From contig URPE01000001.1 in NCBI GenBank assembly GCA_900549625.1, positions 39,842-103,841 on the forward strand: a stretch of DNA of 64,000 nt. The letters are read 5' to 3'. The position numbers and the translations under genes were made by a program. This DNA comes from an uncultured Mycoplasmatota bacterium (lineage in GTDB: Bacteria; Bacillota_I; Bacilli_A; RF39; UBA660). Shown here in pieces: positions 1 through 64,000 of this stretch. How positions within the stretch are numbered: position 1 is the stretch's first letter; each line of letters begins with the position of its first letter. The notes under the pieces are model-generated. The model saw only the letters and a list, made by a program, of their open reading frames with translations. It did no database searches and was not told where the DNA came from.

Positions 1-1
1 T

Positions 2-97
2 AACTATACTGGAACTGATGAAAAACTAAAGAAACTAATTAGTGAAATAATTAAAGTTGAAGAACAAAATAACGAGGATTTAAAAGGATTTTTATAA
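2..97 (+). CDS. 3' end of an unidentified gene (partial, runs off window start)
   Basis: Open frame from the window edge (..NYTGTDEKLKKLISEIIKVEEQNNEDLKGFL) ending at TAA 95-97. No recognisable family motif. Confidence 0.3.
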   Translation, partial: NYTGTDEKLKKLISEIIKVEEQNNEDLKGFL

Positions 98-136
98 ACC
101 CTTGTTTTTTTATTTTTTATTGTGTAAAATTAATAT

Positions 137-1249
137 GTGATGTTTATGAAAAAATATATTCCTAATTTATTAACAATATCTAGAATAATAGCCATTCCTA
201 TAATAATATTCTTAGGGATAAATAACTATTATAAAGCCTTAATTGTCGTTGCGGCCTTAATTGCTTTTACTGATTTCTTAGATGGCTTTCTAGCCCGTAA
301 ATGGCAAGTAACTAGTTTATTAGGTGCTAATTTAGACGCTATTGCTGATAAACTTTTAGCCATTGGTTTACTAATAATATTAATCATTAAAAATCATGGC
401 TTTTTCTACGTACTAATTCTTGAGTGCTTAATTGGTATATTAAATCTATACTTCTATTTAAAAAAAGGTGTAGGATCTTCATTATTAGTAGGTAAGTTTA
501 AAACTTGGATTATTTTCATTACTATCTTACTAGGTTTCGCTGGCCTTGTTATTCCAATTAGTAATTACGTTACTATTGCGATTTATTTAACTGTAATCCT
601 ACAAGTTATAACTTTAATATGTTATATTTTATTCTGGTTTAATATAAGCAAAAAAAAAAGCCTCTTCGATGACTATGTCGAATATTATCAAATAATCGAA
701 CCTATAATTAATCATCCTGAGGTTCAAAGAAGAAAAAAATATCCCCATCATATTGATGAATCAGTATATGAACATGTTATAAGAGTTTCTTATGATTGCT
801 ATAAAATAGGTAAACGCCTTAATATGGATTATAAATCTTTAGCTATCGCCGGATTATTACATGACTTTTATGAACACCCTTGGCAATATAGTAATGAAAA
901 AAAACCTTTTTTCCAAAATCATGCCTTTACCCATGCTAAAAATGCCGTTTTAAATAGCAAAAAATTTTTTGGCGAAAATATTATAACTCCTAAAATAGAA
1001 AATATTATGATTACACATATGTTTCCTCTAAATAAAAAAATACCAAATAGTAAAGAAGCCTGGCTCCTTACTTTAATAGATAAAGCAGATTCAATTGATT
1101 TTATTTTACATCCAATCGCCTTATTCAAAATATTCTGTCATAAAGAGTACAAAAAAAGACAAAGGATAACCATAAGAAAAATAAAAAATTTTATGAAGAA
1201 GAAACTACCAAAAAAAGACAATACCACCATCAAAAATGCCAAAGAGTAA
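137..1249 (+). CDS. CDP-alcohol phosphatidyltransferase (PgsA-like) fused to a C-terminal HD-domain phosphohydrolase
   Basis: N-terminal half is multi-TM and carries the exact signature DGx2ARx8Gx3Dx3D (DGFLARKWQVTSLLGANLDAIAD). C-terminal half has H...HD (HVIRVSYDCY...AGLLHDFY) and ITHMFPL. True start may be ATG 146 (MKKYIPNLLT). Confidence 0.75.
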   Translation: MMFMKKYIPNLLTISRIIAIPIIIFLGINNYYKALIVVAALIAFTDFLDGFLARKWQVTSLLGANLDAIADKLLAIGLLIILIIKNHGFFYVLILECLIGILNLYFYLKKGVGSSLLVGKFKTWIIFITILLGFAGLVIPISNYVTIAIYLTVILQVITLICYILFWFNISKKKSLFDDYVEYYQIIEPIINHPEVQRRKKYPHHIDESVYEHVIRVSYDCYKIGKRLNMDYKSLAIAGLLHDFYEHPWQYSNEKKPFFQNHAFTHAKNAVLNSKKFFGENIITPKIENIMITHMFPLNKKIPNSKEAWLLTLIDKADSIDFILHPIALFKIFCHKEYKKRQRITIRKIKNFMKKKLPKKDNTTIKNAKE

Positions 1250-1747
1250 GTTGGAAGTTACGTTTATTTCTGTGCGTTTCTGATTAAAATCATGTCATAG
1301 TAGTCCTTAGTATCGTTTTCTAAATTTGCTAGTAAATAATATCTTTTAATAAATTATGACAAGTAATTAAACTATTTTTTTTATTACTCATGTTTAATTA
1401 TTTGGTTTACTATATTTTTTAATAACTTAGTTAATACAAATCTTTATTTATATAGTTATAAATATTAACAATAAAAATGCACCTTTGTTATATTTGTAGT
1501 GCATTTTTATAAACTAAAATTATATTTAATAATTCTAATAAACTTTAAAATGGTGTGCGAGTAAACCACGTTTGGAAATTTGCATTAAGGTTAATTCCTA
1601 TAATCATTGTAATATAAATATTGAAAAAGTAGTCAAAAATTTTACTTGTTCGCTTGTTTTACAATTATAGTTATTATATAATCCTAATAGGAATGTTTGA
1701 TGTGAGTGTCGTCCTCCAATCTTGAAAAAGAAGGGAGGTAGATATTG

Positions 1748-1840
1748 ATGAAAACTAAGACTTTTATTATAAAAGTTCTAAAGCTCATTGCTATCATTTT
1801 GCTACTTTCTACCTTATTGGTGTTAGCAATAAAAAAATAG
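1748..1840 (+). CDS. 30-aa hydrophobic peptide, type I toxin-like (unannotated small ORF)
   Basis: MKTKTFIIKVLKLIAIILLLSTLLVLAIKK. SD GGGAGG lies 8-9 nt upstream, and a CCTCC anti-SD about 17 nt upstream of the SD (1713-1717) could sequester it. Hairpin ACACTCT..AGAGTGT follows the stop directly. Confidence 0.35.
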   Translation: MKTKTFIIKVLKLIAIILLLSTLLVLAIKK

Positions 1841-2392
1841 ACACTCTTCAGCTTTGATAGAGTGTCACAACTATTTAATTAGAGGCGACATTCACTTGCG
1901 ACACAAATGTTCCTCTTTTTTATTTTATGCAAATTCTCTTGCTTACATACTAATGATAGCATAAATTATTTAAATTGTCAAAAAGTTCATTTAAATGGGG
2001 AATTACTTTGTTTCCATATAAATAATAATTAAATATATCATTTAATATTTGAACAACATAATTATTTATTTTATCATCAATAAAATTATTATCTAAATAT
2101 TAGAATAGTTAAAAGCAAGAAACACATTATTTTGATTATTATTTTATGTTGTCCAATATAAGATAAATTAATTTTATCTACTTTTCTAATACAGCCATTA
2201 ATGATTGTTGGTGTAGTATTACAAAATCACAAATAAACTCTATTTTTTTTAGTTTTTCATCAAAATGTAAATTTTCACTAAATATATGTCCCATTTTATT
2301 TTTCCTTTCTTAAATCAAACAAAAAGTATCAACTTCTTTTGAAATTGATACTTTTTGTATATAAAGTTCGAATAGTTCGAATAAGTCTTTAA

Positions 2393-2466
2393 TGGTGCCT
2401 ATTAACAGAATTGAACTGTTCTTTCATGCTTACCATGCATGTGTACTACCACTGTACTAAATAGGC
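2393..2466 (-). tRNA. tRNA-Thr (anticodon GGU)
   Basis: Cloverleaf read by eye on the minus strand. Acceptor GCCTATT/AATAGGC, D arm GTAC-AGTGGTA-GTAC, anticodon stem CATGC/GCATG with loop ATGGTAA, T arm AACAG-TTCAATT-CTGTT, discriminator A, encoded CCA. Confidence 0.85.
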
Positions 2467-2565
2467 CTAAAAACATATTAACATATTTTTAACATAATTA
2501 ACATATTTTTATTGTTATTTTTAATAAAAAAAATTATAATTAATTTATAGAAAAGGAGTGAAGAG

Positions 2566-3798
2566 ATGTATTGCGGTGAATGTGGTGCCAAGTTAAAAAA
2601 TAATGCTAACTTTTGTGGTGAATGTGGTAGTAAAGTGCCTAAAGAAAAAAAGCAAGTTACCAAGAAAACAAAAAAGCAACATAAACCACTTACTAAACAA
2701 ACAAAAATCATTTTAGGTGTCATTTTAGTTATTGTTATATCTTTTATTATTGGTTTTAATATTTTAGGCCATTCCTTAAGTGCTAGTGCTGTATCTAAAA
2801 AGTATATGGAAGCCCTACAAACAAGCAATAGTGACGAATTATATGAAACTCTTAATATAGAGGGTGACAAAAGATTTGCTAGCAAAGAAGCATTTAGTAA
2901 GATCTACAATAATGATAATAATGATTTAAAAGGTATTAGTTCAATAACTTTACTAAATATTTCTTATAGTAGTGATAAAAAAAGTGCAGTAGCAAGTTAT
3001 AAAGTAGTTAAAAATGATAAAGAAATGAATATTATAGTTAATCTAACTAAAAATGACAAAAAGAAATATTTATTCTTTGATACTTGGACTGTTAGAGATG
3101 ATGTACTTGATATGCTAGATATTACTATTGTTAAAGATTATACCATTACGGTTCCATCTAATAGTGTCGTTAAAATAGATGATGAAGATGTCACAAGAAA
3201 CTACATTAATAGCGAAGAAAGTAAAGATGGATTAGATGTTTATGTGATACCTAATATTTTTGAGGGTTCTTATAATATAAGTGTTGTATTACCTAATAAA
3301 ATATCTGTAACAGAAGAAAAAAGAATATCTTATTATTATGATAGTTACACATTTGACTTAGACTTAAATGATTTGAGTGATGAACAAAAAGATAATATTG
3401 GTAAATATTCTACTGATTTTATAAAAAGTATTTATAGTAACTTGATTAACAAAAAAACATTTGCAGAATTGCAAAAAAGTAATACAGCTATTACTGATAA
3501 CTTAAAAGATACATATGATGATTTATATAGTAAAATTGTTAAAAGTGATAGTTTATCATTACTAAAATTTGATATAAGTGATTATAGTATTACTGGTATA
3601 AGAGTGCAAAGAGATGGACAACTTTCTGTAACGGTTAAGTATAATTATAGCTATACTACAATTGTTAAGCATGGTGATAAAACTGAAGAAAAAAATAGTA
3701 AATCAAATCAAAATAGTACCCTTATATATGATATAAGTGATGGAAGCTATAAACTAACAGCTTTAAACAGTCCAGTAAAATATTTTAGTGTTTGGTAA
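2566..3798 (+). CDS. zinc-ribbon, single-pass membrane-anchored protein of unknown function
   Basis: N-terminus MYCGECGAKLKNNANFCGECG (double CxxC zinc ribbon), then a K-rich linker, one TM (IILGVILVIVISFIIGF) and a ~330-aa extracytoplasmic region. SD AAAGGAG upstream. Confidence 0.6.
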   Translation: MYCGECGAKLKNNANFCGECGSKVPKEKKQVTKKTKKQHKPLTKQTKIILGVILVIVISFIIGFNILGHSLSASAVSKKYMEALQTSNSDELYETLNIEGDKRFASKEAFSKIYNNDNNDLKGISSITLLNISYSSDKKSAVASYKVVKNDKEMNIIVNLTKNDKKKYLFFDTWTVRDDVLDMLDITIVKDYTITVPSNSVVKIDDEDVTRNYINSEESKDGLDVYVIPNIFEGSYNISVVLPNKISVTEEKRISYYYDSYTFDLDLNDLSDEQKDNIGKYSTDFIKSIYSNLINKKTFAELQKSNTAITDNLKDTYDDLYSKIVKSDSLSLLKFDISDYSITGIRVQRDGQLSVTVKYNYSYTTIVKHGDKTEEKNSKSNQNSTLIYDISDGSYKLTALNSPVKYFSVW

Positions 3799-3811
3799 AT
3801 AGAAAAGGAGA

Positions 3812-4123
3812 ATGATTATGGCAAAATTTTGTACAAACTGTGGTAAAAAATTAGATAAAGATGGTAAATGTAATTGCAAAGTAGAAGAAAAAGAAATAGT
3901 AACGGAAGAGGTTACAGAATCAAAATTTAGTAAAATCTTAAATGATTGTATTTTAATTATTAAAGGTATGTTTATAAGACCAGTTGATACAATGACATAT
4001 TATGCTAAAAGAAGCAAATTTGATTTAGGTATGCTATTAATAGTAATTAATTGTTTATTATTTGGCTTATTTATTTATGTTTTAATGAAGAGAGGAGCAG
4101 TGGCTTTATATGACTTATTTTAA
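3812..4123 (+). CDS. zinc-ribbon membrane protein, N-terminal part (possibly split from the next ORF)
   Basis: MAKFCTNCGKKLDKDGKCNC zinc ribbon plus one TM. Overlaps the next ORF by 14 nt in another frame. Confidence 0.45.
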   Translation: MIMAKFCTNCGKKLDKDGKCNCKVEEKEIVTEEVTESKFSKILNDCILIIKGMFIRPVDTMTYYAKRSKFDLGMLLIVINCLLFGLFIYVLMKRGAVALYDLF

Positions 4124-4544
4124 TATTCCAAGTTCTAGTGGTAGTAGTTTAAATCTAGCAAATGGCTCTGTACCATTTAAAGTTTTTGTAGTCGCAGCTT
4201 TAATGATGTTATGTTATCATTTAATATTAGGTGGACTATTATATTTAGTAAGTAAGAAAATACTTAAAAAAGAAAGTGATATTAAAAGAATTTATGCTTT
4301 AATAGGTGTTAATACAACCATTAGTAGTATTATGCTAATTATTGCAACTCTTGGTTTATTCTTAAATCTATGGATTACAATTATTGCAGGTGTAGTATCT
4401 GGTATTTTATATTTTCTTAACCTATATCAAGGTTTTAATGAATTAAGTAAAGTTGATAAAAATCATATGGTTTATGCTTTTGCTTCATGTTATTTCATTA
4501 CATTATTTATTGTATGCTACATAATTCCAAAAATATTTGCATAA
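4110..4544 (+). CDS. multi-pass membrane protein (possibly the C-terminal part of a frameshifted zinc-ribbon/Yip1-like protein)
   Basis: Three or four predicted TM segments, no SD of its own, and a start embedded in the previous ORF. Confidence 0.4.
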   Translation: MTYFNIPSSSGSSLNLANGSVPFKVFVVAALMMLCYHLILGGLLYLVSKKILKKESDIKRIYALIGVNTTISSIMLIIATLGLFLNLWITIIAGVVSGILYFLNLYQGFNELSKVDKNHMVYAFASCYFITLFIVCYIIPKIFA

Positions 4545-4661
4545 ATTTTAAACGGGTAAAATTAATACTCGTTTTTTTATTTCGACAAAAAATCCATTTT
4601 TTCTTCAAAAATAATAAATATGTGATAAAATAGATTATATAAGTAAGAGTAGGAGGTTCTT

Positions 4662-6380
4662 ATGAGCAAGGAACTTATTATAATCATCGGTATTGCCTTA
4701 TATTTTTTTACTGTTGGCCTAATTGTAGCCGTTTTAAATTGGCTAAATAATAAAGAAAGAAAAGAATATCGTAAAAAATTGGATGAATTACAACGAAATA
4801 AAAACCTAATTATAAGTGCTAACTTAATAGCCGAGTTAAAAAAAGTTGAACCACTGGCCATGAATGCCAATATGAAATCTACTTATGAAGAGTGGGGACA
4901 AAAGTACAATACTTTAAAAAGTGAAGATGTTCCAGGTATTACCGACAAACTTATTAAAGCTGAAGAGTACTATGATATTAAAGATTATAAAGCCTTAAAC
5001 AACTTATTAAGTGAAATAGAACTAGATATTTACTTTGTTAATACTAAGGCAAACTTTCTATTAGAAGAAATAAAAGGTATTACCTTAAGTGAAGAAAAAA
5101 ATAGAGATACTATTACAAAACTTAAAACTCATTACAGAGAAATACTTAGTAAATACCAAAATAATGAAAGAGCTTATACTGTTGTAACAAAGCCTTTAGA
5201 ATTACAATTTGAGCGTGTTGATAAACTTTTTAGTGCCTTTGAAGTAGCAATGGAGCAAAAATCATATCAAGAAGTAAGCAAAATAGTAAAAGCCCTAGAT
5301 GATTTAATTGGTAACTTAAAATTAGTTGTTGAGGAAGCTCCTAGTATTATCTTAATGGGTAAAAGTATTATTCCTAAAAAGATGGCTGATATCACTAATA
5401 TCTATAAAAAAATGAAAGAAGATGGCTACAACCTAGAATATCTAAATATTCCTTATAATATTGATGAATCTAGTAAAAAAATAACTGACATTTTCCAAAG
5501 ACTAAATGTTTTAAATATTGAAGACTCTATCTTTGAACTAAAAACTATGCAAGATTACTTTGAATCCATATATAATGAATTTGATAAAGAAAGAATAGCA
5601 AGAAAATCATATAATGAACTTCTAAGAAGTGTACTAATCAAAATAACTAAATTAACTAAAATTAATGATACATTATTAAAGAAATTAAAAGATATTAAAT
5701 ACAGTTATGATTTAAAAGATGAAGATGTAGAAATTGTTTTTAAAATTAAAGAAGAATTAGCAAGTGAAAGAGGAGAATATGATGACTTAATAGAAGATGG
5801 TAGAAGTAAAAACTTTTCATATTCCCATTTAAATAAACATATGGATGCCCTAAATATTAAAGTTTTAAAAACAGAAGAAAAATTAGATATTGCCCTAAGA
5901 ACCCTTGGTAGTTTAAAAGAAGATGAACTAAGAGCACGTGAACAACTAGATGAAATGAAGGGTATTTTAAATGATGCCAAAATGCTTATGAAAAGCTTTA
6001 AACTTCCTTTTATACCAGAAGTTTATTTTATTGAACTATCTGAGGCTACAGAGGCTATTAGCAATATGATTCATGAACTAGAAAAAACACCAATTTCTAT
6101 TAAAGTATTAAATACTAGAGTAGATACAGCAAGGGATCTTGTTTTAAAATTTTATAATACAACTAAAGAAATGATAAAAACAGCTAAAATGGCTGAAACA
6201 GCTATTGTTTATGGTAATCGTTATAGAGCAGTAGAAGAAAGTGTAGCTCTAGGTCTTGCTAAAGCTGAGAATGCTTTTATAAAAGGTAATTACAAATTAT
6301 CTCTTGAAAGCTCTATTCATGCTATTAATATAATTGAGCCAGGAATATATAAGAAACTAATGGATGAATACCAAAGTTAG
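4662..6380 (+). CDS. ezrA: septation ring formation regulator EzrA
   Basis: 572 aa with an N-terminal TM followed by long coiled-coil-type sequence, the size and architecture typical of EzrA. A cysteine desulfurase lies nearby, as in other Bacillota. Confidence 0.75.
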   Translation: MSKELIIIIGIALYFFTVGLIVAVLNWLNNKERKEYRKKLDELQRNKNLIISANLIAELKKVEPLAMNANMKSTYEEWGQKYNTLKSEDVPGITDKLIKAEEYYDIKDYKALNNLLSEIELDIYFVNTKANFLLEEIKGITLSEEKNRDTITKLKTHYREILSKYQNNERAYTVVTKPLELQFERVDKLFSAFEVAMEQKSYQEVSKIVKALDDLIGNLKLVVEEAPSIILMGKSIIPKKMADITNIYKKMKEDGYNLEYLNIPYNIDESSKKITDIFQRLNVLNIEDSIFELKTMQDYFESIYNEFDKERIARKSYNELLRSVLIKITKLTKINDTLLKKLKDIKYSYDLKDEDVEIVFKIKEELASERGEYDDLIEDGRSKNFSYSHLNKHMDALNIKVLKTEEKLDIALRTLGSLKEDELRAREQLDEMKGILNDAKMLMKSFKLPFIPEVYFIELSEATEAISNMIHELEKTPISIKVLNTRVDTARDLVLKFYNTTKEMIKTAKMAETAIVYGNRYRAVEESVALGLAKAENAFIKGNYKLSLESSIHAINIIEPGIYKKLMDEYQS

Positions 6381-6389
6381 GAGAATAAC

Positions 6390-6965
6390 ATGCAAAAGAT
6401 AATGATAGATTTAGATGAAACTATATGTACAGGTGGTTATTTAGAAGCTGTAAATGCCTATTTACATACTAACTACAAAGATGAAGAGATAGACTCATAT
6501 TATGTTGAGGATGTAATGAATGATGAACAAAAAGAACAGTTTCTTGATTACTTTTATCAAAACGTTAATATTTATAAAGAAGCTAAAATAATACCAGATT
6601 CCTTAAAAGTGATTGAAAAGTTAGCAAAAAAATATGATATTTACATAACAACAGCTTTTGTTGATAAAAGAAGAGTTTATGAATCAGGTATTATGGCTCG
6701 TTATAAGTACCAGTGGATTGTTGAAAATATGTCGTATATAGATCCTAGAAAGATAATATTAACTGCTGCTAAAGATTTAGTAATGTGTGAGATTAAAATA
6801 GATGATAAAGTAAGTAATTTAAAAGGATATGGGCAAGTAAAACTTTTACTAGACCAACCACATAATCAAAAATATGGTTATGAAGAACTAGAAAGCCTAG
6901 GTATCAGAAGAGTTCATGATTGGTTACAAATTGAAAGTATTTTATTAGGGAGTGAAGTAGAGTGA
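6390..6965 (+). CDS. HAD-superfamily 5'(3')-deoxyribonucleotidase-like hydrolase
   Basis: N-terminal HAD motif I MIDLDETICTGG, size about 190 aa, resembles the NT5C/YorS-type family from memory. Confidence 0.45.
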   Translation: MQKIMIDLDETICTGGYLEAVNAYLHTNYKDEEIDSYYVEDVMNDEQKEQFLDYFYQNVNIYKEAKIIPDSLKVIEKLAKKYDIYITTAFVDKRRVYESGIMARYKYQWIVENMSYIDPRKIILTAAKDLVMCEIKIDDKVSNLKGYGQVKLLLDQPHNQKYGYEELESLGIRRVHDWLQIESILLGSEVE

Positions 6966-8095
6966 TATATTTAGATTATAGTGCAACTACACCAGTAAAC
7001 TATGATGTGTTAGATTCCTATTTAAGAGCAACAAAAGATTTTCCAGGCAATCCTAATTCCCTACATAGTTTAGGTGTTAAATCAAAAGCTCTTTTAAATA
7101 GTGCTTTAAAACAAGTAAGTGAAATATTTAATGTCTTAGAAAGTGAATTAACATTTACAAGTGGCGCTACTGAGAGTAATAATTTTGCTTTAATTGGCAC
7201 AGCCCTTGCTAATATGAAATATGGTAATCACATCATTGTTTCTAAGTTAGAACACCCAAGTATCTATGCTATATGTGAATATCTAACAACCCTTGGATTT
7301 AGCATAAGTTATGTTGATAATGATGAAAGTGGGTTAGTAGACTTTGAAGATTTAAAAAAGAAAATGCGTAGTGATACTATTTTAGTAAGTATCTGTGCTG
7401 TTAATAGTGAAACTGGCGTAAGGCAACCACTTAAAATGATTCGCCAAGTTATTAAAAAAGAAAATGCTTATACTTATTTGCATAGTGATATGACACAAGC
7501 CTTAGGTAAAATTCCTGTTAATTTTCACGATGTTGACCTAGCTAGTTGTTCTGCTCATAAAATCTATGGCCCTAAAGGTATTGGTTTGTTTTATAAAAAT
7601 AGTCGTGTAAAATTTAGTCCTGTTTTATATGGCAGTGGTCAAATAAACAAATTAAATCCAGGTACGCCAGCAGTGCCTCTTATTGTTGCTTTTGCTAAAG
7701 CAATAAGACTAGCTACCAGTGACTTAGATAAAAGAGAAAACTTTATTAAAAGACTAAATGATAAAATAGTAAATGAACTAGAAAAATATGATGGCGTAAT
7801 CATTAATCATTCAAAAATATGTATTCCCCATATACTAAATATTTCTCTAAAAGATATAAAAGCTGAGACATTCTTACATGCCTTAGAAGAATATGAAATA
7901 TATTTAAGTACTAATACGGCTTGTTCTAGTGGCGAACTATCTACTTCTGTCATGGCTTTATATAATGATCAAAAAAGAGCAAGTAGTACATTAAGAATTA
8001 GTTTGTCTCACTTAACTACAACCGATGAAGTAAACAAGTTCTTAGCGTGTTTTAAACTAGTATATCAAAAACTAAGTTTAATAAAAGGAGAGTAA
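6962..8095 (+). CDS. cysteine desulfurase (class V aminotransferase, NifS/IscS type)
   Basis: IYLDYSATTP N-terminus, PLP-lysine motif SAHKIYGPKGIG, and C-terminal TACSSG active-site Cys loop. Confidence 0.85.
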   Translation: MIYLDYSATTPVNYDVLDSYLRATKDFPGNPNSLHSLGVKSKALLNSALKQVSEIFNVLESELTFTSGATESNNFALIGTALANMKYGNHIIVSKLEHPSIYAICEYLTTLGFSISYVDNDESGLVDFEDLKKKMRSDTILVSICAVNSETGVRQPLKMIRQVIKKENAYTYLHSDMTQALGKIPVNFHDVDLASCSAHKIYGPKGIGLFYKNSRVKFSPVLYGSGQINKLNPGTPAVPLIVAFAKAIRLATSDLDKRENFIKRLNDKIVNELEKYDGVIINHSKICIPHILNISLKDIKAETFLHALEEYEIYLSTNTACSSGELSTSVMALYNDQKRASSTLRISLSHLTTTDEVNKFLACFKLVYQKLSLIKGE

Positions 8096-8465
8096 AGAGA
8101 AAATGCATGTTAAGTGACACATTAAAATATCCTGAAAATAAAATAAAATGACGAATTATTTTACATAGAAAAGACATGTACTAATTAAGGTATGTGTTTT
8201 TTAATGCTAAAAAATATTGACTGAAGAACAATTAAAAATTAAAATAAGATATAAAAAAAGAAATGGCTTACTGGGCTGCAACCCACCACTTCCTACCTAA
8301 CGAGGTGATATTATCATACTATTAAAGCAAACTTAAATTAATATGAAAGAACAAGTTTTTCATAAATATAAATAATTAGTAAAAATTACTATAAATAGAA
8401 ACATATCGCGGCACTTCTTTATTATCTTGATGAAAATGATGCTTTAAAATTAGAAATATCTATTA

Positions 8466-8804
8466 ATGAACATATTTGCTGAAGAGAATAAAATCACTAA
8501 ATCATTTAAACTATTAAAGAATAATCTTAGTATGTCTAATTTAGTCCATTACCAGAGTATATTAAAATCTAAATATAATAATGAATTGTTAGAATTTTAT
8601 AAACCTTGAATAATTAAGTCATCAAAAATAGCATCAGATAGAAACTCGTATTATAACTTATGTTTTTATATAGAAAAAATGCAAGAACTTGATAATTCTG
8701 ATGATTTTATTTTTGATATGTTAAAAGAAATGTATCCAAATTATAAGAATAAAAGAGCATTTAAAGATGAAATAATAAAGATTTTAAAAAGTAAAAACAA
8801 ATAA
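8466..8804 (+). pseudogene. decayed ORF interrupted by an in-frame TGA (8607-8609); more broken frames upstream to about 8200
   Basis: ATG 8466 .. TGA 8607 .. TAA 8802 reads through in one frame (..ELLEFYKP*IIKSSKIASDRNSYYNLCFYIEKMQELDNSDDFIFDMLKEMYPNYK..). Upstream sequence in the same frame has several stops. Confidence 0.3.
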
Positions 8805-9029
8805 AGATTTTATAGATTAATAAAAAAATTGTAAATACCAAATTCCTAGCACATGCTAAATAATAAATAGTTAAGCTATTATTGTGGTAAAAGTATAATC
8901 TTAAAATATAAATAATCCATTTATTATTTATTATAAGGGCTTAATATAAGCCTTTTTTGATCTGCAAAATTAATTGCCAAACTAATGGTTAATTGGTATA
9001 ATTAAATTATTCTAGGAGAGTGAAAAGGT

Positions 9030-11267
9030 ATGGAAAATAACGAAAATAACGAAAATTTAGAAACTACTAAAGAAATACTATCTTTAAAAGATTTTGCTTT
9101 AGAAGCTACTAATAATGAAGAAAGTGTAGTATTACCAATCATTGAAGAAGCCCCGATTGAAGCTTTAGATGAAAATATGGAAGAGTCTAACTTAGTCTTT
9201 GATACTGTTGTAAAAACTAAGGAAGATATTGCTAAAAATGAAAATGAAGAACAAAAGACAAAAAAGAATATCTTTAAAACCTTAAAAGATAAATGGTCTA
9301 AATTAGACAAAAAGAAAAAAATAATAGTAATTGTTGTAACACTTATTTTAATAATTCTAATCTTTCTTGGTATTATCTTACTTGTTACTAATAATAAAGG
9401 TGATAAATCACCAGCGGAAAATATTGTTCTAGAAAGCGATAACTATCGTTATGAAAATGGTAAATTGATATTTCTAGATAATGATAAAGAAATAGGTGAG
9501 TATGAATGTAAAAATAAAGATGAAAATAGTTGTGCAGTATTCACTATTACTAGTCATGATAAACTTGATAATACTATTAAGGTAAATGAAAATAACGAAG
9601 AAATATCTGTTCATGCTAAAATTTATGATGGAACATATGCTTTTATAATTGATCATGGTTCAAGTGATGACAAAAGTATCCTTCTTTATAACATTAAAAA
9701 TAACACTGTTGAAGAAACTGTTTTTGATGTCATAATGTATGGTGATAACTACGTAAGTGTTAAAAATAACGAATCAAAATATGGTTTATTAGAATTTAAA
9801 GATGAAACAGTAAAAACACTTATTCCTTATGATTACGATGAATTAAGTCTTATTACTGAGGGTGATACTTCTATCGTGGTCGTTAAAAAAGATAACAATT
9901 CTTACTTGGCTAGTTTAGATAATAAAATTCTTACTAAAGCTTTTAATGAGACTATTACGGGGGCTAATGCTAATCATGTTAAAACAAAAGATGCTAATGG
10001 TAAATATAATGTTTATGACTATGAAGCCAAAAAAGTAAGTGAAAAAACATATGACTTTGTAAGTCTTTTAGACAATATCATGCTAGTTGTTCGTGATAAT
10101 GCCTTATACGTATATGACTACGAAAACAACAAAATGATGGATGGTAGTCTTTCATTAAATAATGATGCTTATAACAAAATAGAAACTTATAAAAATAAAA
10201 AACTAATTAAAACTAAACAAGCTTATACTTATGAATTAACAGGTAACTTATTAAATATTAACATTTATACCGATGATGACTCTGAAAATCATTCTATTAA
10301 CTTATTAGAAGGTACACTATCAAGTAAACTAGCTTATATGAATTACTTTGCCGGTAAACTTAGTTTCTATGCTGATGAAACAAAGAAAAATAAAATTGGC
10401 GAATACACATGTACTAATCAAAATCAAGTTGATAGTAATACCACTACTTTAAATAATTGCCGTCTAGCAACTGAGTCATTTTTAAGAGAAACAGATTCTA
10501 ATAATAAAGAAAAAGATGCATCCGCGTCTCTCGGTTGGATACCAATTATTGGTAGTAGATATGCTTTCATTACTGATGGTGATACAATAAAACTATATGA
10601 TTTTAAAGATAACAAAGAACTTGCTAATTACAGTGAAGTTGATACATTTAGTTATACTAATGCCTCTGAAATTACTTTCTCTAATGCTTCTAGTGTTTCT
10701 TTTATTGCTAAATCAAAAAGAACTGGTAAATATGGTGTAGCTAAGATAAGTGGCGATGGGGTAAAACCTATCCTTGAATTCCAATTTACAAGTATTAAAG
10801 CATTAGGTAACTACTATGTCGTAGAAGAAGATGGTAAGTATGCCTTGTATAATCTAGAAGGTGAAAAGAAAACTAGTGATTATAATAGTCCTGTAGTTGA
10901 TTACTTAGGATCTTATGTAAAGACTAAAAAAGATAATGCCTACTTTGTTCATGGCTTTAATGAAGAAGTATCAAGTGATTCTTATACTTATGTTGAACTT
11001 TATGATAATTACTATGCTGGTGTTTTACAAAATACGGTTGAAATTTACGATTACAAAGGTAAGTCTATTACTAAAAACTTACCAGAAAAAACTAGAGCTC
11101 AATTAAAACTGCAAATTAATAATTTTTATGGTCAAGGTACTAAGGCATTTGTTGTCACCTTTAAAAGTGGTGAATATGCTACAGTTAAAATTGGTACAGT
11201 AAGTGGTTCTTATGATACAGTGATAATTCCTTTAGATAACGCGAGTTTAGGTGATAATAATGACTAA
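9030..11267 (+). CDS. membrane-anchored WG-repeat (KWG/WG_beta_rep-like) protein
   Basis: Acidic N-terminus, one TM (IIVIVVTLILIILIFLGIILLV), then repeated units of the type KYGLLEFKDETVKTLIPYDYD, KYGVAKISGDGVKPILEFQF and KYALYNLEGEK. Confidence 0.5.
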   Translation: MENNENNENLETTKEILSLKDFALEATNNEESVVLPIIEEAPIEALDENMEESNLVFDTVVKTKEDIAKNENEEQKTKKNIFKTLKDKWSKLDKKKKIIVIVVTLILIILIFLGIILLVTNNKGDKSPAENIVLESDNYRYENGKLIFLDNDKEIGEYECKNKDENSCAVFTITSHDKLDNTIKVNENNEEISVHAKIYDGTYAFIIDHGSSDDKSILLYNIKNNTVEETVFDVIMYGDNYVSVKNNESKYGLLEFKDETVKTLIPYDYDELSLITEGDTSIVVVKKDNNSYLASLDNKILTKAFNETITGANANHVKTKDANGKYNVYDYEAKKVSEKTYDFVSLLDNIMLVVRDNALYVYDYENNKMMDGSLSLNNDAYNKIETYKNKKLIKTKQAYTYELTGNLLNINIYTDDDSENHSINLLEGTLSSKLAYMNYFAGKLSFYADETKKNKIGEYTCTNQNQVDSNTTTLNNCRLATESFLRETDSNNKEKDASASLGWIPIIGSRYAFITDGDTIKLYDFKDNKELANYSEVDTFSYTNASEITFSNASSVSFIAKSKRTGKYGVAKISGDGVKPILEFQFTSIKALGNYYVVEEDGKYALYNLEGEKKTSDYNSPVVDYLGSYVKTKKDNAYFVHGFNEEVSSDSYTYVELYDNYYAGVLQNTVEIYDYKGKSITKNLPEKTRAQLKLQINNFYGQGTKAFVVTFKSGEYATVKIGTVSGSYDTVIIPLDNASLGDNND

Positions 11268-12204
11268 TAAAAAAATAGAAAAGGGGGCCCTTATAACTAC
11301 AATTATTTTACTTGTTATATTTGTCCCTCTTTCTTGCCTTTCAATGTATTTTCATATTAAAGGAACTCCTAAAACAGAAGAAAATATAAATCATGAATTT
11401 CACTTTAATAACAAATTATGGTTTTATAGTAGTGAGGGCACTTTACTAGGGTCTTACAATTGTGAAACAGAAAAATGTGATTATGCTAACTATAGTAGTG
11501 AAGACGAAACTTATTCTATTGACAGTTTAAAATTTAGTGATAATAAAAGTTCTAGTATTAATGACACATTTGCTTTCTTAACAGATGGTACCGAAGATAT
11601 ATTCTTATATAACTTTAAAACAAACCTTAATTTTAAAACAAATCCCTATAAGATTGTTAATAATTACAATACTGGTATAGAAGGGTCTTTATATATAGTT
11701 AAAAACAAAAATGATAAATATGGAGTAATACAACTTCAAAATAATGCTATACCATTAATACCATTTAACTATGATTATATCGGTCTAAAAAATGAATTAG
11801 ATGAAAATGGCCAAGTTATAGCCGATTACTTTATTGTAAAAAAAGATGATAATTGGTTAATAATTGATCAAAAAGAAGCTAAATTAACTGAAGATTTTCA
11901 AGAAGAAATAATTTCCTATACTGGTAAAGAAATTATAACTAAGAATAATGATTACTATCATCTAAAAAATTATCAAAACGAAAACATTTTAACTGATGAT
12001 TTTAGTAAGTTATCTTTCACTGGTAAGTACTTAAATTGTACAACTTTAAATAATGAATTTTATGTATATGATGTTACTACTAATACTGAAATAAGTAATA
12101 GATATTCTATTGATAGTGATACATTGATTAAGACCGTAATAAATGATGCCAATAATCTAGAAATTTATATTGATGATAATTTAGTTGAAACAGTTTTATT
12201 ATAA
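11260..12204 (+). CDS. membrane-anchored WG-repeat protein (smaller paralogue of the preceding gene)
   Basis: N-terminal TM plus KYGVIQLQNNAIPLIPFNYDYIG-type repeats. ATG 11260 lies behind AGGTG and overlaps the end of the upstream gene. Confidence 0.5.
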   Translation: MTNKKIEKGALITTIILLVIFVPLSCLSMYFHIKGTPKTEENINHEFHFNNKLWFYSSEGTLLGSYNCETEKCDYANYSSEDETYSIDSLKFSDNKSSSINDTFAFLTDGTEDIFLYNFKTNLNFKTNPYKIVNNYNTGIEGSLYIVKNKNDKYGVIQLQNNAIPLIPFNYDYIGLKNELDENGQVIADYFIVKKDDNWLIIDQKEAKLTEDFQEEIISYTGKEIITKNNDYYHLKNYQNENILTDDFSKLSFTGKYLNCTTLNNEFYVYDVTTNTEISNRYSIDSDTLIKTVINDANNLEIYIDDNLVETVLL

Positions 12205-12276
12205 AATCTACATTAATGTAGGTTTTTTCTTTAATTTAAAACAAATGTATGATATTATATTGCTGGTGATATAAAA

Positions 12277-12831
12277 ATGTATAATTATATAGTTGGTAAA
12301 ATAACAGATATAGAATCAAGTTACATAGTACTAGAGTGTAGTGGTATTGGTTATCAAATTTATGTTTCTAATCCTTATCAGTTTGAAATAGATAAAGAAA
12401 CTAATGTATATGTATATACCCAGATAAAAGAAGACGAACATAATTTATATGGCTTTAAAACTAAAGAAGAAAAAGAATTGTTTTTAAAACTTATTAATGT
12501 TAAAGGTGTTGGACCTAAACTTGTAATGCCTATGCTTGCCACTGGTAGTGTAAGTGGTATTGTTGATGCCATAGATAGAGAAAATATCCTATACTTAAAA
12601 AAATTTCCTAAAGTAGGGGAGAAAGTTGCAAGACAAATTATTCTCGATTTAAAAGGAAAACTTGCTAAGACTAGTGATAACGCAAGCATCGGTGGTTTTG
12701 AAGAATTAGTAAGTGTTCTAGAGGGCTTAGGATATAAAGTGGCTGATATTAAAAAGATACTGCCTAATTTAAATCCAACCGATGAAATAGAATTGCAAGT
12801 TAAAGAAGCATTAAAATTATTACTTAAATAG
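12277..12831 (+). CDS. ruvA: Holliday junction branch migration complex subunit RuvA
   Basis: MYNYIVGKI..GIGYQIYV N-terminus, HhH motifs (LINVKGVGPK, KFPKVGEKVARQIILDLKGK), immediately upstream of ruvB. Confidence 0.9.
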   Translation: MYNYIVGKITDIESSYIVLECSGIGYQIYVSNPYQFEIDKETNVYVYTQIKEDEHNLYGFKTKEEKELFLKLINVKGVGPKLVMPMLATGSVSGIVDAIDRENILYLKKFPKVGEKVARQIILDLKGKLAKTSDNASIGGFEELVSVLEGLGYKVADIKKILPNLNPTDEIELQVKEALKLLLK

Positions 12832-12840
12832 GAGGGTGTT

Positions 12841-13848
12841 ATGGAAGATGATAAAATACTAGAGGCCGAAGAGCAAGAAATTGATAGCAGTTTACAAAAT
12901 ATTAGACCTCAAAGCTTAGATGAATATGTTGGCCAAAAAGAAATAACTGATAATTTAAGAGTATTTATAAAAGCAAGTAAAATTCGTAATGAATCACTTG
13001 ATCATGTGCTTTTATATGGCCCACCAGGTTTAGGTAAAACAACGCTTGCTCATATAATAGCTAACGAACTTGGGGTTGGTATTAAAACTGCATCTGGCCC
13101 ATCAATCGAAAAAAGTGGCGATTTAGCAGCTATTTTATCGACTCTTGAACCAGGTGATGTACTCTTTATTGATGAAATACACAGGATGCCTAAATTTATT
13201 GAAGAAATACTTTATCCTGCCATGGAAGACTTTGAAATGGATTTAGTTTTAAATAATGACGGCAAAAGTAGAAATATAAAAATTGATTTACCCCCATTTA
13301 CTTTAGTTGGGGCGACAACAAGAGCTGGTGATATTTCCTCACCTTTAAGAGACCGATTTGGTATCATTTCTAAATTACAATACTATACAGAAGATGAATT
13401 ATTACAGATAGTTACAAGAACAAGTAAAGTTCTTAATATGCCAATTGATGAAGACGCTGCGAGATTAATTGCTAAGCGTTGTCGTAAAACACCAAGAATT
13501 GCCAATCGTTTATTTAAACGTGTTCGTGATTTTGCTTTAGTAAGTGGGGCAGATAAAATAGAATATGATATGGCTAACGAATCTTTAAAACGTCTAAAAG
13601 TAGATGAATATGGTCTTGATTCCATTGATATTGAATACTTAAAAAGTTTAATTACTAAGTTTAACGGCGGACCTGTTGGCGTTGAAACTATCGCTACTAG
13701 TATAGGGGAAGAAGTATCCACAATAGAGGATGTTGTAGAACCATTCTTATTACAAGAAGGCTTTATTAAACGAACACCTAGAGGACGTATGGCAGAAGAA
13801 AAAGCGTATGACCATTTAAAAATTGATCATATGACTTCACTATTTTAA
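12841..13848 (+). CDS. ruvB: Holliday junction DNA helicase RuvB
   Basis: [11 protein letters not shown], Walker [10 protein letters not shown], Walker B LFIDEIHR, sensor [10 protein letters not shown]. Full length at 335 aa. Confidence 0.95.
13531..13848 (+). repeat. direct repeat copy 1 (3' end of intact ruvB)
   Basis: Matches 17304-17621 at a constant offset of 3773 with no indels. The first 275 bp are identical. There are six substitutions, all in the last 43 bp. Confidence 0.9.
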
Positions 13849-14397
13849 AAGGTATACCTATATAAAAAATAAACTAATTATTGATGAAGGGTCAAAAGAG
13901 AGTGGTAAAACACTCATTAACGGATGACTTAAGAAAAAATGTTGCTAGTGCTAATTTATACCGCTTATCCGGACAGAAAGATAAAAGCTTGATAGGCTTA
14001 AAACATAGTGAGAAAATGTATAAATCACTATTGAAATATCTCCATTCTATGGAAGATGTACCCATGGATTTAATATTTAAAAGATCCAAATTTATATACT
14101 GAACGTTTAAAAAGAAATCATTATCAAAACATTAGTTCAATTAACAGCGTTAATCAAGAGAATATATATTTGCAAATTAGTGAAAAATTAAAAGAAAACA
14201 CTAAATTTAATATTAATGTTATTGCTATGGATGATTTTGATGAGGCTTACAAAGAAGTAAGAAAAAATCTTGATATTTAATGAAAAAGCAGAAAATAAAG
14301 AATATTGTCATTTATATTAGAGTTAGCATGTAAAGAAAAAATGTAATAAAATATTTGCAAACACAATATTTAAATAATAAAAGTTTTAGGTGATGTT

Positions 14398-15294
14398 ATG
14401 TTAAGACAATTTAAGGGAATAAAATGGATAAATAATATGCCACATTTCATTTTATATAATTATGAAAATAATAGTATAGAATATAAAAAAGTGCAAGGGA
14501 TTATAGATATAAAAAAAGGAAAGCAAAGAAAATGCAATGGATATTACGATTTGGTTACACATAGATACATTGCCTGTCCAAATTTTAATAGTAGTGAGTC
14601 AGATAATGTTAAACAATGTGAAACATGTTTAAATATTACCGGATTTAATGAATGTCTTGGATGTGATGGTAAATATTGCAGAACTGTCAATAGTATTGCA
14701 AAAAAGTTTTGCACTCAAAAACATGTTGTGTATATTGCTCTATTCGGAAATAATAAATTCAAAGTTGGAACAGCTGCCGAATATAGAAAATACACAAGAA
14801 TATTAGAACAAGGTGCTATAGCATCAATGTTTATTGCTGAAACACTAGATGGTAAACAAGCAAGACTTATAGAACATTCAATATCAAAATTAGGATATGT
14901 GCTTCAGGTAAATTCGGCATTTAAAATGAAGAACTTAATAATTGATATGGATCGGACTGAAATTGAGAATATTTTAAAAGAGCATTACAATAATATTATG
15001 AATGGTATTCCTGATGTATTAAAGAAATATCTTATTTCTCCTGAAATTAATTATTGTGAAAAAATGAATAGGATGAATAAAAGGATTTTTGTGCCAAAAA
15101 AAATGCAGTTATCTCTTCTTGATAATAAAGTTCAAAATACATATAATATTAATTATTTTTTGAATTATGATAGTATATGTGGTAGAATAGTCAACGTTAT
15201 TGGGACTTTTTTAGTAATAAAATCAAATAATGATTTTTTAGTTTACGATACTAAAGAATTAGACGGGTATATTGTAAACATTAAATTAGGTTAG
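14398..15294 (+). CDS. Cys-rich (zinc-ribbon-like) DUF2797-like protein, function unknown
   Basis: Cys cluster (C..C, CETC, CLGC, C, C) followed by HVVYIALFGNNKFKVGTAAEYRKYTRILEQGA. I recall this as the DUF2797-type core (VYLA..KVG..R..QGA), which also resembles GIY-YIG/T5orf172-like cores. SD AGGTG upstream. Confidence 0.45.
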   Translation: MLRQFKGIKWINNMPHFILYNYENNSIEYKKVQGIIDIKKGKQRKCNGYYDLVTHRYIACPNFNSSESDNVKQCETCLNITGFNECLGCDGKYCRTVNSIAKKFCTQKHVVYIALFGNNKFKVGTAAEYRKYTRILEQGAIASMFIAETLDGKQARLIEHSISKLGYVLQVNSAFKMKNLIIDMDRTEIENILKEHYNNIMNGIPDVLKKYLISPEINYCEKMNRMNKRIFVPKKMQLSLLDNKVQNTYNINYFLNYDSICGRIVNVIGTFLVIKSNNDFLVYDTKELDGYIVNIKLG

Positions 15295-15305
15295 GGAGTG
15301 TTTAA

Positions 15306-16343
15306 ATGTTTGATTATCAAGGAATAGATTATAGCAGTATTATTGATTTAGGATGTACTAAGGCAACTTTTGAAAACCATTCGATGAGTCAATCACTTGA
15401 AAGATATATAGAAATGAAATTACAAGATATAATTTTTAGTGATTCGATATATAGGATACATGTAGTTGGTAATTATGATAGGAGCATAGGTGTTTCGACT
15501 AAAGAAAAAAATGATAAAATTTTCAATTATAAGAGACCAACAGTCTTTGTAGATAATGGTGTTGCGACAATTAATTGCTATCCAGGTATAGATTATGTAT
15601 ATCATTATGCAAGTTTAGTAAAAACATATTTGTCTCTTCTTGGAATAGAAAAAATAATTACAGTACAGTTTCCTACGGTTTCAAAAATTGAGAGTCAGTT
15701 AATTAAATCTAATATAAATGAAGTGCCAAAATGTAAAACAGTAATATTGGGTTATGTGCAAGGCTTTGAGTACTTATCCAGTACAGAAAATTGGCTTGGG
15801 ACTGGAGATTTTCTATGGAAATTAATAACTGATGATAAAATATTAGTTGGCTGTAAGCATAGTTATTGGGGGGATATTTCAGGCTATATTGTTGCTGCCT
15901 TAGCACGAAAAGGCGTTGAAAGAGTTATATATGTTGGAAAACTTGGAACATTAAATGAAAAATATGCACCGAATGAGACAATTGCCACTGGAAACAAAAG
16001 CATATTTATTGATGGTAGTTTAGTTGAATGGAATAATGTATTTGCTGATTTTAATTATGATACCATTAAGAATGGGGTTCATTTTACGCTGCCTAGTATA
16101 ATTCAAGAAACAACAGATTGGGTTCTGCAAAACAAAAATGAAATTGCATTTGTTGATCCAGAAATTGGCCATATGGCTAAATCTGCACTGCAAAACGGAA
16201 TTAGTTATTCCTATTTGCATATTATATCAGACAACTTATCAAAGAAATTCTCTGAAGACTTATCTAATGAAAGAAAAGAAGATGTGCTAATTAAAAGGAA
16301 AAAGTTAATTAAAACAATAGGAGATTGTTTAATGGATATATAA
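15306..16343 (+). CDS. two-domain protein: unknown ~140-aa N-domain plus PNP_UDP_1 (nucleoside phosphorylase/nucleosidase) fold
   Basis: C-terminal half has WGDISGYIVAALARKGVERVIYVGKLGTL and VDPEIGHMAKSALQNGISYSYLHIISDNL. These parallel the G-rich segment and the xEMEaxA...R.ISD segment of MtnN/AMP-nucleosidase-type enzymes. Starts 11 nt after the previous gene, behind GGGAG. Confidence 0.55.
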   Translation: MFDYQGIDYSSIIDLGCTKATFENHSMSQSLERYIEMKLQDIIFSDSIYRIHVVGNYDRSIGVSTKEKNDKIFNYKRPTVFVDNGVATINCYPGIDYVYHYASLVKTYLSLLGIEKIITVQFPTVSKIESQLIKSNINEVPKCKTVILGYVQGFEYLSSTENWLGTGDFLWKLITDDKILVGCKHSYWGDISGYIVAALARKGVERVIYVGKLGTLNEKYAPNETIATGNKSIFIDGSLVEWNNVFADFNYDTIKNGVHFTLPSIIQETTDWVLQNKNEIAFVDPEIGHMAKSALQNGISYSYLHIISDNLSKKFSEDLSNERKEDVLIKRKKLIKTIGDCLMDI

Positions 16344-16345
16344 AA

Positions 16346-16374
16346 ACTGTGTTACTAAACACAGTGATTTTTTT
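16346..16374. terminator. bidirectional hairpin between convergent genes
   Basis: ACTGTGT-tacta-ACACAGT with a T-run on the plus strand and an A-run upstream. Overlaps the last codons of the CYTH gene. Confidence 0.5.
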
Positions 16375-16924
16375 CCATTACAAGTTGTGGGTATCCTGCA
16401 AATATTTGTTTTCCGACATTAATTCCTAACTCTTCTATAGTATCCATAATATATTTCATACTTTCATCTTCGTTATCATATAAATTTGTCTTGAATTCTA
16501 ATTCTATGAAGTCTCCTAAGTTTTCTATAGAATCAATTGATATAATAATATTATTATATTCAAATGAATTTCTTGTTTTTTCAACAACTATTATTTGTTG
16601 AAAATCTAAGGCAATTAACATTTCAAGCATTCCATTATAGTCATCAATTCCAACTTCAATTTCTTTGCAGGAAATTTTATTATTGCCATCACGATTACCC
16701 CAATTTTTGTAATTAATAGTTTTTTCTTTCTTTGTATCTCTTACTCTAAGCCATTCTGAAATAGGTCTTTTTTCGAGGAAATTTTCATGTGCTGGTGTAT
16801 AATATATATCTTTTTGATAGTTATTTTCTTCAACTTTTTTACCTAGTTTTTTTAATTTTACCAATGTATCTTCCTTGTTAATCAAGGGGAATTTTGCTTC
16901 AATTTCTATTCTTTTTCTTTCCAT
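16355..16924 (-). CDS. CYTH-domain protein (class IV adenylate cyclase CyaB / triphosphate tunnel metalloenzyme family)
   Basis: Starts MERKRIEIEAKFPL (ExExK signature) behind GGAGG. Has later acidic strands (LGDFIELEF) and is about 189 aa, typical of CyaB-like proteins. Confidence 0.7.
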   Translation of the reverse strand: MERKRIEIEAKFPLINKEDTLVKLKKLGKKVEENNYQKDIYYTPAHENFLEKRPISEWLRVRDTKKEKTINYKNWGNRDGNNKISCKEIEVGIDDYNGMLEMLIALDFQQIIVVEKTRNSFEYNNIIISIDSIENLGDFIELEFKTNLYDNEDESMKYIMDTIEELGINVGKQIFAGYPQLVMEKNHCV

Positions 16925-16972
16925 ATCATAACCTCCATATAAATTATATAATATTTCACTTTTTAATGTCAA

Positions 16973-17303
16973 TCAACTATCAGCAACAATCAGGTCAAAT
17001 TTTTTTGCTTGTTCGTAATGTGAAAAGTCAGTCATAGGATGATAGTTATCATCAAAATTATATCTAATAGCCCATTTTTCTAAGGGTTTACAATTATTTA
17101 AAATAAAGTCATATAAATATTTGGATGGCTCTAAATGAACAAAATAGGCAAATTCTTTGAAAGATAATTTAAAAGTCAAAATGATTTTTATATAATAATT
17201 AAGATTAGGATAAAGGCGATTTAAATCTTTACTTGGAATATCGTTATTATGAAAGGTGTTTTGTTTTATTGGCGTTTCTTCTTTCTTAATAGCTATAATA
17301 GAA
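16973..17303 (-). pseudogene. 5'-truncated ORF abutting the ruvB' repeat (unknown family)
   Basis: The open frame ..IPSKDLNRLYPNLNYY..KPLEKWAIRYNFDDNYHPMTDFSHYEQAKKFDLIVADS has no plausible start codon or SD before it enters the ruvB-antisense sequence. The 173-aa ORF in the track is a chimera with ruvB antisense. Confidence 0.45.
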
Positions 17304-17621
17304 TTTGCTTTAGTAAGTGGGGCAGATAAAATAGAATATGATATGGCTAACGAATCTTTAAAACGTCTAAAAGTAGATGAATATGGTCTTGATTCCATTG
17401 ATATTGAATACTTAAAAAGTTTAATTACTAAGTTTAACGGCGGACCTGTTGGCGTTGAAACTATCGCTACTAGTATAGGGGAAGAAGTATCCACAATAGA
17501 GGATGTTGTAGAACCATTCTTATTACAAGAAGGCTTTATTAAACGAACACCTAGAGGACGTATGGCAGAAGAAAAAGCATATGACCATTTAAAAATCGAT
17601 CATATGACCTCTTTGTTTTAA
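17304..17621 (+). pseudogene. orphan ruvB 3' fragment (direct repeat copy 2)
   Basis: Encodes the last 105 aa of RuvB ([13 protein letters not shown]...HMTSLF), identical in protein to the intact gene but with six synonymous differences near the stop. Lacks the ATPase domains. Confidence 0.9.
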
Positions 17622-17661
17622 GATTTTTAGGGAATATTATTAAGCTTGAAAGGAGTTAGAC

Positions 17662-18555
17662 ATGAAAAACGAGAATGTAGAAATGAAAATGTGGAGTAGT
17701 CACCCACAAAAGATCGATAACTGGGATACAAATATAGACTATGTTATGTTCATTGACGAAAATGGTAATTCCGGAAAAATTAATGATATATTTAAAAAAA
17801 GACTGTATAACGAAAAAATTTCTGTAGACGAAAAATATTTTACTATTACAGGCGTTATATTTGAAAAAAGTAATTATTCAAAAATGAGAAATGATATTAG
17901 GAAACTTAAGGAAAAATATTGGCAACGTGGTTATTACTATGATTCGAAGCACAAGGATACAAGATATGTTTGCTTGCATTCTAGGGAGATCAGAAACCAT
18001 ACAGGTGCTTTTAATGATAAGGTGATAGATTATGACAAGTTTATAAATGAATTAAGTAACACTTTAGAAAAAATAGAATGTAAAATTATATCAATAACTA
18101 TAAATCTTGAAAATTATATTCTTAAGGATGAGCAAATTCCAGTTTATGATAAGGCTTTCGATTTATTATTAGAGAGGTATGTTTATGCTACAGATAGTCA
18201 TAAAAAAGGTATTATAATGTTTGAGTCAAGAGGAAAAAATGAAGATAAAGATCTTCTTAAGCATATTTCAAATATTATGTTTGCAAAAGGAACAGAGCAT
18301 ATTAAAAATTCAGAATTGCAAGAAAAAATTAAAGGAATTTATTTTAACCCTAAATGGTATGGCGGATATTCTTCAACTTATGCTGGTCTTGAAATCGCTG
18401 ATTTATTTTCTTATCCTATTCATTCCACAATTAAGTTGCGTAAGAAACACCCATCCTTTATTACTATTGAAAAAAAGATAGATTGTTATCCGCATTATGA
18501 AAATAAGGGTATTAAAATTTATCCAAAAGAAAAGGACGATATACATCATCCTTAA
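17662..18555 (+). CDS. DUF3800-family protein
   Basis: N-terminal FIDENGNSG (DUF3800-type DExG motif) and C-terminal GLEIADLFSYPI. SD GGAG upstream. Confidence 0.55.
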   Translation: MKNENVEMKMWSSHPQKIDNWDTNIDYVMFIDENGNSGKINDIFKKRLYNEKISVDEKYFTITGVIFEKSNYSKMRNDIRKLKEKYWQRGYYYDSKHKDTRYVCLHSREIRNHTGAFNDKVIDYDKFINELSNTLEKIECKIISITINLENYILKDEQIPVYDKAFDLLLERYVYATDSHKKGIIMFESRGKNEDKDLLKHISNIMFAKGTEHIKNSELQEKIKGIYFNPKWYGGYSSTYAGLEIADLFSYPIHSTIKLRKKHPSFITIEKKIDCYPHYENKGIKIYPKEKDDIHHP

Positions 18556-18750
18556 CCGTACGAAATACTTCGTACCCCGAAGCGTTCTGCTTCCATGACA
18601 AAATAATAACATAGAAAATACTATTTTGTCAATTATAGTATATACAAAAAAAATAAATATATGCAAATTTTAGATTGTATGCTTTTTCTAAATTTCTTGT
18701 ATTATTCATACAATATGATATAATAGTCAGTACTAGAAAAGAGGTGCATT

Positions 18751-19335
18751 ATGGCTTTAATGGAAAAAAACAAATGCTATAAAATGAATTTATGCATTAT
18801 ACCAGATGGTGAATTGGTAGTTCAAGGTGATAAATTTAATAAATATTATAAATCAGTTAATGGTACCTTCGTTCCAAATGAAAAGTTTATTGTGCAAGAT
18901 AGTATTATTGTTAAAAAGGAAAGGTTTAATAATTATGTTACAGTAGTAGGAACTGATATTGAAATACCTTGCGTTATTTTAGAAATAGAAAATGTCTTAA
19001 GTAGAAACGAATATGATAGTAATGCTAATATTGTTAAATATATATCTTTGGTTGAAGGTAGAACTGATAAAATGTTAGTAGCCTTTGCAATTAATAAGAT
19101 AGGAGAAGTTCCAATCATGGAACATGAAGAAAGTTTTATGCTAAAAGAAGCAACTGAAGAAGAGATTAATAGCCAACTAGAAAATAGCCTTTACTATAAT
19201 TTTGCTGATGATTTACAAGCCTTAGTTAATAGTATTAGAACTAAAGAAATAAGTGATTTAAGAACATATAAAGAAAACTTAAAAAACGAAAAAAAGAGTA
19301 GAATGACAAGAGTAATTAAAAAAATCTTGCCTTAA
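18751..19335 (+). CDS. hypothetical protein (194 aa, no recognised motif)
   Basis: ORF with SD AAGAGGTG 5 nt upstream of the ATG. Soluble, with a K/E-rich C-terminus. Confidence 0.5.
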   Translation: MALMEKNKCYKMNLCIIPDGELVVQGDKFNKYYKSVNGTFVPNEKFIVQDSIIVKKERFNNYVTVVGTDIEIPCVILEIENVLSRNEYDSNANIVKYISLVEGRTDKMLVAFAINKIGEVPIMEHEESFMLKEATEEEINSQLENSLYYNFADDLQALVNSIRTKEISDLRTYKENLKNEKKSRMTRVIKKILP

Positions 19336-19344
19336 TAATAAATT

Positions 19345-19498
19345 TTTTGATACAATTATTATGTTGGTGATGATGCTGCCTTACAACCAGTGGAGTCAAA
19401 ACGTAAGATATACGTTACATTCAAAATAAAGATAGTTAGATTCTATGAATTAGGGTGGTACCACGGCATATTCGTCCCTATTGATGGAATCTTTTTTT
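19345..19498 (+). promoter_or_regulatory. T-box leader (probable Tyr specifier) with terminator/antiterminator
   Basis: T-box sequence AATTAGGGTGGTACCACGG (19448-19466). The terminator pairs AGATTCTATGAATTAGGG with CCCTATTGATGGAATCT and is followed by T7. UAC triplets at 19411 and 19416. Located upstream of the operon ending in tyrS. Confidence 0.75.
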
Positions 19499-19512
19499 GT
19501 TAGGAGGAACTT

Positions 19513-20709
19513 ATGGATAATTTAAAAAGAAAATATGCTCGCTTTTTACTAGAATATTGTTTGCAATTAAAAAATAATGATAAAGTATTTATTATTGGTT
19601 CTAAAGAGATTACAGATTTTATTGATATTTTAATTGCTGAAGCAAACAATATGCATTTAATCGTAAAAACTTATATTAATGATTATCAAAGACAAAGAGA
19701 ACTATTAATGAATAAAGATTATGAATATTTAATTAAAGATGAAAATTTTGATAAAACAATTTATAATGAATTAGCAAAATCTGGTTATGCTTTTTTAAGT
19801 CTTTCCTCACCAATGCCTGATTATTTTTCTTGTGTTGATGCAACTTTGCTAAGTCGTGTTAATGCCTATCAACAAAGTAGTATTAGTTTGTACAGAACTA
19901 TGCAACTAGATGGCTTTCTAAAATGGAATATTAGTGCAGTTCCAAACTCTTATTGGGCGAAGAGTCTTAATGTTACAACAGATGAATTATGGGAATTGCT
20001 TTTTAATATATGTGGCATAACTAGTACGAGTAATACAGCATCTATCTGGAATGATAAATTAAAGAAACTTAATCAAAGAAAAGAATATTTAAATAGTTTA
20101 GATATTTCACACTTCCATTACACCAATAGTTTAGGAACTGATTTATACATATATTTACCAGAAGATTATTTGTTTTGTGCAGCTGATGAAGGTAATCTAG
20201 TTAACTTGCCAACTGAAGAGGTTTTTTCAAGTCCTGAGTATTCTTTAACAAAAGGAATTGTATATGCATCCAAACCCCTTATTTATAACGGGATTACGAT
20301 TAGCGATTTTTATTTAGAGTTTTCGGGTGGGCGCGTCATTAATTATGGGGCTAAAGAAGGACTTACTACTTTAAAAGGTATTTTAAGTACTGATGAGGGT
20401 AGTAAATATTTAGGTGAGGTAGCCTTAGTTGATAATACCTCTTCGATTGCTAAAATGAACTTTTTATTTAAAAATACTCTTCTAGATGAAAACTCAAGTT
20501 GCCATCTAGCCTTAGGTGATGGATTCATGGAATGCCGTAAAAATGGACATTCTATGAGTAAAGAAGAATTACATAAAAGCGTTAATCATTCTATAAATCA
20601 TGTTGACTTTTTTATCGGGACTAATGATTTAAATATTACAGCAACCTTAAGAAATAAAAAAGAAATTGTTATAATGGAAAATGGATTATTTAAAGGAGAG
20701 ATGAAATAA
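19513..20709 (+). CDS. aminopeptidase, M29 (AmpS/PepS) family
   Basis: 398 aa with PTEEVFSSPE, YLGEVALVDN and NTLLDENSSCHLALG motifs typical of M29 thermophilic-type aminopeptidases. Confidence 0.75.
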   Translation: MDNLKRKYARFLLEYCLQLKNNDKVFIIGSKEITDFIDILIAEANNMHLIVKTYINDYQRQRELLMNKDYEYLIKDENFDKTIYNELAKSGYAFLSLSSPMPDYFSCVDATLLSRVNAYQQSSISLYRTMQLDGFLKWNISAVPNSYWAKSLNVTTDELWELLFNICGITSTSNTASIWNDKLKKLNQRKEYLNSLDISHFHYTNSLGTDLYIYLPEDYLFCAADEGNLVNLPTEEVFSSPEYSLTKGIVYASKPLIYNGITISDFYLEFSGGRVINYGAKEGLTTLKGILSTDEGSKYLGEVALVDNTSSIAKMNFLFKNTLLDENSSCHLALGDGFMECRKNGHSMSKEELHKSVNHSINHVDFFIGTNDLNITATLRNKKEIVIMENGLFKGEMK

Positions 20710-21926
20710 TGACAAATTTTGAAGAATTACAAAAAAGAGGTTTAATTAAAGATGTAGCAGGTGAAGGCATTGAAGAACTGATTAATAAAGGTGGAGTTAC
20801 ATTTTACTGGGGAACAGATCCAACGGCTGATTCCTTACACCTAGGCCATTATAGTTCCTTAGTAACGGCTAAAAGATTAATGAAAATGGGCCATCACCCA
20901 ATTTTACTTTGTGGAGGCGCAACGGGAAGAATAGGTGACCCAAGACCTACTAGTGAAAGAGAAATTATTGATATTGACGTTTTAAATCATAATATTGAAT
21001 GTATAAGAAAACAAATTGATGACGTTTTTGAAGGTAAGGCTCGTCTTGTTAATAACTATGAATGGTTTAAAGACTACAACTATTTAGATTTTTTAAGGGA
21101 TATTGGTAAATATATTAATGTTAACTATATGTTAAATAAAGATATTATTAATAGAAGACTAGAAACAGGTATTACTTATGCTGAATTTAGTTATATGTTA
21201 ATTCAAGGGTATGACTTTTTACATATGTATCAAGATTTAGGTTGTACTATGCAAGTTGAAGGAAGCGATCAGTGGGGTAATATTACGACTGGTATTGAAT
21301 TAATTAGAAAAATATTAGGTCGTGAAGCTTACGGATTTACGATGCCATTAATACTTGATAGCAACGGCAAAAAATTTGGTAAAAGTGAAGGCAATGCCTT
21401 ATGGCTTGATAAAAATAAAACTAGTAGTTATGAACTATACCAATACTTAATTAATACTGATGATAGTAAAGTAGAAGAATATTTAAAAGTGTTTACTTTC
21501 TTAAGCTTAGATGAAATAGATGCCATTATGGCGTGTCATAAAAAGGCTCCAGAACAAAGGGGTGCTCAAAAAGAACTTGCCAAACAAATTATTACTGATT
21601 TAAGAGGTGAGGATGAATTTCTACATGCTAAAGAAGTAAGTGAAGCATTATTTACTGGTAACATAAAAAACTTAACGGATAATGAGATTAAAGAAGTCTT
21701 TAAAGGCGTGCCTACTATCACTTATGAAGATAAAGATTTAATTGATATTTTAGTAAGTGGTGGTATTACTTCATCTAAAAGAGAAGCAAGAGAGTTTTTA
21801 TCTAGTGGCGCAATACTTGTAAATGGTCTTGTTGTTCATGAAGAAAATTATCATTTAGAAAATAAAACATACAATATTATTCGTCGTGGTAAAAAGAAAT
21901 ATTATTTAGTAGTAAAAGAGGGATAA
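20709..21926 (+). CDS. tyrS: tyrosine--tRNA ligase
   Basis: HIGH-type motif SLHLGH, KMSKS-type KFGKS, and a C-terminal S4 domain. The start overlaps the aminopeptidase stop (ATGAAATAATG). Confidence 0.95.
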   Translation: MTNFEELQKRGLIKDVAGEGIEELINKGGVTFYWGTDPTADSLHLGHYSSLVTAKRLMKMGHHPILLCGGATGRIGDPRPTSEREIIDIDVLNHNIECIRKQIDDVFEGKARLVNNYEWFKDYNYLDFLRDIGKYINVNYMLNKDIINRRLETGITYAEFSYMLIQGYDFLHMYQDLGCTMQVEGSDQWGNITTGIELIRKILGREAYGFTMPLILDSNGKKFGKSEGNALWLDKNKTSSYELYQYLINTDDSKVEEYLKVFTFLSLDEIDAIMACHKKAPEQRGAQKELAKQIITDLRGEDEFLHAKEVSEALFTGNIKNLTDNEIKEVFKGVPTITYEDKDLIDILVSGGITSSKREAREFLSSGAILVNGLVVHEENYHLENKTYNIIRRGKKKYYLVVKEG

Positions 21927-21927
21927 T

Positions 21928-22482
21928 ATGTTAGAAAATGAATTCGTAAAAAACATTAAAAAGGGGGTATGGGAATCCTTTGTTGCTAGTCTTCTTTTAA
22001 TCGTTTTTGCTTTAGTACTTTTATATAATCCAGAAAACTTTTTAGAATCATCTATTACTACGTTTGGTTATATTGGTTTCTTTTTAGGTGTTATAAATAT
22101 CATGATTCACTTTAAAACTAACAAAGATAGTTTAGTATATAAAAATAATTTTCAAACAGGTTTAATTTTAATTTGTGCTAGTATCATTGCTTTCTTTAAA
22201 ACGAGTGTTATTAAAGAATTTATTGCTTTTATATTAGGGGGATACTTAATCTATCGTGGTAGCCTAAGAGCAAGTCTTTCTATGAATTTCCAAGAACATA
22301 ATAAAAAAATGAGTTTTGTTATTCTTATACTTGCTCTTCTTAATATGGTACTTGGTGTTCTAATGATTTTAAATCCTTTTACTAGTTTAATTAAAATAAA
22401 CGAACTAATAGCCATATTAATAATCATTAATGAAGTATTATACATGTTAGAAAATATTATTATTTTAATAAAATTAAAGTGA
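21928..22482 (+). CDS. multi-pass membrane protein (DUF308/HdeD-like?)
   Basis: Six hydrophobic segments in 184 aa. Family assignment is tentative. Confidence 0.4.
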   Translation: MLENEFVKNIKKGVWESFVASLLLIVFALVLLYNPENFLESSITTFGYIGFFLGVINIMIHFKTNKDSLVYKNNFQTGLILICASIIAFFKTSVIKEFIAFILGGYLIYRGSLRASLSMNFQEHNKKMSFVILILALLNMVLGVLMILNPFTSLIKINELIAILIIINEVLYMLENIIILIKLK

Positions 22483-22547
22483 TGAGCGAAAATGGTTTTT
22501 AAATTGCCAAATTTATTGTATAATACTAATTGAATTGGAGGAATTAT

Positions 22548-24767
22548 ATGAAATTTCGTGTATCTTCTAAAGACTTTACGATATTTGTAGTCTTTTGTGT
22601 CTTTTTACTTTATTTATGCGCTATTGCGGTATTAAACTTTTCATCTTTTGCAAATGATGGTTCATTTTATGGTTTAAATCCTTTTCCAGCTTTTGGGAAA
22701 GATTATATCGTTTTAACTTTATTTATGTTTGCCGTAGCTCTAGTTATTATATTCTCTAGCGTTTCTTCTTATATATTTGATAAAGATAAAAGTGGTAAAA
22801 AATTTTTGAATATTGGTGATAAGGAAGAAAAAGGTTATTCAAGATGGGCTAAAGAAAAAGAAATTAAAAGTGCCAAAGACGTTGTTCATGTTAAAACTAT
22901 TGATCAACATGTTGAAGGAGCAGGTGTTCCTTTGATTAACAATGGCACTGATGTTTGGGTTGATAATTCCGCGTATCACACAATGATAATAGGTTCAACT
23001 GGTTCAGGTAAAACTGAGTGTATAGTAAAACCACAAGTTAACCTTTTAGCCAAAAAAGGCGAAAGTATGGTTATCAATGACCCTAAAGGTGAATTGTATA
23101 AGTATTGTGGTGATTACTTAAAAGAACAAGGCTATAATATTGTTGTTTTAAATTTCCGTGATCCTACAGAAGGTAATTCTTGGAATCCTCTTTCTATGCC
23201 ATACTATTATTATAAAAATGGTAATACCGATAAAGCAATTGAGTTACTTGAGGATATAGCTAATAATATTTTAGTTGACCCTAAAAATAAAGACTCAGCT
23301 TTCTGGGAACAATCTGGTGCCGACTATTTTGCTGGTCTTGCCCTAGCTTTATTTAGAGATGGTAAAGAAGAAGAAATAAATTTAAACTCAATTAATTTAA
23401 TGAGTACTGTTGGTGAAGAAAGAATTGGGGCTAAAACTTACGTTCAAGAATATTTCAATATGAAAGGGGAAGCTTCACCAGAATATATTTTTGCCTCAAC
23501 TACTTTTAATGCACCTAGTGATACAAAAGGTGGTATTTTATCTACTTTTAGACAAAAAATTCGTATTTTTGCTTCCCGTGAAAAATTATCAGAAATGCTT
23601 TCTTATAGTGATTTTGATATGCGTAGTATTGGTGAGAAAAAAACAGCCGTTTTCTTAATTGTGCATGATGAAAAAACAACTTACCATAGTTTACTTACTG
23701 TCTTTTTAAAACAATGTTATGAAACTTTAGTTGAAGTTGCCCAAACAAGTGGTGGTAAATTAAAGTATCGTACTAATTTCATTCTTGATGAGTTTGCTAA
23801 CATGCCTCCTTTAAGTGATGTTGATTCTATGGTTTCAGCTGCTCGTAGTAGAAGTATTAGATTTACCTTTATTATTCAAAACTTTTCGCAATTAAACGAT
23901 GTTTATGGTAAAGAGGTTGCCCAAACTATTCGTGGTAACTGTGGTAATACAATTTACTTAATAAGCACGGAAATGGCGGCCTTAGAAGAAATAAGTAAAA
24001 TGTGTGGTGAAGTTAAAAGTAAAGACAAAGATAAAACAGCTTCTACACCACTTGTAACTGTAACTGACTTACAAAAAATGAAATTGTTCCAAGCTATAAT
24101 TATGCGTATTCGTATGGCTCCATATAAAGTACAATATACGCCAGATTTCAAAATTAACTGGGGTATTGAAAGAAAAGATTTTTCATTTCCTCATCGGGAA
24201 GAAAAGACTGTTTCAACATTTGATTTAAAAACTTTTGTTTCGGAAGCTAAAAGACGACAAATGATGGAAAATGCCAAGAATGGTGAACAAGCACCAAATC
24301 CTTTCAATCCTTTTGGTGGTATGGGTATGCCTAGTAATCCATTTATGAGTGGCATGGGTGGTTTCCCAAGTTTAGATGCAAGTGAAAAATCATCACCTAA
24401 AAGTACATCACCTAATATTGCAAGCCCATTAGGAATAGATGCACCTAATAAACCACTTTCTGCTTTAACTAATGATGAAATTGATAAAATGATAGCGGAT
24501 ATTGATAAAAAATTAGCAGAACTTGAAGAAGAAGAGAAGAAAGAAAAAGAAGCCTCATCAATGAAGAAAGAAGAACCAAAAAATATTGAACTTCCTAAAT
24601 TAGAAGAACAAACTTCTATTACTAATAAAGAAGAAGTAAAAAAAGAAGATATTAAAGAAGTAAATAATGATAAACCAAAAATAAATGTTGATGCAGATTC
24701 AATTGTTATGAATGATAATGTCATAACTGATGATGAGTTCTTTGATGATTTCTTTGGTGAAGAATAA
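22548..24767 (+). CDS. VirD4/TraG-family type IV coupling-protein-like ATPase (orphan) with a low-complexity C-terminal tail
   Basis: Two N-terminal TMs, Walker A GSTGSGKTE, Walker B NFILDEFANM, and RSRSIRFTFIIQNFSQL. The last ~190 aa are P/G/M-rich then E/K-rich. ATG 22548 lies behind GGAGG. Confidence 0.7.
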   Translation: MKFRVSSKDFTIFVVFCVFLLYLCAIAVLNFSSFANDGSFYGLNPFPAFGKDYIVLTLFMFAVALVIIFSSVSSYIFDKDKSGKKFLNIGDKEEKGYSRWAKEKEIKSAKDVVHVKTIDQHVEGAGVPLINNGTDVWVDNSAYHTMIIGSTGSGKTECIVKPQVNLLAKKGESMVINDPKGELYKYCGDYLKEQGYNIVVLNFRDPTEGNSWNPLSMPYYYYKNGNTDKAIELLEDIANNILVDPKNKDSAFWEQSGADYFAGLALALFRDGKEEEINLNSINLMSTVGEERIGAKTYVQEYFNMKGEASPEYIFASTTFNAPSDTKGGILSTFRQKIRIFASREKLSEMLSYSDFDMRSIGEKKTAVFLIVHDEKTTYHSLLTVFLKQCYETLVEVAQTSGGKLKYRTNFILDEFANMPPLSDVDSMVSAARSRSIRFTFIIQNFSQLNDVYGKEVAQTIRGNCGNTIYLISTEMAALEEISKMCGEVKSKDKDKTASTPLVTVTDLQKMKLFQAIIMRIRMAPYKVQYTPDFKINWGIERKDFSFPHREEKTVSTFDLKTFVSEAKRRQMMENAKNGEQAPNPFNPFGGMGMPSNPFMSGMGGFPSLDASEKSSPKSTSPNIASPLGIDAPNKPLSALTNDEIDKMIADIDKKLAELEEEEKKEKEASSMKKEEPKNIELPKLEEQTSITNKEEVKKEDIKEVNNDKPKINVDADSIVMNDNVITDDEFFDDFFGEE

Positions 24768-24791
24768 ACTTACAGAAATGTAGGTTTTTTT
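24768..24791 (+). terminator. Rho-independent terminator
   Basis: CTTACA-gaaa-TGTAGG followed by T7, immediately after the stop codon. Confidence 0.7.
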
Positions 24792-25136
24792 CTTGGAAAT
24801 CTTTTTAGATTGAAGATCATAATTATCATATAGAATAGAGCTAACCTATATAAGTAATAAGAGTCTTGCTAAGTTTTTTTAGTAATAGGGTTAATGTATC
24901 TAAGTTATTATTAATTGTAAAATTTAAATACATGGAATATAAAACGTTTATTGATGAATGATTTTTAATACACTCGCTCCGTCTTATATTTTTACACACA
25001 CATTCTTAGTTTATTCATTTGATATTGTTAGTAGTGGTGTGTTTTAAATACTTACTTTTTAAAAACACCAAGATTAACTGGGTAAATATTATATGCTTAA
25101 TATTAAATTTTGCATACTTTATAATAGGTGGTCAAT

Positions 25137-25391
25137 ATGAAGAAAATTTCTATTACTGATTATCATAAAAATATGGGTACTTTAATTGATTTGTCTAGTA
25201 AAGAGGATTTTATCATCTCTCATCATCCTGATGCAATAAATATTCCTTATCAAAAATTTATGTTATATTATGATGGTTATTTAAAAAAGGAAAAACCTTA
25301 TTTCTTTATTTGTTCTAAAGGCGTACATAGTAATCGGGTTGTAGGTATGCTTGAATATTTTGGGTATGATGTGACACAAGTTTTACATTAA
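25137..25391 (+). CDS. single-domain rhodanese-like protein
   Basis: About 84 aa, with DAINIPY and active-site-like loop FICSKGVHSNR (CxxGxxS/R). Confidence 0.6.
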   Translation: MKKISITDYHKNMGTLIDLSSKEDFIISHHPDAINIPYQKFMLYYDGYLKKEKPYFFICSKGVHSNRVVGMLEYFGYDVTQVLH

Positions 25392-25461
25392 ATAAGACTT
25401 GTGTCTTTTTTTTCTTGCACGCAATACGTTTGTTTGATATATTTATTGTGGTGATTAATTT

Positions 25462-26550
25462 ATGATTTATATAATAATGGGTTTATTAATAGTAGTAATT
25501 ATTTGTTTAATTATTGTTATAATTAAAGTTGAAAAAAATACGAAAGGTGACGCTTCAGTGAGTGCAGAGCTTTTAAAGTTCCAAAATGAATTTACCAAAC
25601 AAATTGGTGATTTCAAATATGAATTTAGTGATAAATTAATGAAAGATTTTAATGCTTTAAATGATCGCATTGAATATCGGCTTAATTTAATGAATGAGAA
25701 AGTAAATCTTAGACTAGATGAAAATTTTGATAAAACTAATAAGACGTTTACAAGTGTTTTAGAAAGATTATCTAAGATTGATGAAGCTCAGAAAAAAATT
25801 GATAGTTTATCAACTGATATAGTATCTTTGCAAAGTGTTCTTACTGATAAAAAAACAAGAGGAATTTTTGGCGAGGTTAATTTAAACTATATCCTAACAA
25901 GTGTTTTCGGTGAAAAAAATGATAAAATATATGAAATTCAATATAAACTAAGCAATGGTTCTATTGCGGATTCTATTTTACATGCCCCAGCACCTCTTGG
26001 TAATATTTGTATAGACTCTAAATTTCCTTTGGAAAACTATGAGCGTATAACTAATAAAACTTTATCGAAAGAAGAAAGAGACATTGCAATAAAACTATTT
26101 AAAGAAGATGTAAAGCGTCATATTAGTGCTATATCAAGTAAATACATTATACCTGGTGAAACAGCTGAACAAGCAATACTATTTTTACCGGCTGAAGCAA
26201 TATTTGCCGAAATTAATGCATATCATCCCGATCTACTTAAAGAAGCTTACAACAAACATGTCTGGATTACTTCTCCAACGACACTTATGAGTACATTAAC
26301 CACTATTTATATGATTATTAAAAATATGGAACGTGACAAATACGCTAAAATAATTCAAGATGAATTAAAAAAACTTTCTATGGAGTTTGATAGATATCGT
26401 GATAGATGGGATAAACTATCTAAAAGTATTGACACAGTAAATAAAGAGGTTAAAGATATTCATGTTACAACTGAAAAAATTACTAAAAGATTTGATTCAA
26501 TCAATAAAGTAGAAATAGCCGTTAAAGATAATTATGAAAAGTTAGAATAA
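25462..26550 (+). CDS. rmuC: DNA recombination protein RmuC
   Basis: N-terminal TM, coiled coil, KTRGIFGEVNLNYIL, LFLPAEAIFAE and SPTTLMSTL segments typical of RmuC. Confidence 0.8.
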   Translation: MIYIIMGLLIVVIICLIIVIIKVEKNTKGDASVSAELLKFQNEFTKQIGDFKYEFSDKLMKDFNALNDRIEYRLNLMNEKVNLRLDENFDKTNKTFTSVLERLSKIDEAQKKIDSLSTDIVSLQSVLTDKKTRGIFGEVNLNYILTSVFGEKNDKIYEIQYKLSNGSIADSILHAPAPLGNICIDSKFPLENYERITNKTLSKEERDIAIKLFKEDVKRHISAISSKYIIPGETAEQAILFLPAEAIFAEINAYHPDLLKEAYNKHVWITSPTTLMSTLTTIYMIIKNMERDKYAKIIQDELKKLSMEFDRYRDRWDKLSKSIDTVNKEVKDIHVTTEKITKRFDSINKVEIAVKDNYEKLE

Positions 26551-26613
26551 CTAGGTTAAACAAACAGACTAAAAAAATTATTACGCATAAACTACCTTGA
26601 GAAAGGTGATATT

Positions 26614-27381
26614 ATGAGTAGAATTTTAAAGTCAGGTGAAAATCAAATTACAAATCCTTATAGTTCTAGACATAAGGCTGTTGATGTAGTAAAAAAATGG
26701 TATCAAAAAGATACTGTTATATGTCATAGTGATGGGCTAGTTATATTAGTTCAAAAAGGAAGAAAAAATAATCGGGGTTCAACTGGTAATGAAAGTTATG
26801 GTAATTTTGTTAAAGTAAAACATAAAAATGGTTATTATACATTATATGCCCATTTAGATACTGTTCTTGTTAATAGTGGGGCGAGCATAAAAAAAGGTGA
26901 TACGATTGGTGCAATGGGAAATTCTGGTAATGCTTATGGCGTTCACTTGCATTTTGAATTACGTGATGAAAATAATAATTTAATAAATCCAACTAATTAC
27001 TTAAATAGCGACTTACCAAATAAAACCGTAACATATCAAGCCTATGATAATATTAAAAAAATGTGGTTACCGAATGTTACAGTGGGTGATGGCGACTATG
27101 CCGGTAATTTTGGCAATCCTATTGGGGGCATTTATTTAGATAACTATAAAATGCGGGTTCATGACAAGAAAAAGGGTATTTGGCTTCCTTGGGTAACAAA
27201 CCGTAATGACTATGCTGGTAATCTTGGTAATGATATTGATGGGGTACAAATTTATGGCGTTAGATACCGTGCTCATTTAAAGGGGAGTGGTTGGCTTTCC
27301 TACGTAAATAAAGTGGACAATACAAGTGAAGGCTACGCAGGTATATATGGTAGGTCTATTGATGCAATTGAAATCAAGTAA
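26614..27381 (+). CDS. M23 (LytM-type) peptidase with C-terminal ChW-like repeats
   Basis: HKAVDV..., YAHL and GNSGNAYGVHLHFEL metal-binding motifs. These are followed by three repeats of the type W(L)P-x-V...DYAGN.G..I.G. Confidence 0.7.
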   Translation: MSRILKSGENQITNPYSSRHKAVDVVKKWYQKDTVICHSDGLVILVQKGRKNNRGSTGNESYGNFVKVKHKNGYYTLYAHLDTVLVNSGASIKKGDTIGAMGNSGNAYGVHLHFELRDENNNLINPTNYLNSDLPNKTVTYQAYDNIKKMWLPNVTVGDGDYAGNFGNPIGGIYLDNYKMRVHDKKKGIWLPWVTNRNDYAGNLGNDIDGVQIYGVRYRAHLKGSGWLSYVNKVDNTSEGYAGIYGRSIDAIEIK

Positions 27382-27484
27382 TCCGTTTTTTATGTAAAAA
27401 ATGCGTAAGGGCTCTTGACAAGGGCTCTTTTTTTCATTAAAATGAATATTAAGTTGTTACTTAAAAAAAGGCCATGGTGATTTT

Positions 27485-28075
27485 TTGGAACATTATTTTA
27501 CAAACAATAGTCGATTAAAAAGCGAAGTTCGCACGATTAAGTTTGAAAACAAGGGGCATGTTTTCACTTTTTTTAGTGATTTAGGCGTTTTTTCTAAAGA
27601 TAAGATTGATTATGGAAGCAGACTTTTATTAGAGGGAATACAAAAAAATAGAGATACGGCAAGTTCTATTTTAGATGTTGGGTGTGGCTATGGCTTTTTA
27701 GGCATTGTTTTATCTAAAACTTATGATGCACATGTTACTATGACGGATGTTAACAAAAGAGCCCTGCACTTATGTGAAAGAAATATTAAAGAAAATAAAG
27801 TGAGTGGGGAGCAAATAGAAAGTAATATATATGAAAATGTTACTGGTACATATGACTTAGTTGTTACCAATCCTCCTATTAGGGCGGGTAAAGAAGTAGT
27901 AAAGAGTATCCTTGCTGGTGCCAAAGAGCATCTAAATAAAGATGGTGATTTATGGTTTGTTATTCATAAGGATCAAGGAGCCAAAAGTATGGCTAAATCC
28001 TTAAGTGATATATATAATATTGAGGTGGTTTTAAAAGATAAAGGATTTTATGTTTTTCGTGCAAAAATTTATTGA
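27485..28075 (+). CDS. class I SAM-dependent methyltransferase (RsmC/YbxB-like, MTS family)
   Basis: FFSDLGVFSKDKIDYGSRLL, SAM motif ILDVGCGYGFLG and TNPPIRAGK. TTG start. Sits directly upstream of rpoB, as ybxB does in Bacillus. Confidence 0.75.
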   Translation: MEHYFTNNSRLKSEVRTIKFENKGHVFTFFSDLGVFSKDKIDYGSRLLLEGIQKNRDTASSILDVGCGYGFLGIVLSKTYDAHVTMTDVNKRALHLCERNIKENKVSGEQIESNIYENVTGTYDLVVTNPPIRAGKEVVKSILAGAKEHLNKDGDLWFVIHKDQGAKSMAKSLSDIYNIEVVLKDKGFYVFRAKIY

Positions 28076-28100
28076 CACTAAAGTTGTTTACTGATAGAAT
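28072..28100 (+). promoter_or_regulatory. sigma-A-type promoter for rpoB-rpoC
   Basis: TTGACA (28072-28077), 17 nt spacer, TAGAAT (28095-28100), about 70 nt upstream of the rpoB ATG. Confidence 0.55.
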
Positions 28101-28172
28101 TGTAAATTGGTGACGTGTTATTTTTGAACGTTTTGATATTTTGAAAAAATTATTGTTAGATGGGGTGAAATC

Positions 28173-31100
28173 ATGGCTTACAAATTAAAAAAATGTGGAG
28201 ATTATAGAACTCGTAGAAGTTTCTCCAAAAGTAAAAATACGATGGAACTACAGGATTTACTAGAAATCCAAAAGAAAAGTTACCAAGAGTTTTTAGAGAC
28301 TGGTATTCGTGAGGTATTTGATGAATTATTTCCAGTTGAAAGTTTTACAGGTAATGTTACTGTTGATTTTGGTGATTATTCTTTTGACAAGCCTAGATAT
28401 TCTGTAAAAGAAGCAAAAGAAAGAATGGTTAACTACGCTGCACCACTTAAGGTTGAAGCACGTGTATTTATTCATGAAACTGGAGAGGTCAAAGAACAAG
28501 AAATATTTCTAGGGGATATGCCTTTAATGACTGAGGCTGGTACATTTATTATAAATGGTGCAGAACGTGTTATTATTTCTCAATTAGTACGTAGTCCAAG
28601 TGTTTACTTTAAACGTGAGGTAGATAAAAATGGACGTCGTGTTATAAGTGGTGAGATGATTCCAAATCGTGGTACATGGCTTGAATTTGAAACTGATGCA
28701 AGAGATATTGTTTATGTTCGTATTGACAGAACAAGAAAAGTCCCTGTTACGACTTTCCTAAGAGCCCTTGGGTTATCTAGTAATGAAGAAATTGTTTCTT
28801 TATTTGGTGAGAACGATTATCTTTTAAATACATTTGAAAAAGATAATACTAAAAATACAGATGAAGCATTAATTGAAATATTTGAAAAATTGCGTCCAGG
28901 TGAACCAGCAACACTTGATTCTGCTAAAAACCAATTAATTATTCGTTTCTTCGATCATTTCCGTTATGACTTAGCTAAAGTTGGTCGTTACAAATTTAAT
29001 CGTAAATTAAATGTTTGTGAAAGACTAGTAGGTTGTACATTAGCAGAAGATATTAAAGATAGTGAAGGTAATGTAGTAGCGCCTGCAAATACTTTAGTTA
29101 CTAAAGAAGTTTTAGATAATATTAAACCTGCTATTGCTAGTGGATTTGGTGTTAAAAAAGTTTTGATTCATGAAGAGTTAGACCAATATAATGAAGTTCA
29201 AGAAATTAAAGTATTTGATAAAACTAATCCTGATAAAGTAGTACCTATTATTGGTGTTCTTGAAACAACGACTGAAAAAAGACTTACTATTCCAGATATT
29301 TATGCTTCAATTAACTATTACTTAGACCTACAATTAGGTATTGGTAATACTGATGAAATAGATAACTTAGGAAACCGTCGTGTTCGTCAAGTAGGGGAAT
29401 TAATTCAAAAACAATTCCAAGTAGGTATGAGCCGTATGGAAAGAGTTATTAGAGAAAGAATGACTACACAAGAAACAGAAGATATTACACCAAAATCTTT
29501 AATTAACATTCGTCCTGTTACTGCTGTTTTAAAAGAATTCTTTGGTAGTTCGCAATTATCGAAGTTCATGGATCAAATTAACCCAATAGCTGAACTAACT
29601 GATAAAAGACGTTTATCTTCTTTAGGACCTGGTGGTCTATCAAGAGACCGTGCTGGTATGGACGTTCGTGACGTCAATGCAAGCCACTACGGAAGACTTT
29701 GTCCAGTAGAAAGTCCAGAAGGTCAAAATATCGGTCTTATTACTTCACTTTCTGGTTATGCTAAAGTAAATGAATATGGCTTTATTATGACTCCTTACCG
29801 TCGTGTAGTTGCGGGTCAAGTTCAAATGGATGATGTTCATTACTTAACTGCTGATGAAGAAACCGATTATTATATTTCTGAGGCTAATATCAAACTAGAT
29901 GATGACAATCATATTATTGATGATGAGGTTATCGTGCGTTATAACGGCGACAACTTAATGGTTTCTAAAGATAAAGTTAACTTTGTTGACGTATCGCCAA
30001 GCCAAGTTGTATCAATAACAACAAGTTGTATTCCATTCTTAAACTACGATGACGTTCACAGAACACTTATGGGTTCAAATATGCAACGTCAAGCCGTACC
30101 TCTTTTACAAACTGAGGCACCTATCGTTGGTACTGGTGTTGAATGCGTAGCAGCTAAATATTCTGGTAGTACTATTCTTGCTAAAGCAGATGGTATCGTA
30201 GAATATGCTGATTCTAAAAAAATTATTGTTAAAACAGTTGGTGGTAAAGATACATATTATCTTGCTACATTTGAGGCTAACAACGCTGGAGCTTGTACAA
30301 ATCATATACCTTTAGTACATGCAGGTGATAAAGTAGCTAAAGACCAAGTTATTGCCGATGGCCCAAGTACCGATCATGGTGAACTTGCTCTTGGTAAAAA
30401 CATGACTGTTGCCTTCATGACTTATAATGGTTATAACTATGAAGATGCAGTAATATTAAATGAAAGACTAGTTAAAGATGATGCTTATACATCACTACAT
30501 ATTGCTATGTATGAAATTGAATGTCGTGATACTAAACTTGGACCTGAAGAAATAACTCGTGATATTCCAAATGTTGGTGAAGAAGCTCGTAAAAACCTAG
30601 ATTCATCTGGTATTGTAAGAATTGGTACCGAAGTTAAAGAAGGCGATATCCTAGTTGGTAAAGTTACACCAAAAGGTGTTCAAGAACTTACTAGTGAAGA
30701 AAAATTATTACATGCTATTTTCGGTGAAAAAACACGTGAAGTAAGAGATACATCATTAAAAGTAGAACATGGTGCTGCTGGTATCGTTCATGATGTTAAA
30801 GTCTATACTAAAGAAAATAGTGATGAATTACCTGCTGGTGTTTTCAAAATAATTCGTGTTTATATTATTCAAAAACGTAAAATCCAAGTTGGTGACAAAA
30901 TGAGTGGTCGTCATGGTAACAAAGGTGTTATTTCCCTAATCTTACCAGAAGAAGATATGCCATACTTACCAGATGGTCGTCCAGTTGATATCATGTTAAA
31001 CCCATTAGGTGTTCCATCTCGTATGAACATTGGTCAAATATTAGAAGTTCACTTAGGAATGGCTGGTAAAAAATTAGGCGTTCATTATGCAACTCCAGTA

Positions 31101-31817
31101 TTTGATGGTGCTAATATCGATGACATTCATGAAGAAATGGCTGAAGCTGGTATGAGTGAAGATGGAAAAGTAACTCTTATCAATGGTCGTACTGGTGAAC
31201 CTTTCGAAAACCGTGTTAACGTTGGTGTTATGTACATGGTAAAACTACATCACATGGTTGATGATAAATTACATGCTCGTGCTACTGGTCCTTACAGTTT
31301 AGTTACGCAACAACCTTTAGGTGGTAAAGCACAATTTGGTGGTCAACGTTTCGGTGAGATGGAAGTTTGGGCATTATATGCTTATGGTGCTGCTCATGTC
31401 TTACAAGAAATACTTACTATAAAATCTGATGACGTTATTGGTCGTGTTAAAGTATATGAAGCTTTAGTAAAAGGTAAAACTGTTAACCAAGCTGGTGTTC
31501 CTGAATCATTTAGAGTATTAATTAAAGAATTCCAAGCCTTAGGTCTAAATGTTCAAATAATTAACAATAAAGATGAAGTCTTAGATTTAAAAGAAATAGA
31601 AAAAGAAGAAGAAAAAGAAGATATTATTAAAATTGATGAAATAGATGTAACTCCTGAGATAAAAGAAACTGAGCCAGAAGAATTAAATGATGACTTAGAA
31701 GATGATTATTCTGATGGCGATGAAGAAGATGAGTTTGACTCTGATTCTTTAGATGATTTAGAATATCCTGGAGACACATTAGATGATGATTCTACTGATA
31801 GTTTAGGAGGTAAGTAA
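28173..31817 (+). CDS. rpoB: DNA-directed RNA polymerase subunit beta
   Basis: 1214 aa with conserved blocks ([53 protein letters not shown]). Acidic D/E-rich C-terminal tail. Confidence 0.98.
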
Positions 31818-31818
31818 T

Positions 31819-34800
31819 ATGATCGAAGTTAATAATTTTAAAGGAATTAAAGTAAGTCTTGCTAGTCCTGAACAAATTCGTTCTTGGTCTTACGGTGAGG
31901 TTAAAAAACCAGAAACCATCAACTATCGTACATTAAAACCTGAAAGAGATGGCTTATTCTGTGAAAAAATCTTTGGACCTACTAAAGACTATGAATGTTC
32001 TTGTGGAAAATACAAAAGATTACGTTATAAAAATGTTGTGTGTGATCGTTGTGGAGTAGAAGTTACAAAGTCTAAAGTACGTCGTGAACGTATGGGACAT
32101 ATTGAACTTGCTTCTCCTTGTTCTCACATCTGGTTCTTTAAAGGCGTACCATCAAAAATGGGTCTTGTTCTTGATATGAGTCCAAGAGACCTAGAAGAGG
32201 TTTTATACTTTGTAAGTTATGTTGTTTTAGATCCTGGTAGTGCACCTCTTGCTAAAAAACAAACTTTATCTGATAAAGAGTATCATGCATACTATGAAAA
32301 ATATGGTAATGCTTTCAAAGTTGGTATGGGTGCTGAAGCTATCCAAAAACTTCTAAAAGAAGTTGATATTGATAAAGAAGTAGAGGATTTAAGAGCTGAA
32401 CTTGAAGGCGCTACTGGTCAAAAACGTATTCGTTTAGTTAAAAGATTAGATTGTTTAGTATCATTCCAAGAAAGTGGCAATCGTCCTGAATGGATGATCT
32501 TAGAAGCTCTTCCTGTTATTCCACCAGATTTACGACCAATGATTCAACTTGATGGTGGTAGATTTGCTACAAGTGATTTAAATGACTTATATCGTCGTAT
32601 TATAAATCGTAATAATCGTTTAAAAAAATTATTAGAATTAGGGGCTCCAACTATCATTGTTCAAAATGAAAAACGTATGCTTCAAGAAGCTGTTGATAGT
32701 CTTCTTGATAACGGCCGAAGAGGAAGAAGCGTATCTGGAGCAGGCAATAGACCACTTAAGAGTTTATCTAGTATGTTAAAAGGTAAACAAGGTCGTTTCC
32801 GTCAAAACTTACTTGGTAAACGTGTTGACTATTCTGGTCGTAGTGTTATCGTTGTTGGACCAAACCTTAAAATGTATCAATGTGGTATTCCAAAAGATAT
32901 GGCTCTAGAACTATTTAAACCACATGTAATTCATGGTTTAGTAGAACGAGGCCTTGCTCATAATATTAAAGGTGCTAAAAAACTTATTGATACTAAAAAT
33001 GATTGCGTATGGGATGTAGTAGAAGATGTTATTACAGAGCATCCTGTTATGTTAAACCGTGCACCAACTCTACATAGACTAGGTATCCAAGCCTTTGAAC
33101 CTAAATTAGTTGGTGGTAAAGCTATTCGTTTACATCCACTTGTTTGTACTGGATTTAATGCCGACTTCGATGGTGACCAAATGGCTGTTCACGTTCCACT
33201 TTCAGAAGAAGCTCAAGCTGAAGCAAGAATACTAATGCTTGGTGCACAAAACATACTAAATCCAAAAGATGGAAAACCAATTGTTACACCATCACAAGAT
33301 ATGGTCCTTGGTAACTGCTATATTACTCAAGAAAAAGCTGGTGAACCACATGAAGGTAAGGTTTATAAAGACCCTAATGAGGTTCAAATGGCATATCAAA
33401 GAAAAGAGATTACTCTTCATACTCGTATTGCCTTACCAGTAAAATCTTTCAAACATAAATTATTTATGGAAAGCCATATGGATGATTACTTAGTAACTAC
33501 TTGTGGTAAAATTATTTTCAATGAAATATTACCAGATAGTTATCCATATGTTAATGAAGCTACAAAAGAAAACATTGAAGGTATGACACCAGATAAATAT
33601 TTCTTACCAATGGGTACTAATATCCCTGAAGCTATCAAAGCAATGCCTTTGGGAAAACCATTTGTTAAGAAAGACTTAAGTAAGATTATTGCTCAAGTAT
33701 TTAAACGTTATCATACAACTGAAACTAGTGTTTTCCTTGATAAATTAAAAGACTTAGGTTTCAAATATTCAACTATTGCCGGTATTACCGTATCAGCATC
33801 TGATATAGTAACTTCTAAAACAAAAGCCCAAGTTCTAGAAGAGAGTCAAGCCCTAGTTGAAAAAGTTAATAAACAATTTAAACGTGGTATGATTACTGAT
33901 GAAGAACGTTATAACACAGTTATTGATATCTGGAATAAAGCAAATGATAAAATCAAAGCTGAATTAAAAGAGTTAGCCGAAGGTGATTATGATAATCCAT
34001 TGTTTATGATGATGAACTCTGGAGCTCGTGGATCATTATCAAACTTCTCACAACTTGCTGGTATGCGTGGACTTATGGCTAAGCCAGATGGCTCTACTAT
34101 TGAAATTCCCGTTACCTCAAACTTTTCAGAAGGTCTTACAGTGTCTGAATTCTTCTTATCAAGTCATGGTTCTAGAAAAGGTAACGTTGATACCGCTCTT
34201 CGTACAGCAGACTCAGGTTACTTAACACGTCGTCTTGTTGAAGTTGTTCAAGATATCATCGTTAAAGAACATGATTGTGGTTCTATTCATGGTGTTGTTG
34301 TAAAAGACTTAATTAATGATAAAGATGGTAGTGTTATTGAATCACTTGCTGAACGAATTTTAGGTCGTTATACTGCTCAAAAAATTGTTAATCCAGAAAC
34401 TAAAGAAGTTATTGCTGAAAAAGGCGTATTAATCACTGAAAATATGGTTAAAAAAATAACTGAAGCTGGTATTAAAGCAGTTGAAATTAGAAGTGTCTTG
34501 ACATGTAAGGCAGAAAATGGTGTATGTCAAAAATGTTATGGTCGTAACCTTGCAACTGGAAATCTTGTTGAAACAGGTGAAGCAGTTGGTATTATGGCTG
34601 CCCAATCAATTGGTGAACCAGGTACACAGCTTACAATGCGTACATTCCACTCAGGTGGTGTAGCAGGAGATGACATTACTCAAGGTCTTCCACGTGTTGA
34701 AGAATTATTTGAAGCTCGTAATCCAAAAGGTAAAGCAACGATTTCTGAGGTTAGTGGTAAAGTTGCATCTATTAAAGAAGAAAATGGCAAATATCGTATT

Positions 34801-35526
34801 GTTGTTGAAACAGAAGCTGAAGCTCGTGAACATGTTACTAATTACAACATGAAACTACGTGTTGCAGTTGGTGATATGGTAAATGCTGGTGACAAGTTAA
34901 CTGAAGGTGTTATTTCACCAAAAGAATTACTTGCTGTAACTGACCCAATCACGGCTCAAGAATACATCTTAAAAGAAATTCAAATGGTTTACAAATTACA
35001 AGGTGTTGACGTTAATGATAAACACATTGAAATTATTGTTAAACGTATGATTAATAAAGTACGTATTGTTGATGCTGGTGATACTGACTTAGTAGAAGGT
35101 TTAAGCGTATCATTAAAAGAATTTACAGACGCTAATAAACCAGTTATCTTAGCCGGTAAAGTTCCTGCTAAAGGTAGACCAATTATGCTTGGTATTACTA
35201 AGAGTTCATTACAAACTGATTCATTCTTATCAGCAGCCTCATTCCAAGAGACTACTAGAGTTCTTACTGATGCCTCTATTAAAGGTTCAGTTGACTACTT
35301 AAGAGGATTAAAAGAAAATGTTATCATTGGTAAATTAATACCTGCTGGTACTGGTGCTCGTGAATATAGTGACATTGAACTTGAATTAAAAAAACAATTC
35401 ATGGATGATGATGCTAGTGAGGTTTTAGAAGAAACTTTAATGGACACAACTGGTGATGATGATAGTGTTGAAGGTATTAATGAAGCACTTGATGATTTAG
35501 AAAATGAAGAAAATACGGAAGAATAA
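31819..35526 (+). CDS. rpoC: DNA-directed RNA polymerase subunit beta'
   Basis: Zn finger CSCGKY..CDRCG and catalytic [12 protein letters not shown]. 1235 aa. Confidence 0.98.
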
Positions 35527-35538
35527 CCGTATTTTTTC

Positions 35539-35695
35539 TTGCATTAACACATATTTTTTTCTATAATATAAGCATACAAGCGAAGATGGCGTGGAAAACC
35601 GGAGCTATATAAAAAAAGTGATTCTTCTAGAATAACTAGGGTGGAACCGCGGAGTATATCTTCGTCCCTTATTATTTTAGAAGAATTTTATTATT
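35539..35695 (+). promoter_or_regulatory. promoter plus compact T-box leader (Gly specifier) for glyQS
   Basis: TTGCAT-17 nt-TATAAT (35539-35567). GGC at 35588-35590. T-box AACTAGGGTGGAACCGCGG (35634-35652). The terminator pairs ATTCTTCTAGAATAA with TTATTTTAGAAGAAT and is followed by a T-rich run. Confidence 0.75.
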
Positions 35696-35711
35696 TGAAA
35701 GGGTGATATTT

Positions 35712-37085
35712 ATGAAAATTACAATGGAAGAGCTAGTAAACTATTGTAAACAATACGGTTTTATTTTTCAAGGTAGTGAAATCTATGGTGGGCTTTCTAA
35801 TACATGGGATTATGGTTCACTAGGAGTTGAACTTAAAAATAATGTAAGAAAAGCTTGGTGGAAAAAATTTATTCAAGAAAATCCTTACAATTATGGCCTT
35901 GATGCAGCGATTCTTATGAATCCTGAGGTTTGGGTAGCAAGTGGGCATGTAGCGTCTTTTGCTGACCCTTTAATTGATTGTAAAAAATGTAAAAGTCGTC
36001 ATCGTGCTGATAAATTAATAGAAGAATTTACAAATGGTGAAGAAACTGGTGATGGATGGGAAAATGAAAAACTAGAAAATTTTATTTGCGACAATCATGT
36101 TCCATGTCCTAAATGTGGTGCATGTGATTTTACACCAATAAGAAAATTTAATCTTTTATTTGAAACACATCAAGGTGTTACGGAAGACACTAAAAGCAAA
36201 GTTTATTTACGTGGCGAAACTGCCCAAGGAATATTTGTTAATTTCCTAAATGTTCAAAGAAGCATGCGTGCTAAAGTTCCTTTTGGAATAGGGCAAACTG
36301 GTAAAAGTTTTAGAAATGAAATAACACCAGGTAACTTCACTTTTAGAACTCGTGAATTTGAACAAATGGAATTAGAATTTTTTTGTAAGCCTGGTACTGA
36401 TTTAGAGTGGTTTAATTTCTGGAAAAAAACATGTCTTACTTTCCTAAAGGATATAGGCATTAATGATGATAATCTTCGTTATCGTGATCATGAAAAAGAA
36501 GAACTATCTTTTTATAGTGCAGCTACCACTGATATTGAATACAAGTATCCAATGGGTTGGGGTGAATTATGGGGTGTTGCTGATAGAACTAATTATGATT
36601 TATCTACGCATATAGAGCATTCAAAAACTGATTTATCATATCTAGATCCTGAAACTAATGAAAAATATATTCCGTATGTAATCGAGCCATCTGTAGGCCT
36701 TGATAGATTAGTATTAGCAGTGTTATGTGATGCATATCATAAAGAAATGCTTGATAATGATGAAAGATTAGTATTAAAGATTCATCCAGCCCTAGCGCCT
36801 TATAAAGTTACTATCTTACCTCTTATGAAAAAAATCCATGCCCAAAGAGCAATGGAAATTTATGGTGACTTAGCAAATGAATTTATGTGTGGCTATGACG
36901 AATCAGGTAGTATTGGTAAAAGATATCGAAGAAGTGATGCCGTAGGTACACCATTTGCCATAACGGTTGATGATGAAACGTTAAATAATAATATTGTAAC
37001 TGTTCGTGATCGTGACACAATGGAACAAATCAAATTACCAGTAAGTGAATTAAAAAGTTATATTGCAAAAAAAATCAAATTTTAA
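35712..37085 (+). CDS. glyQS: glycine--tRNA ligase (homodimeric GlyQS type)
   Basis: [28 protein letters not shown].. N-terminus, class II motifs ([29 protein letters not shown]) and an anticodon-binding C-terminus. Confidence 0.95.
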
Positions 37086-37272
37086 TTGATAACATGTAAC
37101 TACTAAATATAACTAGCAAAATAAAATCAGTTATAATGTGTGTACGAGATTGTCTTAATAAATAGTCAATCTCTTTTTATATTAAAAAAAGCAACGATTA
37201 GATCCAAAAATCTTATAGACTAAATAATTATTTTATGTTATTCTATTATCATAGAATAGAGGGAGTGAGATA

Positions 37273-37821
37273 ATGAAAAAGGTTATCAATCAATTTAAAG
37301 GGTTATCTAAAAAAAAGCAGGCTATTTTATCAGCAATATTATGTATTATAATTATTATGTTAGCTATTTTAATTTCATTTTTGTTTTTTAAGCCAGAGTC
37401 AAAAGGAAATAATGGTACCGATCAATCAAACAATGTCGTTGAAAACAAAGTAAGTACTGATGAAGCTACAGAAATGTATAACAATGTTACTAAAGATTGC
37501 AGTGGTGCGTTAGTATTTGATTTAAAAGAAGGCGATAAAGTTGATATAGAAAATATTAATGATTATTCAAGTGCTTGTAAAACTAATGATTATTATTCTA
37601 AGATGATAGGCTATACCTATGATAAAGATGGTCATGTTATTATTCATGTTAATGTTTTAAAAAAGGTAGATAATAAACTATTTGATTTAAATGATAATGA
37701 AGTTGCTCCATTTAGTGAAGATACTGTAAAAGAATCATTAAATAAAGGTACTACTTATGAGTACGTTTATAAAGAAGAAAATGATAGTTATCGTTTAATA
37801 GAAGTTAAACTTATGAAATAA
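37273..37821 (+). CDS. signal-anchored hypothetical protein
   Basis: SD GGGAG. One N-terminal TM, then a ~135-aa extracytoplasmic domain with two Cys. Confidence 0.5.
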   Translation: MKKVINQFKGLSKKKQAILSAILCIIIIMLAILISFLFFKPESKGNNGTDQSNNVVENKVSTDEATEMYNNVTKDCSGALVFDLKEGDKVDIENINDYSSACKTNDYYSKMIGYTYDKDGHVIIHVNVLKKVDNKLFDLNDNEVAPFSEDTVKESLNKGTTYEYVYKEENDSYRLIEVKLMK

Positions 37822-37891
37822 GATAATGTAATATAAAAAAAATAAAAGATTCTTGCCTTTTCAGACTAAAGCATTTTATCTTTTAAAACAA

Positions 37892-37925
37892 ACCTTCGTG
37901 TGGTAAAATAATCACGGAGGTTTTT
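37892..37925 (+). promoter_or_regulatory. terminator-like hairpin that contains the sufC Shine-Dalgarno sequence
   Basis: ACCTTCGTG-12 nt loop-CACGGAGGT followed by TTTT. The GGAGG in the 3' arm lies 8 nt upstream of the sufC ATG (37929). Confidence 0.5.
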
Positions 37926-37928
37926 CTT

Positions 37929-38690
37929 ATGTTAAAAATTAATAATCTTACTGTTGTAAGTGATAATAAAACAATATTAAAAGATTTAAATATCGAATTT
38001 GCAAGTGGCGAGACTCACGTTATCATGGGCCCTAATGGTGCGGGCAAAAGTACTATTTGTAAAGCCCTAATGCATCATCCTAGTTACCAGATCACCAAAG
38101 GTAGCATTATCTTTAATGGCGAAGACATTACTAACCTATCTACCTCAGAAATTGCTAAAAAAGGTATATATGTGATTAGCCAAAGTCCCGTTGAGATAGA
38201 AGGCATAACTAATGCTGAGATGTTAAGAACTAGTTTACTTGATGCTGGTAAAAACATGGATATATTTGCCTTTAATAAAAAATGTACTCAAGTATGTGCA
38301 AAATTAAATTTACCCAAATCGTTTTTACACCGTAATATTAACGAAGGTATGAGTGGTGGTGAAAGAAAGAAAAACGAATTATTTGGTATGTGGATCTTAG
38401 AGCCTAGTTTAGTTATTTTTGACGAGATTGATTCAGGTCTTGATGTTGATGCTTTGAAAATCGTTGGTGAAAATATAATTGAATATCAAAAAGAATATAA
38501 TGCAACAATAATTGTTATTACCCATCAAGAAAAACTAATAGAACTTTTAAACCCTAATCATGTAGCTATTATAAGTGATGGTAAAGTTGTTAAAGAAGGT
38601 AACTCTGCTTTAGCAAGAACAGTCTTAAAAAATGGTTTTGGCACTATTCTTGGGACAGATAAACTATCTGGAGATGAAAATAATGCATAA
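37929..38690 (+). CDS. sufC: Fe-S cluster assembly ATPase SufC
   Basis: Walker A GPNGAGKST, signature MSGGERKK, Walker B IFDEIDSGLD and H-loop ITH. Confidence 0.9.
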   Translation: MLKINNLTVVSDNKTILKDLNIEFASGETHVIMGPNGAGKSTICKALMHHPSYQITKGSIIFNGEDITNLSTSEIAKKGIYVISQSPVEIEGITNAEMLRTSLLDAGKNMDIFAFNKKCTQVCAKLNLPKSFLHRNINEGMSGGERKKNELFGMWILEPSLVIFDEIDSGLDVDALKIVGENIIEYQKEYNATIIVITHQEKLIELLNPNHVAIISDGKVVKEGNSALARTVLKNGFGTILGTDKLSGDENNA

Positions 38691-39318
38691 AATACTAATG
38701 AGCACGAACTCTAGTGATACCCTAAAAATATATGATGATGTATTGATCATTGTTGATAAAGACACTAGTATAAATGAAATGGTTATAAGTGATAACTCGG
38801 TGGCCACTATCATTATAAAAGAAGGATGTAATTTAAATATTACATCTACCATTTATCTAAAAGGTATTAATAGTAAAATCCAAATTATTAATGAGAATAA
38901 AAGCAAGTTAAAAGCCCATATCGGTATATCTGGTTCAAAAAAAAATAACATTCATATCGAAAATATTTTAAGAGGTAGTGATATAACTAGTGAAATTAAG
39001 GTAAGAGTAATAAGCGAACCTAATAGTTATACCTATTTAAAAACAGTTGGTATTTTAGAGAATGGTTATACTAATAATGAATTTCTAGAAGATATAAAAT
39101 ATTTAAATGAATATCCAGGCCAAATTGTTTGCTTACCAGAACTTTTAGTTGCGAGTGATGACGTTTGCGCAAACCATAATATGACTTGTGCATCTTTTGA
39201 TACCGAAATGCTTTTTTACTTAGAATCACGAGGACTAACTAAGAGTCGTGCTAAAGAACTTATGCGTGATAGTTTCCTAAAATTTGGTAAAAGAAAGGAG
39301 GGTATTATATGCGATTAG
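38683..39318 (+). CDS. short SufD/SufB-family protein (C-terminal beta-helix part only, about 211 aa)
   Basis: PELLVASDDVCANHNMTCASFDTEMLFYLESRGLTKSRAKELM matches the conserved SufB/D C-terminal block. ATG 38683 overlaps the sufC stop. Confidence 0.65.
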   Translation: MHKILMSTNSSDTLKIYDDVLIIVDKDTSINEMVISDNSVATIIIKEGCNLNITSTIYLKGINSKIQIINENKSKLKAHIGISGSKKNNIHIENILRGSDITSEIKVRVISEPNSYTYLKTVGILENGYTNNEFLEDIKYLNEYPGQIVCLPELLVASDDVCANHNMTCASFDTEMLFYLESRGLTKSRAKELMRDSFLKFGKRKEGIICD

Positions 39319-40505
39319 AAGACTTTCCCATTATGAAACAAGATATTATTTATTTAGATAATGGGGCTACAACATTAAAGCCACAATGTGTGATTGATAA
39401 GTTAACTGATTATTACAGTAATTACTCTGCTAATGCTCATCGTGGTGACTATGATATTTCTTATAAAGTAGATAAAGAATATGAGAATACAAGAGAATTA
39501 GTAAGAAAATTTATTAATGCTAAATACAAAGAAGAAATAATATTTACAAGTGGGGCAACTGAAAGTCTAAATATTATTGCTACTTCATTTTTTAAAAAAT
39601 ATTTAGAACCAGGCGATGAAATACTTATTACCAAAAGTGAACATGCAAGTAATGTCTTACCTTGGTTTAGATTAGAAACAGAAATAGGGGTTAAAGTAAA
39701 GTATATTCCTCTTGATAATAACCACTATGTCACTTTAGAAAATGTTAAAAAGAGTGTTACACCAAAAACGCGTCTTATCGCTTTAGCTGGCATTACAAAT
39801 GTTTTAGGCGATGAAAGACCTATCAAAGAAATAACCAAGTTTGCCCATGAAAATAATATATTCGTTGTATTAGATGGTGCTCAAAGTGTACCCCATAGGA
39901 AAACTGATACCCAAGATTTGGATATTGATTTTCTAGCATTCTCAGCTCACAAAATGTGTGGACCAACTGGGGTCGGGGTCTTATATGGTAAAAAAGAATT
40001 GCTAGAAAGCATGGATGCCTATAACTTGGGTGGTGGCATGAATGAATCTTTTGATAGCCCACAGACGGTTTACTTAAAAGACTTACCAACCCGTTTTGAA
40101 GCGGGAACACCTAATATTGCTGGAGTCATTGGTTTTGGTAAGGCAATTGAATACCTAGAGAGCATCGGTATGGAAAACATTGCTACTTATGAAAGAGAAC
40201 TAAGAGAATATGCAATAGAAAAACTAATTAAGATTCCTCATTTAGATATTTTAAATATTGAGTCTGATAGTGGGATAATTTCCTTTAATGTCGATGGTAT
40301 CTTTAGTCAAGATGTTGCCTATTACTTAAACAAATATAAAATATGTGTGAGAGCAGGTAACCATTGTGCCAAAATTTTAAAAGATGAAGTCGGTGTTAAA
40401 AACAGCTTACGTGTTAGTTTATATTTTTATAACACTAAAGAAGACATTGATGCATTAGTAGAACTTTTAAGTGATATAGATAAAATTAGAAAAGAGATGT
40501 TATAA
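39309..40505 (+). CDS. sufS: cysteine desulfurase SufS
   Basis: IYLDNGATTLKP, PLP-Lys SAHKMCGPTGVG, and active-site loop RAGNHCA. Confidence 0.9.
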   Translation: MRLEDFPIMKQDIIYLDNGATTLKPQCVIDKLTDYYSNYSANAHRGDYDISYKVDKEYENTRELVRKFINAKYKEEIIFTSGATESLNIIATSFFKKYLEPGDEILITKSEHASNVLPWFRLETEIGVKVKYIPLDNNHYVTLENVKKSVTPKTRLIALAGITNVLGDERPIKEITKFAHENNIFVVLDGAQSVPHRKTDTQDLDIDFLAFSAHKMCGPTGVGVLYGKKELLESMDAYNLGGGMNESFDSPQTVYLKDLPTRFEAGTPNIAGVIGFGKAIEYLESIGMENIATYERELREYAIEKLIKIPHLDILNIESDSGIISFNVDGIFSQDVAYYLNKYKICVRAGNHCAKILKDEVGVKNSLRVSLYFYNTKEDIDALVELLSDIDKIRKEML

Positions 40506-40930
40506 TGAACGAAGAAACTAAAAGAGCAATAATAATGGAACACTATATGCACCCATTAAATAAAATCGATGCTTTAAAAGAAGGCTATGAAACAGTTAAT
40601 ACATCTAATGCTTCTTGTATTGATAACTTAAATATTTATGTTGATATAAAAGATGACATAATAAAAGACATTTACTTTAATGGGGAAGTCTGTGCAATAA
40701 GTACATCATCAACTTCAATCTTAATTAAAAATCTTATTGGAAAAAATATTAAAGAAGCATTAGAATATATTAATAACTTTGAGAATATGATAAATGAAAA
40801 AGAATATGATGAAAATGTCCTTAATGAAGCTCTTGCTTATAACGAAATATATAAACAAGGTAATCGTAAAGGATGTGCTTATTTACCATACAGGGGTATT
40901 AAGAGTATTTTAGAAAGTCATTTAAAATAA
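40505..40930 (+). CDS. sufU: Fe-S cluster scaffold / sulfur acceptor SufU (IscU-like)
   Basis: NASCIDNLNIYV..., GEVCAISTSSTS and C-terminal GCAYLP, i.e. the three Cys motifs typical of SufU. Confidence 0.85.
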   Translation: MNEETKRAIIMEHYMHPLNKIDALKEGYETVNTSNASCIDNLNIYVDIKDDIIKDIYFNGEVCAISTSSTSILIKNLIGKNIKEALEYINNFENMINEKEYDENVLNEALAYNEIYKQGNRKGCAYLPYRGIKSILESHLK

Positions 40931-40960
40931 TAAGAACACATATATTGTAATGGTGATAAT

Positions 40961-41197
40961 ATGAATTTATCTGACTTACAAAGAAAAGATATTATTGATA
41001 TAAATACAGGTAAAAGACTAGGTAAAATTTATGATGCTAGGATTAGTGAGAATGGGACAATTCTTTTCTTCACAGTTCTAAATCATAAATTTTTTCATTT
41101 CTGGCAAAAAGATAACGAACTAAATATTACTATGGATAAAATAAAAAAAATTGGGATTGACACTATTCTTGTCACCAGTGATATTGACAATACTTGA
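40961..41197 (+). CDS. YlmC/YmxH-family PRC-barrel protein
   Basis: 78 aa. MNLSDLQRKDIIDINTGKRLGKIYDARISENG matches the family N-terminus. Confidence 0.7.
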   Translation: MNLSDLQRKDIIDINTGKRLGKIYDARISENGTILFFTVLNHKFFHFWQKDNELNITMDKIKKIGIDTILVTSDIDNT

Positions 41198-41474
41198 CAC
41201 AGTGCTTTTCTTTTGTTTGACACATATTCCTTTTGGTGTGTTACAATCTATATAGAATGGAGAAGGAAATTAATATAAAGAATAAAAGGGAAAACTCAAG
41301 TGAATCACAAATTTTTATCCTTCTAGTACCATTTTAACCCAAAAACACTATCTACCTAGTGTTTTTTATTTGCACATTTCTAATTATTCATTACATATAT
41401 TAATTTATTTCTTAAGATAATTGTTTTTTTTCATAATTTATACTATACTTTTATTAGAGTTAGTTGGTGAACAT

Positions 41475-42125
41475 ATGAACATACATATCGTATTAACAAA
41501 TTATCTTCTTAAGTTTATGTATGGTGATCGAGCATTTCAAGATCCAATTCTTTTATCAAGAGAAGTATTAAAAAAGGCTTATCAAGAAGGTTTATACTTT
41601 ATATCATCTAATAAAAGTATTATTGATAAAATTTATGAAGATAAAAAATTTCCTAATGATAATGGTTTTTTCTTTGCAGGTATTCCTAGTATTATTGATG
41701 TTTGTCTTTCATCTTCTTTATGTAAAGAAATGTATGCAATTAAACTTAGCCTACCTTACGAAGAACTTACTAGTTTTACATACACTACATCCTGTGGAGA
41801 AAAAGTACTATATGAAAAGATAGATAATTTAAGGTCAGATTATTTTAGTAAAACAAAACTATCTTTACAAGTTAAAGACAAGACACCTTTATATATTGAA
41901 AGTGAGGAGCCATCATCTCTTTCATATGTTGAACAAGTTAAAATGACCGACTATTTTATCCATGACATTACCGAATATAAATACATGATAGAAAATAGTC
42001 TAGATGCTTTAAAAGAAAAATTAAATGAAATAGTACTTACTAATAACTTAGTTAATTTAGAAGAAGTGCAAACACTTTATGAATCTTTAGTAGTAACAAG
42101 TACAAGTACTATTTACAAAAGATAA
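41475..42125 (+). CDS. hypothetical cytoplasmic protein
   Basis: ORF with ATG 41475 behind GGTGA. No recognised motif. Confidence 0.45.
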   Translation: MNIHIVLTNYLLKFMYGDRAFQDPILLSREVLKKAYQEGLYFISSNKSIIDKIYEDKKFPNDNGFFFAGIPSIIDVCLSSSLCKEMYAIKLSLPYEELTSFTYTTSCGEKVLYEKIDNLRSDYFSKTKLSLQVKDKTPLYIESEEPSSLSYVEQVKMTDYFIHDITEYKYMIENSLDALKEKLNEIVLTNNLVNLEEVQTLYESLVVTSTSTIYKR

Positions 42126-42155
42126 ATTAATTGTTAGAATAGGGGACAATAAATT

Positions 42156-42632
42156 ATGAAAAAAAGAAATGTTATGTTAGTTATTTTACTTTTATTAATT
42201 GATCAAGGTAGTAAAGGTCTAATGGAAGCCATTTTAACGGGTAAGAGTATAACAGTAATACCAAATTTCTTTAGTTTAGTTTTTGTTACAAATACCGGGG
42301 CTGCTTGGAGTATAATGCAAGGTAATACTTTGTTTTTAATTATTCTTGGTATTATTGCTATTTTCTCTTTAATATTTGTAATGCCAACAATTAAAGAAAG
42401 TATTTGGAAGTCTATTTCCTTTACAATGTTATATGCTGGTATTATTGGTAACTTACTTGACAGAGCCATATTTCATTATGTTAAAGATTTTTTGAAATTT
42501 ACTATCTTTGGTTATGAATATCCAGTATTTAATTTTGCTGATATTTTTATCGTAGTAGGGGCTATACTTTTAATAGTTGCCGCTTGGAAGGGGGATATAG
42601 ATGAAAAAAATAAACGTCGAAAACACAGTTAA
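42156..42632 (+). CDS. lspA: lipoprotein signal peptidase II
   Basis: NTGAAWS and FNFADIFIVVG motifs. Four TMs. Confidence 0.9.
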   Translation: MKKRNVMLVILLLLIDQGSKGLMEAILTGKSITVIPNFFSLVFVTNTGAAWSIMQGNTLFLIILGIIAIFSLIFVMPTIKESIWKSISFTMLYAGIIGNLLDRAIFHYVKDFLKFTIFGYEYPVFNFADIFIVVGAILLIVAAWKGDIDEKNKRRKHS

Positions 42633-43506
42633 AGAAAGAATAGATAAATATTTAAGTGAAGTCTTAGATATTTCTCGGAGTGAAATTAATAGAATGATTA
42701 ATGATAAGTGTCTTTTGTTAAATGGACTATACCCCAAGGCTTCTTCCAAAGTGAGTGATGGCGATATAATAAGTATTGTAAAAGAATATAAAGCTGACAC
42801 TAATATTGCCTCAGAAGATATACCTTTAGATATCGTTTATGAAGATGATGATGTTATTCTAATCAATAAAAAAAGTGGTATGGTTGTTCATCCTGGTAGT
42901 GGCAATAAAAATGGTACAATGGTCAATGCTCTTTTACATTACACCAGTGCGTTGAGTGACATAAATGGAGAAATAAGACCAGGTATCGTTCATAGAATTG
43001 ATAAAGATACATCAGGTTTAATACTAGTTGCCAAAAACAATAAAGCTCATGAAATATTAGCCGATGATTTTAAAAATAAACGTGTTAAAAGAAAATATAT
43101 TGCCTTAGTAAGTGGGGTTTTAAAACATAATAATATTACTATTGATGCTCCAATTGGTAGAGACACGGTTAATCGTAAAAAAATGATGGTTACCGATAAA
43201 AATAGTAAGAATGCCATCACTCATGTTAAAGTGTTAAAAAGATATAATGGCTATACTTTAGTTGAGTGTTCCCTAGAAACAGGTAGAACCCATCAAATAC
43301 GTGTCCATATGGCTTACATTGGGTATCCCATTTTTAATGACCCTGTGTATGGCAAAGGAAAAAGTACTGCTTTTGGCCAATTTCTTCATTCTAGTGAAAT
43401 AGAATTTATTAGTCCTATAACTAAGAAAGAACTAACCTTTAAAGTACCAATACCTCATGAATTTCAAGCATTTTTAGATAACTTGGATAGTGAGAATAAT
43501 AAATAA
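42601..43506 (+). CDS. rluD: 23S rRNA pseudouridine synthase, RluD family
   Basis: N-terminal S4 domain, catalytic HRIDKDTSGL, and TGRTHQIRVH. Follows lspA, as in Bacillus. Confidence 0.9.
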   Translation: MKKINVENTVKERIDKYLSEVLDISRSEINRMINDKCLLLNGLYPKASSKVSDGDIISIVKEYKADTNIASEDIPLDIVYEDDDVILINKKSGMVVHPGSGNKNGTMVNALLHYTSALSDINGEIRPGIVHRIDKDTSGLILVAKNNKAHEILADDFKNKRVKRKYIALVSGVLKHNNITIDAPIGRDTVNRKKMMVTDKNSKNAITHVKVLKRYNGYTLVECSLETGRTHQIRVHMAYIGYPIFNDPVYGKGKSTAFGQFLHSSEIEFISPITKKELTFKVPIPHEFQAFLDNLDSENNK

Positions 43507-43794
43507 TATTATTGTAAATAATAAATAAGGAATAGATAGTGCTGATATATAACCTATTTCTTTTTTTATTTCTAATACTAAAAAAAGGGCATAGATCATT
43601 AAAAAGAAAGAAGATATTAAAGAAATTATTTGATCATTAAAATAAAAGATAAAACTAGTAGTGGCAATAGAAAATATTATATTAGAAAGTAATAAAAAGT
43701 AAAAATTTTTATTAACTTCTTTAAATAAAAGAATTTTGAAAATTAAAACAGTTAAAGGGATAAGTGCAACTAAGATAGATATTAAATAGGCCAT
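43474..43794 (-). CDS. small three-TM membrane protein
   Basis: Strong SD (AAGAGGTG) 6 nt before the ATG. Three hydrophobic segments. Its 3' end overlaps the rluD 3' end by 33 nt. Confidence 0.5.
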   Translation of the reverse strand: MAYLISILVALIPLTVLIFKILLFKEVNKNFYFLLLSNIIFSIATTSFIFYFNDQIISLISSFFLMIYALFLVLEIKKEIGYISALSIPYLLFTIILFIILTIQVI

Positions 43795-43854
43795 TATGAC
43801 ACCTCTTTACTAATTTTATGTTTTAATGTAAAATAATATGAGTGGAGGGATAGT

Positions 43855-44994
43855 ATGAATGTTTTAGTAAATAAAAAAGATGAAATCATTATGCAACTAG
43901 TTCATTATTTTGTTACTTATGAAGATTATTCACCAATGGTTGTTAATGGTGTTAAAGATGAAATATGGTTACAAAATCAAAGTGGTCCTTATAAAATAAT
44001 CAGAATCAACTCTAATTATATTCATAATAAAGAACAATATGATTATGACTTACTTAAAATAGACAATATTACAAAACAAGTTAAGAGAAAAACTTTAGCC
44101 TGGCGTATGAATGTATTAAATATCTTATTAGATGTTAATGATAATGTTAAGTTAGAGAATTCTAAGAATATTGCTTCCGTAAAACTTAAGAACACTAAAA
44201 ATATTAAAGAAGAGAATATTATTAGTAAGTATCCTGATATTAATGATAAGATTTTACTTGAAAGTGGCCTAGATTTAATGATTGACGTTACTAATGATAT
44301 TAACGATAAAACAGAAAAAGAAAATAAGGTTTATGAGAGTATCTTTAAACCCAAAAAAATAGTGATTACTAATATACTAATTTTCATAAATGTTTTAATG
44401 TTCTTTGTAGTTTTTGCGGCGAGCAAGGCTAATATTACGACTGGTGCTTTAGTTTCTTTTGGTGCTTTATATGTACCACTGGTTAAGAACGGAGAAATAT
44501 TTAGATTAATTACAACCGGATTCTTACATGGTGGAGTCATGCATTTATTATTTAATATGTATGCTCTATATTTAATAGGAACCCAATTGGAAGGATTTAT
44601 TGGTAAGAAGAACTTTTTAATTATTTATTTTTATAGCCTTATTAGTGCTTCTTTAATGAGTATGATAATAAATCCATATACTGTAAGTGTTGGTGCTAGT
44701 GGCGCCATATTTGGTTTACTAGGCAGTTTACTTTACTTTGGCTATCAATATCGTTTATACCTTGGTAGTGTTATGAAAACACAAATAATACCAGTTATAG
44801 TAATTAACTTAATATTTGGTTTTACCATGCCTGGTATTGATAATGCCGCCCACATTGGTGGCTTAATTGGTGGTGCTTTAATAGCTATGGCCTTAGGAGT
44901 CCAACAAAAAGAAGATAAAGAACTAAAACTAAATGGTCTAGTAGTATCAATTATTTATATAGCCTTTTTAGTATATATTGCTTTATTTAGATAA
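43855..44994 (+). CDS. rhomboid-family intramembrane serine protease with a cytoplasmic N-domain
   Basis: GFLHGGVMHLLFNMY, catalytic GASGAIFGLLG and HIGGLIGG. Confidence 0.85.
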   Translation: MNVLVNKKDEIIMQLVHYFVTYEDYSPMVVNGVKDEIWLQNQSGPYKIIRINSNYIHNKEQYDYDLLKIDNITKQVKRKTLAWRMNVLNILLDVNDNVKLENSKNIASVKLKNTKNIKEENIISKYPDINDKILLESGLDLMIDVTNDINDKTEKENKVYESIFKPKKIVITNILIFINVLMFFVVFAASKANITTGALVSFGALYVPLVKNGEIFRLITTGFLHGGVMHLLFNMYALYLIGTQLEGFIGKKNFLIIYFYSLISASLMSMIINPYTVSVGASGAIFGLLGSLLYFGYQYRLYLGSVMKTQIIPVIVINLIFGFTMPGIDNAAHIGGLIGGALIAMALGVQQKEDKELKLNGLVVSIIYIAFLVYIALFR

Positions 44995-45132
44995 AAAAAC
45001 ACCTTTGTGGTGTTCTTTTTATTAAGACAAACAAATACAATTCTAATTTATATAACTAATTTTTTTGCTAGTTAGATTACTTTATAAAACCATGTAGCAT
45101 AAAGTAATTTCTCCTTATTCTACATACTACAA

Positions 45133-45314
45133 AAAAACGTCTAAACAATGTGTTTAGACATCCCAAAACAATACTGAGGACGTCTAGCTCATGAAGACTA
45201 GAGGTTCTCTTTTTTTATTATATGAAATTTCTTTCATTAGATATATATTAACATAAAAATGCTTGAAATAAAAGAGTTAATTTTGCAAAATTGAATAAGA
45301 GTAAGAGAGATAAA
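45133..45314 (+). repeat. intergenic module, direct repeat copy 1 (palindrome + terminator + promoter-like + SD-like)
   Basis: CGTCTAAACA-atg-TGTTTAGAC palindrome. Terminator GAGGACGTCTAG..CTAGAGGTTCTC plus T7. TTGAAA-17 nt-CAAAAT. About 94% identical to 46213-46353 over the last ~140 bp (8 mismatches by eye). Confidence 0.8.
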
Positions 45315-45329
45315 TTATGAAGCATTAAT

Positions 45330-45977
45330 TTGTTGTGGTGGTTATTAAAAAAACATAACTTTCTAAAGCTACAGAAATTTAAAGAAAAAAATAGTAAAAG
45401 AAAAGTAATAGTAACTGCAATAATTCTAAGTGTTTTGTTATTATCTGGTATATATTTATATAGTTCTTTTGTCATGTTTGCAGAAGAAAAAAAATTTAAT
45501 GCGATAAATGGTGAGATGACTGATCCAGGCGATGTTTATTTTGCTTACTATGTAGATGGAAAGATAACAAGCGGTATGCCTAGTCAAAATACCGGTTACA
45601 AAATAGATGCCGAAAAAAGTGAATGTACTAATGCTGTTATTCCCAAATGGGATTATGCTTTATGGGAGTTTAGAGCTAGCTATAGTAACTATAATGCAAC
45701 CAATTATACAAGAACAATATGCAACTTGTATTTTATAAAAGAAAGTACTATTAGTATAGTGCTAGGTAATTTAACAATAAATAGTTATATCCCAGATTTT
45801 AGTAAAAGTGCTTGTGATGACTCTACTTGTGAATCCCACGAAAAAGGAATATTTATGGTGGAAGATGACTATGGAACTAGCCTTGCTTATGGACTTCGTC
45901 CAGTTATAAATTTAAAAAACACTTTAAAATTTTCGGGTGATGGTACTAAAAATAATCCATATGTGCCAAGTTTATAG
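45330..45977 (+). CDS. signal-anchored secreted protein of unknown function
   Basis: TTG start. K-rich N-terminus plus TM (VIVTAIILSVLLLSGIYLY). Cys-containing ectodomain ending ..AYGLRPVINLKNT.. Start codon uncertain. Confidence 0.45.
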   Translation: MLWWLLKKHNFLKLQKFKEKNSKRKVIVTAIILSVLLLSGIYLYSSFVMFAEEKKFNAINGEMTDPGDVYFAYYVDGKITSGMPSQNTGYKIDAEKSECTNAVIPKWDYALWEFRASYSNYNATNYTRTICNLYFIKESTISIVLGNLTINSYIPDFSKSACDDSTCESHEKGIFMVEDDYGTSLAYGLRPVINLKNTLKFSGDGTKNNPYVPSL

Positions 45978-46061
45978 AAAATAATAAAAAATGTTAAAAA
46001 AGACTTGGTTCGACAAAATACTCACATTAGTTGTTAGACGTCCTCTAGAAGGAGGATTAGT

Positions 46062-46166
46062 GTGAAAAAGGATACAGAAATCTGTATGTTAATGATACTA
46101 ATATTTTTGTTAATTATGGTCATATTAATTTTAGTTTCCAAACTATTCTTAATCTCTTTTCTATAA
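46062..46166 (+). CDS. 34-aa hydrophobic peptide, type I toxin-like (unannotated small ORF)
   Basis: GTG start 6 nt after GGAGG. Peptide VKKDTEICMLMILIFLLIMVILILVSKLFLISFL. The 5' UTR has CCTC 6 nt upstream of the SD (anti-SD). Confidence 0.4.
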   Translation: MKKDTEICMLMILIFLLIMVILILVSKLFLISFL

Positions 46167-46168
46167 TT

Positions 46169-46353
46169 AAAAAATCGTCTAAACAAAAAGTTTAGACGTT
46201 CTTACAAACAATTGAGGACGTCTAGCTCATGAAAACTAGAGGTTCTCTTTTTTTATTATATGAAATTTCTTTCATTACACACATATTAACATAAAAATGC
46301 TTGAAATAAAAGAGTAAATTTTGTGAAATTGAATAAGAGTAGGAGAGATAAAA
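46169..46353 (+). repeat. intergenic module, direct repeat copy 2 (no ORF follows it)
   Basis: Same order of elements as 45133-45314. The palindrome is CGTCTAAAC-aaaaa-GTTTAGACG and the terminator stem is identical. Confidence 0.8.
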
Positions 46354-46646
46354 TTAAATAAAAAATAATTTTTTAAAATGATTGGAAAAATAAGATACTT
46401 TACTATTGTTTTATATGCACATTTTTTCTTATAAAATTGCTAAAAGTTAAAATATGCTTTTATTTGCCAGTTATACCAACAGTTTATCTGAAAAATAAAA
46501 ATATTAAATGTCCAAGGTAGTAGTGCGAATCCGCTTGTATTGGACTAGATAAAATTTATTCAAAGATATCACCTTACTATAACTACTATATTTAAAAAAA
46601 TACATGTATTAAAATATCTAATAATAAAAGAAGGCTTTTGCCTTCA

Positions 46647-47282
46647 TTAACGAATATTTCTATATAAACCAATAGCTTTACCCAAAATAGTAACATTTGG
46701 AAAAATAAATGGTTCCATAGTATCATTTTCTGGTTGTAAACGAATGTATCCATCTTCTTTATAAAACGTTTTAAGAGTAACCTCAGATTCTGGTGTCATA
46801 GCCACAACAATATCGCCATTTCGAGCTGTATTTTGTTTTTTTACAATTACAATATCGCCATCATAAATGCCTTTGTTAATCATTGATTCACCACTTACCT
46901 CTAAAGTAAATATCGTTTCTTTAGCAGGTATTATAGAAGCAGGTAATGCAAAAAATTCATTTGGTCTTTCAATAGCCTCAATAGGATTACCAGCCGTAAT
47001 TTTGCCAAGAAGAGGAACTTTTACAACATCTTCTTTTTTATCTAGATATTCATTATCAACCAATATTTCAATTGTTCTAAATTTATTACTTGAATTAGTT
47101 ATTACACCAGCATTTTTAAGTCTAGTTAAATGGGCTTGAACAGTGGCAGGACTAGATAGTCCTAAGGCCTTACCGATTTCTCTTACTGATGGCGGATAAC
47201 CATGTTCAGCTTTATATTTTTTTAAATAATCTAAAACTTCAATTTGCTTTTTTGTTAAGTTATTTGGGTCTGTCTTTTTCAT
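46647..47282 (-). CDS. lexA: LexA repressor
   Basis: LTKKQIEVLDYLKKY..GYPPSVREIGKALGLSSPATV HTH, cleavage-site region VPLLGKITAGNP, Ser (VSGESM) and Lys (VTLKTF) catalytic motifs. ATG 47282 lies behind AAGGAG. Confidence 0.92.
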   Translation of the reverse strand: MKKTDPNNLTKKQIEVLDYLKKYKAEHGYPPSVREIGKALGLSSPATVQAHLTRLKNAGVITNSSNKFRTIEILVDNEYLDKKEDVVKVPLLGKITAGNPIEAIERPNEFFALPASIIPAKETIFTLEVSGESMINKGIYDGDIVIVKKQNTARNGDIVVAMTPESEVTLKTFYKEDGYIRLQPENDTMEPFIFPNVTILGKAIGLYRNIR

Positions 47283-47327
47283 AATCTCACTCCTTAAAAA
47301 AATATTATCATAAAAAATGTCAAATGT

Positions 47328-47369
47328 CAAACAAATGTTTCTTTATTTCTTGACACGAACAAATGTATT
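47328..47369. promoter_or_regulatory. two degenerate LexA (Cheo-type) boxes in the divergent lexA / small-ORF promoter region
   Basis: CAAACAAATGTTTC (47328-47341) overlaps the -35 of the minus-strand lexA promoter. CGAACAAATGTATT (47356-47369) lies between TTGACA (47350-47355) and TAAACT of a plus-strand promoter. Consensus is CGAAC-N4-GTTCG. Confidence 0.5.
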
Positions 47370-47407
47370 TGATAAACTTTATTTACAAAAGAAATGGAGT
47401 GAGTGTT

Positions 47408-47509
47408 ATGGAAAATTTTTTAAAGAAATATGGAGTTATAATTGTTTTTTATCTTGTTATTATATGTGGCATAATATTACTTAATGAAAGGTGTAGATTA
47501 CTTGCATAG
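47408..47509 (+). CDS. 33-aa single-TM peptide divergent from lexA (candidate SOS-induced membrane peptide)
   Basis: MENFLKKYGVIIVFYLVIICGIILLNERCRLLA. SD GGAG 7-8 nt upstream. Promoter with an embedded LexA-like box. Occupies the yneA position of the Bacillus lexA-yneA..tkt arrangement. Confidence 0.45.
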   Translation: MENFLKKYGVIIVFYLVIICGIILLNERCRLLA

Positions 47510-47566
47510 TGATTTACTAATTAATTAATTTCTGCTATAATACTTTAAGAATAGAGAGGGTGTATT

Positions 47567-49546
47567 ATGAATCAAAGTGATATAAAAGCAATCAATGAAT
47601 TAAAAATTTTAAGTATAGATATGATTAATGGAGCTAAAAGTGGTAATCCTGGTATAGTTTTGGATATGGCACCAGTAATGTATACGCTTTTTGCAAGAGT
47701 TTTAAATGTTTATCCTAAAAATCCAACTTTTTTTAATCGGGATAGAGTAGTGTTATCATCAGCCCATATAAGTCCCTTATATTATAGTGCCTTACATATG
47801 GCAGGCTTTAACATTTCTAAAAGTGATTTAGAACATTTTCGAAGACTTGGATCTAATACACCTGGGTTACCTGAATTAAATAATCCTTTAGGAGTTGATG
47901 CAAGCACTGGTTTTGCTGGTGATGGGATTGGTATATCTGTAGGTATTTGTATGGCTAGAAGATACTTAGCCAATATGATTTTAAATGAAGATAAAAAATT
48001 GAATTTGTTAGATTTTACAACATATTGTTTTTTAAGTGATGCTGATATTATGAGCGGTAGTGCTGATGAAGCATTTAGCTTTGCCATTGCCCAGAACTTA
48101 AATAATTTAGTATTTTTATATGATGCAAATAACATGAATGGTGAAGGGCCTTTAGATGATGTCTTACCTGGTGGTATTGAGAAAAAATTTATGGCCATGG
48201 GCTTTTATGTTGATAGTTTAAAAAATACGGAAAACGTAAAAGAAATAGCAAGAGCTATCGAAGCTGGCAAAAATTCTGGTAAGCCAGCCATAATAATTTT
48301 TAAAAATGTTATTGGTAAAGATTCCTTTAATATGGGGAAAAATATTGTCCATTCTGGACCGCTTTCTATGGATGATACAGCTAATTTAAGAAGAAAATAT
48401 AACCTGTTTTTACCACCATTTGAAATATCTAAAGATAGTATGATCCTTTTGGGTAATCAGATTGAACAAAGAACTAATAAGATATTAAAGAAATGGAATG
48501 ATTTATATAGCAGGGCTAAAAATATTAATTCGGATAGTTTAAATAGTATTCTTACTTTGCTAGAAACTGGTAATAGTAATATTTCTTTTATTGCCTCTAA
48601 TTATAAAATTAATGATGGCTATAGGGAGTCCCTAATAGATTCTAATTATAAAGTCTTAAATTTAATAAATCCTAAAAGTCCTTTCTTTTTAGGGAGTAGT
48701 GCTAGTGAATATGTAACATCTAAAACCATGTTAGGTGGGGAAAACTATCAAAGTAGTAAAAATCCTTTAGAAAAAAACATTCGCTTTGGGACAAGAGAAA
48801 GAGCAATGGCTCATATTTTAAATGGTATGTCTTTAATGGGCTTGCGTGTTTTTGGTAGTACCAAGTTGTGTTTTTTAAATGAATGTTTGTCTGGCCTTAA
48901 AATGAGCTCTATGATGGGGTTACCAGTCACTTATATTTTTACTCACGATAGCCTATACTTTAGTGAGGAGGGACCTGCTAGAATTCCTAATAATGAACTT
49001 ACTATTTTAAGAACAATACCTAATATGATAACTTATAGACCAGCAGATATTTATGAACTTATGGGGTGTTATGAAAATATTTTAAATAAAAGTGTTCCAT
49101 CTTCTTTAGTTATCACCCGTAATAGTGTGCCAAAGTTACCTGGTTCAAATTATGCTGGTGTTTCTAATGGGGGATATATAATCAAAAAAGAAGTTAGTAA
49201 ACTTGATGGTATAATTGTCTCTTCAGGAAGTGAAGTTGTAAGTAGTATGCAAATCGCTTATGATTTATACCAAAAAGGCTTAGATATAAGAGTTGTTTCA
49301 ATGCCATCCTTAAACATATTCTTAAATATGGATAAAGCTTATCAAGAAACAGTTCTACCTTCTTCTGTTAAAACAATTGTAATTGAAGCTTCAAGTGGTC
49401 TTATTTGGAATAGAATAGCTTCCTCACCAGATATGATATTAAGTATTGATGACTTTGCTTATGGAGGAGTTCCTATTGAAGTTCTTAGCAAAATGGAATT
49501 TGATTATGATTCTTTAAAATTAAAAGTAGAATCTTTACTGAATTAG
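47567..49546 (+). CDS. tkt: transketolase (divergent)
   Basis: 659 aa. NPTFFNRDRVVLSSAH and the ThDP/Mg region (LSDADIMSGSADEA..LYDANNMNGEG) are recognisable but deviate from the canonical GDG..EG. C-terminal Pyr and C domains are present. Confidence 0.8.
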   Translation: MNQSDIKAINELKILSIDMINGAKSGNPGIVLDMAPVMYTLFARVLNVYPKNPTFFNRDRVVLSSAHISPLYYSALHMAGFNISKSDLEHFRRLGSNTPGLPELNNPLGVDASTGFAGDGIGISVGICMARRYLANMILNEDKKLNLLDFTTYCFLSDADIMSGSADEAFSFAIAQNLNNLVFLYDANNMNGEGPLDDVLPGGIEKKFMAMGFYVDSLKNTENVKEIARAIEAGKNSGKPAIIIFKNVIGKDSFNMGKNIVHSGPLSMDDTANLRRKYNLFLPPFEISKDSMILLGNQIEQRTNKILKKWNDLYSRAKNINSDSLNSILTLLETGNSNISFIASNYKINDGYRESLIDSNYKVLNLINPKSPFFLGSSASEYVTSKTMLGGENYQSSKNPLEKNIRFGTRERAMAHILNGMSLMGLRVFGSTKLCFLNECLSGLKMSSMMGLPVTYIFTHDSLYFSEEGPARIPNNELTILRTIPNMITYRPADIYELMGCYENILNKSVPSSLVITRNSVPKLPGSNYAGVSNGGYIIKKEVSKLDGIIVSSGSEVVSSMQIAYDLYQKGLDIRVVSMPSLNIFLNMDKAYQETVLPSSVKTIVIEASSGLIWNRIASSPDMILSIDDFAYGGVPIEVLSKMEFDYDSLKLKVESLLN

Positions 49547-49602
49547 TCTTTATTCGACAAAATATACGGATATAATTTGTTACTCTATAGACGGGTGATT
49601 AT

Positions 49603-50034
49603 ATGCGTATTTTTTATATTTTTCAAATTAATCCAAGCTTAGAAAAAATCATGAAAGAAAATCCTTACGATTTATTTCATACATTAGAAACAGTTTACTA
49701 TCGTACTTGTGAAGATAAGGAACTTGCTTATTTGTTTTTACATCAATTAATAACACCAATTAAAATAAAAGAACTTGATATTGCTTTATTTAAAGAATTT
49801 AGAGAGTGTTATTTTTATACAAAATATCGTAACACGCATAGTATGCATGACGTTTATCGCAAAGAAAATACCAAGCTTTCACTTTATAAAACATACATCA
49901 AACTTGAAACAGATGCTTTAAAACCAAGATTTTTAGAAGAATTACAAAAAAATCACAGTTTCTTTGTCTGTGATTTTGAGAATATGGATTATTTTTGGCT
50001 TGATAGTTTATCATTTAGTCCTGTTTATATATAG
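49603..50034 (+). CDS. hypothetical protein, possibly SirA (YneE)-like
   Basis: 143 aa immediately downstream of tkt, as sirA is in B. subtilis. The C-terminal FFVCDFENMDYFWLDSL resembles the remembered SirA C-terminus. This is a weak assignment from position and memory. Confidence 0.35.
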   Translation: MRIFYIFQINPSLEKIMKENPYDLFHTLETVYYRTCEDKELAYLFLHQLITPIKIKELDIALFKEFRECYFYTKYRNTHSMHDVYRKENTKLSLYKTYIKLETDALKPRFLEELQKNHSFFVCDFENMDYFWLDSLSFSPVYI

Positions 50035-51106
50035 GTTTATTACGTATTTCAAAGGCATATGTATTAGCGTTAGTTAACATATCGTATATCAAGGACGCTA
50101 GTAACTCGGTTTTATAAATAGTTGAGTTATAATCTACTTTAGTTGGTAATAAAAAATTATCTTTATTCTCTCTTAAGAACGAAGCCCCATTCTTATTAAA
50201 GCCTAATATATGAATATATGTTAATTCTACTTGGCCTTTTTTAACTTCTAAGAGTAGGTGTATTAACATTCTTCGTAAACGGTTATAAGTATATCGTTTG
50301 CTTTTTAAGTTTTCGATTAATTCGTTGTAACTATGAGAACACTTAATTACTTTTTTTAATTTGTGGTCTAACCCTTCCGTAATACCTTTATACTCATTTA
50401 AATTATCACTTGTTAATATTTTATAGTAAAGGAGTTGAAATAAGAGAGTGTCATTAACTTCTAATATACTTTCTAAAGAAGGGGCTGGCAAGTATTTTTC
50501 TAACGGTTTATTAAGTCTCTTTTTTTCTAAGATATTAGAAGCACTTATAATTTTTTCTGTGCTATTTATGTCGTGGTAAGAACTTGTTCTTTTAATAAGA
50601 ACAGGAGTTATTGGATAGTTATATTTTAATATATTTTTAATATAACTTATACCTAGTAAGTCATTAGGTAAAACTTTTTCGATACCAAGTGATTCGGCAA
50701 GTCTCTTAGGATAAGAATCCTTACTAGTATTGTCAAGGATATAATCGTTATTTAATTCTTTTTTAGCAATGGTTGTAAGTCTTTCTAAATCTGTATTTTC
50801 ACTACCAAAAATAAGTTTGTTAACACCAAGGGCATTTAATAATTTTAAGGCTGCATATGCAAAAAAGTCCCCAGATTGTGTTCCAAAGTATATGGGTAGC
50901 TCAATAACTAAATCAACGCCATAAGAAAGAGCAAGTTTTGTTTTATCTTCCTTAGTTAGGGAACTAACAAGACCTCGCTGTGTAAAAAGGCCATTAATAG
51001 CAAGAATGATTAGGGAGTCTGGATATGATTCCTTACATTTATTTATATGATAAATATGTCCGTTGTGAAAAGGATTGTATTCACAAATAATACCAACTAT
51101 ATTCAT
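50015..51106 (-). CDS. tmcAL: tRNA(Met) cytidine acetate ligase TmcAL (YlbM/UPF0348 nucleotidyltransferase)
   Basis: MNIVGIICEYNPFHNGHIYHI N-terminus (HxGH-type). 363 aa. Next to yceD-rpmF, as ylbM-ylbN-rpmF in Bacillus. Confidence 0.8.
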   Translation of the reverse strand: MNIVGIICEYNPFHNGHIYHINKCKESYPDSLIILAINGLFTQRGLVSSLTKEDKTKLALSYGVDLVIELPIYFGTQSGDFFAYAALKLLNALGVNKLIFGSENTDLERLTTIAKKELNNDYILDNTSKDSYPKRLAESLGIEKVLPNDLLGISYIKNILKYNYPITPVLIKRTSSYHDINSTEKIISASNILEKKRLNKPLEKYLPAPSLESILEVNDTLLFQLLYYKILTSDNLNEYKGITEGLDHKLKKVIKCSHSYNELIENLKSKRYTYNRLRRMLIHLLLEVKKGQVELTYIHILGFNKNGASFLRENKDNFLLPTKVDYNSTIYKTELLASLIYDMLTNANTYAFEIRNKPIYKQD

Positions 51107-51197
51107 AGGTCACCTCATGCGTTTAGTTTAGCATAAAACTTAAAAATAGACTAGCCAAAATATTAAAAATAATGTACAATAATGCTAGGTGGTTTTG

Positions 51198-51686
51198 ATG
51201 AATATAGATTTAACCAAAGTTGTTATTCGAAAGTGTTCCTACAAAGGAAAAGTAGAAATTCCTGTGGATTGGTTTAAAACAACGCCAATAATAGAGGCTG
51301 ATAAATTAGACTTAGAATTTACTATTGACTTAGATGCCAATCAAGACTTTGTTTTAGATTTACACTCTAATGGTAATCTTTACTTAGAAGATGCCCGGAG
51401 TTTAAATAAAGTTAAATATCCTATTTCAATTAGTCTGCAAGAAAAAATTAATGAAGAAAGTGAACTATTAGGAAAATTTTTAAGAAATTCACAAAATACA
51501 CTTGATATTCTAGCCGTTTTATGGGAGAATATTGTACTGGAAATCCCAATTAGTTATACCGTTTGTGACGAACTAGAATTGCCTAGTGAGCGTGTTGGTT
51601 GGGATATGGCTCATGAAGAGAGTAAAGAACAAATCGATCCAAGGATGGCACCTTTACTTGATTTGCTAAAAAAAGAAAAGGAGTGA
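51198..51686 (+). CDS. YceD/YlbN (DUF177) family protein
   Basis: Acidic ~160-aa protein ending DPRMAPLLDLLKKEKE, directly upstream of rpmF. Confidence 0.75.
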   Translation: MNIDLTKVVIRKCSYKGKVEIPVDWFKTTPIIEADKLDLEFTIDLDANQDFVLDLHSNGNLYLEDARSLNKVKYPISISLQEKINEESELLGKFLRNSQNTLDILAVLWENIVLEIPISYTVCDELELPSERVGWDMAHEESKEQIDPRMAPLLDLLKKEKE

Positions 51687-51690
51687 GATT

Positions 51691-51903
51691 ATGAGACTTA
51701 ATCTTCAATTATTTGCTGTTCCATTTAGAAGAACAAGTAAAACAAAAAAAAGAATGCGTCGTACACATTTAAAAAAAGAAGTAGGGGCTATTAGTGTTTG
51801 TCCTAAATGTGGTGAAGCCCTAAGACCTCATCGTGCATGTGCAAAATGTGGTTTCTATAAAAACGAAGATGTCCTTCACTTAAAAAAAGAAGAAGAAAAT
51901 TAG
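51691..51903 (+). CDS. rpmF: 50S ribosomal protein L32 with an 8-residue N-terminal extension
   Basis: MRLNLQLF-AVPFRRTSKTKKRMRRTH..CPKCGE..CAKCG. The canonical L32 sequence begins at AVP. SD GGAG precedes ATG 51691. Confidence 0.9.
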   Translation: MRLNLQLFAVPFRRTSKTKKRMRRTHLKKEVGAISVCPKCGEALRPHRACAKCGFYKNEDVLHLKKEEEN

Positions 51904-51952
51904 TAGAAAATATTGAAATTATAAAGCAAATGTATTATAATTTCTTTGTAAC

Positions 51953-52029
51953 GTCCTGGTAGCTCAGCTGGATAGAGCAATCGCCTTCTAAGCGATCGGT
52001 CGTGAGTTCGAATCTCGCCCAGGACACCA
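51953..52029 (+). tRNA. tRNA-Arg (anticodon UCU)
   Basis: Acceptor GTCCTGG/CCAGGAC, D arm GCTC-AGCTGGATA-GAGC, anticodon stem ATCGC/GCGAT with loop CTTCTAA, T arm GTGAG-TTCGAAT-CTCGC, encoded CCA. Confidence 0.9.
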
Positions 52030-52040
52030 CTTATGTATTA

Positions 52041-52067
52041 AAATCCCTTTATTTAAGGGATTTTTTT
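52041..52067. terminator. bidirectional Rho-independent terminator
   Basis: AAATCCCTT-tattt-AAGGGATTT followed by T7. Lies between tRNA-Arg and the convergent minus-strand gene. Confidence 0.7.
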
Positions 52068-52107
52068 ATATTACTTTTTCAATTGCATTAAAATTTAGTA
52101 ATATTTA

Positions 52108-53025
52108 TTATGTTTCCTTTATAACAACATTACTAACATCTAAAGAATCTTTAATACTCATCACAATTGCATAGTTTACTTGTTCTTTTAAATCATCACT
52201 TGTTAATCCTTCATATAATTCATCATTAAAGTTAAGTGTCAAAGTATCGCCATCTAACTTAGAATCTGATATAGTAGTTGATGCATTTAAATAGCTCATT
52301 AGATTAGTGTTTATTTGGGGTCTTGATTTTAATCTTTCAATTACTATTTCTAACTTATCTTTATTAGTATTATTTAAAAGCGTAACAGGTACATAATAGT
52401 TAAATCCATCTTCATTTGCCATGTAGTAAACTGTAGTTTTTATAGTGTTTTTAAAGTCAGTTAAATTAGAAATTTCATTAATACCTAGTTTTCTCGTTAA
52501 AACATTTGGTAACTTATTACTAGTATTTGGATAACTTTTTAATAAATCACCCTCAACATAAATTAAGACACCATCTACATTATCTAGCTCTGTTAAAGTA
52601 TACACTATAGAACTTATTAAATTCTTACTATTAGAATTAGGAATATTTAAAAACTCTTTACTAAAATTTACTTTCAATATTTCATTTTCAAGACTTATAC
52701 CAATAATCTTTGTCTCTTTAGGAATAATAGGCTTAAAAATTGCTGGTAAATACTCACTTTCTAAAGAACCAATAGTTAACATGTTTAAAAGTTCTTGTAT
52801 TTTTTTTTCATCATCGGTTTCTTTAGTAGTGGTAGTCATCCTAACTACTAAATCATCTTTATTTAATACATAAATAGCTCTAGGTGGTGCATTTGTATAA
52901 GAAATAGATATATCCTTAATTTTTTCTTCTGTTTTAGGAAATGAGATAGTAATAATAAAAACTAATAATGAAAATGTAGTAATAATTAACTTTCTCTTAG
53001 CACAGTTTTTTAACACACAAATCAC
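52108..53025 (-). CDS. GerM-domain (GerMN) membrane-anchored protein
   Basis: N-terminal TM, then two segments of GerMN type (..IPKETKIIGISLENEILKVNFSKEFLN.. and ..ISDSKLDGDTLTLNFNDELYEG..). Confidence 0.5.
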   Translation of the reverse strand: MICVLKNCAKRKLIITTFSLLVFIITISFPKTEEKIKDISISYTNAPPRAIYVLNKDDLVVRMTTTTKETDDEKKIQELLNMLTIGSLESEYLPAIFKPIIPKETKIIGISLENEILKVNFSKEFLNIPNSNSKNLISSIVYTLTELDNVDGVLIYVEGDLLKSYPNTSNKLPNVLTRKLGINEISNLTDFKNTIKTTVYYMANEDGFNYYVPVTLLNNTNKDKLEIVIERLKSRPQINTNLMSYLNASTTISDSKLDGDTLTLNFNDELYEGLTSDDLKEQVNYAIVMSIKDSLDVSNVVIKET

Positions 53026-53071
53026 CTAATAAAATATATGAAGAAAAAAAGAAAGTATGCTCTATCTTTCT

Positions 53072-53278
53072 TTAAAGTTTTATTTCACCTAATCTAATTA
53101 ATTCAATTACGGCTGAAGCTCTACCACTAACACCAAGTTTTTGCATAGCATTAGAAATATGATTTCTAACTGTTTTTTCACTAATACCTAAAGTTTTAGC
53201 AATTTTCTTAGTTGAATAGTTTCTTATTAAATAATCAAATATTTCCTTTTCCCGTGGTGTCAAGATTTTGGTTTTCAT
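53072..53278 (-). CDS. GerE/LuxR-type HTH transcriptional regulator (stand-alone DNA-binding domain)
   Basis: 68 aa. LTPREKEIFDYLIRNYSTKKIAKTLGISEKTVRNHISNAMQKLGV. Confidence 0.8.
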   Translation of the reverse strand: MKTKILTPREKEIFDYLIRNYSTKKIAKTLGISEKTVRNHISNAMQKLGVSGRASAVIELIRLGEIKL

Positions 53279-53330
53279 TTGTACCTCCTTAGTTACTATA
53301 GTATTTTATGAAAAAGGAAATGTTTTGTTC

Positions 53331-53834
53331 TTAACTATTTATAAATTTTACTGTTACATAAACTTCTTTTTTAGAATTTTCATTTACGAGTCTTATAACA
53401 TTGTTAGCTAGAGAATTTGTTTGCTCCTTAGAAACTAGAGTAACACTCACTGTATCATCTTTAACTTTTACAAAACTATCTAACTTTAATGTTTCTTTAA
53501 TATTTTTTTCTAACTTTTCTTCTAGTGATCTTGCTTCGCTTATTGATAATAGGCTATTGTAAGCATTATTTTTTTCATCACTTGTTTTTTTAATATCTAA
53601 AAGAATTGATTGATAGTTTTCGGTTTCTTTTAAAACACTTTCATCATCTTCTACTCTTAATGATACAAGAATAGAACTTTCTTTTATTTCACTATTAACA
53701 GCAGTCGACTCAGTTGAACTATTGCTTTCAATAATTCCTTTTAAACTATTATCACTCATTGTAACATAGTAAATTGACAAAACTAAAATCAAACTAAATA
53801 AAGTAACAAACCATACACTCTGTTTATTTATCAT
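53331..53834 (-). CDS. SpoIIIAH-like membrane-anchored protein
   Basis: MINKQSVWFVTLFSLILVLSIYYV resembles the characteristic SpoIIIAH N-terminus (M.KKQTVWLLTMLSL..LSVYY). About 167 aa. Confidence 0.5.
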   Translation of the reverse strand: MINKQSVWFVTLFSLILVLSIYYVTMSDNSLKGIIESNSSTESTAVNSEIKESSILVSLRVEDDESVLKETENYQSILLDIKKTSDEKNNAYNSLLSISEARSLEEKLEKNIKETLKLDSFVKVKDDTVSVTLVSKEQTNSLANNVIRLVNENSKKEVYVTVKFINS

Positions 53835-53935
53835 ACATGCCTCCATCTCTAAAACATTGTATGTCAGATATTTTAAAAAATACATAAAACAAACATTATA
53901 TGTTATAATATAGGTTAGTTGAAAGTGGTGAGACT

Positions 53936-54697
53936 ATGTATGAATTAACATTCTTGTTTGTAAAATTTATCCTTTTTAGTATGGTAGGGTATATATTTGA
54001 AACAACTATGTGTGCAATTATTGATAGAAAATGGACTAACAGAGGTTTCTTATGCGGCCCAATTATTCCCATATATGGCGTTGGTAGTATCATTCTCGTC
54101 TTTCTTTTAAATGATTTTAAAGATAATATCTTTCTTTTGTTTTTGTTTGGTATAGTAATAACTTCTACAATTGAATATTTAACAGGCTTTACCTTAGAGA
54201 AAATATTTCACAATAAATGGTGGGATTATAGTGGTGAAAAATATAATTTAAATGGCTATGTATGTTTAAAAAATTCATTATGCTTTGGATTAGGTACACC
54301 TATAGTTGTATGTGTTTTAAATCCTTTATTTAACACGTTCTTGCTTGATATAAAAGATCCTGTTTTATATGGCATAGGTTTTATATTACTAATTATTTTT
54401 ATTTTTGATGTTAGTTATTCTGTTGTTGTAGCCTATAATCTTCGTAATCGCCTTATAATTGTTGAAAAACTAAAGAATGATAAGTTAATGAAAATACCTG
54501 GTGTTTTAGAAAAATCTATTAAAAAACGTTTAGGTAAAATTCATAAGTATCCAAAAAGACTTTTAAATTCATTTCCTAATCTTTTAAAAAGTAATGAAAA
54601 AGAATTTGCTCTCATGAAAAAAATTTCCCTAACAGAAAAGAATAGACGAAAAGAAGCCAAACAAAAGAAAAAAAATAATAGCAAGAAAACAAAATAG
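53936..54697 (+). CDS. multi-pass membrane protein of the 'putative ABC-transporter type IV' (PF06541-like) family with a K-rich tail
   Basis: FSMVGYIFETT...GFLCGPIIPIYGVG and WWDYS motifs remembered for this family. Five or six TMs. Confidence 0.5.
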   Translation: MYELTFLFVKFILFSMVGYIFETTMCAIIDRKWTNRGFLCGPIIPIYGVGSIILVFLLNDFKDNIFLLFLFGIVITSTIEYLTGFTLEKIFHNKWWDYSGEKYNLNGYVCLKNSLCFGLGTPIVVCVLNPLFNTFLLDIKDPVLYGIGFILLIIFIFDVSYSVVVAYNLRNRLIIVEKLKNDKLMKIPGVLEKSIKKRLGKIHKYPKRLLNSFPNLLKSNEKEFALMKKISLTEKNRRKEAKQKKKNNSKKTK

Positions 54698-54820
54698 ATT
54701 TTTACCAAATCTTTTTTTTATGCCATAAAATGTAAACTAGATGTCAAAAATTAAGAAAAGTTTTATAAATTTTACCGAAAAAAAAGAAAATCAAGAGTTT
54801 TGCTTGAATAGTAATAGTAG

Positions 54821-56878
54821 GTGATGATAATGACTAAAATAATTTTACAACGAGATTACAAAGACTGTGGGGTGGCATGTCTACTTTATTTAATAACATA
54901 TTATCATGGTTATGTGCCATACAACAAATTAAAAGAAGAAACAAAAACTAGTGACTATGGCGTTACAGCTTATGACTTAGTAAAAACTTTAAAAAAATAT
55001 CATTTTGATGCCGTTGGTAAAAGAGTAGAGTATAGTTATTTACAAAATCTAACTATTCCTGTTATTGTCCATTTACATTTACTTAATGGTCTAGAACACT
55101 TTGCTATTTTAGAAAAAATCAAAAAAGATAAAGTTTATTTGATGGATCCAGCTCTTGGTAAACGAGTAATTACTAAAATAGAATTTTTAAAAATTTTTAA
55201 TAACGTTATAATTGAGTGTTATCCTATTAGTCCTATTCCTAAACTTCCTAAAGAAAAAAATCCTTCTAAGCCTTTTTTAAATATTTTATTTAAATATCGT
55301 AAAATAATAGCTATAATTCTAATAACAGAACTTCTCTTAACACTCACAACAGTTTTTACAAGTTTATATAAACGCCTTGGTTTTGAATATCAAAAGTATC
55401 CTTTTCTTTCTTTAAGTTTAATTGTTTTATTATCTTACTTTATAAAGTCTATTTTAGATATAGGCAATAATCACTTAAAATTAAAAGTAAAAGAGCAAGT
55501 TCATATTAGTTACCTAAATAAGTTTTTATGTCATTTACTAAGAATCCCTTTAAGAATATTCACATCATACAAAGATGGTGAGATATTAAATCGTGTTTTA
55601 GAAGCCGAAAAAATAAAAGATTTATTTTTAGACTTGTTGTTCGCAGGGTTTATTCAAGTTATATTTTTAGTCTTTGCTATCATTATTATTTTAAATATTA
55701 ATATGCAATGTTTTATTTTTATTGGTCTTGGTGTATTAATATATTTACTATTAAGTGTAGTACTGTCCAAAAAATATTATAAAAATATGTTAGAACATTT
55801 TGAAATCGATAGTAATTGGCAATCAAGTATTTTAGAAACTATTCATTTATTGCCCTCTATTAAGCACTTTAATTTAGAAGAAAAAGAGAGTAATGATATT
55901 TATAATATTTTAAAAAATACTGTAAAATCTAAGACTAAAATAAATAAAAAACTAGTATTATATGGTCTTATTCTAAGTCATTATTTTGACTATTTATTAT
56001 TTCTATTGGATTTTGTTAGTTTGTGGTTTTACTTACAATCCCAGTTTACTTTATATGATTTTCTAACTTTTCAAAGTATCGCAGTTTTCTTCTTAATGCC
56101 TTTTAAAGAATTTGGTACTAGTTTACCTAAAATATTTTATTTAAAAAGTATCTTAGAAAAAATAAATGAGTTAACTTTATTAAAAGAAGAAAAAAGTTTA
56201 GAAGGTAAATCCCAAGCTATAACAAAAATTAAAGGTGAAAATATAACGTTTAGTTATTATAACCAAGTTGTTTTAAAAAACTTATCATTTGCTTATAATT
56301 TAGGGTTTATTTATGTTTATGGTGCCAGTGGGTCAGGTAAAAGTACATTTTGTAAAATACTATGTCAAGAAATAACAGACTATGAAGGTAAACTTTATTT
56401 GAATGATGTAGATTATAACAAGCTAAAACTAAATGATATTAGAAAGAATATTGCTTATTTAAGTCAAGATGAACAATTGTATTCTAAAACCATTATAGCA
56501 AATATTTTGTTAGATAGTCCTTTAGATACTGTAAGATTAAATAAGGTATGTAATATTTGCCGGGTAAATGAGATTACTGATAAACTAGTATTTGGTCTTA
56601 ATACAGTAGTAAATAATAGTGCTTTTTCTGGTGGTGAAAAAAATCGCATATTACTTGCTAGAACTATTTATCAAGAACGCAGTATGTATTTACTAGATGA
56701 ACCATTAAGTGCCGTTAGTACAAAAATGGAAAAAGATATAATAAAGGATTTAAAAATCTTTTTACAAAATAAAATGGTATTTTATATAAGTCACCGTAAT
56801 TTAAAGGATATGATTGATAATACTTTGATAATTGACAATCCCTTGAAAGGAGGTGATGAACATGATTATGAATGCTAA
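54821..56878 (+). CDS. bacteriocin-processing ABC exporter with N-terminal C39 peptidase domain
   Basis: QRDYKDCGVACLLYL (catalytic Cys), HFAIL (His), six-TM domain, Walker A GASGSGKST, signature FSGGEKNR, Walker B YLLDEP. Start is one of GTG 54821 / ATG 54824 / ATG 54830. Confidence 0.85.
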   Translation: MMIMTKIILQRDYKDCGVACLLYLITYYHGYVPYNKLKEETKTSDYGVTAYDLVKTLKKYHFDAVGKRVEYSYLQNLTIPVIVHLHLLNGLEHFAILEKIKKDKVYLMDPALGKRVITKIEFLKIFNNVIIECYPISPIPKLPKEKNPSKPFLNILFKYRKIIAIILITELLLTLTTVFTSLYKRLGFEYQKYPFLSLSLIVLLSYFIKSILDIGNNHLKLKVKEQVHISYLNKFLCHLLRIPLRIFTSYKDGEILNRVLEAEKIKDLFLDLLFAGFIQVIFLVFAIIIILNINMQCFIFIGLGVLIYLLLSVVLSKKYYKNMLEHFEIDSNWQSSILETIHLLPSIKHFNLEEKESNDIYNILKNTVKSKTKINKKLVLYGLILSHYFDYLLFLLDFVSLWFYLQSQFTLYDFLTFQSIAVFFLMPFKEFGTSLPKIFYLKSILEKINELTLLKEEKSLEGKSQAITKIKGENITFSYYNQVVLKNLSFAYNLGFIYVYGASGSGKSTFCKILCQEITDYEGKLYLNDVDYNKLKLNDIRKNIAYLSQDEQLYSKTIIANILLDSPLDTVRLNKVCNICRVNEITDKLVFGLNTVVNNSAFSGGEKNRILLARTIYQERSMYLLDEPLSAVSTKMEKDIIKDLKIFLQNKMVFYISHRNLKDMIDNTLIIDNPLKGGDEHDYEC

Positions 56879-57005
56879 TGAACTTAAAAGTATCACTGGT
56901 GGTAGATCGGCATGGGTTATGCTAAGTGCCGTTGCTGGTGGCGTTTTAACGTTTTTATTTGGAATGCTAGATGGCATTTTTAGACCACTTGCTTGTAATA
57001 AGTAA
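56862..57005 (+). CDS. double-glycine leader peptide, class II bacteriocin-like precursor A (unannotated)
   Basis: M(IM)NANELKSITGG | RSAWVMLSAVAGGVLTFLFGMLDGIFRPLACNK. SD GGAGG at 56849. Overlaps the ABC gene stop. Confidence 0.7.
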   Translation: MIMNANELKSITGGRSAWVMLSAVAGGVLTFLFGMLDGIFRPLACNK

Positions 57006-57020
57006 TAGAAAGGAGCAGTT

Positions 57021-57185
57021 ATGACTTTAGAAGCAAACGAATTAATGAATGTAAAAGGAGGGGCAGTTAACTTAACGGCGGCATTTCTAAGTGCTGTTGT
57101 ACGTGGATACACATTACTTTTTGAAATGGGCCAAGCCGTTGGTAGTGCTCTTCATCGTGCTTTTTCTGTACGTAATCGTTGTTAA
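57021..57185 (+). CDS. double-glycine leader peptide, class II bacteriocin-like precursor B (unannotated)
   Basis: MTLEANELMNVKGG | AVNLTAAFLSAVVRGYTLLFEMGQAVGSALHRAFSVRNRC. SD AAAGGAG 7 nt upstream. A terminator follows. Confidence 0.7.
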   Translation: MTLEANELMNVKGGAVNLTAAFLSAVVRGYTLLFEMGQAVGSALHRAFSVRNRC

Positions 57186-57193
57186 AATTATAA

Positions 57194-57212
57194 GGGCTAA
57201 AGCCCTTTTTTT
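57194..57212 (+). terminator. Rho-independent terminator after the peptide genes
   Basis: GGGCT-aa-AGCCC followed by T7. Confidence 0.65.
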
Positions 57213-57309
57213 GAAAGAAAAAAACATATGACCAAAGAAGAATCAAAGTTAGAGATTGCTAAGGTCTTAAAAATAACTCATAAAAAAAGTACCAGCCACA
57301 GGTACTTTT

Positions 57310-58302
57310 TTAATATTCAGTAAGATATAAATCGACATATTCATCATAAGTAATATTTTTATCATGCACTTTAGTAGCAATGTCTCTACCTAAGTATCTA
57401 ATATGCCATGGTTCTTCTTTATAACCAGTTATCTTGGAATTATCTTTTGGGTATCTTACAATGAAACCATATTTATAAGAATTATTAAGCATCCAATCAT
57501 AATCATTATCAGTTAAACTATACCAGTGGCTGCTACTTCTAATATCAATGGCAAGTCCAGTTTGATGTTCTGAGTGTCCTGGCCTTGCTGAATAAGTATC
57601 AACTACCTCTTGTGAGTCTTCTTTTAAATATTTTTCATACAAACCTTTTTGATAATCATAAGAACGATACGTACTATAAGGTATTAAATAAACATTATCA
57701 AGCTTGGCAGCTGCTAAAAGACTCTCAAAATCATCAATAGCTACTTGTCTTAAAAGAAGATTAGGAAATGATGGTATAGCTACTAAATCACTTGGTACAT
57801 AATCACTTTTAAGAGCATGACTTTTATTGACCAAAACTAAAATGCTACTAGGGTCTTTAATATCATTAACTGTTTTATAAAACTCTTCATCTAAATTAAG
57901 ATTTACTCTTGTAACAGCATCACTAGCACTTATATTTTCTTTTGCCATATAAGCCTTATAACGGTCTAATTTATCTAGTGATAAATTAGGTATACTCATA
58001 AATTCAGTTATATCTGTATAAGGCATAGTAAGTAAAATACTAATATTTCTTTCGCTTAAATTATCATATATATCATTTATAGTACTAGCAGAATACCCTT
58101 TTTCTAATAAACTATTTGCGTCACTCACAAAACTACTAGTAGCCCGTACATTAACACCTTGTTCTTCTAATATTTGTTCTTTTGTCTTACTTTCATTTTC
58201 TATTTTTTTTGGTATCTTTTTATACATAGTAAAACCTAATATCATTAAAATTAAAATTATTAAAAGTATAACTAATAAAACAATTTCCTTTTTCTTCTTC
58301 AT
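57310..58302 (-). CDS. D-alanyl-D-alanine carboxypeptidase, VanY/M15B family, membrane-anchored
   Basis: N-terminal TM. SARPGHSEHQTGLAIDI and EPWHIRYLG zinc-binding motifs. Confidence 0.85.
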   Translation of the reverse strand: MKKKKEIVLLVILLIILILMILGFTMYKKIPKKIENESKTKEQILEEQGVNVRATSSFVSDANSLLEKGYSASTINDIYDNLSERNISILLTMPYTDITEFMSIPNLSLDKLDRYKAYMAKENISASDAVTRVNLNLDEEFYKTVNDIKDPSSILVLVNKSHALKSDYVPSDLVAIPSFPNLLLRQVAIDDFESLLAAAKLDNVYLIPYSTYRSYDYQKGLYEKYLKEDSQEVVDTYSARPGHSEHQTGLAIDIRSSSHWYSLTDNDYDWMLNNSYKYGFIVRYPKDNSKITGYKEEPWHIRYLGRDIATKVHDKNITYDEYVDLYLTEY

Positions 58303-58403
58303 AATGTCACCTTCTTTATATAATTATATGATAAATAAAGATTTAAAAAAAGACTTAAATTAATAAAATACATAAAGTAGCATAATATTAACTAGGTGAT
58401 TTT

Positions 58404-59561
58404 GTGAAAAAAGTATGGTTAATAATATGTTTATTTCTTTTTATACCGGGAGTTTTTGCCGAAACAAAGGCTGATTTAGCCCCTAATAGTAAAAGTGCTA
58501 TTCTAATGGATTTTGATACTGGTAAAATTTTGTATAGTAAAAATGATAATGAAGTGTTACCACCTGCTAGCATGACAAAAATCATGAGTATGTTACTAAT
58601 TATGGAAAGAATAGATAATAAAACGCTTTCTTTAACTGATGAAGTAACTATTAGTGAAAATGCAGCTAGTATGGGTGGCAGCCAAGTTTTCTTACAAGCT
58701 GGTGAAACTTATAAAGTAGAAGAATTATTAAAAGGGATTGCTATCGCTTCTGGTAATGATGCAGTTGTTGCTATGGCTGAAAAAATATCAGGTTCTGTCG
58801 ATGATTTTGTTGCTTTAATGAATGAAAAAGCTAAAAGTTTAGGGCTTACTAATACCAAATTTTTAAATCCACATGGCCTTGATACAGAAGGACATGTTAC
58901 TACTGCCCGTGATATGGCTACTTTAGCAAGAGAACTTATAAAACATACTAGTATTTTAAAGTTTACAAGTATCTATGAAGACTATTTAAAAAAGAGTGAT
59001 GGATCCAGCATCTGGCTTGTAAATACAAATAAATTAGTAAGATTTTATGATGGGGTTGATGGCTTAAAAACAGGCTTTACTAAAAATGCTGGTTATTGTC
59101 TTACAAGTACAGCTAAGAAAAATAATACTAGGTTTATAACAGTAGTTATGGGGGCAGAAACAAGTGACAAACGTAGTAGTGATACAGTAAATATGTTAAA
59201 CTACGGCTTTAATACTTATGAAACAAAAATTCTTTTGAAATCCAGTGATTCTCTTGGTAAGAAAAGAGTAATGTTAAGTAATATTGAAGAGGTAGACTTA
59301 AATTTAAAAAATGACTATGTAAAACTTTTAAAAAAAGATGAACAAATGCCAAAGTATTCATATAGCATTGCCACTGACTCTTTAGTAGCGCCTATAAAAA
59401 AAGGGGATATAGTAGGTCATGTTTCTGTTATTGATGAGTCAGGTAATATTGTTGATGAGTTAGAAGTTACAGTAAACAAAGATATTAAAAAATCTAATAT
59501 AATTGAAAATTTCATTAAAAACTTAAAGCATCTAACAACTGGTAAATTAAAAATAACATAA
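58404..59561 (+). CDS. D-alanyl-D-alanine carboxypeptidase (PBP5/DacA type, S11)
   Basis: Signal peptide, SMTKIM (SxxK), SGND and KTG motifs. GTG start. Confidence 0.88.
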   Translation: MKKVWLIICLFLFIPGVFAETKADLAPNSKSAILMDFDTGKILYSKNDNEVLPPASMTKIMSMLLIMERIDNKTLSLTDEVTISENAASMGGSQVFLQAGETYKVEELLKGIAIASGNDAVVAMAEKISGSVDDFVALMNEKAKSLGLTNTKFLNPHGLDTEGHVTTARDMATLARELIKHTSILKFTSIYEDYLKKSDGSSIWLVNTNKLVRFYDGVDGLKTGFTKNAGYCLTSTAKKNNTRFITVVMGAETSDKRSSDTVNMLNYGFNTYETKILLKSSDSLGKKRVMLSNIEEVDLNLKNDYVKLLKKDEQMPKYSYSIATDSLVAPIKKGDIVGHVSVIDESGNIVDELEVTVNKDIKKSNIIENFIKNLKHLTTGKLKIT

Positions 59562-59745
59562 AAGGAATACCTAAATGTACAGAAAACTATATGATTAATA
59601 GACATAACAAATATTAACTCTAATTAAAGAGAGTCTGAGATATTAAAATCAGATTCTTTTTTGTTATTAAAAATAACCAGCTAAATACTAGGTGAATTGA
59701 AAATTATATGCTAAAATAATTACATAAGATATTTGGAGGTGTAAT

Positions 59746-60357
59746 ATGAATCTGTTAGGCAGCAAAACACTTACAACAGAAAGATTGCTTTTAAAAAGTT
59801 CTAAAATGGCAGAGCAAAAAAGATTATGGGAGATTCTAATGATACCGAGCGTAAACAAATGGTACTTAGTCGGTGCTAAAAAACACGCAGGCGATCCTAC
59901 TCACTGGGCTTGGGAAACGCAAGAAAGATTTTATGAATCTAAAGTAGCACAAGCAGATAATAAAGACACATTTGTCTGGAGTGTATTTCTAAAAGGACAG
60001 TACACTTGCAGTGGGCACGAAGAGGTAATTGGTCAAGTGTCAGCCCAAAGAAGGGAAGAAGACATTACTATTCGTGATGTTGGCTGGTATATTGATCCTA
60101 ATTATCAGAAAAAAGGCTATGCAACTGAAGCGGCTAAAGCAATGATAGATTATATGTTTAAAGATGTAGAAATAAATAGTATCTTATCAGAAGCCGTGAA
60201 AGATAATGAAGCATCTTGTAAAATTTTTGAAAAGTTAGGCTTTAACAAAATTGCCGAAGAAACCCAAGAATCACCTTATACTTTTTACGATGGTTTATTA
60301 ACTTTTTCTATATACGAATTAACAAAGGAGAAATATTTTAAGAATGAAAATAATTGA
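59746..60357 (+). CDS. GNAT N-acetyltransferase (RimJ/RimL-like)
   Basis: TERLLLK N-terminus. QKKGYATEAAKAMIDY acetyl-CoA motif. Confidence 0.7.
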   Translation: MNLLGSKTLTTERLLLKSSKMAEQKRLWEILMIPSVNKWYLVGAKKHAGDPTHWAWETQERFYESKVAQADNKDTFVWSVFLKGQYTCSGHEEVIGQVSAQRREEDITIRDVGWYIDPNYQKKGYATEAAKAMIDYMFKDVEINSILSEAVKDNEASCKIFEKLGFNKIAEETQESPYTFYDGLLTFSIYELTKEKYFKNENN

Positions 60358-60829
60358 ATATACAGATGCATACTTAGAAGATATGAAGGATTTATTAGTT
60401 GAACTTGAAGAATATATTTTAAAGATTGATAAAGATAATCTTGATATAATACACCCTGAATATAAAGAAAAAATGCTTCTTTTAGACTTAAATACTATTA
60501 AAGAAAATAATGGTAAGGCGTATTTAGCTGTACAAAACAATAAAGCAATTGGTTTAATTATGGGTTTTGTAAGAAAATACGATGAATATGATTATTTAGA
60601 CTATAAATGTCCAAAAGCAGGTATAATATCAGAACTAATTGTTAGGAAAGATAGTAGAACTAAAGGTGCTGGTAAAATGCTTATGGATAAGATAGAAAAA
60701 TATTTTAAATCAATTGGATGTGAATATGTTTTTGTGGATTGTTTTGCTTATAACGAAAAAGGTCGTCTTTTCTATGAAAAGATGGGTTATCATCCAAGAA
60801 TGATTACCAATATAAAGAAAATAGCTTAA
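60344..60829 (+). CDS. GNAT N-acetyltransferase
   Basis: RTKGAGKMLMDKIEKYF (R/Q-x-x-G-x-G/A motif). 161 aa. Confidence 0.7.
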   Translation: MKIIEYTDAYLEDMKDLLVELEEYILKIDKDNLDIIHPEYKEKMLLLDLNTIKENNGKAYLAVQNNKAIGLIMGFVRKYDEYDYLDYKCPKAGIISELIVRKDSRTKGAGKMLMDKIEKYFKSIGCEYVFVDCFAYNEKGRLFYEKMGYHPRMITNIKKIA

Positions 60830-60990
60830 AAATGCTTGCATATGCAAAAAACAGCATTAAACTCAATTAACTATAAAAAAAGATACTATTTAATTGGCGA
60901 TTAGGATGCAATTTATGGTTAGATTTGAATGATTTATATTGCAAAAACTGTAATTTTGAATTTAATGATTTTAATAGGAAGTGTAAAAAT

Positions 60991-61521
60991 ATGAATGATG
61001 GAAAATTAAAATTAAGGCAATTAATTGATAGCAATGATGATTACAAAAAATTAGAAAAATGGTATCAAGAAGAAGAAATATATTCACATTTTGAACAAAG
61101 AAAATTAAATTATAAAGAAATAAAAGAAAAATATTATCCAAGAACATTAAAAGAGGCTAAAATTCCTGTTTATATGATTGAATATGATAAAATACCGATA
61201 GGAATAATACAATATCAGCTAATAAACTCTGAAAATAAGAAACTTTATAATATTAATTATAATAAATGCTTTGAAATAGACATCTTTATAGGAGAATTAA
61301 ATATGCAAGGACAAGGTATTGGTGAAAAAGCAATTAATCTTTTAAGCAAATATTTATTTAAAGAAGAAAATGCCGAATCTTTAGTTATGTGTCCTTTAAA
61401 AGATAATATACCTGCAATTAAATGCTATAAAAAATGTGGCTTTAAAATCAATAATTTATTTAAAACAGAAGATACTATTGGCGACTTACAAGAATATTTT
61501 TTAATGATAAAAGAACGATAA
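60991..61521 (+). CDS. GNAT N-acetyltransferase, AAC(6')-like architecture
   Basis: LKLRQLIDSNDDYKKLEKWY.., IDIFIGELNMQGQGIGEKAINLL and NIPAIKCYKKCGF parallel the remembered AAC(6')-Ie domain layout. ATG 60991 is preferred over TTG 60925. Confidence 0.6.
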   Translation: MNDGKLKLRQLIDSNDDYKKLEKWYQEEEIYSHFEQRKLNYKEIKEKYYPRTLKEAKIPVYMIEYDKIPIGIIQYQLINSENKKLYNINYNKCFEIDIFIGELNMQGQGIGEKAINLLSKYLFKEENAESLVMCPLKDNIPAIKCYKKCGFKINNLFKTEDTIGDLQEYFLMIKER

Positions 61522-61794
61522 TTTTTAATAGGGGATTTAATAAATAAATTTTGCTTAAGAATATTAAAGAGAGTTAAAACATATTACAGCATGACTTTAA
61601 AAAGAATAATGAATATATTAAGTCTAAATTTAGCCAACACCTTTTTTAGATTTTTTAGCATTAGCAAATAAGAACACATAATGTAGATAAGGGATTGTTT
61701 TTCTATTGTTTTGCCAAAATATAGATAATTTTAAGAAAAAAGACTATGAAATTATTTCTTGTAAGTCTTTGTTATGAAAAATTGCATTAAACAA

Positions 61795-61982
61795 TTGACA
61801 AACAGTATAAAATTTAGTAGAATGTCATTGTTATTGAAAAAGAAACGAGATCCACTCGTTCACCTTAGTATAATAGTACTGGGTTAAAATTAAAGAAATT
61901 GTTGTTTTATTGTTTTTTATTTCTTTCAATTTTATAGGTGGATCTTCGGATCCGCTTTTTCATTGTATGGAGGTGCATTTTT
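61795..61982 (+). promoter_or_regulatory. promoter and L20-leader-like attenuator upstream of infC-rpmI-rplT
   Basis: TTGACA-17 nt-TAGAAT (61795-61823). The terminator is a GGTGGATC/GATCCGC stem with a TTCG loop, followed by T5 (61938-61960). Upstream GATCCAC (61849-61855) can pair with GTGGATC as an alternative structure. Confidence 0.6.
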
Positions 61983-62507
61983 ATAGCAAAGAAAACAGAT
62001 GAATTACCAATTAATGATAATATTCGAGTAAGCGAATTATTGGTAATTGGACCTAATGGAGAACAAATGGGAATTAAGTCTTTACAAGATGCGAAGACTA
62101 TTGCCAATTTTGCTGGTTTAGATTTAGTATTAATGAGCGGTGATGCCGTTCCAGCAGTTGGTAAAATTATGGACTATAATAAGTATCGTTATGAAAAGCA
62201 AAAAAAAGCTAAAGATGCTTTAAAAAAACAACGTGAAACAAACAAAGATATGAAAGAGTTTAGATTATCTCCTAATATAGATGTTCATGATTTTGATACA
62301 CGTGTTAAAAATGCTTTAGATTACTTAAATAAAGGTCATAAAGTACGTGGTTTTATCCGTTTCAAAGGAAGACAAATGGCTCATCCAGAATTAGGACGTG
62401 AAGTGTTAAACAATTTTGCTTTAAAACTAGAAGAAGTAAGCATAGTAGAAACGCCAGTTAAACAAGATGGCAGAAATATGTTTATTATTCTAGCACCAAA
62501 AAAATAA
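61983..62507 (+). CDS. infC: translation initiation factor IF-3 (probable non-canonical ATA start)
   Basis: IAKKTDELPINDNIRVSELLVIGPNGEQMG.. is the canonical IF3 N-terminus. GGAGG (61969-61973) lies 9 nt upstream of ATA 61983. The GTG 61938 start in the ORF track lies inside the attenuator hairpin. Confidence 0.85.
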   Translation: MAKKTDELPINDNIRVSELLVIGPNGEQMGIKSLQDAKTIANFAGLDLVLMSGDAVPAVGKIMDYNKYRYEKQKKAKDALKKQRETNKDMKEFRLSPNIDVHDFDTRVKNALDYLNKGHKVRGFIRFKGRQMAHPELGREVLNNFALKLEEVSIVETPVKQDGRNMFIILAPKK

Positions 62508-62526
62508 GGAAAGAAGGAAGTTAAAG

Positions 62527-62724
62527 ATGGCTAAGGGACCAAAAATGAAAACTCATAAAGCAAGTAGTAAAGTTTTCAAAAAGAAAAAAAATGGAGACTT
62601 AACTTACAAAGTTGGTGGCGGTAACCACAAAACAAGTAAGGATAGTTCAAAACAAATTCGTCAAAGACGTAACAAAGGTGTATTAAGTAAAGGAGAAGCT
62701 AGCAGAATTAAATCTGTTATCTAG
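62527..62724 (+). CDS. rpmI: 50S ribosomal protein L35
   Basis: 65 aa, MKTHKASSK..., very basic, between infC and rplT. Confidence 0.9.
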   Translation: MAKGPKMKTHKASSKVFKKKKNGDLTYKVGGGNHKTSKDSSKQIRQRRNKGVLSKGEASRIKSVI

Positions 62725-62739
62725 TAAGGTGGTGAAAAT

Positions 62740-63285
62740 ATGGCAAGAGTTAAAGGTGGAACTGTATCAAAAAACAGAAGAAGAAAAGTATTAAAACAAG
62801 CAAAAGGTTATTTTGGAAGCAAACATCGTTTATATAAAACTGCTCAAGAACAAGTTTTCCATAGTGGAGCTTATGCTTATAGAGATAGAAGACAAAAGAA
62901 AAGAGATTTTAGAAAATTATGGATTACTCGTATCAATGCTGCATGTCGTATGAATGATATTAGTTATTCTAAATTCATGAATGGTCTTGCTATTGCAGGT
63001 GTAGAAATTAACCGTAAAATGTTAAGTGAACTTGCAATTGACAATCCTAGTGCATTCACTGAATTAGTTGCAGTTTCTAAAAAAGCTTTAAATGGTGAAG
63101 TAGAAGCACCTAAAAAAGAAGAAAAGAAAGTTGAAACAAAAAAAGAAACTGTTAAAGAAGAAAAAAAAGAATCTAAAGATTATAGTAAAATGACTTTAAC
63201 TGAATTAAAAGCTATTGCAAAAGAACAAGGTATCAAAGGTTATTCTACTATGAAAAAAGATGAATTAATCAGTAATTTAAAATAA
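62740..63285 (+). CDS. rplT: 50S ribosomal protein L20 with a ~60-aa C-terminal K/E-rich linker and HeH (Rho_N/SAP-like) motif
   Basis: [26 protein letters not shown].. is canonical L20 (about 118 aa). It is followed by [20 protein letters not shown] and [30 protein letters not shown]. Confidence 0.9.
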
Positions 63286-63356
63286 TGTAAAGTCCCCTTT
63301 TTTATGGGGCTTTTTTTTGCTATAATTTATTTATAATTTAAAGAAAAGGTGAATAT

Positions 63357-64000
63357 ATGAATATTTATGATACTATAATAATTGGTGGTGGGCCAGCAGG
63401 TTTATGCGCGGCAATTTATTTGTTAAGAGCAAATAAGAATGTATTATTATTTGAAAGTGAAACACTAGGTGGGGCTATTACTAAAAGTGATATTGTCGAA
63501 AATTATCCTGGTATTTCTGAAATATCTGGTTTAGAACTAGGTAGTAATATGGCTAATCAGGCTAAAAATTTAGGCCTAGAAATTATTATGCAAAAAGTTT
63601 TGGCAATTACTAAAGAAAAAGACATATTTTCCGTTTCAGTAAACAATAATAAATATTATGCTAAAACTATTGTGTATGCAACTGGTACTAGACCACGTAT
63701 GTTAGATTGTAAGGGAGCAGTGTCATTTATTGGTAAAGGGGTTAGCACGTGTGCTACTTGTGATGGTTTTTTCTTTAAGAATAAAAGCGTTTTAGTAGTG
63801 GGTGGCGGAAATACTGCTTTAACTGATGCTTTATATTTAAGTAACATTTGTTCCCATGTTTACATTTCTTACCGTCGTGACAACTTAAGAGGTGAACCGT
63901 TAAAAATAAAAAGACTTAAAAGCAAAGAAAATGTAACTATTCTTTATAACAGTATTGTAAAAGAAATTATCGGTAAAGATGTGATAGAAAAAGTATCTCT
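63357..64000 (+). CDS. trxB: thioredoxin-disulfide reductase (partial, runs off window end)
   Basis: YDTIIIGGGPAGLCAAIY (FAD GxGxxG), redox CATCDG, second nucleotide motif VVGGGNTAL. Confidence 0.85.
   Translation, partial: MNIYDTIIIGGGPAGLCAAIYLLRANKNVLLFESETLGGAITKSDIVENYPGISEISGLELGSNMANQAKNLGLEIIMQKVLAITKEKDIFSVSVNNNKYYAKTIVYATGTRPRMLDCKGAVSFIGKGVSTCATCDGFFFKNKSVLVVGGGNTALTDALYLSNICSHVYISYRRDNLRGEPLKIKRLKSKENVTILYNSIVKEIIGKDVIEKVS

Follow-up and report, generated by a model that had tools for sequence, protein, structure and literature searches.

The duplicated 3' end of ruvB in a gut bacterial genome: a probable scar of one microhomology join between two stacked gene cassettes

Introduction

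How does the 3' end of a core gene come to stand twice in a genome, with accessory genes between the copies? Some integrative islands, among them tyrosine-recombinase islands and prophages, insert at a gene's 3' end and rebuild it. Campbell-type integration of a non-replicating circle, such as a suicide plasmid, duplicates the segment of homology and is reversible, and RecA-independent duplication occurs at short repeats. The question is raised by ruvB in the 64,000-nucleotide stretch of DNA analyzed here (the window), which a sequence-only reading had explained as Campbell-type integration of a circularized fragment. We find it probable that the locus is the scar of homologous pairing combined with one microhomology-mediated illegitimate join, which would have stacked two cassettes, rather than the att site of a mobile element.

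Results

The window carries ruvA (12277-12831, plus strand; Pfam RuvA_N/HHH_5/RuvA_C and the ORF list) as its conserved left flank, with pilin-like N_methyl genes upstream of it in strains L009 and L096. An intact ruvB follows (12841-13848, plus strand; 335 aa; Pfam RuvB_N, AAA_lid_4 and RuvB_C), encoding a protein that was found in identical form on 22 contigs read. Nucleotides 691-1008 of this gene form the first repeat copy, R1 (13531-13848, plus strand; repeat search and alignment), while the second copy, R2 (17304-17621, plus strand), is a 5'-truncated ruvB pseudogene fragment. A repeat search of the window paired 13528-13827 with 17301-17600 at 99% identity and a spacing of 3773. MAFFT aligned R1 and R2 without gaps over 318 bp at that spacing, with identity unbroken from 13531/17304 to the stop codon save for six mismatches at offsets 275, 293, 305, 308, 309 and 311 (13806, 13824, 13836, 13839, 13840 and 13842). 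Both copies translate to the same 105 residues and a stop, so all six differences are synonymous. The gapless repeat, its offset and its six synonymous differences are thus exactly as first described, and a 318-bp match within a 64-kb window is far beyond chance.

This repeat had been divided into 275 identical and 43 divergent base pairs, and its two tails had been taken as derived from distinct functional ruvB alleles. Campbell integration leaves repeats that are unlike at every site where the parental alleles are unlike, to either side of the crossover. Over offsets 0-299, R1 and R2 are a single haplotype that shares the private variant 281 C together with 290 A and 299 T; these three sites fall inside the supposedly divergent 43 bp, and the split does not hold as a crossover signature. 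The copies differ from one another by 2 private singletons in 300 bp, as against 5-20 (median 12) between sampled strains. As aligned across strains, only the last four differences (offsets 305-311) are two pre-existing tail haplotypes linked to the downstream cassette: t1 (ACTTCACTATTTTAA), which ends the intact ruvB and is common to A-type strains, and t2 (ACCTCTTTGTTTTAA), which ends R2. The single haplotype over 300 bp implies near-clonal parents, an origin within one genome or later gene conversion.

We next turn to the DNA between the copies, which the sequence-only reading had treated as one block of genes from downstream of ruvB. It is instead a patchwork of a kinase pseudogene, a three-gene module and a piece of a gene from the lepA-hemW locus. 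The first 43 bp past the ruvB stop codon are also present in A-type strains. Beyond R1 lies a pseudogene of a P-loop (dNK/Tmk-like) kinase of about 190 aa (13862-14277, plus strand), which takes in a 72-aa open reading frame (orf72, 13884-14102). It was delimited by tblastn with the kinases of L011, L013, L014, L024 and L044 as queries, in three matches: frame 3 covers kinase residues 1-25, frame 1 residues 7-78 (E values between 1e-20 and 1e-25) and frame 2 residues 106-186 (between 1e-9 and 1e-17). The gene is thus frameshifted across three reading frames, and about residues 79-105 are missing. In five sister species, the gene immediately behind ruvB is the orthologous kinase gene; the adjacency of ruvB and pseudokinase hence represents ancestral synteny, and the first ~430 bp of the "insert" are probably resident DNA.

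Homology to other genomic contexts of the module begins at about 14365. Its first gene encodes a 298-aa DUF2797 protein (14398-15294, plus strand; Pfam PF10977, E value 9.5e-14). The second encodes a 345-aa protein (15306-16343, plus strand) with 174 homologs, all unnamed, and no Pfam match. Its AlphaFold2 model (pLDDT 93.7) suggests a PNP/MTAN (nucleoside phosphorylase/nucleosidase) fold, with Foldseek matches to 1jdv, 5cce and similar structures at E values of ~1e-10, beside about 110 extra N-terminal residues. The third, convergent gene encodes a 189-aa CYTH-domain protein (16355-16924, minus strand; Pfam PF01928, E value 8.9e-26; a gene call has the same start); a bidirectional terminator-like hairpin (16346-16365) lies between the two. 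A predicted, perfect sigma-70-type promoter (TTGACA-18-TATAAT; 16943-16972, minus strand) would drive the CYTH gene. In four different contexts, the module ends on the right at the outer edge of this promoter, nucleotide 16972. The module is conserved from gut Bacilli to Streptococcus, and a two-gene core as far as Nostoc.

A fixed module end, and the habit of elements that target gene 3' ends of restoring the gene with a copy of their own, would suit a site-specific element targeting the ruvB 3' end, with a replacement tail and a recombinase that acts in trans or was lost. This reading is largely refuted, and we regard it as extremely improbable. Recombinase families are absent from all ORFs in 13.8-19.3 kb (Pfam and PADLOC), with no integrase, resolvase or transposase in 13.8-18.6 kb, and searches for plasmid, phage or viral-contig relatives gave no matches. 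The 318-bp repeat is bounded within microhomology to an unrelated gene and has no short att core, and the module occurs in its other contexts without any ruvB sequence. Moreover, across 80 species-level related ruvB loci, a second ruvB tail was absent throughout (0/80), as was any recombinase gene within the ruvB-queA gap; the lack of second tails marks the duplication as a one-off event rather than a recurrent site-specific process. The earlier statements that the insert lacks an integrase and is not a self-mobile element agree with these searches.

PADLOC likewise returned no matches for the module, the DUF3800 gene described below or the alternative genes for proteins of 268 and 589 aa, placing the cargo outside the known defense and mobile-element families that it covers. 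The trio might be a discrete module that moves without a recombinase, maybe an uncharacterized nucleoside- or nucleotide-processing system, possibly anti-phage, whose capture the duplication would record and whose gain and loss R1 and R2 would make reversible. We hold this to be a speculative and improbable reading.

Between the module and R2 lie a 22-bp filler (16973-16994), which has no homology to the contexts of the module or to the 445-aa gene considered next, and a 309-bp segment, S2 (16995-17303, minus strand). S2 covers about aa 231-333 from the interior of a 445-aa HTH-family gene and is truncated at both ends, with HMMER matches to P0121 and P0122. Elsewhere its source gene always lies between lepA and hemW, the native order in relatives (L107-L118) being lepA, a spoIIID-like gene, the 445-aa gene and hemW. 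One homolog, L106, matches window positions 16995-17315 at 90% nucleotide identity, and the codon differences in S2 comprise 12 synonymous and 13 non-synonymous changes. The last ORF of the insert (16973-17303, minus strand) is indeed cut exactly at the repeat boundary, as had been claimed, and represents a true gene fragment; the rest of the minus-strand ORF is an open antisense frame of ruvB, also present at the first copy (13383-13721).

As read from a three-way alignment, 17303/17304 is the sole novel junction of the structure (J1), and it falls inside a 9-bp microhomology, TTTGCTTTA (17304-17312, plus strand), which matches ruvB nucleotides 691-699 as well as, in antisense, TAAAGCAAA of the 445-aa gene. 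The microhomology is read from homologs 90% identical to S2, which stand in for the true parent; the 9-mer is colinear in all three sampled alleles of the 445-aa gene (3/3). Both strands of the window, 128 kb in total, contain this 9-mer just 9 times, or about 7e-5 per position. The 19 nucleotides beside the junction are abnormally divergent from the 445-aa gene (9 mismatches, P ~3e-5), so the join may be more complex than a simple microhomology crossover.

An exact repeat of 275 bp is longer than short-read k-mers, the source is metagenomic, and contigs of one metagenome-assembled genome (MAG) end inside the repeat, all of which could suggest an artefact of assembly, or that co-occurring strains were merged into a chimera at their common ruvB segment. 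We consider this very improbable. The novel junction S2|R2 is identical in at least three assemblies, counted as assemblies, which are not necessarily different individuals. In particular, a low-coverage contig of 869 bp (L092, from ERZ1749323) spans window positions 16797-17665 unbroken with 1 mismatch, linking the 5' end of the CYTH gene, S2, the whole of R2, tail t2 and the start of the DUF3800 gene. A further contig (L094; GCA_900772455.1, contig 59) equals 13731-17378 with 0 mismatches, another from the same MAG (L105, contig 76) begins 118 bp inside R2 and runs on into the DUF3800 gene, and L095 (SRR1761720) equals 13776-17073. Assemblers do not use 9-bp overlaps for joining, private differences phase each repeat copy with its own flanks, and the window has no runs of N. 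Since the same junctions recur in other assemblies, the duplication is very probably no artefact, one of the two outcomes that had been named as refuting the earlier reading.

To the right of R2, a 40-bp spacer that includes the ribosome-binding site of the DUF3800 gene (17622-17661, plus strand; 96% identity to L005 and 94% to L006) directly adjoins t2, an arrangement identical to that of B-type strains. The DUF3800 gene (17662-18555, plus strand; 297 aa, Pfam PF12686) is an alternative cassette, and window positions 17301-18671 are 98.2% identical to L005. The conserved right flank, common to A-type strains, begins with 18678-19335 (plus strand), which contains a 194-aa gene (18751-19335), and continues with pepS and tyrS.

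Comparison across strains bears out the claim that the position after ruvB is a variable hotspot: at least five layouts occur downstream of the identical RuvB, namely a gene for a 268-aa protein, DUF3800, queA, the three-gene module (L096/L097) and the window itself. The flanks (ruvA/ruvB on one side; the 194-aa gene, pepS and tyrS on the other) are 95-98% identical among strains with different cassettes, flank identity over the five layouts being 94-98%, and t1 with the following 43 bp goes with A-type strains, t2 with the spacer going with DUF3800 strains and L096. In other genera, the gap between ruvB and queA holds the housekeeping genes folD, glyA, thyA, dhfr and tmk. The comparison of relatives proposed by the sequence-only reading yielded both an empty-site-like layout in L005 and L006 (ruvB, tail 2, a 41-bp spacer and DUF3800) and a donor-like one in L096 and L097 (ruvB, DUF2797, PNP-like and CYTH genes, with no duplication), the latter module having other junctions, a t2 tail and 87% identity to that of the window. 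The exact empty site (ruvB, DUF3800, the 194-aa gene and pepS) is seen only as two halves, in L005 and in the L096 lineage. No strain was found to carry ruvB, the pseudokinase, the module and a longer 445-aa gene fragment alone, and one parent is therefore hypothetical.

From these observations we propose that, in this species complex of uncultured low-GC gut Bacilli, the segment after ruvB exists in alternative cassette forms, which homologous recombination would swap with the ruvB 3' end and the downstream 194-aa and pepS genes as its anchors. A first form would consist of ruvB with t1, the kinase pseudogene, the DUF2797/PNP-like/CYTH module and the 445-aa gene fragment, a second of ruvB with t2, the spacer and DUF3800, and the window would be the two stacked. 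One illegitimate join would have fused the gene fragment to ruvB nucleotide 691 within the 9-bp TTTGCTTTA, ordinary homology settling the other side; the outcome would be an intact ruvB and a dead 3' copy, R2, left ahead of DUF3800. The imported side could be either the three-gene module or R2-DUF3800. The pathway itself we infer, and three routes yield the exact product: (a) homology-facilitated illegitimate recombination (HFIR) of linear DNA, anchored left or right; (b) integration, by a single crossover, of a circle that had closed at the TTTGCTTTA microhomology; and (c) a tandem duplication mediated by microhomology, after which a DUF3800-type cassette took the place of the second unit from R2 onward.

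Under route (b), the sequence-only proposal, a fragment of a related strain (ruvB from nucleotide 691, t1, pseudokinase, module and S2) would have circularized, and one RecA crossover inside the 318-bp homology would have inserted it into a ruvB-DUF3800 recipient. The topology fits exactly: the target ruvB is intact, the homology segment stands as a direct repeat on either side of the inserted DNA, as a Campbell product requires, there is one closure junction (J1), and recipient-type DNA lies beyond. Microhomology of 9 bp at the closure is expected of illegitimate circularization or excision between short direct repeats, and L005 and L006 supply empty-site-like strains. However, among the contigs there is neither a circle nor a circle-junction contig (S2-R-t1), L092 being the integrated form S2-R-t2, and none carries pseudokinase, module and S2 without R2, as would an insert contiguous in a donor. 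The repeats should be allele hybrids, and a single haplotype as far as offset 299 would call for near-clonal parents or for conversion at a later time. What adjoins ruvB in the "circle" is the ancestral ruvB neighbor, at least as likely resident as imported, and linear HFIR gives the same product with no circle. A circular intermediate is thus compatible with the structure and not required by it, and we judge this route possible, if somewhat unlikely.

Route (c), in which the 3773-bp unit would have been duplicated in tandem, or by a template switch, between the two TTTGCTTTA copies within one genome, is the sole route in which R1 equals R2 at birth. It fits the 2 singletons in 300 bp and the shared 281 C, as well as the switch to the t2 haplotype within offsets 300-305. 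The junction is as expected of unequal exchange between short direct repeats, and the mutation cluster beside J1 and the 22-bp filler resemble error-prone, template-switching repair. Yet this route calls for two events, with an unstable tandem duplication still in place at the time of the second, a full second unit appears in no contig, and near-clonal parents or gene conversion would account for the identity no less well. We consider it unlikely.

Discussion

The ruvB-tail duplication is a well-resolved but ordinary genome scar of a known kind. The nearest parallel to a join of homology and microhomology is HFIR, described in naturally transformable bacteria by de Vries and Wackernagel in 2002, Prudhomme et al. 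in 2002 and Meier and Wackernagel in 2003 (via PMC6382021), for which PMC6382021 gives joins at 3-10 bp of microhomology adjoining a homologous anchor. As in HFIR, one side of the window structure is set by conserved-gene homology and the other by microhomology within that range (9 bp), and foreign or alternative DNA is added beside the anchor with no recombinase. Unlike the HFIR cases, the window comes from a wild metagenomic genome rather than an experiment, and it keeps a 318-bp duplicate of the anchor gene, whereas the usual HFIR outcome is an insertion-deletion.

With Campbell integration the locus shares a direct duplication that brackets the insert, a gene left intact since the segment includes its 3' end, and the ability to revert; it differs in having no vector or origin, in repeats of one haplotype rather than reciprocal hybrids, and in an "insert" that consists in part of DNA ancestral to the locus. 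Merodiploidy, whether spontaneous or induced by transformation, and tandem duplication between repeats, short or long (Johnston et al., 2013, PMC3784515), similarly double a core-gene segment; there too, the DNA left of the downstream repeat is joined at microhomology to the DNA right of the upstream one. In the window, by contrast, only the 318-bp end of the unit is doubled, and an extra homologous replacement step is needed. Islands at gene 3' ends also have accessory genes flanked by a duplicated gene end, with the tail haplotype traveling with the cargo, but the window has no integrase or short att core, its boundary is microhomology to an unrelated gene, and relatives do not show its structure again.

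If R1 and R2 recombine in a RecA-dependent manner, the 3.77-kb unit should be lost and a ruvB-DUF3800 layout restored, and a high-frequency deletion variant is predicted from the repeat. DUF3800 would meanwhile have been removed from its position directly behind the ruvAB operon. The repeat also interrupts short-read assemblies at the locus, as in one MAG. More generally, a duplicated 3' end around an insert is not by itself evidence of an integrative element or a circular intermediate, and the identical/divergent split of such repeats need not reflect a crossover. Taken together, the locus offers a natural example, resolved to the nucleotide, of how accessory genes may pile up at a core-gene hotspot in the absence of mobile-element machinery: a 9-bp microhomology join and ordinary homology would have sufficed to stack two cassettes, with a core-gene pseudo-tail remaining as the diagnostic trace.

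A duplicated ruvB 3' end flanks a 3.45-kb segment

A repeat search paired window positions 13528-13827 with 17301-17600 at 99% identity and a spacing of 3773. Pairwise alignment placed the start of identity at TTTGC (13531/17304) and followed it to the stop codon with six mismatches (offsets 275, 293, 305, 308, 309 and 311), giving two 318-bp copies, R1 (13531-13848) and R2 (17304-17621). A sequence-only reading had proposed a gap-free duplication with these six differences, and our alignment returned the same coordinates; its further statement that all six are synonymous also holds, since R1 and R2 give identical translations. R1 lies in an intact ruvB gene of 335 aa (Pfam RuvB_N, AAA_lid_4 and RuvB_C), and R2 is a 5'-truncated fragment running from ruvB nt 691 onward. 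Rfam gave no match within or adjoining R1 and R2.

The window has 28.7% GC and zero Ns, and the duplicated structure is not confined to one assembly (the assemblies are not necessarily from different people). An 869-bp contig of another assembly (L092; L-numbers denote contigs and loci compared with the window) spans, with one mismatch, the start of the CYTH gene of the segment, the adjoining gene fragment S2, the entire R2 with its tail, and the start of the downstream DUF3800 gene. In MAG GCA_900772455.1, contig 59 equals window 13731-17378 exactly and contig 76 starts 118 bp within R2 and continues into DUF3800; this contig break is the pattern expected of an assembler at a true repeat. Another contig, L095, corresponds to window 13776-17073. 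Matching junction contigs in these other assemblies make an assembly artefact very improbable.

The segment is a patchwork of four pieces

In the first piece (13862-14277), the gene for a ~190-aa P-loop (dNK/Tmk-like) kinase persists as a pseudogene with frameshifts and an internal deletion, of which gene calling picked up only a 72-aa ORF (13884-14102). Compared with the kinases of five sister species (L011, L013, L014, L024 and L044), it matches in three frames with E down to 1e-25 (residues 1-25 in frame 3, 7-78 in frame 1 and 106-186 in frame 2), with ~30 residues absent. In these species an intact kinase gene lies 8-22 bp after ruvB and is followed by queA; the DNA directly after R1 is therefore ruvB's ancestral neighbour and not obviously imported.

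The second piece (~14365-16972) is a three-gene module, with a DUF2797 gene (14398-15294), a gene for a 345-aa protein without a Pfam match (15306-16343) and, convergent to the latter on the minus strand, a CYTH protein gene (16355-16924). A hairpin terminator separates the convergent genes, and the CYTH promoter is a perfect TTGACA-18-TATAAT. The model of the 345-aa protein (pLDDT 93.7) has a purine-nucleoside-phosphorylase/MTA-nucleosidase (PNP/MTAN) fold with an extra N-terminal region; none of its ~174 homologues is named, and the literature assigns no function to DUF2797. The module is found in several unrelated genomic contexts: besides window 14365-16972 it occupies L096 9060-11666, L101 9085-11708 and L099 9741-11596 (a partly decayed copy), and occurs in L119 and L120. 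In gut Bacilli its gene order is conserved. Its right end is the same nucleotide in four contexts, where the -35 element of the CYTH promoter has its outer limit. In Streptococcus orisasini it appears as CYTH, a 261-aa protein and the homologue, beside genes for pyruvate-kinase-like and thymidylate-kinase-like proteins, and in Nostoc as a two-gene core. DUF2797, the PNP/MTAN-fold protein and CYTH are conserved together as a module that is still uncharacterised.

After 22 bp without a traced source (16973-16994) comes the fourth piece, S2 (16995-17303, minus strand). The sequence-only reading saw here a last minus-strand ORF cut at the repeat boundary, and this proved correct: S2 is a true gene fragment, truncated at both ends. 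A word-indexed protein search with the 109-codon minus ORF found no homologue, and the reading of this ORF as spurious was overturned by a metagenome scan and a full HMMER search. The scan located S2 at 90% nucleotide identity in a 60-kb contig (L106) where it covers about aa 231-333, midway along a 445-aa ORF (L106 5288-6625), and the HMMER search returned a small family of ~450-aa proteins, with one 90% cluster of 74 members and two distant relatives, one of which has N-terminal HTH domains. In every context recovered (L106 and L107-L118) the native order is lepA, spoIIID-like, 445-aa gene, hemW, ..., mutS, and the 445-aa gene overlaps the spoIIID-like gene. Because the source gene sits between lepA and hemW in all of them, S2 is an internal fragment from a different chromosomal neighbourhood. 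A search of the window's own MAG for this gene in intact form led to the NCBI-sourced cluster member P0128, which turned out to originate in other samples.

The ORFs of 13.8-19.3 kb gave no recombinase and no PADLOC defence-model match, in agreement with the earlier view that the insert lacks an integrase, and plasmid, phage and viral-contig collections held no relatives of the 3.45-kb segment.

The ruvB-downstream locus varies between strains

At least 22 contigs encode one and the same RuvB protein, and what follows ruvB on them takes several forms. In A-type strains (six contigs shown) ruvB is followed by a 268-aa gene, a 194-aa gene and pepS; in B-type strains (L005 and L006), by a 41-bp spacer and DUF3800; and in L009, directly by queA. 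The window's own layout is a fourth arrangement after the identical RuvB. In a fifth, that of D-type strains (L096/L097, a ~90% identical lineage), the order is ruvB, 241 bp, the three-gene module, a DUF3800 3' remnant, the 194-aa gene and pepS; the module is 87% identical to that of the window, and ruvB is not duplicated. Here the module has replaced the spacer together with ~475 bp at the DUF3800 5' end, and the remnant, with homology from window 18137, was called as a 112-aa ORF (L096 11780-12118, and in L097). The DUF3800 gene of L006 is apparently frameshifted. Neither of the two spacers in L096 (241 bp and 36 bp) is homologous to S1, S2 or the spacer of the window, so L096 is not derived from the window by deletion or circle re-insertion.

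Comparison of relatives thus supplied both the empty-site-like and the donor-like layouts that the sequence-only reading had suggested looking for, and bore out its view of the locus as a variable hotspot in this species complex, with several layouts behind one RuvB. Its proposal that the inserted genes lay downstream of ruvB in a related strain stands for the module, which occupies that position in L096/L097, but not for the segment as a unit, which is a patchwork including the ancestral kinase piece and S2 from the lepA-hemW locus. Exact-protein look-up of the 72-aa ORF, CYTH, DUF3800 and the junction ORF recovered only the window's own layout, and no parent carrying ruvB, kinase pseudogene, module and gene fragment alone.

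A site-specific element using ruvB as its target would be expected to recur, but none of 80 species-level ruvB loci has a second ruvB tail or an integrase, and a literature search turned up no comparable integration site at ruvB. The duplication arose once and is not a recurrent site-specific process; such an element is scarcely credible here, and we regard both it and an assembly artefact as unlikely. In more distant genera the ruvB-queA gap is variable, with folD, glyA, thyA, dhfr and tmk and no integrase, which is folate/thymidylate operon plasticity of housekeeping genes, not mobile DNA. Among related genera (L011-L056) this interval is between 10 bp and 5.3 kb long, and its genes are drawn in different combinations from folD, glyA, thyA, dhfr, a UMP-kinase-like gene and tmk.

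The surroundings vary as well. In the window, two paralogous proteins (745 aa and 317 aa, ~25% identical; 9030-12204) precede ruvA. L009 and L096/L097 encode the identical RuvB behind different upstream genes, including pilin-like N_methyl proteins, so the left flank of ruvAB has also been rearranged between lineages. Just upstream of pepS-tyrS lies a T-box-leader-like element (19318-19482; E 2e-7, 44 bits, below the Rfam gathering score of 93), plausibly one of the tyrosine type. A VirD4/TraG-type coupling-protein gene (22530-24767; T4SS-DNA_transf, TrwB_AAD_bind and TraG-D_C) keeps its context among strains with different ruvB cassettes. It is followed by rhodanese, rmuC and M23 peptidase genes in the window and by genes for 490-aa and 1250-aa proteins in L002/L003, and therefore marks a second variable point.

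A probable microhomology join and two linked tail haplotypes

The sole junction in the whole structure that is unmatched in any other strain or species is that between S2 and ruvB nt 691, at 17303/17304. In a three-way alignment ruvB reads ...GAT TTTGCTTTA GTAAG... and the antisense 445-aa gene, known from its 90%-identical homologue, reads ...TATTTTGCTTTATTA...; the window changes from the latter to the former inside the common 9-mer TTTGCTTTA. This 9-mer occurs nine times in 128 kb (both strands of the window), which makes its chance occurrence at precisely the colinear place very improbable. The alignment shows the hallmark of microhomology-mediated illegitimate recombination. In the 19 nt of S2 beside the 9-mer (17285-17303) there are 9 mismatches to each of the three sampled alleles of the gene, compared with 7.6% over the rest of the fragment (P ~3e-5). 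They do not form a ruvB/gene mosaic, as only 8 of the 19 positions match ruvB; the cluster may reflect error-prone synthesis during joining or else an allele outside those sampled.

Inside the repeat, the last four differences (offsets 305-311) distinguish the haplotypes ACTTCACTATTT (t1, in R1) and ACCTCTTTGTTT (t2, in R2). The t1 tail accompanies sequence common to window 13849-13891 and A-type strains, and t2 accompanies the DUF3800 spacer in L005, L006 and L096. That the tails come from distinct ruvB alleles, as had been claimed, is therefore supported at offsets 305-311, where each is linked to its own downstream DNA, but not at offsets 275 (G in R1 only) and 293 (C in R2 only), which are private to one copy. 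Within the last 43 bp both copies share a C at 281 found in no other strain, and 290 A and 299 T, unlike other DUF3800-type strains. Over offsets 0-299 just 2 sites distinguish them, against 5-20 (median 12) in pairwise comparisons of seven sampled alleles. R1 and R2 are thus one haplotype to offset 299, and the split into 275 identical and 43 divergent bp does not mark a crossover. In a Campbell product the repeats differ at every parental-allele difference on both sides of the crossover point, so a single crossover does not produce this pattern. The identity reflects either near-clonal parents differing only in their cassette, an intragenomic copy, or later gene conversion, from which the last 14 bp would escape because there is no homology beyond them.

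We consider it likely that the duplication is a recombinase-free scar, left by homology and one microhomology join between two cassette haplotypes: form 1, ruvB(t1)-kinase pseudogene-module-gene fragment, and form 2, ruvB(t2)-spacer-DUF3800, which the window carries stacked. Three routes each yield the exact observed product through one illegitimate and one homologous step. The first would be homology-facilitated illegitimate recombination (HFIR) of linear DNA. If left-anchored, a form-1 donor strand would anchor in ruvB upstream of nt 691 and its far end would pair at TTTGCTTTA in a DUF3800-type recipient, which is topologically workable if the donor's own repeat looped out with the heterology; if right-anchored, a DUF3800-type donor would anchor in the 194-aa/pepS flank and its ruvB end would pair with a form-1 recipient at the TTTGCTTTA of the recipient's gene fragment. 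The second takes up the model of the sequence-only reading, integration of a circle, here one closed at TTTGCTTTA; a literal circular intermediate of this kind seems doubtful. The third, a tandem duplication between two TTTGCTTTA copies whose second unit was then replaced from the R2 end onward, would be intragenomic and is in our view rather unlikely. HFIR junctions of 3-10 bp beside a homologous anchor have been documented experimentally (PMC6382021), as has transformation-linked merodiploidy (PMC3784515). The closest known processes to the proposed scar are HFIR, Campbell-type integration and microhomology-mediated duplication.

Expected consequences of the duplication

The case is a natural example of an already known kind of process; with all but 22 bp assigned to a source, it is better resolved than is usual. 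The cargo module is the most interesting loose end, though it lies outside the duplication itself. For the cell, ruvB stays intact and R2 is probably a pseudogene; a 121-aa ORF from GTG 17256 has no convincing ribosome-binding site. DUF3800 directly follows ruvB in B-type strains, and here a convergent gene pair and a terminator stand between it and the ruvAB operon. Recombination of one 300-bp repeat with the other would be expected to remove the 3.77-kb unit, leaving the ruvB-DUF3800 layout.

Follow-up and report, generated by a model that had tools for sequence, protein, structure and literature searches.

The analysed window, that is, the whole stretch of 64 kb of DNA, contains a 3.77-kb insert situated behind ruvB and bounded by a 320-bp duplicate of the ruvB 3' end. 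The first copy of this repeat (13528–13848, plus strand) is the end of the intact ruvB gene (12841–13848) and forms the left boundary of the insert, while the second copy (17301–17621, plus strand) is a displaced ruvB fragment that holds the WHD_RuvB domain only and forms the right boundary; the two are 99% identical, with differences confined to the final ~30 nt. Between them lie an AT-rich left island segment (13849–14372), a conserved mobile cassette of 2,608 bp (14373–16980), and a right island segment (16981–17300) with the C-terminal remnant of a minus-strand gene. The left segment includes a doubtful 73-aa ORF (13881–14102), for which the family search gave no match. A DUF3800 gene is located shortly downstream in the window.

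The cassette consists of three genes with their control regions. Gene A (14398–15294, plus strand) encodes a DUF2797 protein of 298 aa, and gene B (15306–16343, plus strand), whose start codon lies 11 nt past the A stop codon, encodes a predicted PNP/MTAN-fold protein of 345 aa. Gene C (16355–16924, minus strand) encodes a CYTH/CyaB-like triphosphate tunnel enzyme of 189 aa when read from an ATG with a GGAGG ribosome-binding site; the ORF listed from a TTG extends to 16972. A bidirectional hairpin terminator (16346–16365) with an 8-bp stem and T-runs on both strands is placed between the B and CYTH stop codons. The CYTH gene is convergent to B and possesses its own promoter-like site inside the conserved cassette (16943–16972, minus strand; TTGACA-18-TATAAT, 12/12 positions), so it is not strictly co-regulated with B. 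The gene positions, the 11-nt spacing, and the EIEAKF start region of C are the same as in a preliminary description of this DNA.

The trio of A, B, and CYTH is not peculiar to this locus. It was found as a 2.6-kb unit in five other Bacillota genomes with the gene order kept and the flanks unrelated, and one further protein (P0275) is a degenerate B-CYTH fusion. Exactly over the span 14373–16980 the window cassette has 86% nucleotide identity to the copies L008 and L009, the homology beginning at 14373, and neither of the two island segments is present in the other copies. The L008, L009, and L010 cassettes show 95–98% mutual identity in differing flanks. Because the ruvB 3' end is duplicated and the cassette occurs elsewhere in other surroundings, the insert is judged from sequence to be horizontally acquired, as had been proposed, and its three genes to move together between genomes; the base composition of the insert gave no signal of acquisition. 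In the 64-kb window no FolE, QueD, QueE, or DpdA gene was found, there are no kinase, NUDIX, or base-synthesis genes in the window or the cassette, and genes for export, regulation, or tailoring are missing from the cassette.

Gene A matches the Pfam family DUF2797 (PF10977) over residues 80–293 with E 9.5e-14 and 52.2 bits (cutoff 25), which upholds the first assignment. The protein holds a CETC/CLGC cysteine cluster and the HVVYIALFGNNKFKVGTAAEYRKYTRILEQGA segment, and its layout comprises a Zn-type four-cysteine cluster, a second cysteine cluster, a GIY-YIG-like core, and beta-rich N- and C-terminal domains. Residues C46, C60, C74, C77, Y112, K122, G124, R130, R134, and E159 are invariant among 70 homologues. 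In the core two strands (109–116 and 120–127), a helix (128–138), a third strand (142–149), and a second helix (152–163) follow in β-β-α-β-α order, and the GIY-YIG motif positions fall on Y112, K122-V-G124, R130/R134, and E159, all invariant. A structure search of A against PDB gave nothing at E < 0.1, and the search against BFVD gave weak matches only (E 0.007–1, probability ≤ 0.6), to GIY-YIG, T5orf172, MUG113, and homing endonucleases. The substrate of DUF2797 is probably a phosphodiester or a nucleic acid; the role of this protein is the least certain step of the pathway considered below and a guess, since it is without a significant structural relative.

The product of gene B gave no PNP_UDP_1 match and no meaningful Pfam match (a single sub-threshold one was at chance level), and no match in NCBIfam, PADLOC, or PDB sequences. 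Among B relatives PF01048 reached sub-threshold C-terminal scores of 16–24 bits (cutoff 25.1), with P0316 alone at 30.5 bits. The AlphaFold (AF2) model of B (pLDDT 95, pTM 0.93) was matched by Foldseek in PDB to MTAN, PNP, and MTAP with E 2.5e-10, probability 1.0, and target TM 0.62–0.66, and the top 50 matches all belong to the NP-I family (PNP, uridine phosphorylase, MTAN/MTAP, and futalosine hydrolase). Because of these matches the earlier PNP-fold call was right, and according to the model B has a divergent form of the PNP/MTAN (NP-I) fold.

In MTAN the catalytic Glu binds ribose and the Asp contacts the purine N7. By hhalign E286 of B is placed on MTAN E174 and S308-D309 on S196-D197, and the two hallmark segments quoted in the preliminary description align with the ME(174) and SD(197) motifs. 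The hhalign match of B to MTAN/PNP (E 0.04) is not significant alone, and the residue mapping owes its credibility solely to the strong fold match. The residues named in the catalytic domain are E286, S308-D309, K212, and R323; both E286 and K212 are present in 64/64 B proteins, while position 309 shows 38 Asp, 25 Asn, and 1 gap. Asn at this base-contacting position confers the 6-oxopurine (guanine-type) specificity of trimeric PNP. The DeoD RVGSCG loop aligns with YVGKLG in B, and the G-x-x-G position is kept; the PNP phosphate-site Arg87 and Ser90 are replaced by Tyr209 and the invariant Lys212. The phosphate-site Arg and Ser in the R-x-G-S loop of a phosphorolytic PNP sensu stricto are thus absent from B, which may act by phosphorolysis, hydrolysis, or transfer. 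The N-terminal domain of ~140 aa is family-specific, without a family match in Pfam or NCBIfam, and rich in invariant basic residues: K38, K71, and R77 are near-invariant (61–63 of 64 B proteins, the remainder being gaps), while R59 is found in 48/64 and K68 in 51/64.

Gene C, whose product starts with MERKRIEIEAKF and carries the EIEAKF (ExExK) motif at residues 6–11 of 189, matches Pfam CYTH (PF01928) with E 8.9e-26, again as first assigned, and TIGR00318 cyaB with 96.6 bits against an equivalog cutoff of 57.95. Its nearest solved relatives are the triphosphatase-type SaTTM (Saci_0718; E 4e-11) and then YpAC-IV class IV cyclases (E 3e-6). The Pfam CYTH and TIGR00318 matches and the ExExK motif place C with the triphosphate tunnel metalloenzymes (CyaB class IV cyclase, SaTTM), and it may be either a cyclase or a triphosphatase; no CYTH member is known as a partner of a PNP-fold enzyme.

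With the sequence patterns used B was found in 69 of 185,579 species representatives, and its family forms 604 clusters at 50% identity among 1.84 billion representatives. It is a rare and patchily distributed family of its own and not an orthologue of a housekeeping MTA/SAH nucleosidase. DUF2797 adjoins B in 37/70 B loci, which comprise three operon types and two orders of the genes, and reciprocally B is present in 61 of the 79 loci of the DUF2797 subfamily. NUDIX is fused to or placed beside B in 24/70 loci, both as NUDIX-B, which occurs in genome-reduced Patescibacteria, and as B-NUDIX; dTMP-kinase-like genes are found at 34/70, pyruvate-kinase-like or PEP-synthase-like genes recur beside B, and CYTH is present at 7/70, never alongside NUDIX. 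The Nocardiopsis-type operon combines A and B with small-molecule phosphotransfer enzymes only (HIT, APH, PPDK-like). In Streptococcus loci the series CYTH-NTase-B-PK-TMPK is preceded by genes for an Rgg regulator, an ABC exporter, a PqqD-like protein, and an Rce1-like immunity-type protease, while on Klebsiella plasmids a distant B is accompanied by a DMT transporter, NUDIX, and a DegT aminotransferase. Further relatives of B are carried by conjugative elements and plasmids; neither A nor B was found in 50,697 phage genomes or IMG/VR. All of the recurrent partners are enzymes of the 5'-phosphate tail of nucleotides, which suggests that B works at the nucleotide level.

In actinomycetes distant relatives of A and B are part of operons for the synthesis of the 7-deazaguanine base CDG with the order QueD-QueE-FolE-f2-B-kinase-DUF2797-methyltransferase-NUDIX, where B and DUF2797 are placed between the DpdA3-like gene f2 and the methyltransferase in at least 58 genomes. 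A Streptomyces phage-plasmid carries such an operon with B and DUF2797 beside its portal gene. The f2 protein is a DpdA3 homologue; its matches to the DpdA of Flavobacterium phage immuto and to phiST CGPG_00065 have E 7e-15 and E 7e-10, respectively. Position 309 is Asn in 18/18 alignable B proteins of the operons with QueE and the DpdA3-like gene and Asp in all B proteins of the Bacillota cassettes, the NUDIX-linked loci, and the Nocardiopsis-type operons; this partition suggests that B handles whichever base its operon deals with.

The combination of a PNP-fold protein, DUF2797, and CYTH is undescribed, and the earlier statement that it matches no named system stands. MtnN (MTA/SAH nucleosidase) and DeoD (hexameric PNP) resemble B in the fold (Foldseek E ~1e-10), the ribose Glu, the N7 Ser-Asp motifs, and the G-x-x-G loop; however, B has no significant sequence-level Pfam or PDB match, possesses the extra conserved ~140-aa domain and the Tyr209/Lys212 pair at the phosphate site, is rare and accessory instead of housekeeping, and has partners that suggest nucleotide, not nucleoside, substrates. 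Amn is similar in having a PNP-fold domain with an extra N-terminal domain, an Asp-type site (the DME/VSD motifs align), and a 5'-phosphorylated purine nucleotide as substrate. The hhalign match of B to Amn is not significant (E 0.68), the N-terminal domains are not demonstrably related, and Amn, which regulates the adenylate pool, stands alone and has no DUF2797 or CYTH partner. The Dpd system and the phage FolE-QueD-QueE-DpdA3 modules resemble the actinomycete operons, where homologues of A and B stand together with FolE, QueD, QueE, and the DpdA3 homologue; however, the described Dpd and phage modules have neither a PNP-fold nor a DUF2797 gene, and the window cassette has none of the deazaguanine genes.

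According to these data the cassette may be read as a small B-centred nucleotide-processing pathway, to which a probability of about 0.45 is given, its function being carried over from homologues with only 23–38% identity. The substrate of B would be a 5'-phosphorylated (deoxy)ribonucleotide, from which the purine is cleaved by hydrolysis or on which it is exchanged, with E286 serving the ribose, D309 the purine N7, and the basic N-terminal domain presumably holding the phosphate tail. CYTH would set the phosphorylation state as an NTP/triphosphate hydrolase, a cyclase being less likely, and NUDIX would take its slot in other lineages. DUF2797, with its zinc site and GIY-YIG-like core, may be regarded as an obligate partner in many lineages. 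In actinomycetes the Asn-type B and DUF2797 are wired to CDG synthesis, the DpdA3-like transglycosylase, an NMP-kinase-like protein, the methyltransferase, and NUDIX, and from this wiring the B family seems to be employed in making or turning over non-canonical purine nucleotides. The Asp-type cassette of the window would then be the family in its minimal, mobile form, with a generic or adenine-type purine nucleotide as substrate.

A more specific and rather doubtful version is that B and DUF2797 constitute an unrecognised purine transglycosylation at the nucleotide level, in which an NMP is supplied by CYTH or NUDIX, its purine is swapped by B for a non-canonical base (CDG in the Asn-type operons of actinomycetes and the phage-plasmid), and dedicated kinases re-phosphorylate the product for DNA or for an antiviral or antibiotic nucleotide. 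The DpdA3 phages replace all G, and the DpdA3 enzyme could not be reconstituted alone (PMC10516641). If true, the “missing enzymes” of complete G replacement of the DpdA3 type would be those of this exchange pathway, with the window cassette as its minimal mobile version.

In the preliminary description the trio was proposed to be a sensor-plus-nucleosidase defence system, and in this form an ATP/dATP or AMP nucleosidase B would deplete nucleotides upon phage infection, CYTH would remove or make triphosphate species, and DUF2797 would be the infection sensor or a nuclease effector. The PNP fold of B is consistent with this, as is its N7 Asp, the residue that adenine-specific enzymes carry at this place, and Cap17 (type III CBASS) and DtcC (Detocs), which share with B the fold, the Asp site, and the location on accessory DNA, are precedents of ATP-nucleosidase effectors whose PNP domains break the N-glycosidic bond in a nucleotide with a triphosphate (bioRxiv 10.1101/2023.01.24.525353). 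The trio forms a compact, mobile, and patchily occurring cassette, and small self-transferring cassettes are also typical of defence and toxin modules; the L008 copy has a DUF6414 gene in its vicinity, together with a RelA/SpoT-domain protein matching the PADLOC candidate PDC-S33, and the DUF3800 gene of the window and the relatives of B on conjugative elements and plasmids point the same way. However, A, B, and C have no PADLOC match even at E ≤ 1, their immediate neighbours no significant one, and neither a sensor, SAVED, receiver, nor STAND domain is present, with nothing marking DUF2797 as a sensor. The Cap17/DtcC domains form their own clade, which was defined from PF01048 hits (bioRxiv 10.1101/2023.01.24.525353), and a sensor or receiver domain is fused to them or controls them; both features are missing from B, and membership in this clade was rejected because PF01048 does not detect B. 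The flanks at the other loci are mostly housekeeping genes (ClpB-like, LtaS, EssC-like, amidase, peptidase), the dedicated NMP/NDP kinases beside B in 34/70 loci would build the nucleotide and not destroy it, and NUDIX-B fusions in genome-reduced Patescibacteria are likewise at odds with defence. The defence proposal is thus not supported and is considered unlikely, and nucleotide modification or processing, judged from the CDG operons and the pairing with kinases and NUDIX, fits better than ATP depletion.

The actinomycete operons admit another reading of low probability, in which the genes are the restriction or accessory half of a 7-deazaguanine DNA modification: DUF2797 would be a GIY-YIG-type nuclease recognising whether DNA is modified, the (d)GTP/guanine pool would be controlled by B together with the phosphate-tail enzymes, and the cassette of the window would be an orphan from such a system. 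The position of B and DUF2797 beside the DpdA3-like gene, also on the phage-plasmid, the failure to reconstitute DpdA3 alone (PMC10516641), and the order and motifs of the A core with its weak BFVD matches are in line with this. The window lacking FolE, QueD, QueE, and DpdA, the absence of A and B from the phage collections, the small-molecule partners in the Nocardiopsis-type operon, and a GIY-YIG assignment that is without statistical support speak against it, and TGT-family proteins can also act on non-DNA substrates. It is similarly improbable that B forms or cleaves the N-glycosidic bond in a pathway that makes a nucleoside or nucleotide natural product or confers resistance to one (for instance a CDG-riboside of cadeguomycin type in actinomycetes, or an exported peptidyl-nucleotide in Streptococcus). 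The regulator, protease, exporter, and PqqD-like protein of the Streptococcus loci, the transporter and aminotransferase on the Klebsiella plasmids, and the tubercidin pathway, which likewise uses CDG and a Nudix hydrolase (PMC6112128), argue for such a role, as does the abundance of uncharacterised 7-deazapurine clusters in Streptomyces; but the window cassette is without exporter, regulator, or tailoring genes, and the DpdA3-like gene speaks for nucleic-acid modification. Very improbable is ordinary purine salvage by an Amn-analogous AMP/NMP nucleosidase supplied with NMP by CYTH or NUDIX and accessory only by accident of transfer. Stand-alone NUDIX-B fusions in salvage-dependent Patescibacteria and the fold and catalytic residues common to salvage enzymes agree with salvage, but the family is extremely sparse, the insertion recent with near-identical copies in differing genomic contexts, and a sequence relation to Amn not detectable; the linkage of B to DUF2797 and the CDG synthesis genes would also be left unexplained. 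In addition to NUDIX and CYTH, B was found fused to an aldo-keto reductase and to ankyrin.

Protein B (345 aa; gene at 15306-16343, beginning 11 nt past the stop codon of the DUF2797 gene A) gave no match in NCBIfam, PADLOC, PDB sequences or IMG/VR and no meaningful one in Pfam, where only a single chance-level match below threshold appeared. Its 174 homologues in a search of 5.8 billion proteins are all unnamed, and a profile run against 1.84 billion cluster representatives yielded no more than 604 matches at E ≤ 1e-3. When the AlphaFold model of B (47-sequence alignment; pLDDT 95, pTM 0.93) was compared with the PDB by Foldseek, the top 50 matches all belonged to the NP-I family (best E 2.5e-10, probability 1.0, target TM 0.62–0.66), including MTAN, PNP, uridine phosphorylase, MTAP and futalosine hydrolase. 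Profile-to-sequence alignments with Mtn, DeoD and Amn of E. coli score poorly (E 0.04–0.7) and are consistent with this fold. In these weak alignments the VDPEIGHMA segment of B pairs with V171-E-M-E174 of MTAN and HIISD with R-A-I-S196-D197, and VIYVGKLG pairs with the DeoD phosphate loop R-V-G-S-C-G, Tyr209 and Lys212 replacing Arg and Ser. In MTAN, E174 serves ribose binding and D197 the protonation of purine N7. Eight residues (W188, K212, G214, W242, H259, E268, D284, and E286) are invariant across 64 B proteins, and K38, K71, N74, R77, D96, Y97, H100, E322, R323, and R331 are invariant save for alignment gaps. The first ~140 residues form a family-specific, basic-rich domain which is better conserved than the catalytic half. 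An orthologue of housekeeping MTAN or PNP was considered and rejected, since no PNP family and no PDB chain matches B significantly in sequence, and its sparse distribution and location in a recent insert also speak against it.

The partner protein A (14398-15294) matches DUF2797 in Pfam at E 9.5e-14. In its confident model (pLDDT 93, pTM 0.88) an N-terminal beta domain is followed by a Cys-rich helical segment with invariant C46, C60, C74, and C77, then by a beta-beta-alpha-beta-alpha core with invariant Y112, K122-x-G124, R130, R134, and E159, and lastly by a C-terminal beta domain; a second CxxC...C cluster is found in the Bacillota branch only. The GIY-YIG-like core proposed in the preliminary description is suggested by the order of secondary structures and by the motif positions, which resemble GIY-YIG/T5orf172, but Foldseek found no usable relative of the whole model in the PDB (nothing at E < 0.1) and only weak matches in BFVD (E 0.007–1, probability ≤ 0.6), several of which are GIY-YIG, T5orf172, MUG113, or homing-endonuclease proteins; the assignment is tentative. 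The third gene, C, is convergent (minus strand) and encodes a 189-aa CYTH protein with an ATG at 16924 behind a GGAGG ribosome-binding site and the N-terminus MERKRIEIEAKF. It scores above the cutoffs of both Pfam CYTH (E 8.9e-26) and TIGR00318 cyaB (96.6 vs 57.95 bits). Among solved structures it comes closest to the Sulfolobus triphosphate tunnel metalloenzyme Saci_0718 (E 4e-11), to archaeal hypothetical proteins, and to the class IV adenylate cyclase of Yersinia (E 3e-6); cyclase and triphosphatase activities of C cannot be separated from sequence alone.

The three genes lie in a chromosomal region of an uncultured gut bacterium with low GC (~27%), which also contains ruvA, ruvB, tyrS, and two large genes at 28173-35526 that we take to be rpoB and rpoC, named by size and position alone. 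The last 320 nt (13528-13848) of the intact ruvB gene (12841-13848) occur again as a direct repeat at 17301-17621, the copies being 99% identical and differing only in the final ~30 nt, and therefore the intervening 3.77 kb is an insertion. Its geometry fits Campbell-type single-crossover integration of a circular DNA bearing a ruvB 3' fragment; this island contains no integrase or transposase, and its base composition carries no signal. In several metagenomes the island is a separate contig of 3.3–3.6 kb, as expected if assembly breaks at the repeat. Only 14373-16980 (2,608 bp) is common to other genomes, with 86% nucleotide identity to the loci L008 and L009, and this shared block is the actual cassette. 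A hairpin with T-runs on both strands (16346-16365) separates the stop codons of B and C, and a promoter-like site of C, a perfect TTGACA-18-TATAAT (16972-16943), lies inside the conserved block. Transposon-like terminal inverted repeats were rejected, as only AT-rich noise surrounds the cassette. The preliminary description of the locus was correct in all checkable details. Beyond the block a ~105-aa C-terminal gene remnant (16973-17290, minus strand), absent from other cassette copies, reads on into the antisense of the displaced ruvB fragment. A possible second accessory insertion (17662-19335) separates this fragment from a Peptidase_M29 gene; it comprises a 297-aa DUF3800 protein and a 194-aa protein that matched no family significantly.

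When one genome per species was scanned (185,579 species), 69 further B loci were found in Bacillota, Cyanobacteriota, Actinomycetota, Patescibacteria, Planctomycetota, and others. Partners within 4 kb of B were counted with HMMs built from the matches in these 69 loci and the window. DUF2797 is the most frequent (37/70), followed by a dTMP-kinase-like P-loop protein (34/70), NUDIX, either fused or adjacent (24/70), QueE (19/70), QueD (18/70), FolE (17/70), HIT and a methyltransferase (15/70 each), an APH-type kinase (11/70), and CYTH (7/70); CYTH and NUDIX never stand beside the same B (0/70). Recurrence of the trio elsewhere, on which the preliminary proposal had beforehand been made to depend, was found in five loci (L008, L009, L010, L011, and L020), where A followed by B with a convergent C encodes proteins 50–87% identical to those of the window. 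These five loci have no flanking gene in common, and even L008, L009, and L010, with mutual identity of 95–98%, differ in context; one further locus has B and C without A. An apparent A-B fusion in L010 (793-2559) joins DUF2797 residues 1 to ~255 with B residues 37–345 by an in-frame deletion within a MAG contig, labelled Actinomycetes at a GC of 27%; it was rejected as a natural fusion and probably reflects decay of the copy or an error of assembly or binning. Other B fusions are NUDIX-B, B-NUDIX, aldo-keto-reductase-B, B-ankyrin, and one degenerate B-CYTH. In the latter (P0275, a natural metagenomic fusion of 571 aa) the catalytic Glu and Asp of B are replaced (FADTDTG, HVITNN) and no ExExK-like motif was seen by eye in the region aligning to the CYTH start, so that it may be a non-catalytic derivative.

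With DUF2797 as the query, relatives were found in 348 species-level genomes, and among 79 new loci from the best 80 B adjoins in 61 and the full actinomycete operon is present in 58. A DUF2797 sub-branch in Arthrobacter, Paenarthrobacter, and Rhodococcus (L120, L131, L134, L155, L159-L171) has neither B nor a deazaguanine gene nearby, and therefore DUF2797 is not confined to B-containing systems.

B and DUF2797 share a single operon in Spirillospora, Nonomuraea, Actinomadura, Frankia, Amycolatopsis, and many Streptomyces. Its genes all run in one direction, their stop and start codons often overlap, and a divergent HTH-TPR regulator adjoins it. The operon order is QueD (PTPS), QueE (radical SAM), FolE (GTP cyclohydrolase I), an unannotated 272–279-aa protein, and B, and then a dTMP-kinase-like gene, DUF2797, a class I SAM methyltransferase gene, and one NUDIX gene or two. 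The 272–279-aa protein is homologous to the DpdA3 subfamily of DNA-guanine transglycosylases (PMC10516641): in tblastn it matches the annotated DpdA of Flavobacterium phage vB_FspM_immuto (E 7e-15, 97% of length), CGPG_00065 of Cellulophaga phage phiST (E 7e-10), which is the founding DpdA3 (PMC10516641), and Campylobacter phages. This cellular homologue is encoded at 5120-5956 of L048, with relatives in L077, L078, and L081. To our knowledge, reports of DpdA3 to date concern phages only. The operon kinase shows no similarity to the "thymidylate kinase" beside DpdA3 in phage immuto, and a phage origin was likewise rejected for A, B, their actinomycete counterparts, and the kinase, which are unmatched in 50,697 phage genomes. 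One operon copy (QueD-QueE-FolE-DpdA3-like-B-kinase-DUF2797-MTase-NUDIX; L081/L088) adjoins the portal gene of a 132-kb circular "plasmid" of Streptomyces sp. NBC_00536 (NZ_CP107821, unnamed2), which also encodes a major capsid protein, ParA/ParB, and a 5,247-aa DEAD/DEAH helicase-family protein and is thus a phage-plasmid.

The identity of B residue 309, at the position of MTAN D197 and E. coli PNP D204, follows this genomic context. Of 64 B proteins, 38 carry Asp, among them every one of the Bacillota-cassette, NUDIX-linked, Streptococcus, and Nocardiopsis types, and 25 carry Asn, among them all 18 alignable ones whose operons contain QueE and the DpdA3-like gene. Asn at this position gives trimeric PNPs their 6-oxopurine specificity, and its change to Asp admits adenine nucleosides. 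So clean a partition by operon speaks for a contact between residue 309 and the base, and suggests that the purine acted on by B is the one its operon deals with. This would be guanine or a 7-deazaguanine-type base in the 7-deazaguanine operons; for the window cassette it would be an adenine-type purine or a generic one. Asp versus Asn is a testable specificity switch.

Because fold and catalytic residues indicate the chemistry, and the recurrent partners (NUDIX, CYTH, NMP-kinase-like, pyruvate-kinase/PEP-synthase-like, and HIT proteins) all act on nucleotide phosphate tails, B would make or break the N-glycosidic bond between a purine and a phosphorylated ribose, its conserved basic N-terminal domain being a plausible phosphate binder. 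CYTH and NUDIX may be alternatives for one step, either bringing an NTP to the form used by B or removing its triphosphate product, because they are mutually exclusive beside B and each is also found fused to it. Judging by the dedicated NMP/NDP kinases beside B in half of the loci, a non-canonical NMP that needs re-phosphorylation may often be the product. For those lineages at least, this makes simple destruction less likely than base exchange or synthesis; kinase and base-synthesis genes are absent from the window cassette. The whole picture taken jointly, in which the cassette combines a nucleotide purine N-glycosidase or transglycosylase, a triphosphate enzyme, and a DUF2797 partner, is given a probability of about 0.45. 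Its extension to a new nucleotide-level purine-exchange pathway feeding 7-deazaguanine chemistry is doubtful.

The nucleotide-depletion defence system of the preliminary description is rather unlikely: it would suit a small, mobile cassette and the Asp that B shares with adenine-specific enzymes, and ATP nucleosidases with the PNP fold have been proven to be effectors (bioRxiv 10.1101/2023.01.24.525353), but the trio matches neither Detocs, CBASS, nor any other PADLOC system, has no sensor domain and mostly housekeeping neighbours, and the kinases associated with B point elsewhere. A restriction or accessory role in deazaguanine DNA modification would suit the DpdA3-like operons and is distinctly improbable, and the same low standing is given to biosynthesis of, or resistance to, a nucleoside natural product. 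Plain purine salvage is the least probable of all.

The folds of B and C are those of known superfamilies, and the B family itself is unannotated. The literature searched describes neither the trio nor the nine-gene operon of actinomycetes; it gave no account of the Nocardiopsis operons, no DpdA3 work after 2023, no paper combining CYTH, nucleosidase, and defence, and no function for DUF2797 (mentioned in only four papers, none on function), and these genes are also missing from a 2026 survey of 7-deazapurine clusters. The present data give a first structural and genomic handle on DUF2797 and on a PNP-fold family of ~600 clusters, both without an assigned function, and the conserved operon links 7-deazaguanine base synthesis and a DpdA3-like gene with nucleotide-level enzymes. 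Complete guanine replacement dependent on DpdA3 has not been reconstituted so far (PMC10516641), and for the chemistry still missing there the B/DUF2797 module is a concrete candidate. Were the cassette a defence system, it would represent a nucleosidase effector lineage invisible to Pfam-based censuses.

In some other genomes B has different company. Two Streptococcus genomes (S. orisasini, L002 1-8811; Streptococcus sp., L018) carry CYTH, Pol-beta-type nucleotidyltransferase, B, pyruvate-kinase-like, and dTMP-kinase-like genes, preceded by genes for an Rgg regulator, an Rce1-like protein, an ABC exporter, and a PqqD-like protein; such loci resemble a quorum-regulated cluster whose exported product contains a nucleotide. 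Pairwise BLAST among the genes upstream of B (266 aa in Nostoc, 313 aa in a conjugative element, the Streptococcus nucleotidyltransferase) found nothing, so common ancestry was rejected and they are unrelated partners. A third operon type, in Nocardiopsis, consists of PPDK_N/PEP-synthase-like, a 338-aa unknown, kinase, B, DUF2797, HIT-like, and APH-type kinase genes; in these loci (L061-L076) B has Thr-Asp for Ser-Asp and deazaguanine genes are absent. Klebsiella IncF plasmids (L080, K. variicola NZ_CP103421; L079, K. oxytoca pKO_JKo3_1) encode a B relative (28–30% identity) whose operon also contains DMT transporter, NUDIX, and DegT aminotransferase genes. A truncated Klebsiella copy is annotated "RHS repeat-associated core domain-containing protein"; the polymorphic toxin hinted at by this name was set aside, as the gene is a stand-alone truncated copy next to IS elements, and the annotation looks like a mis-annotation.
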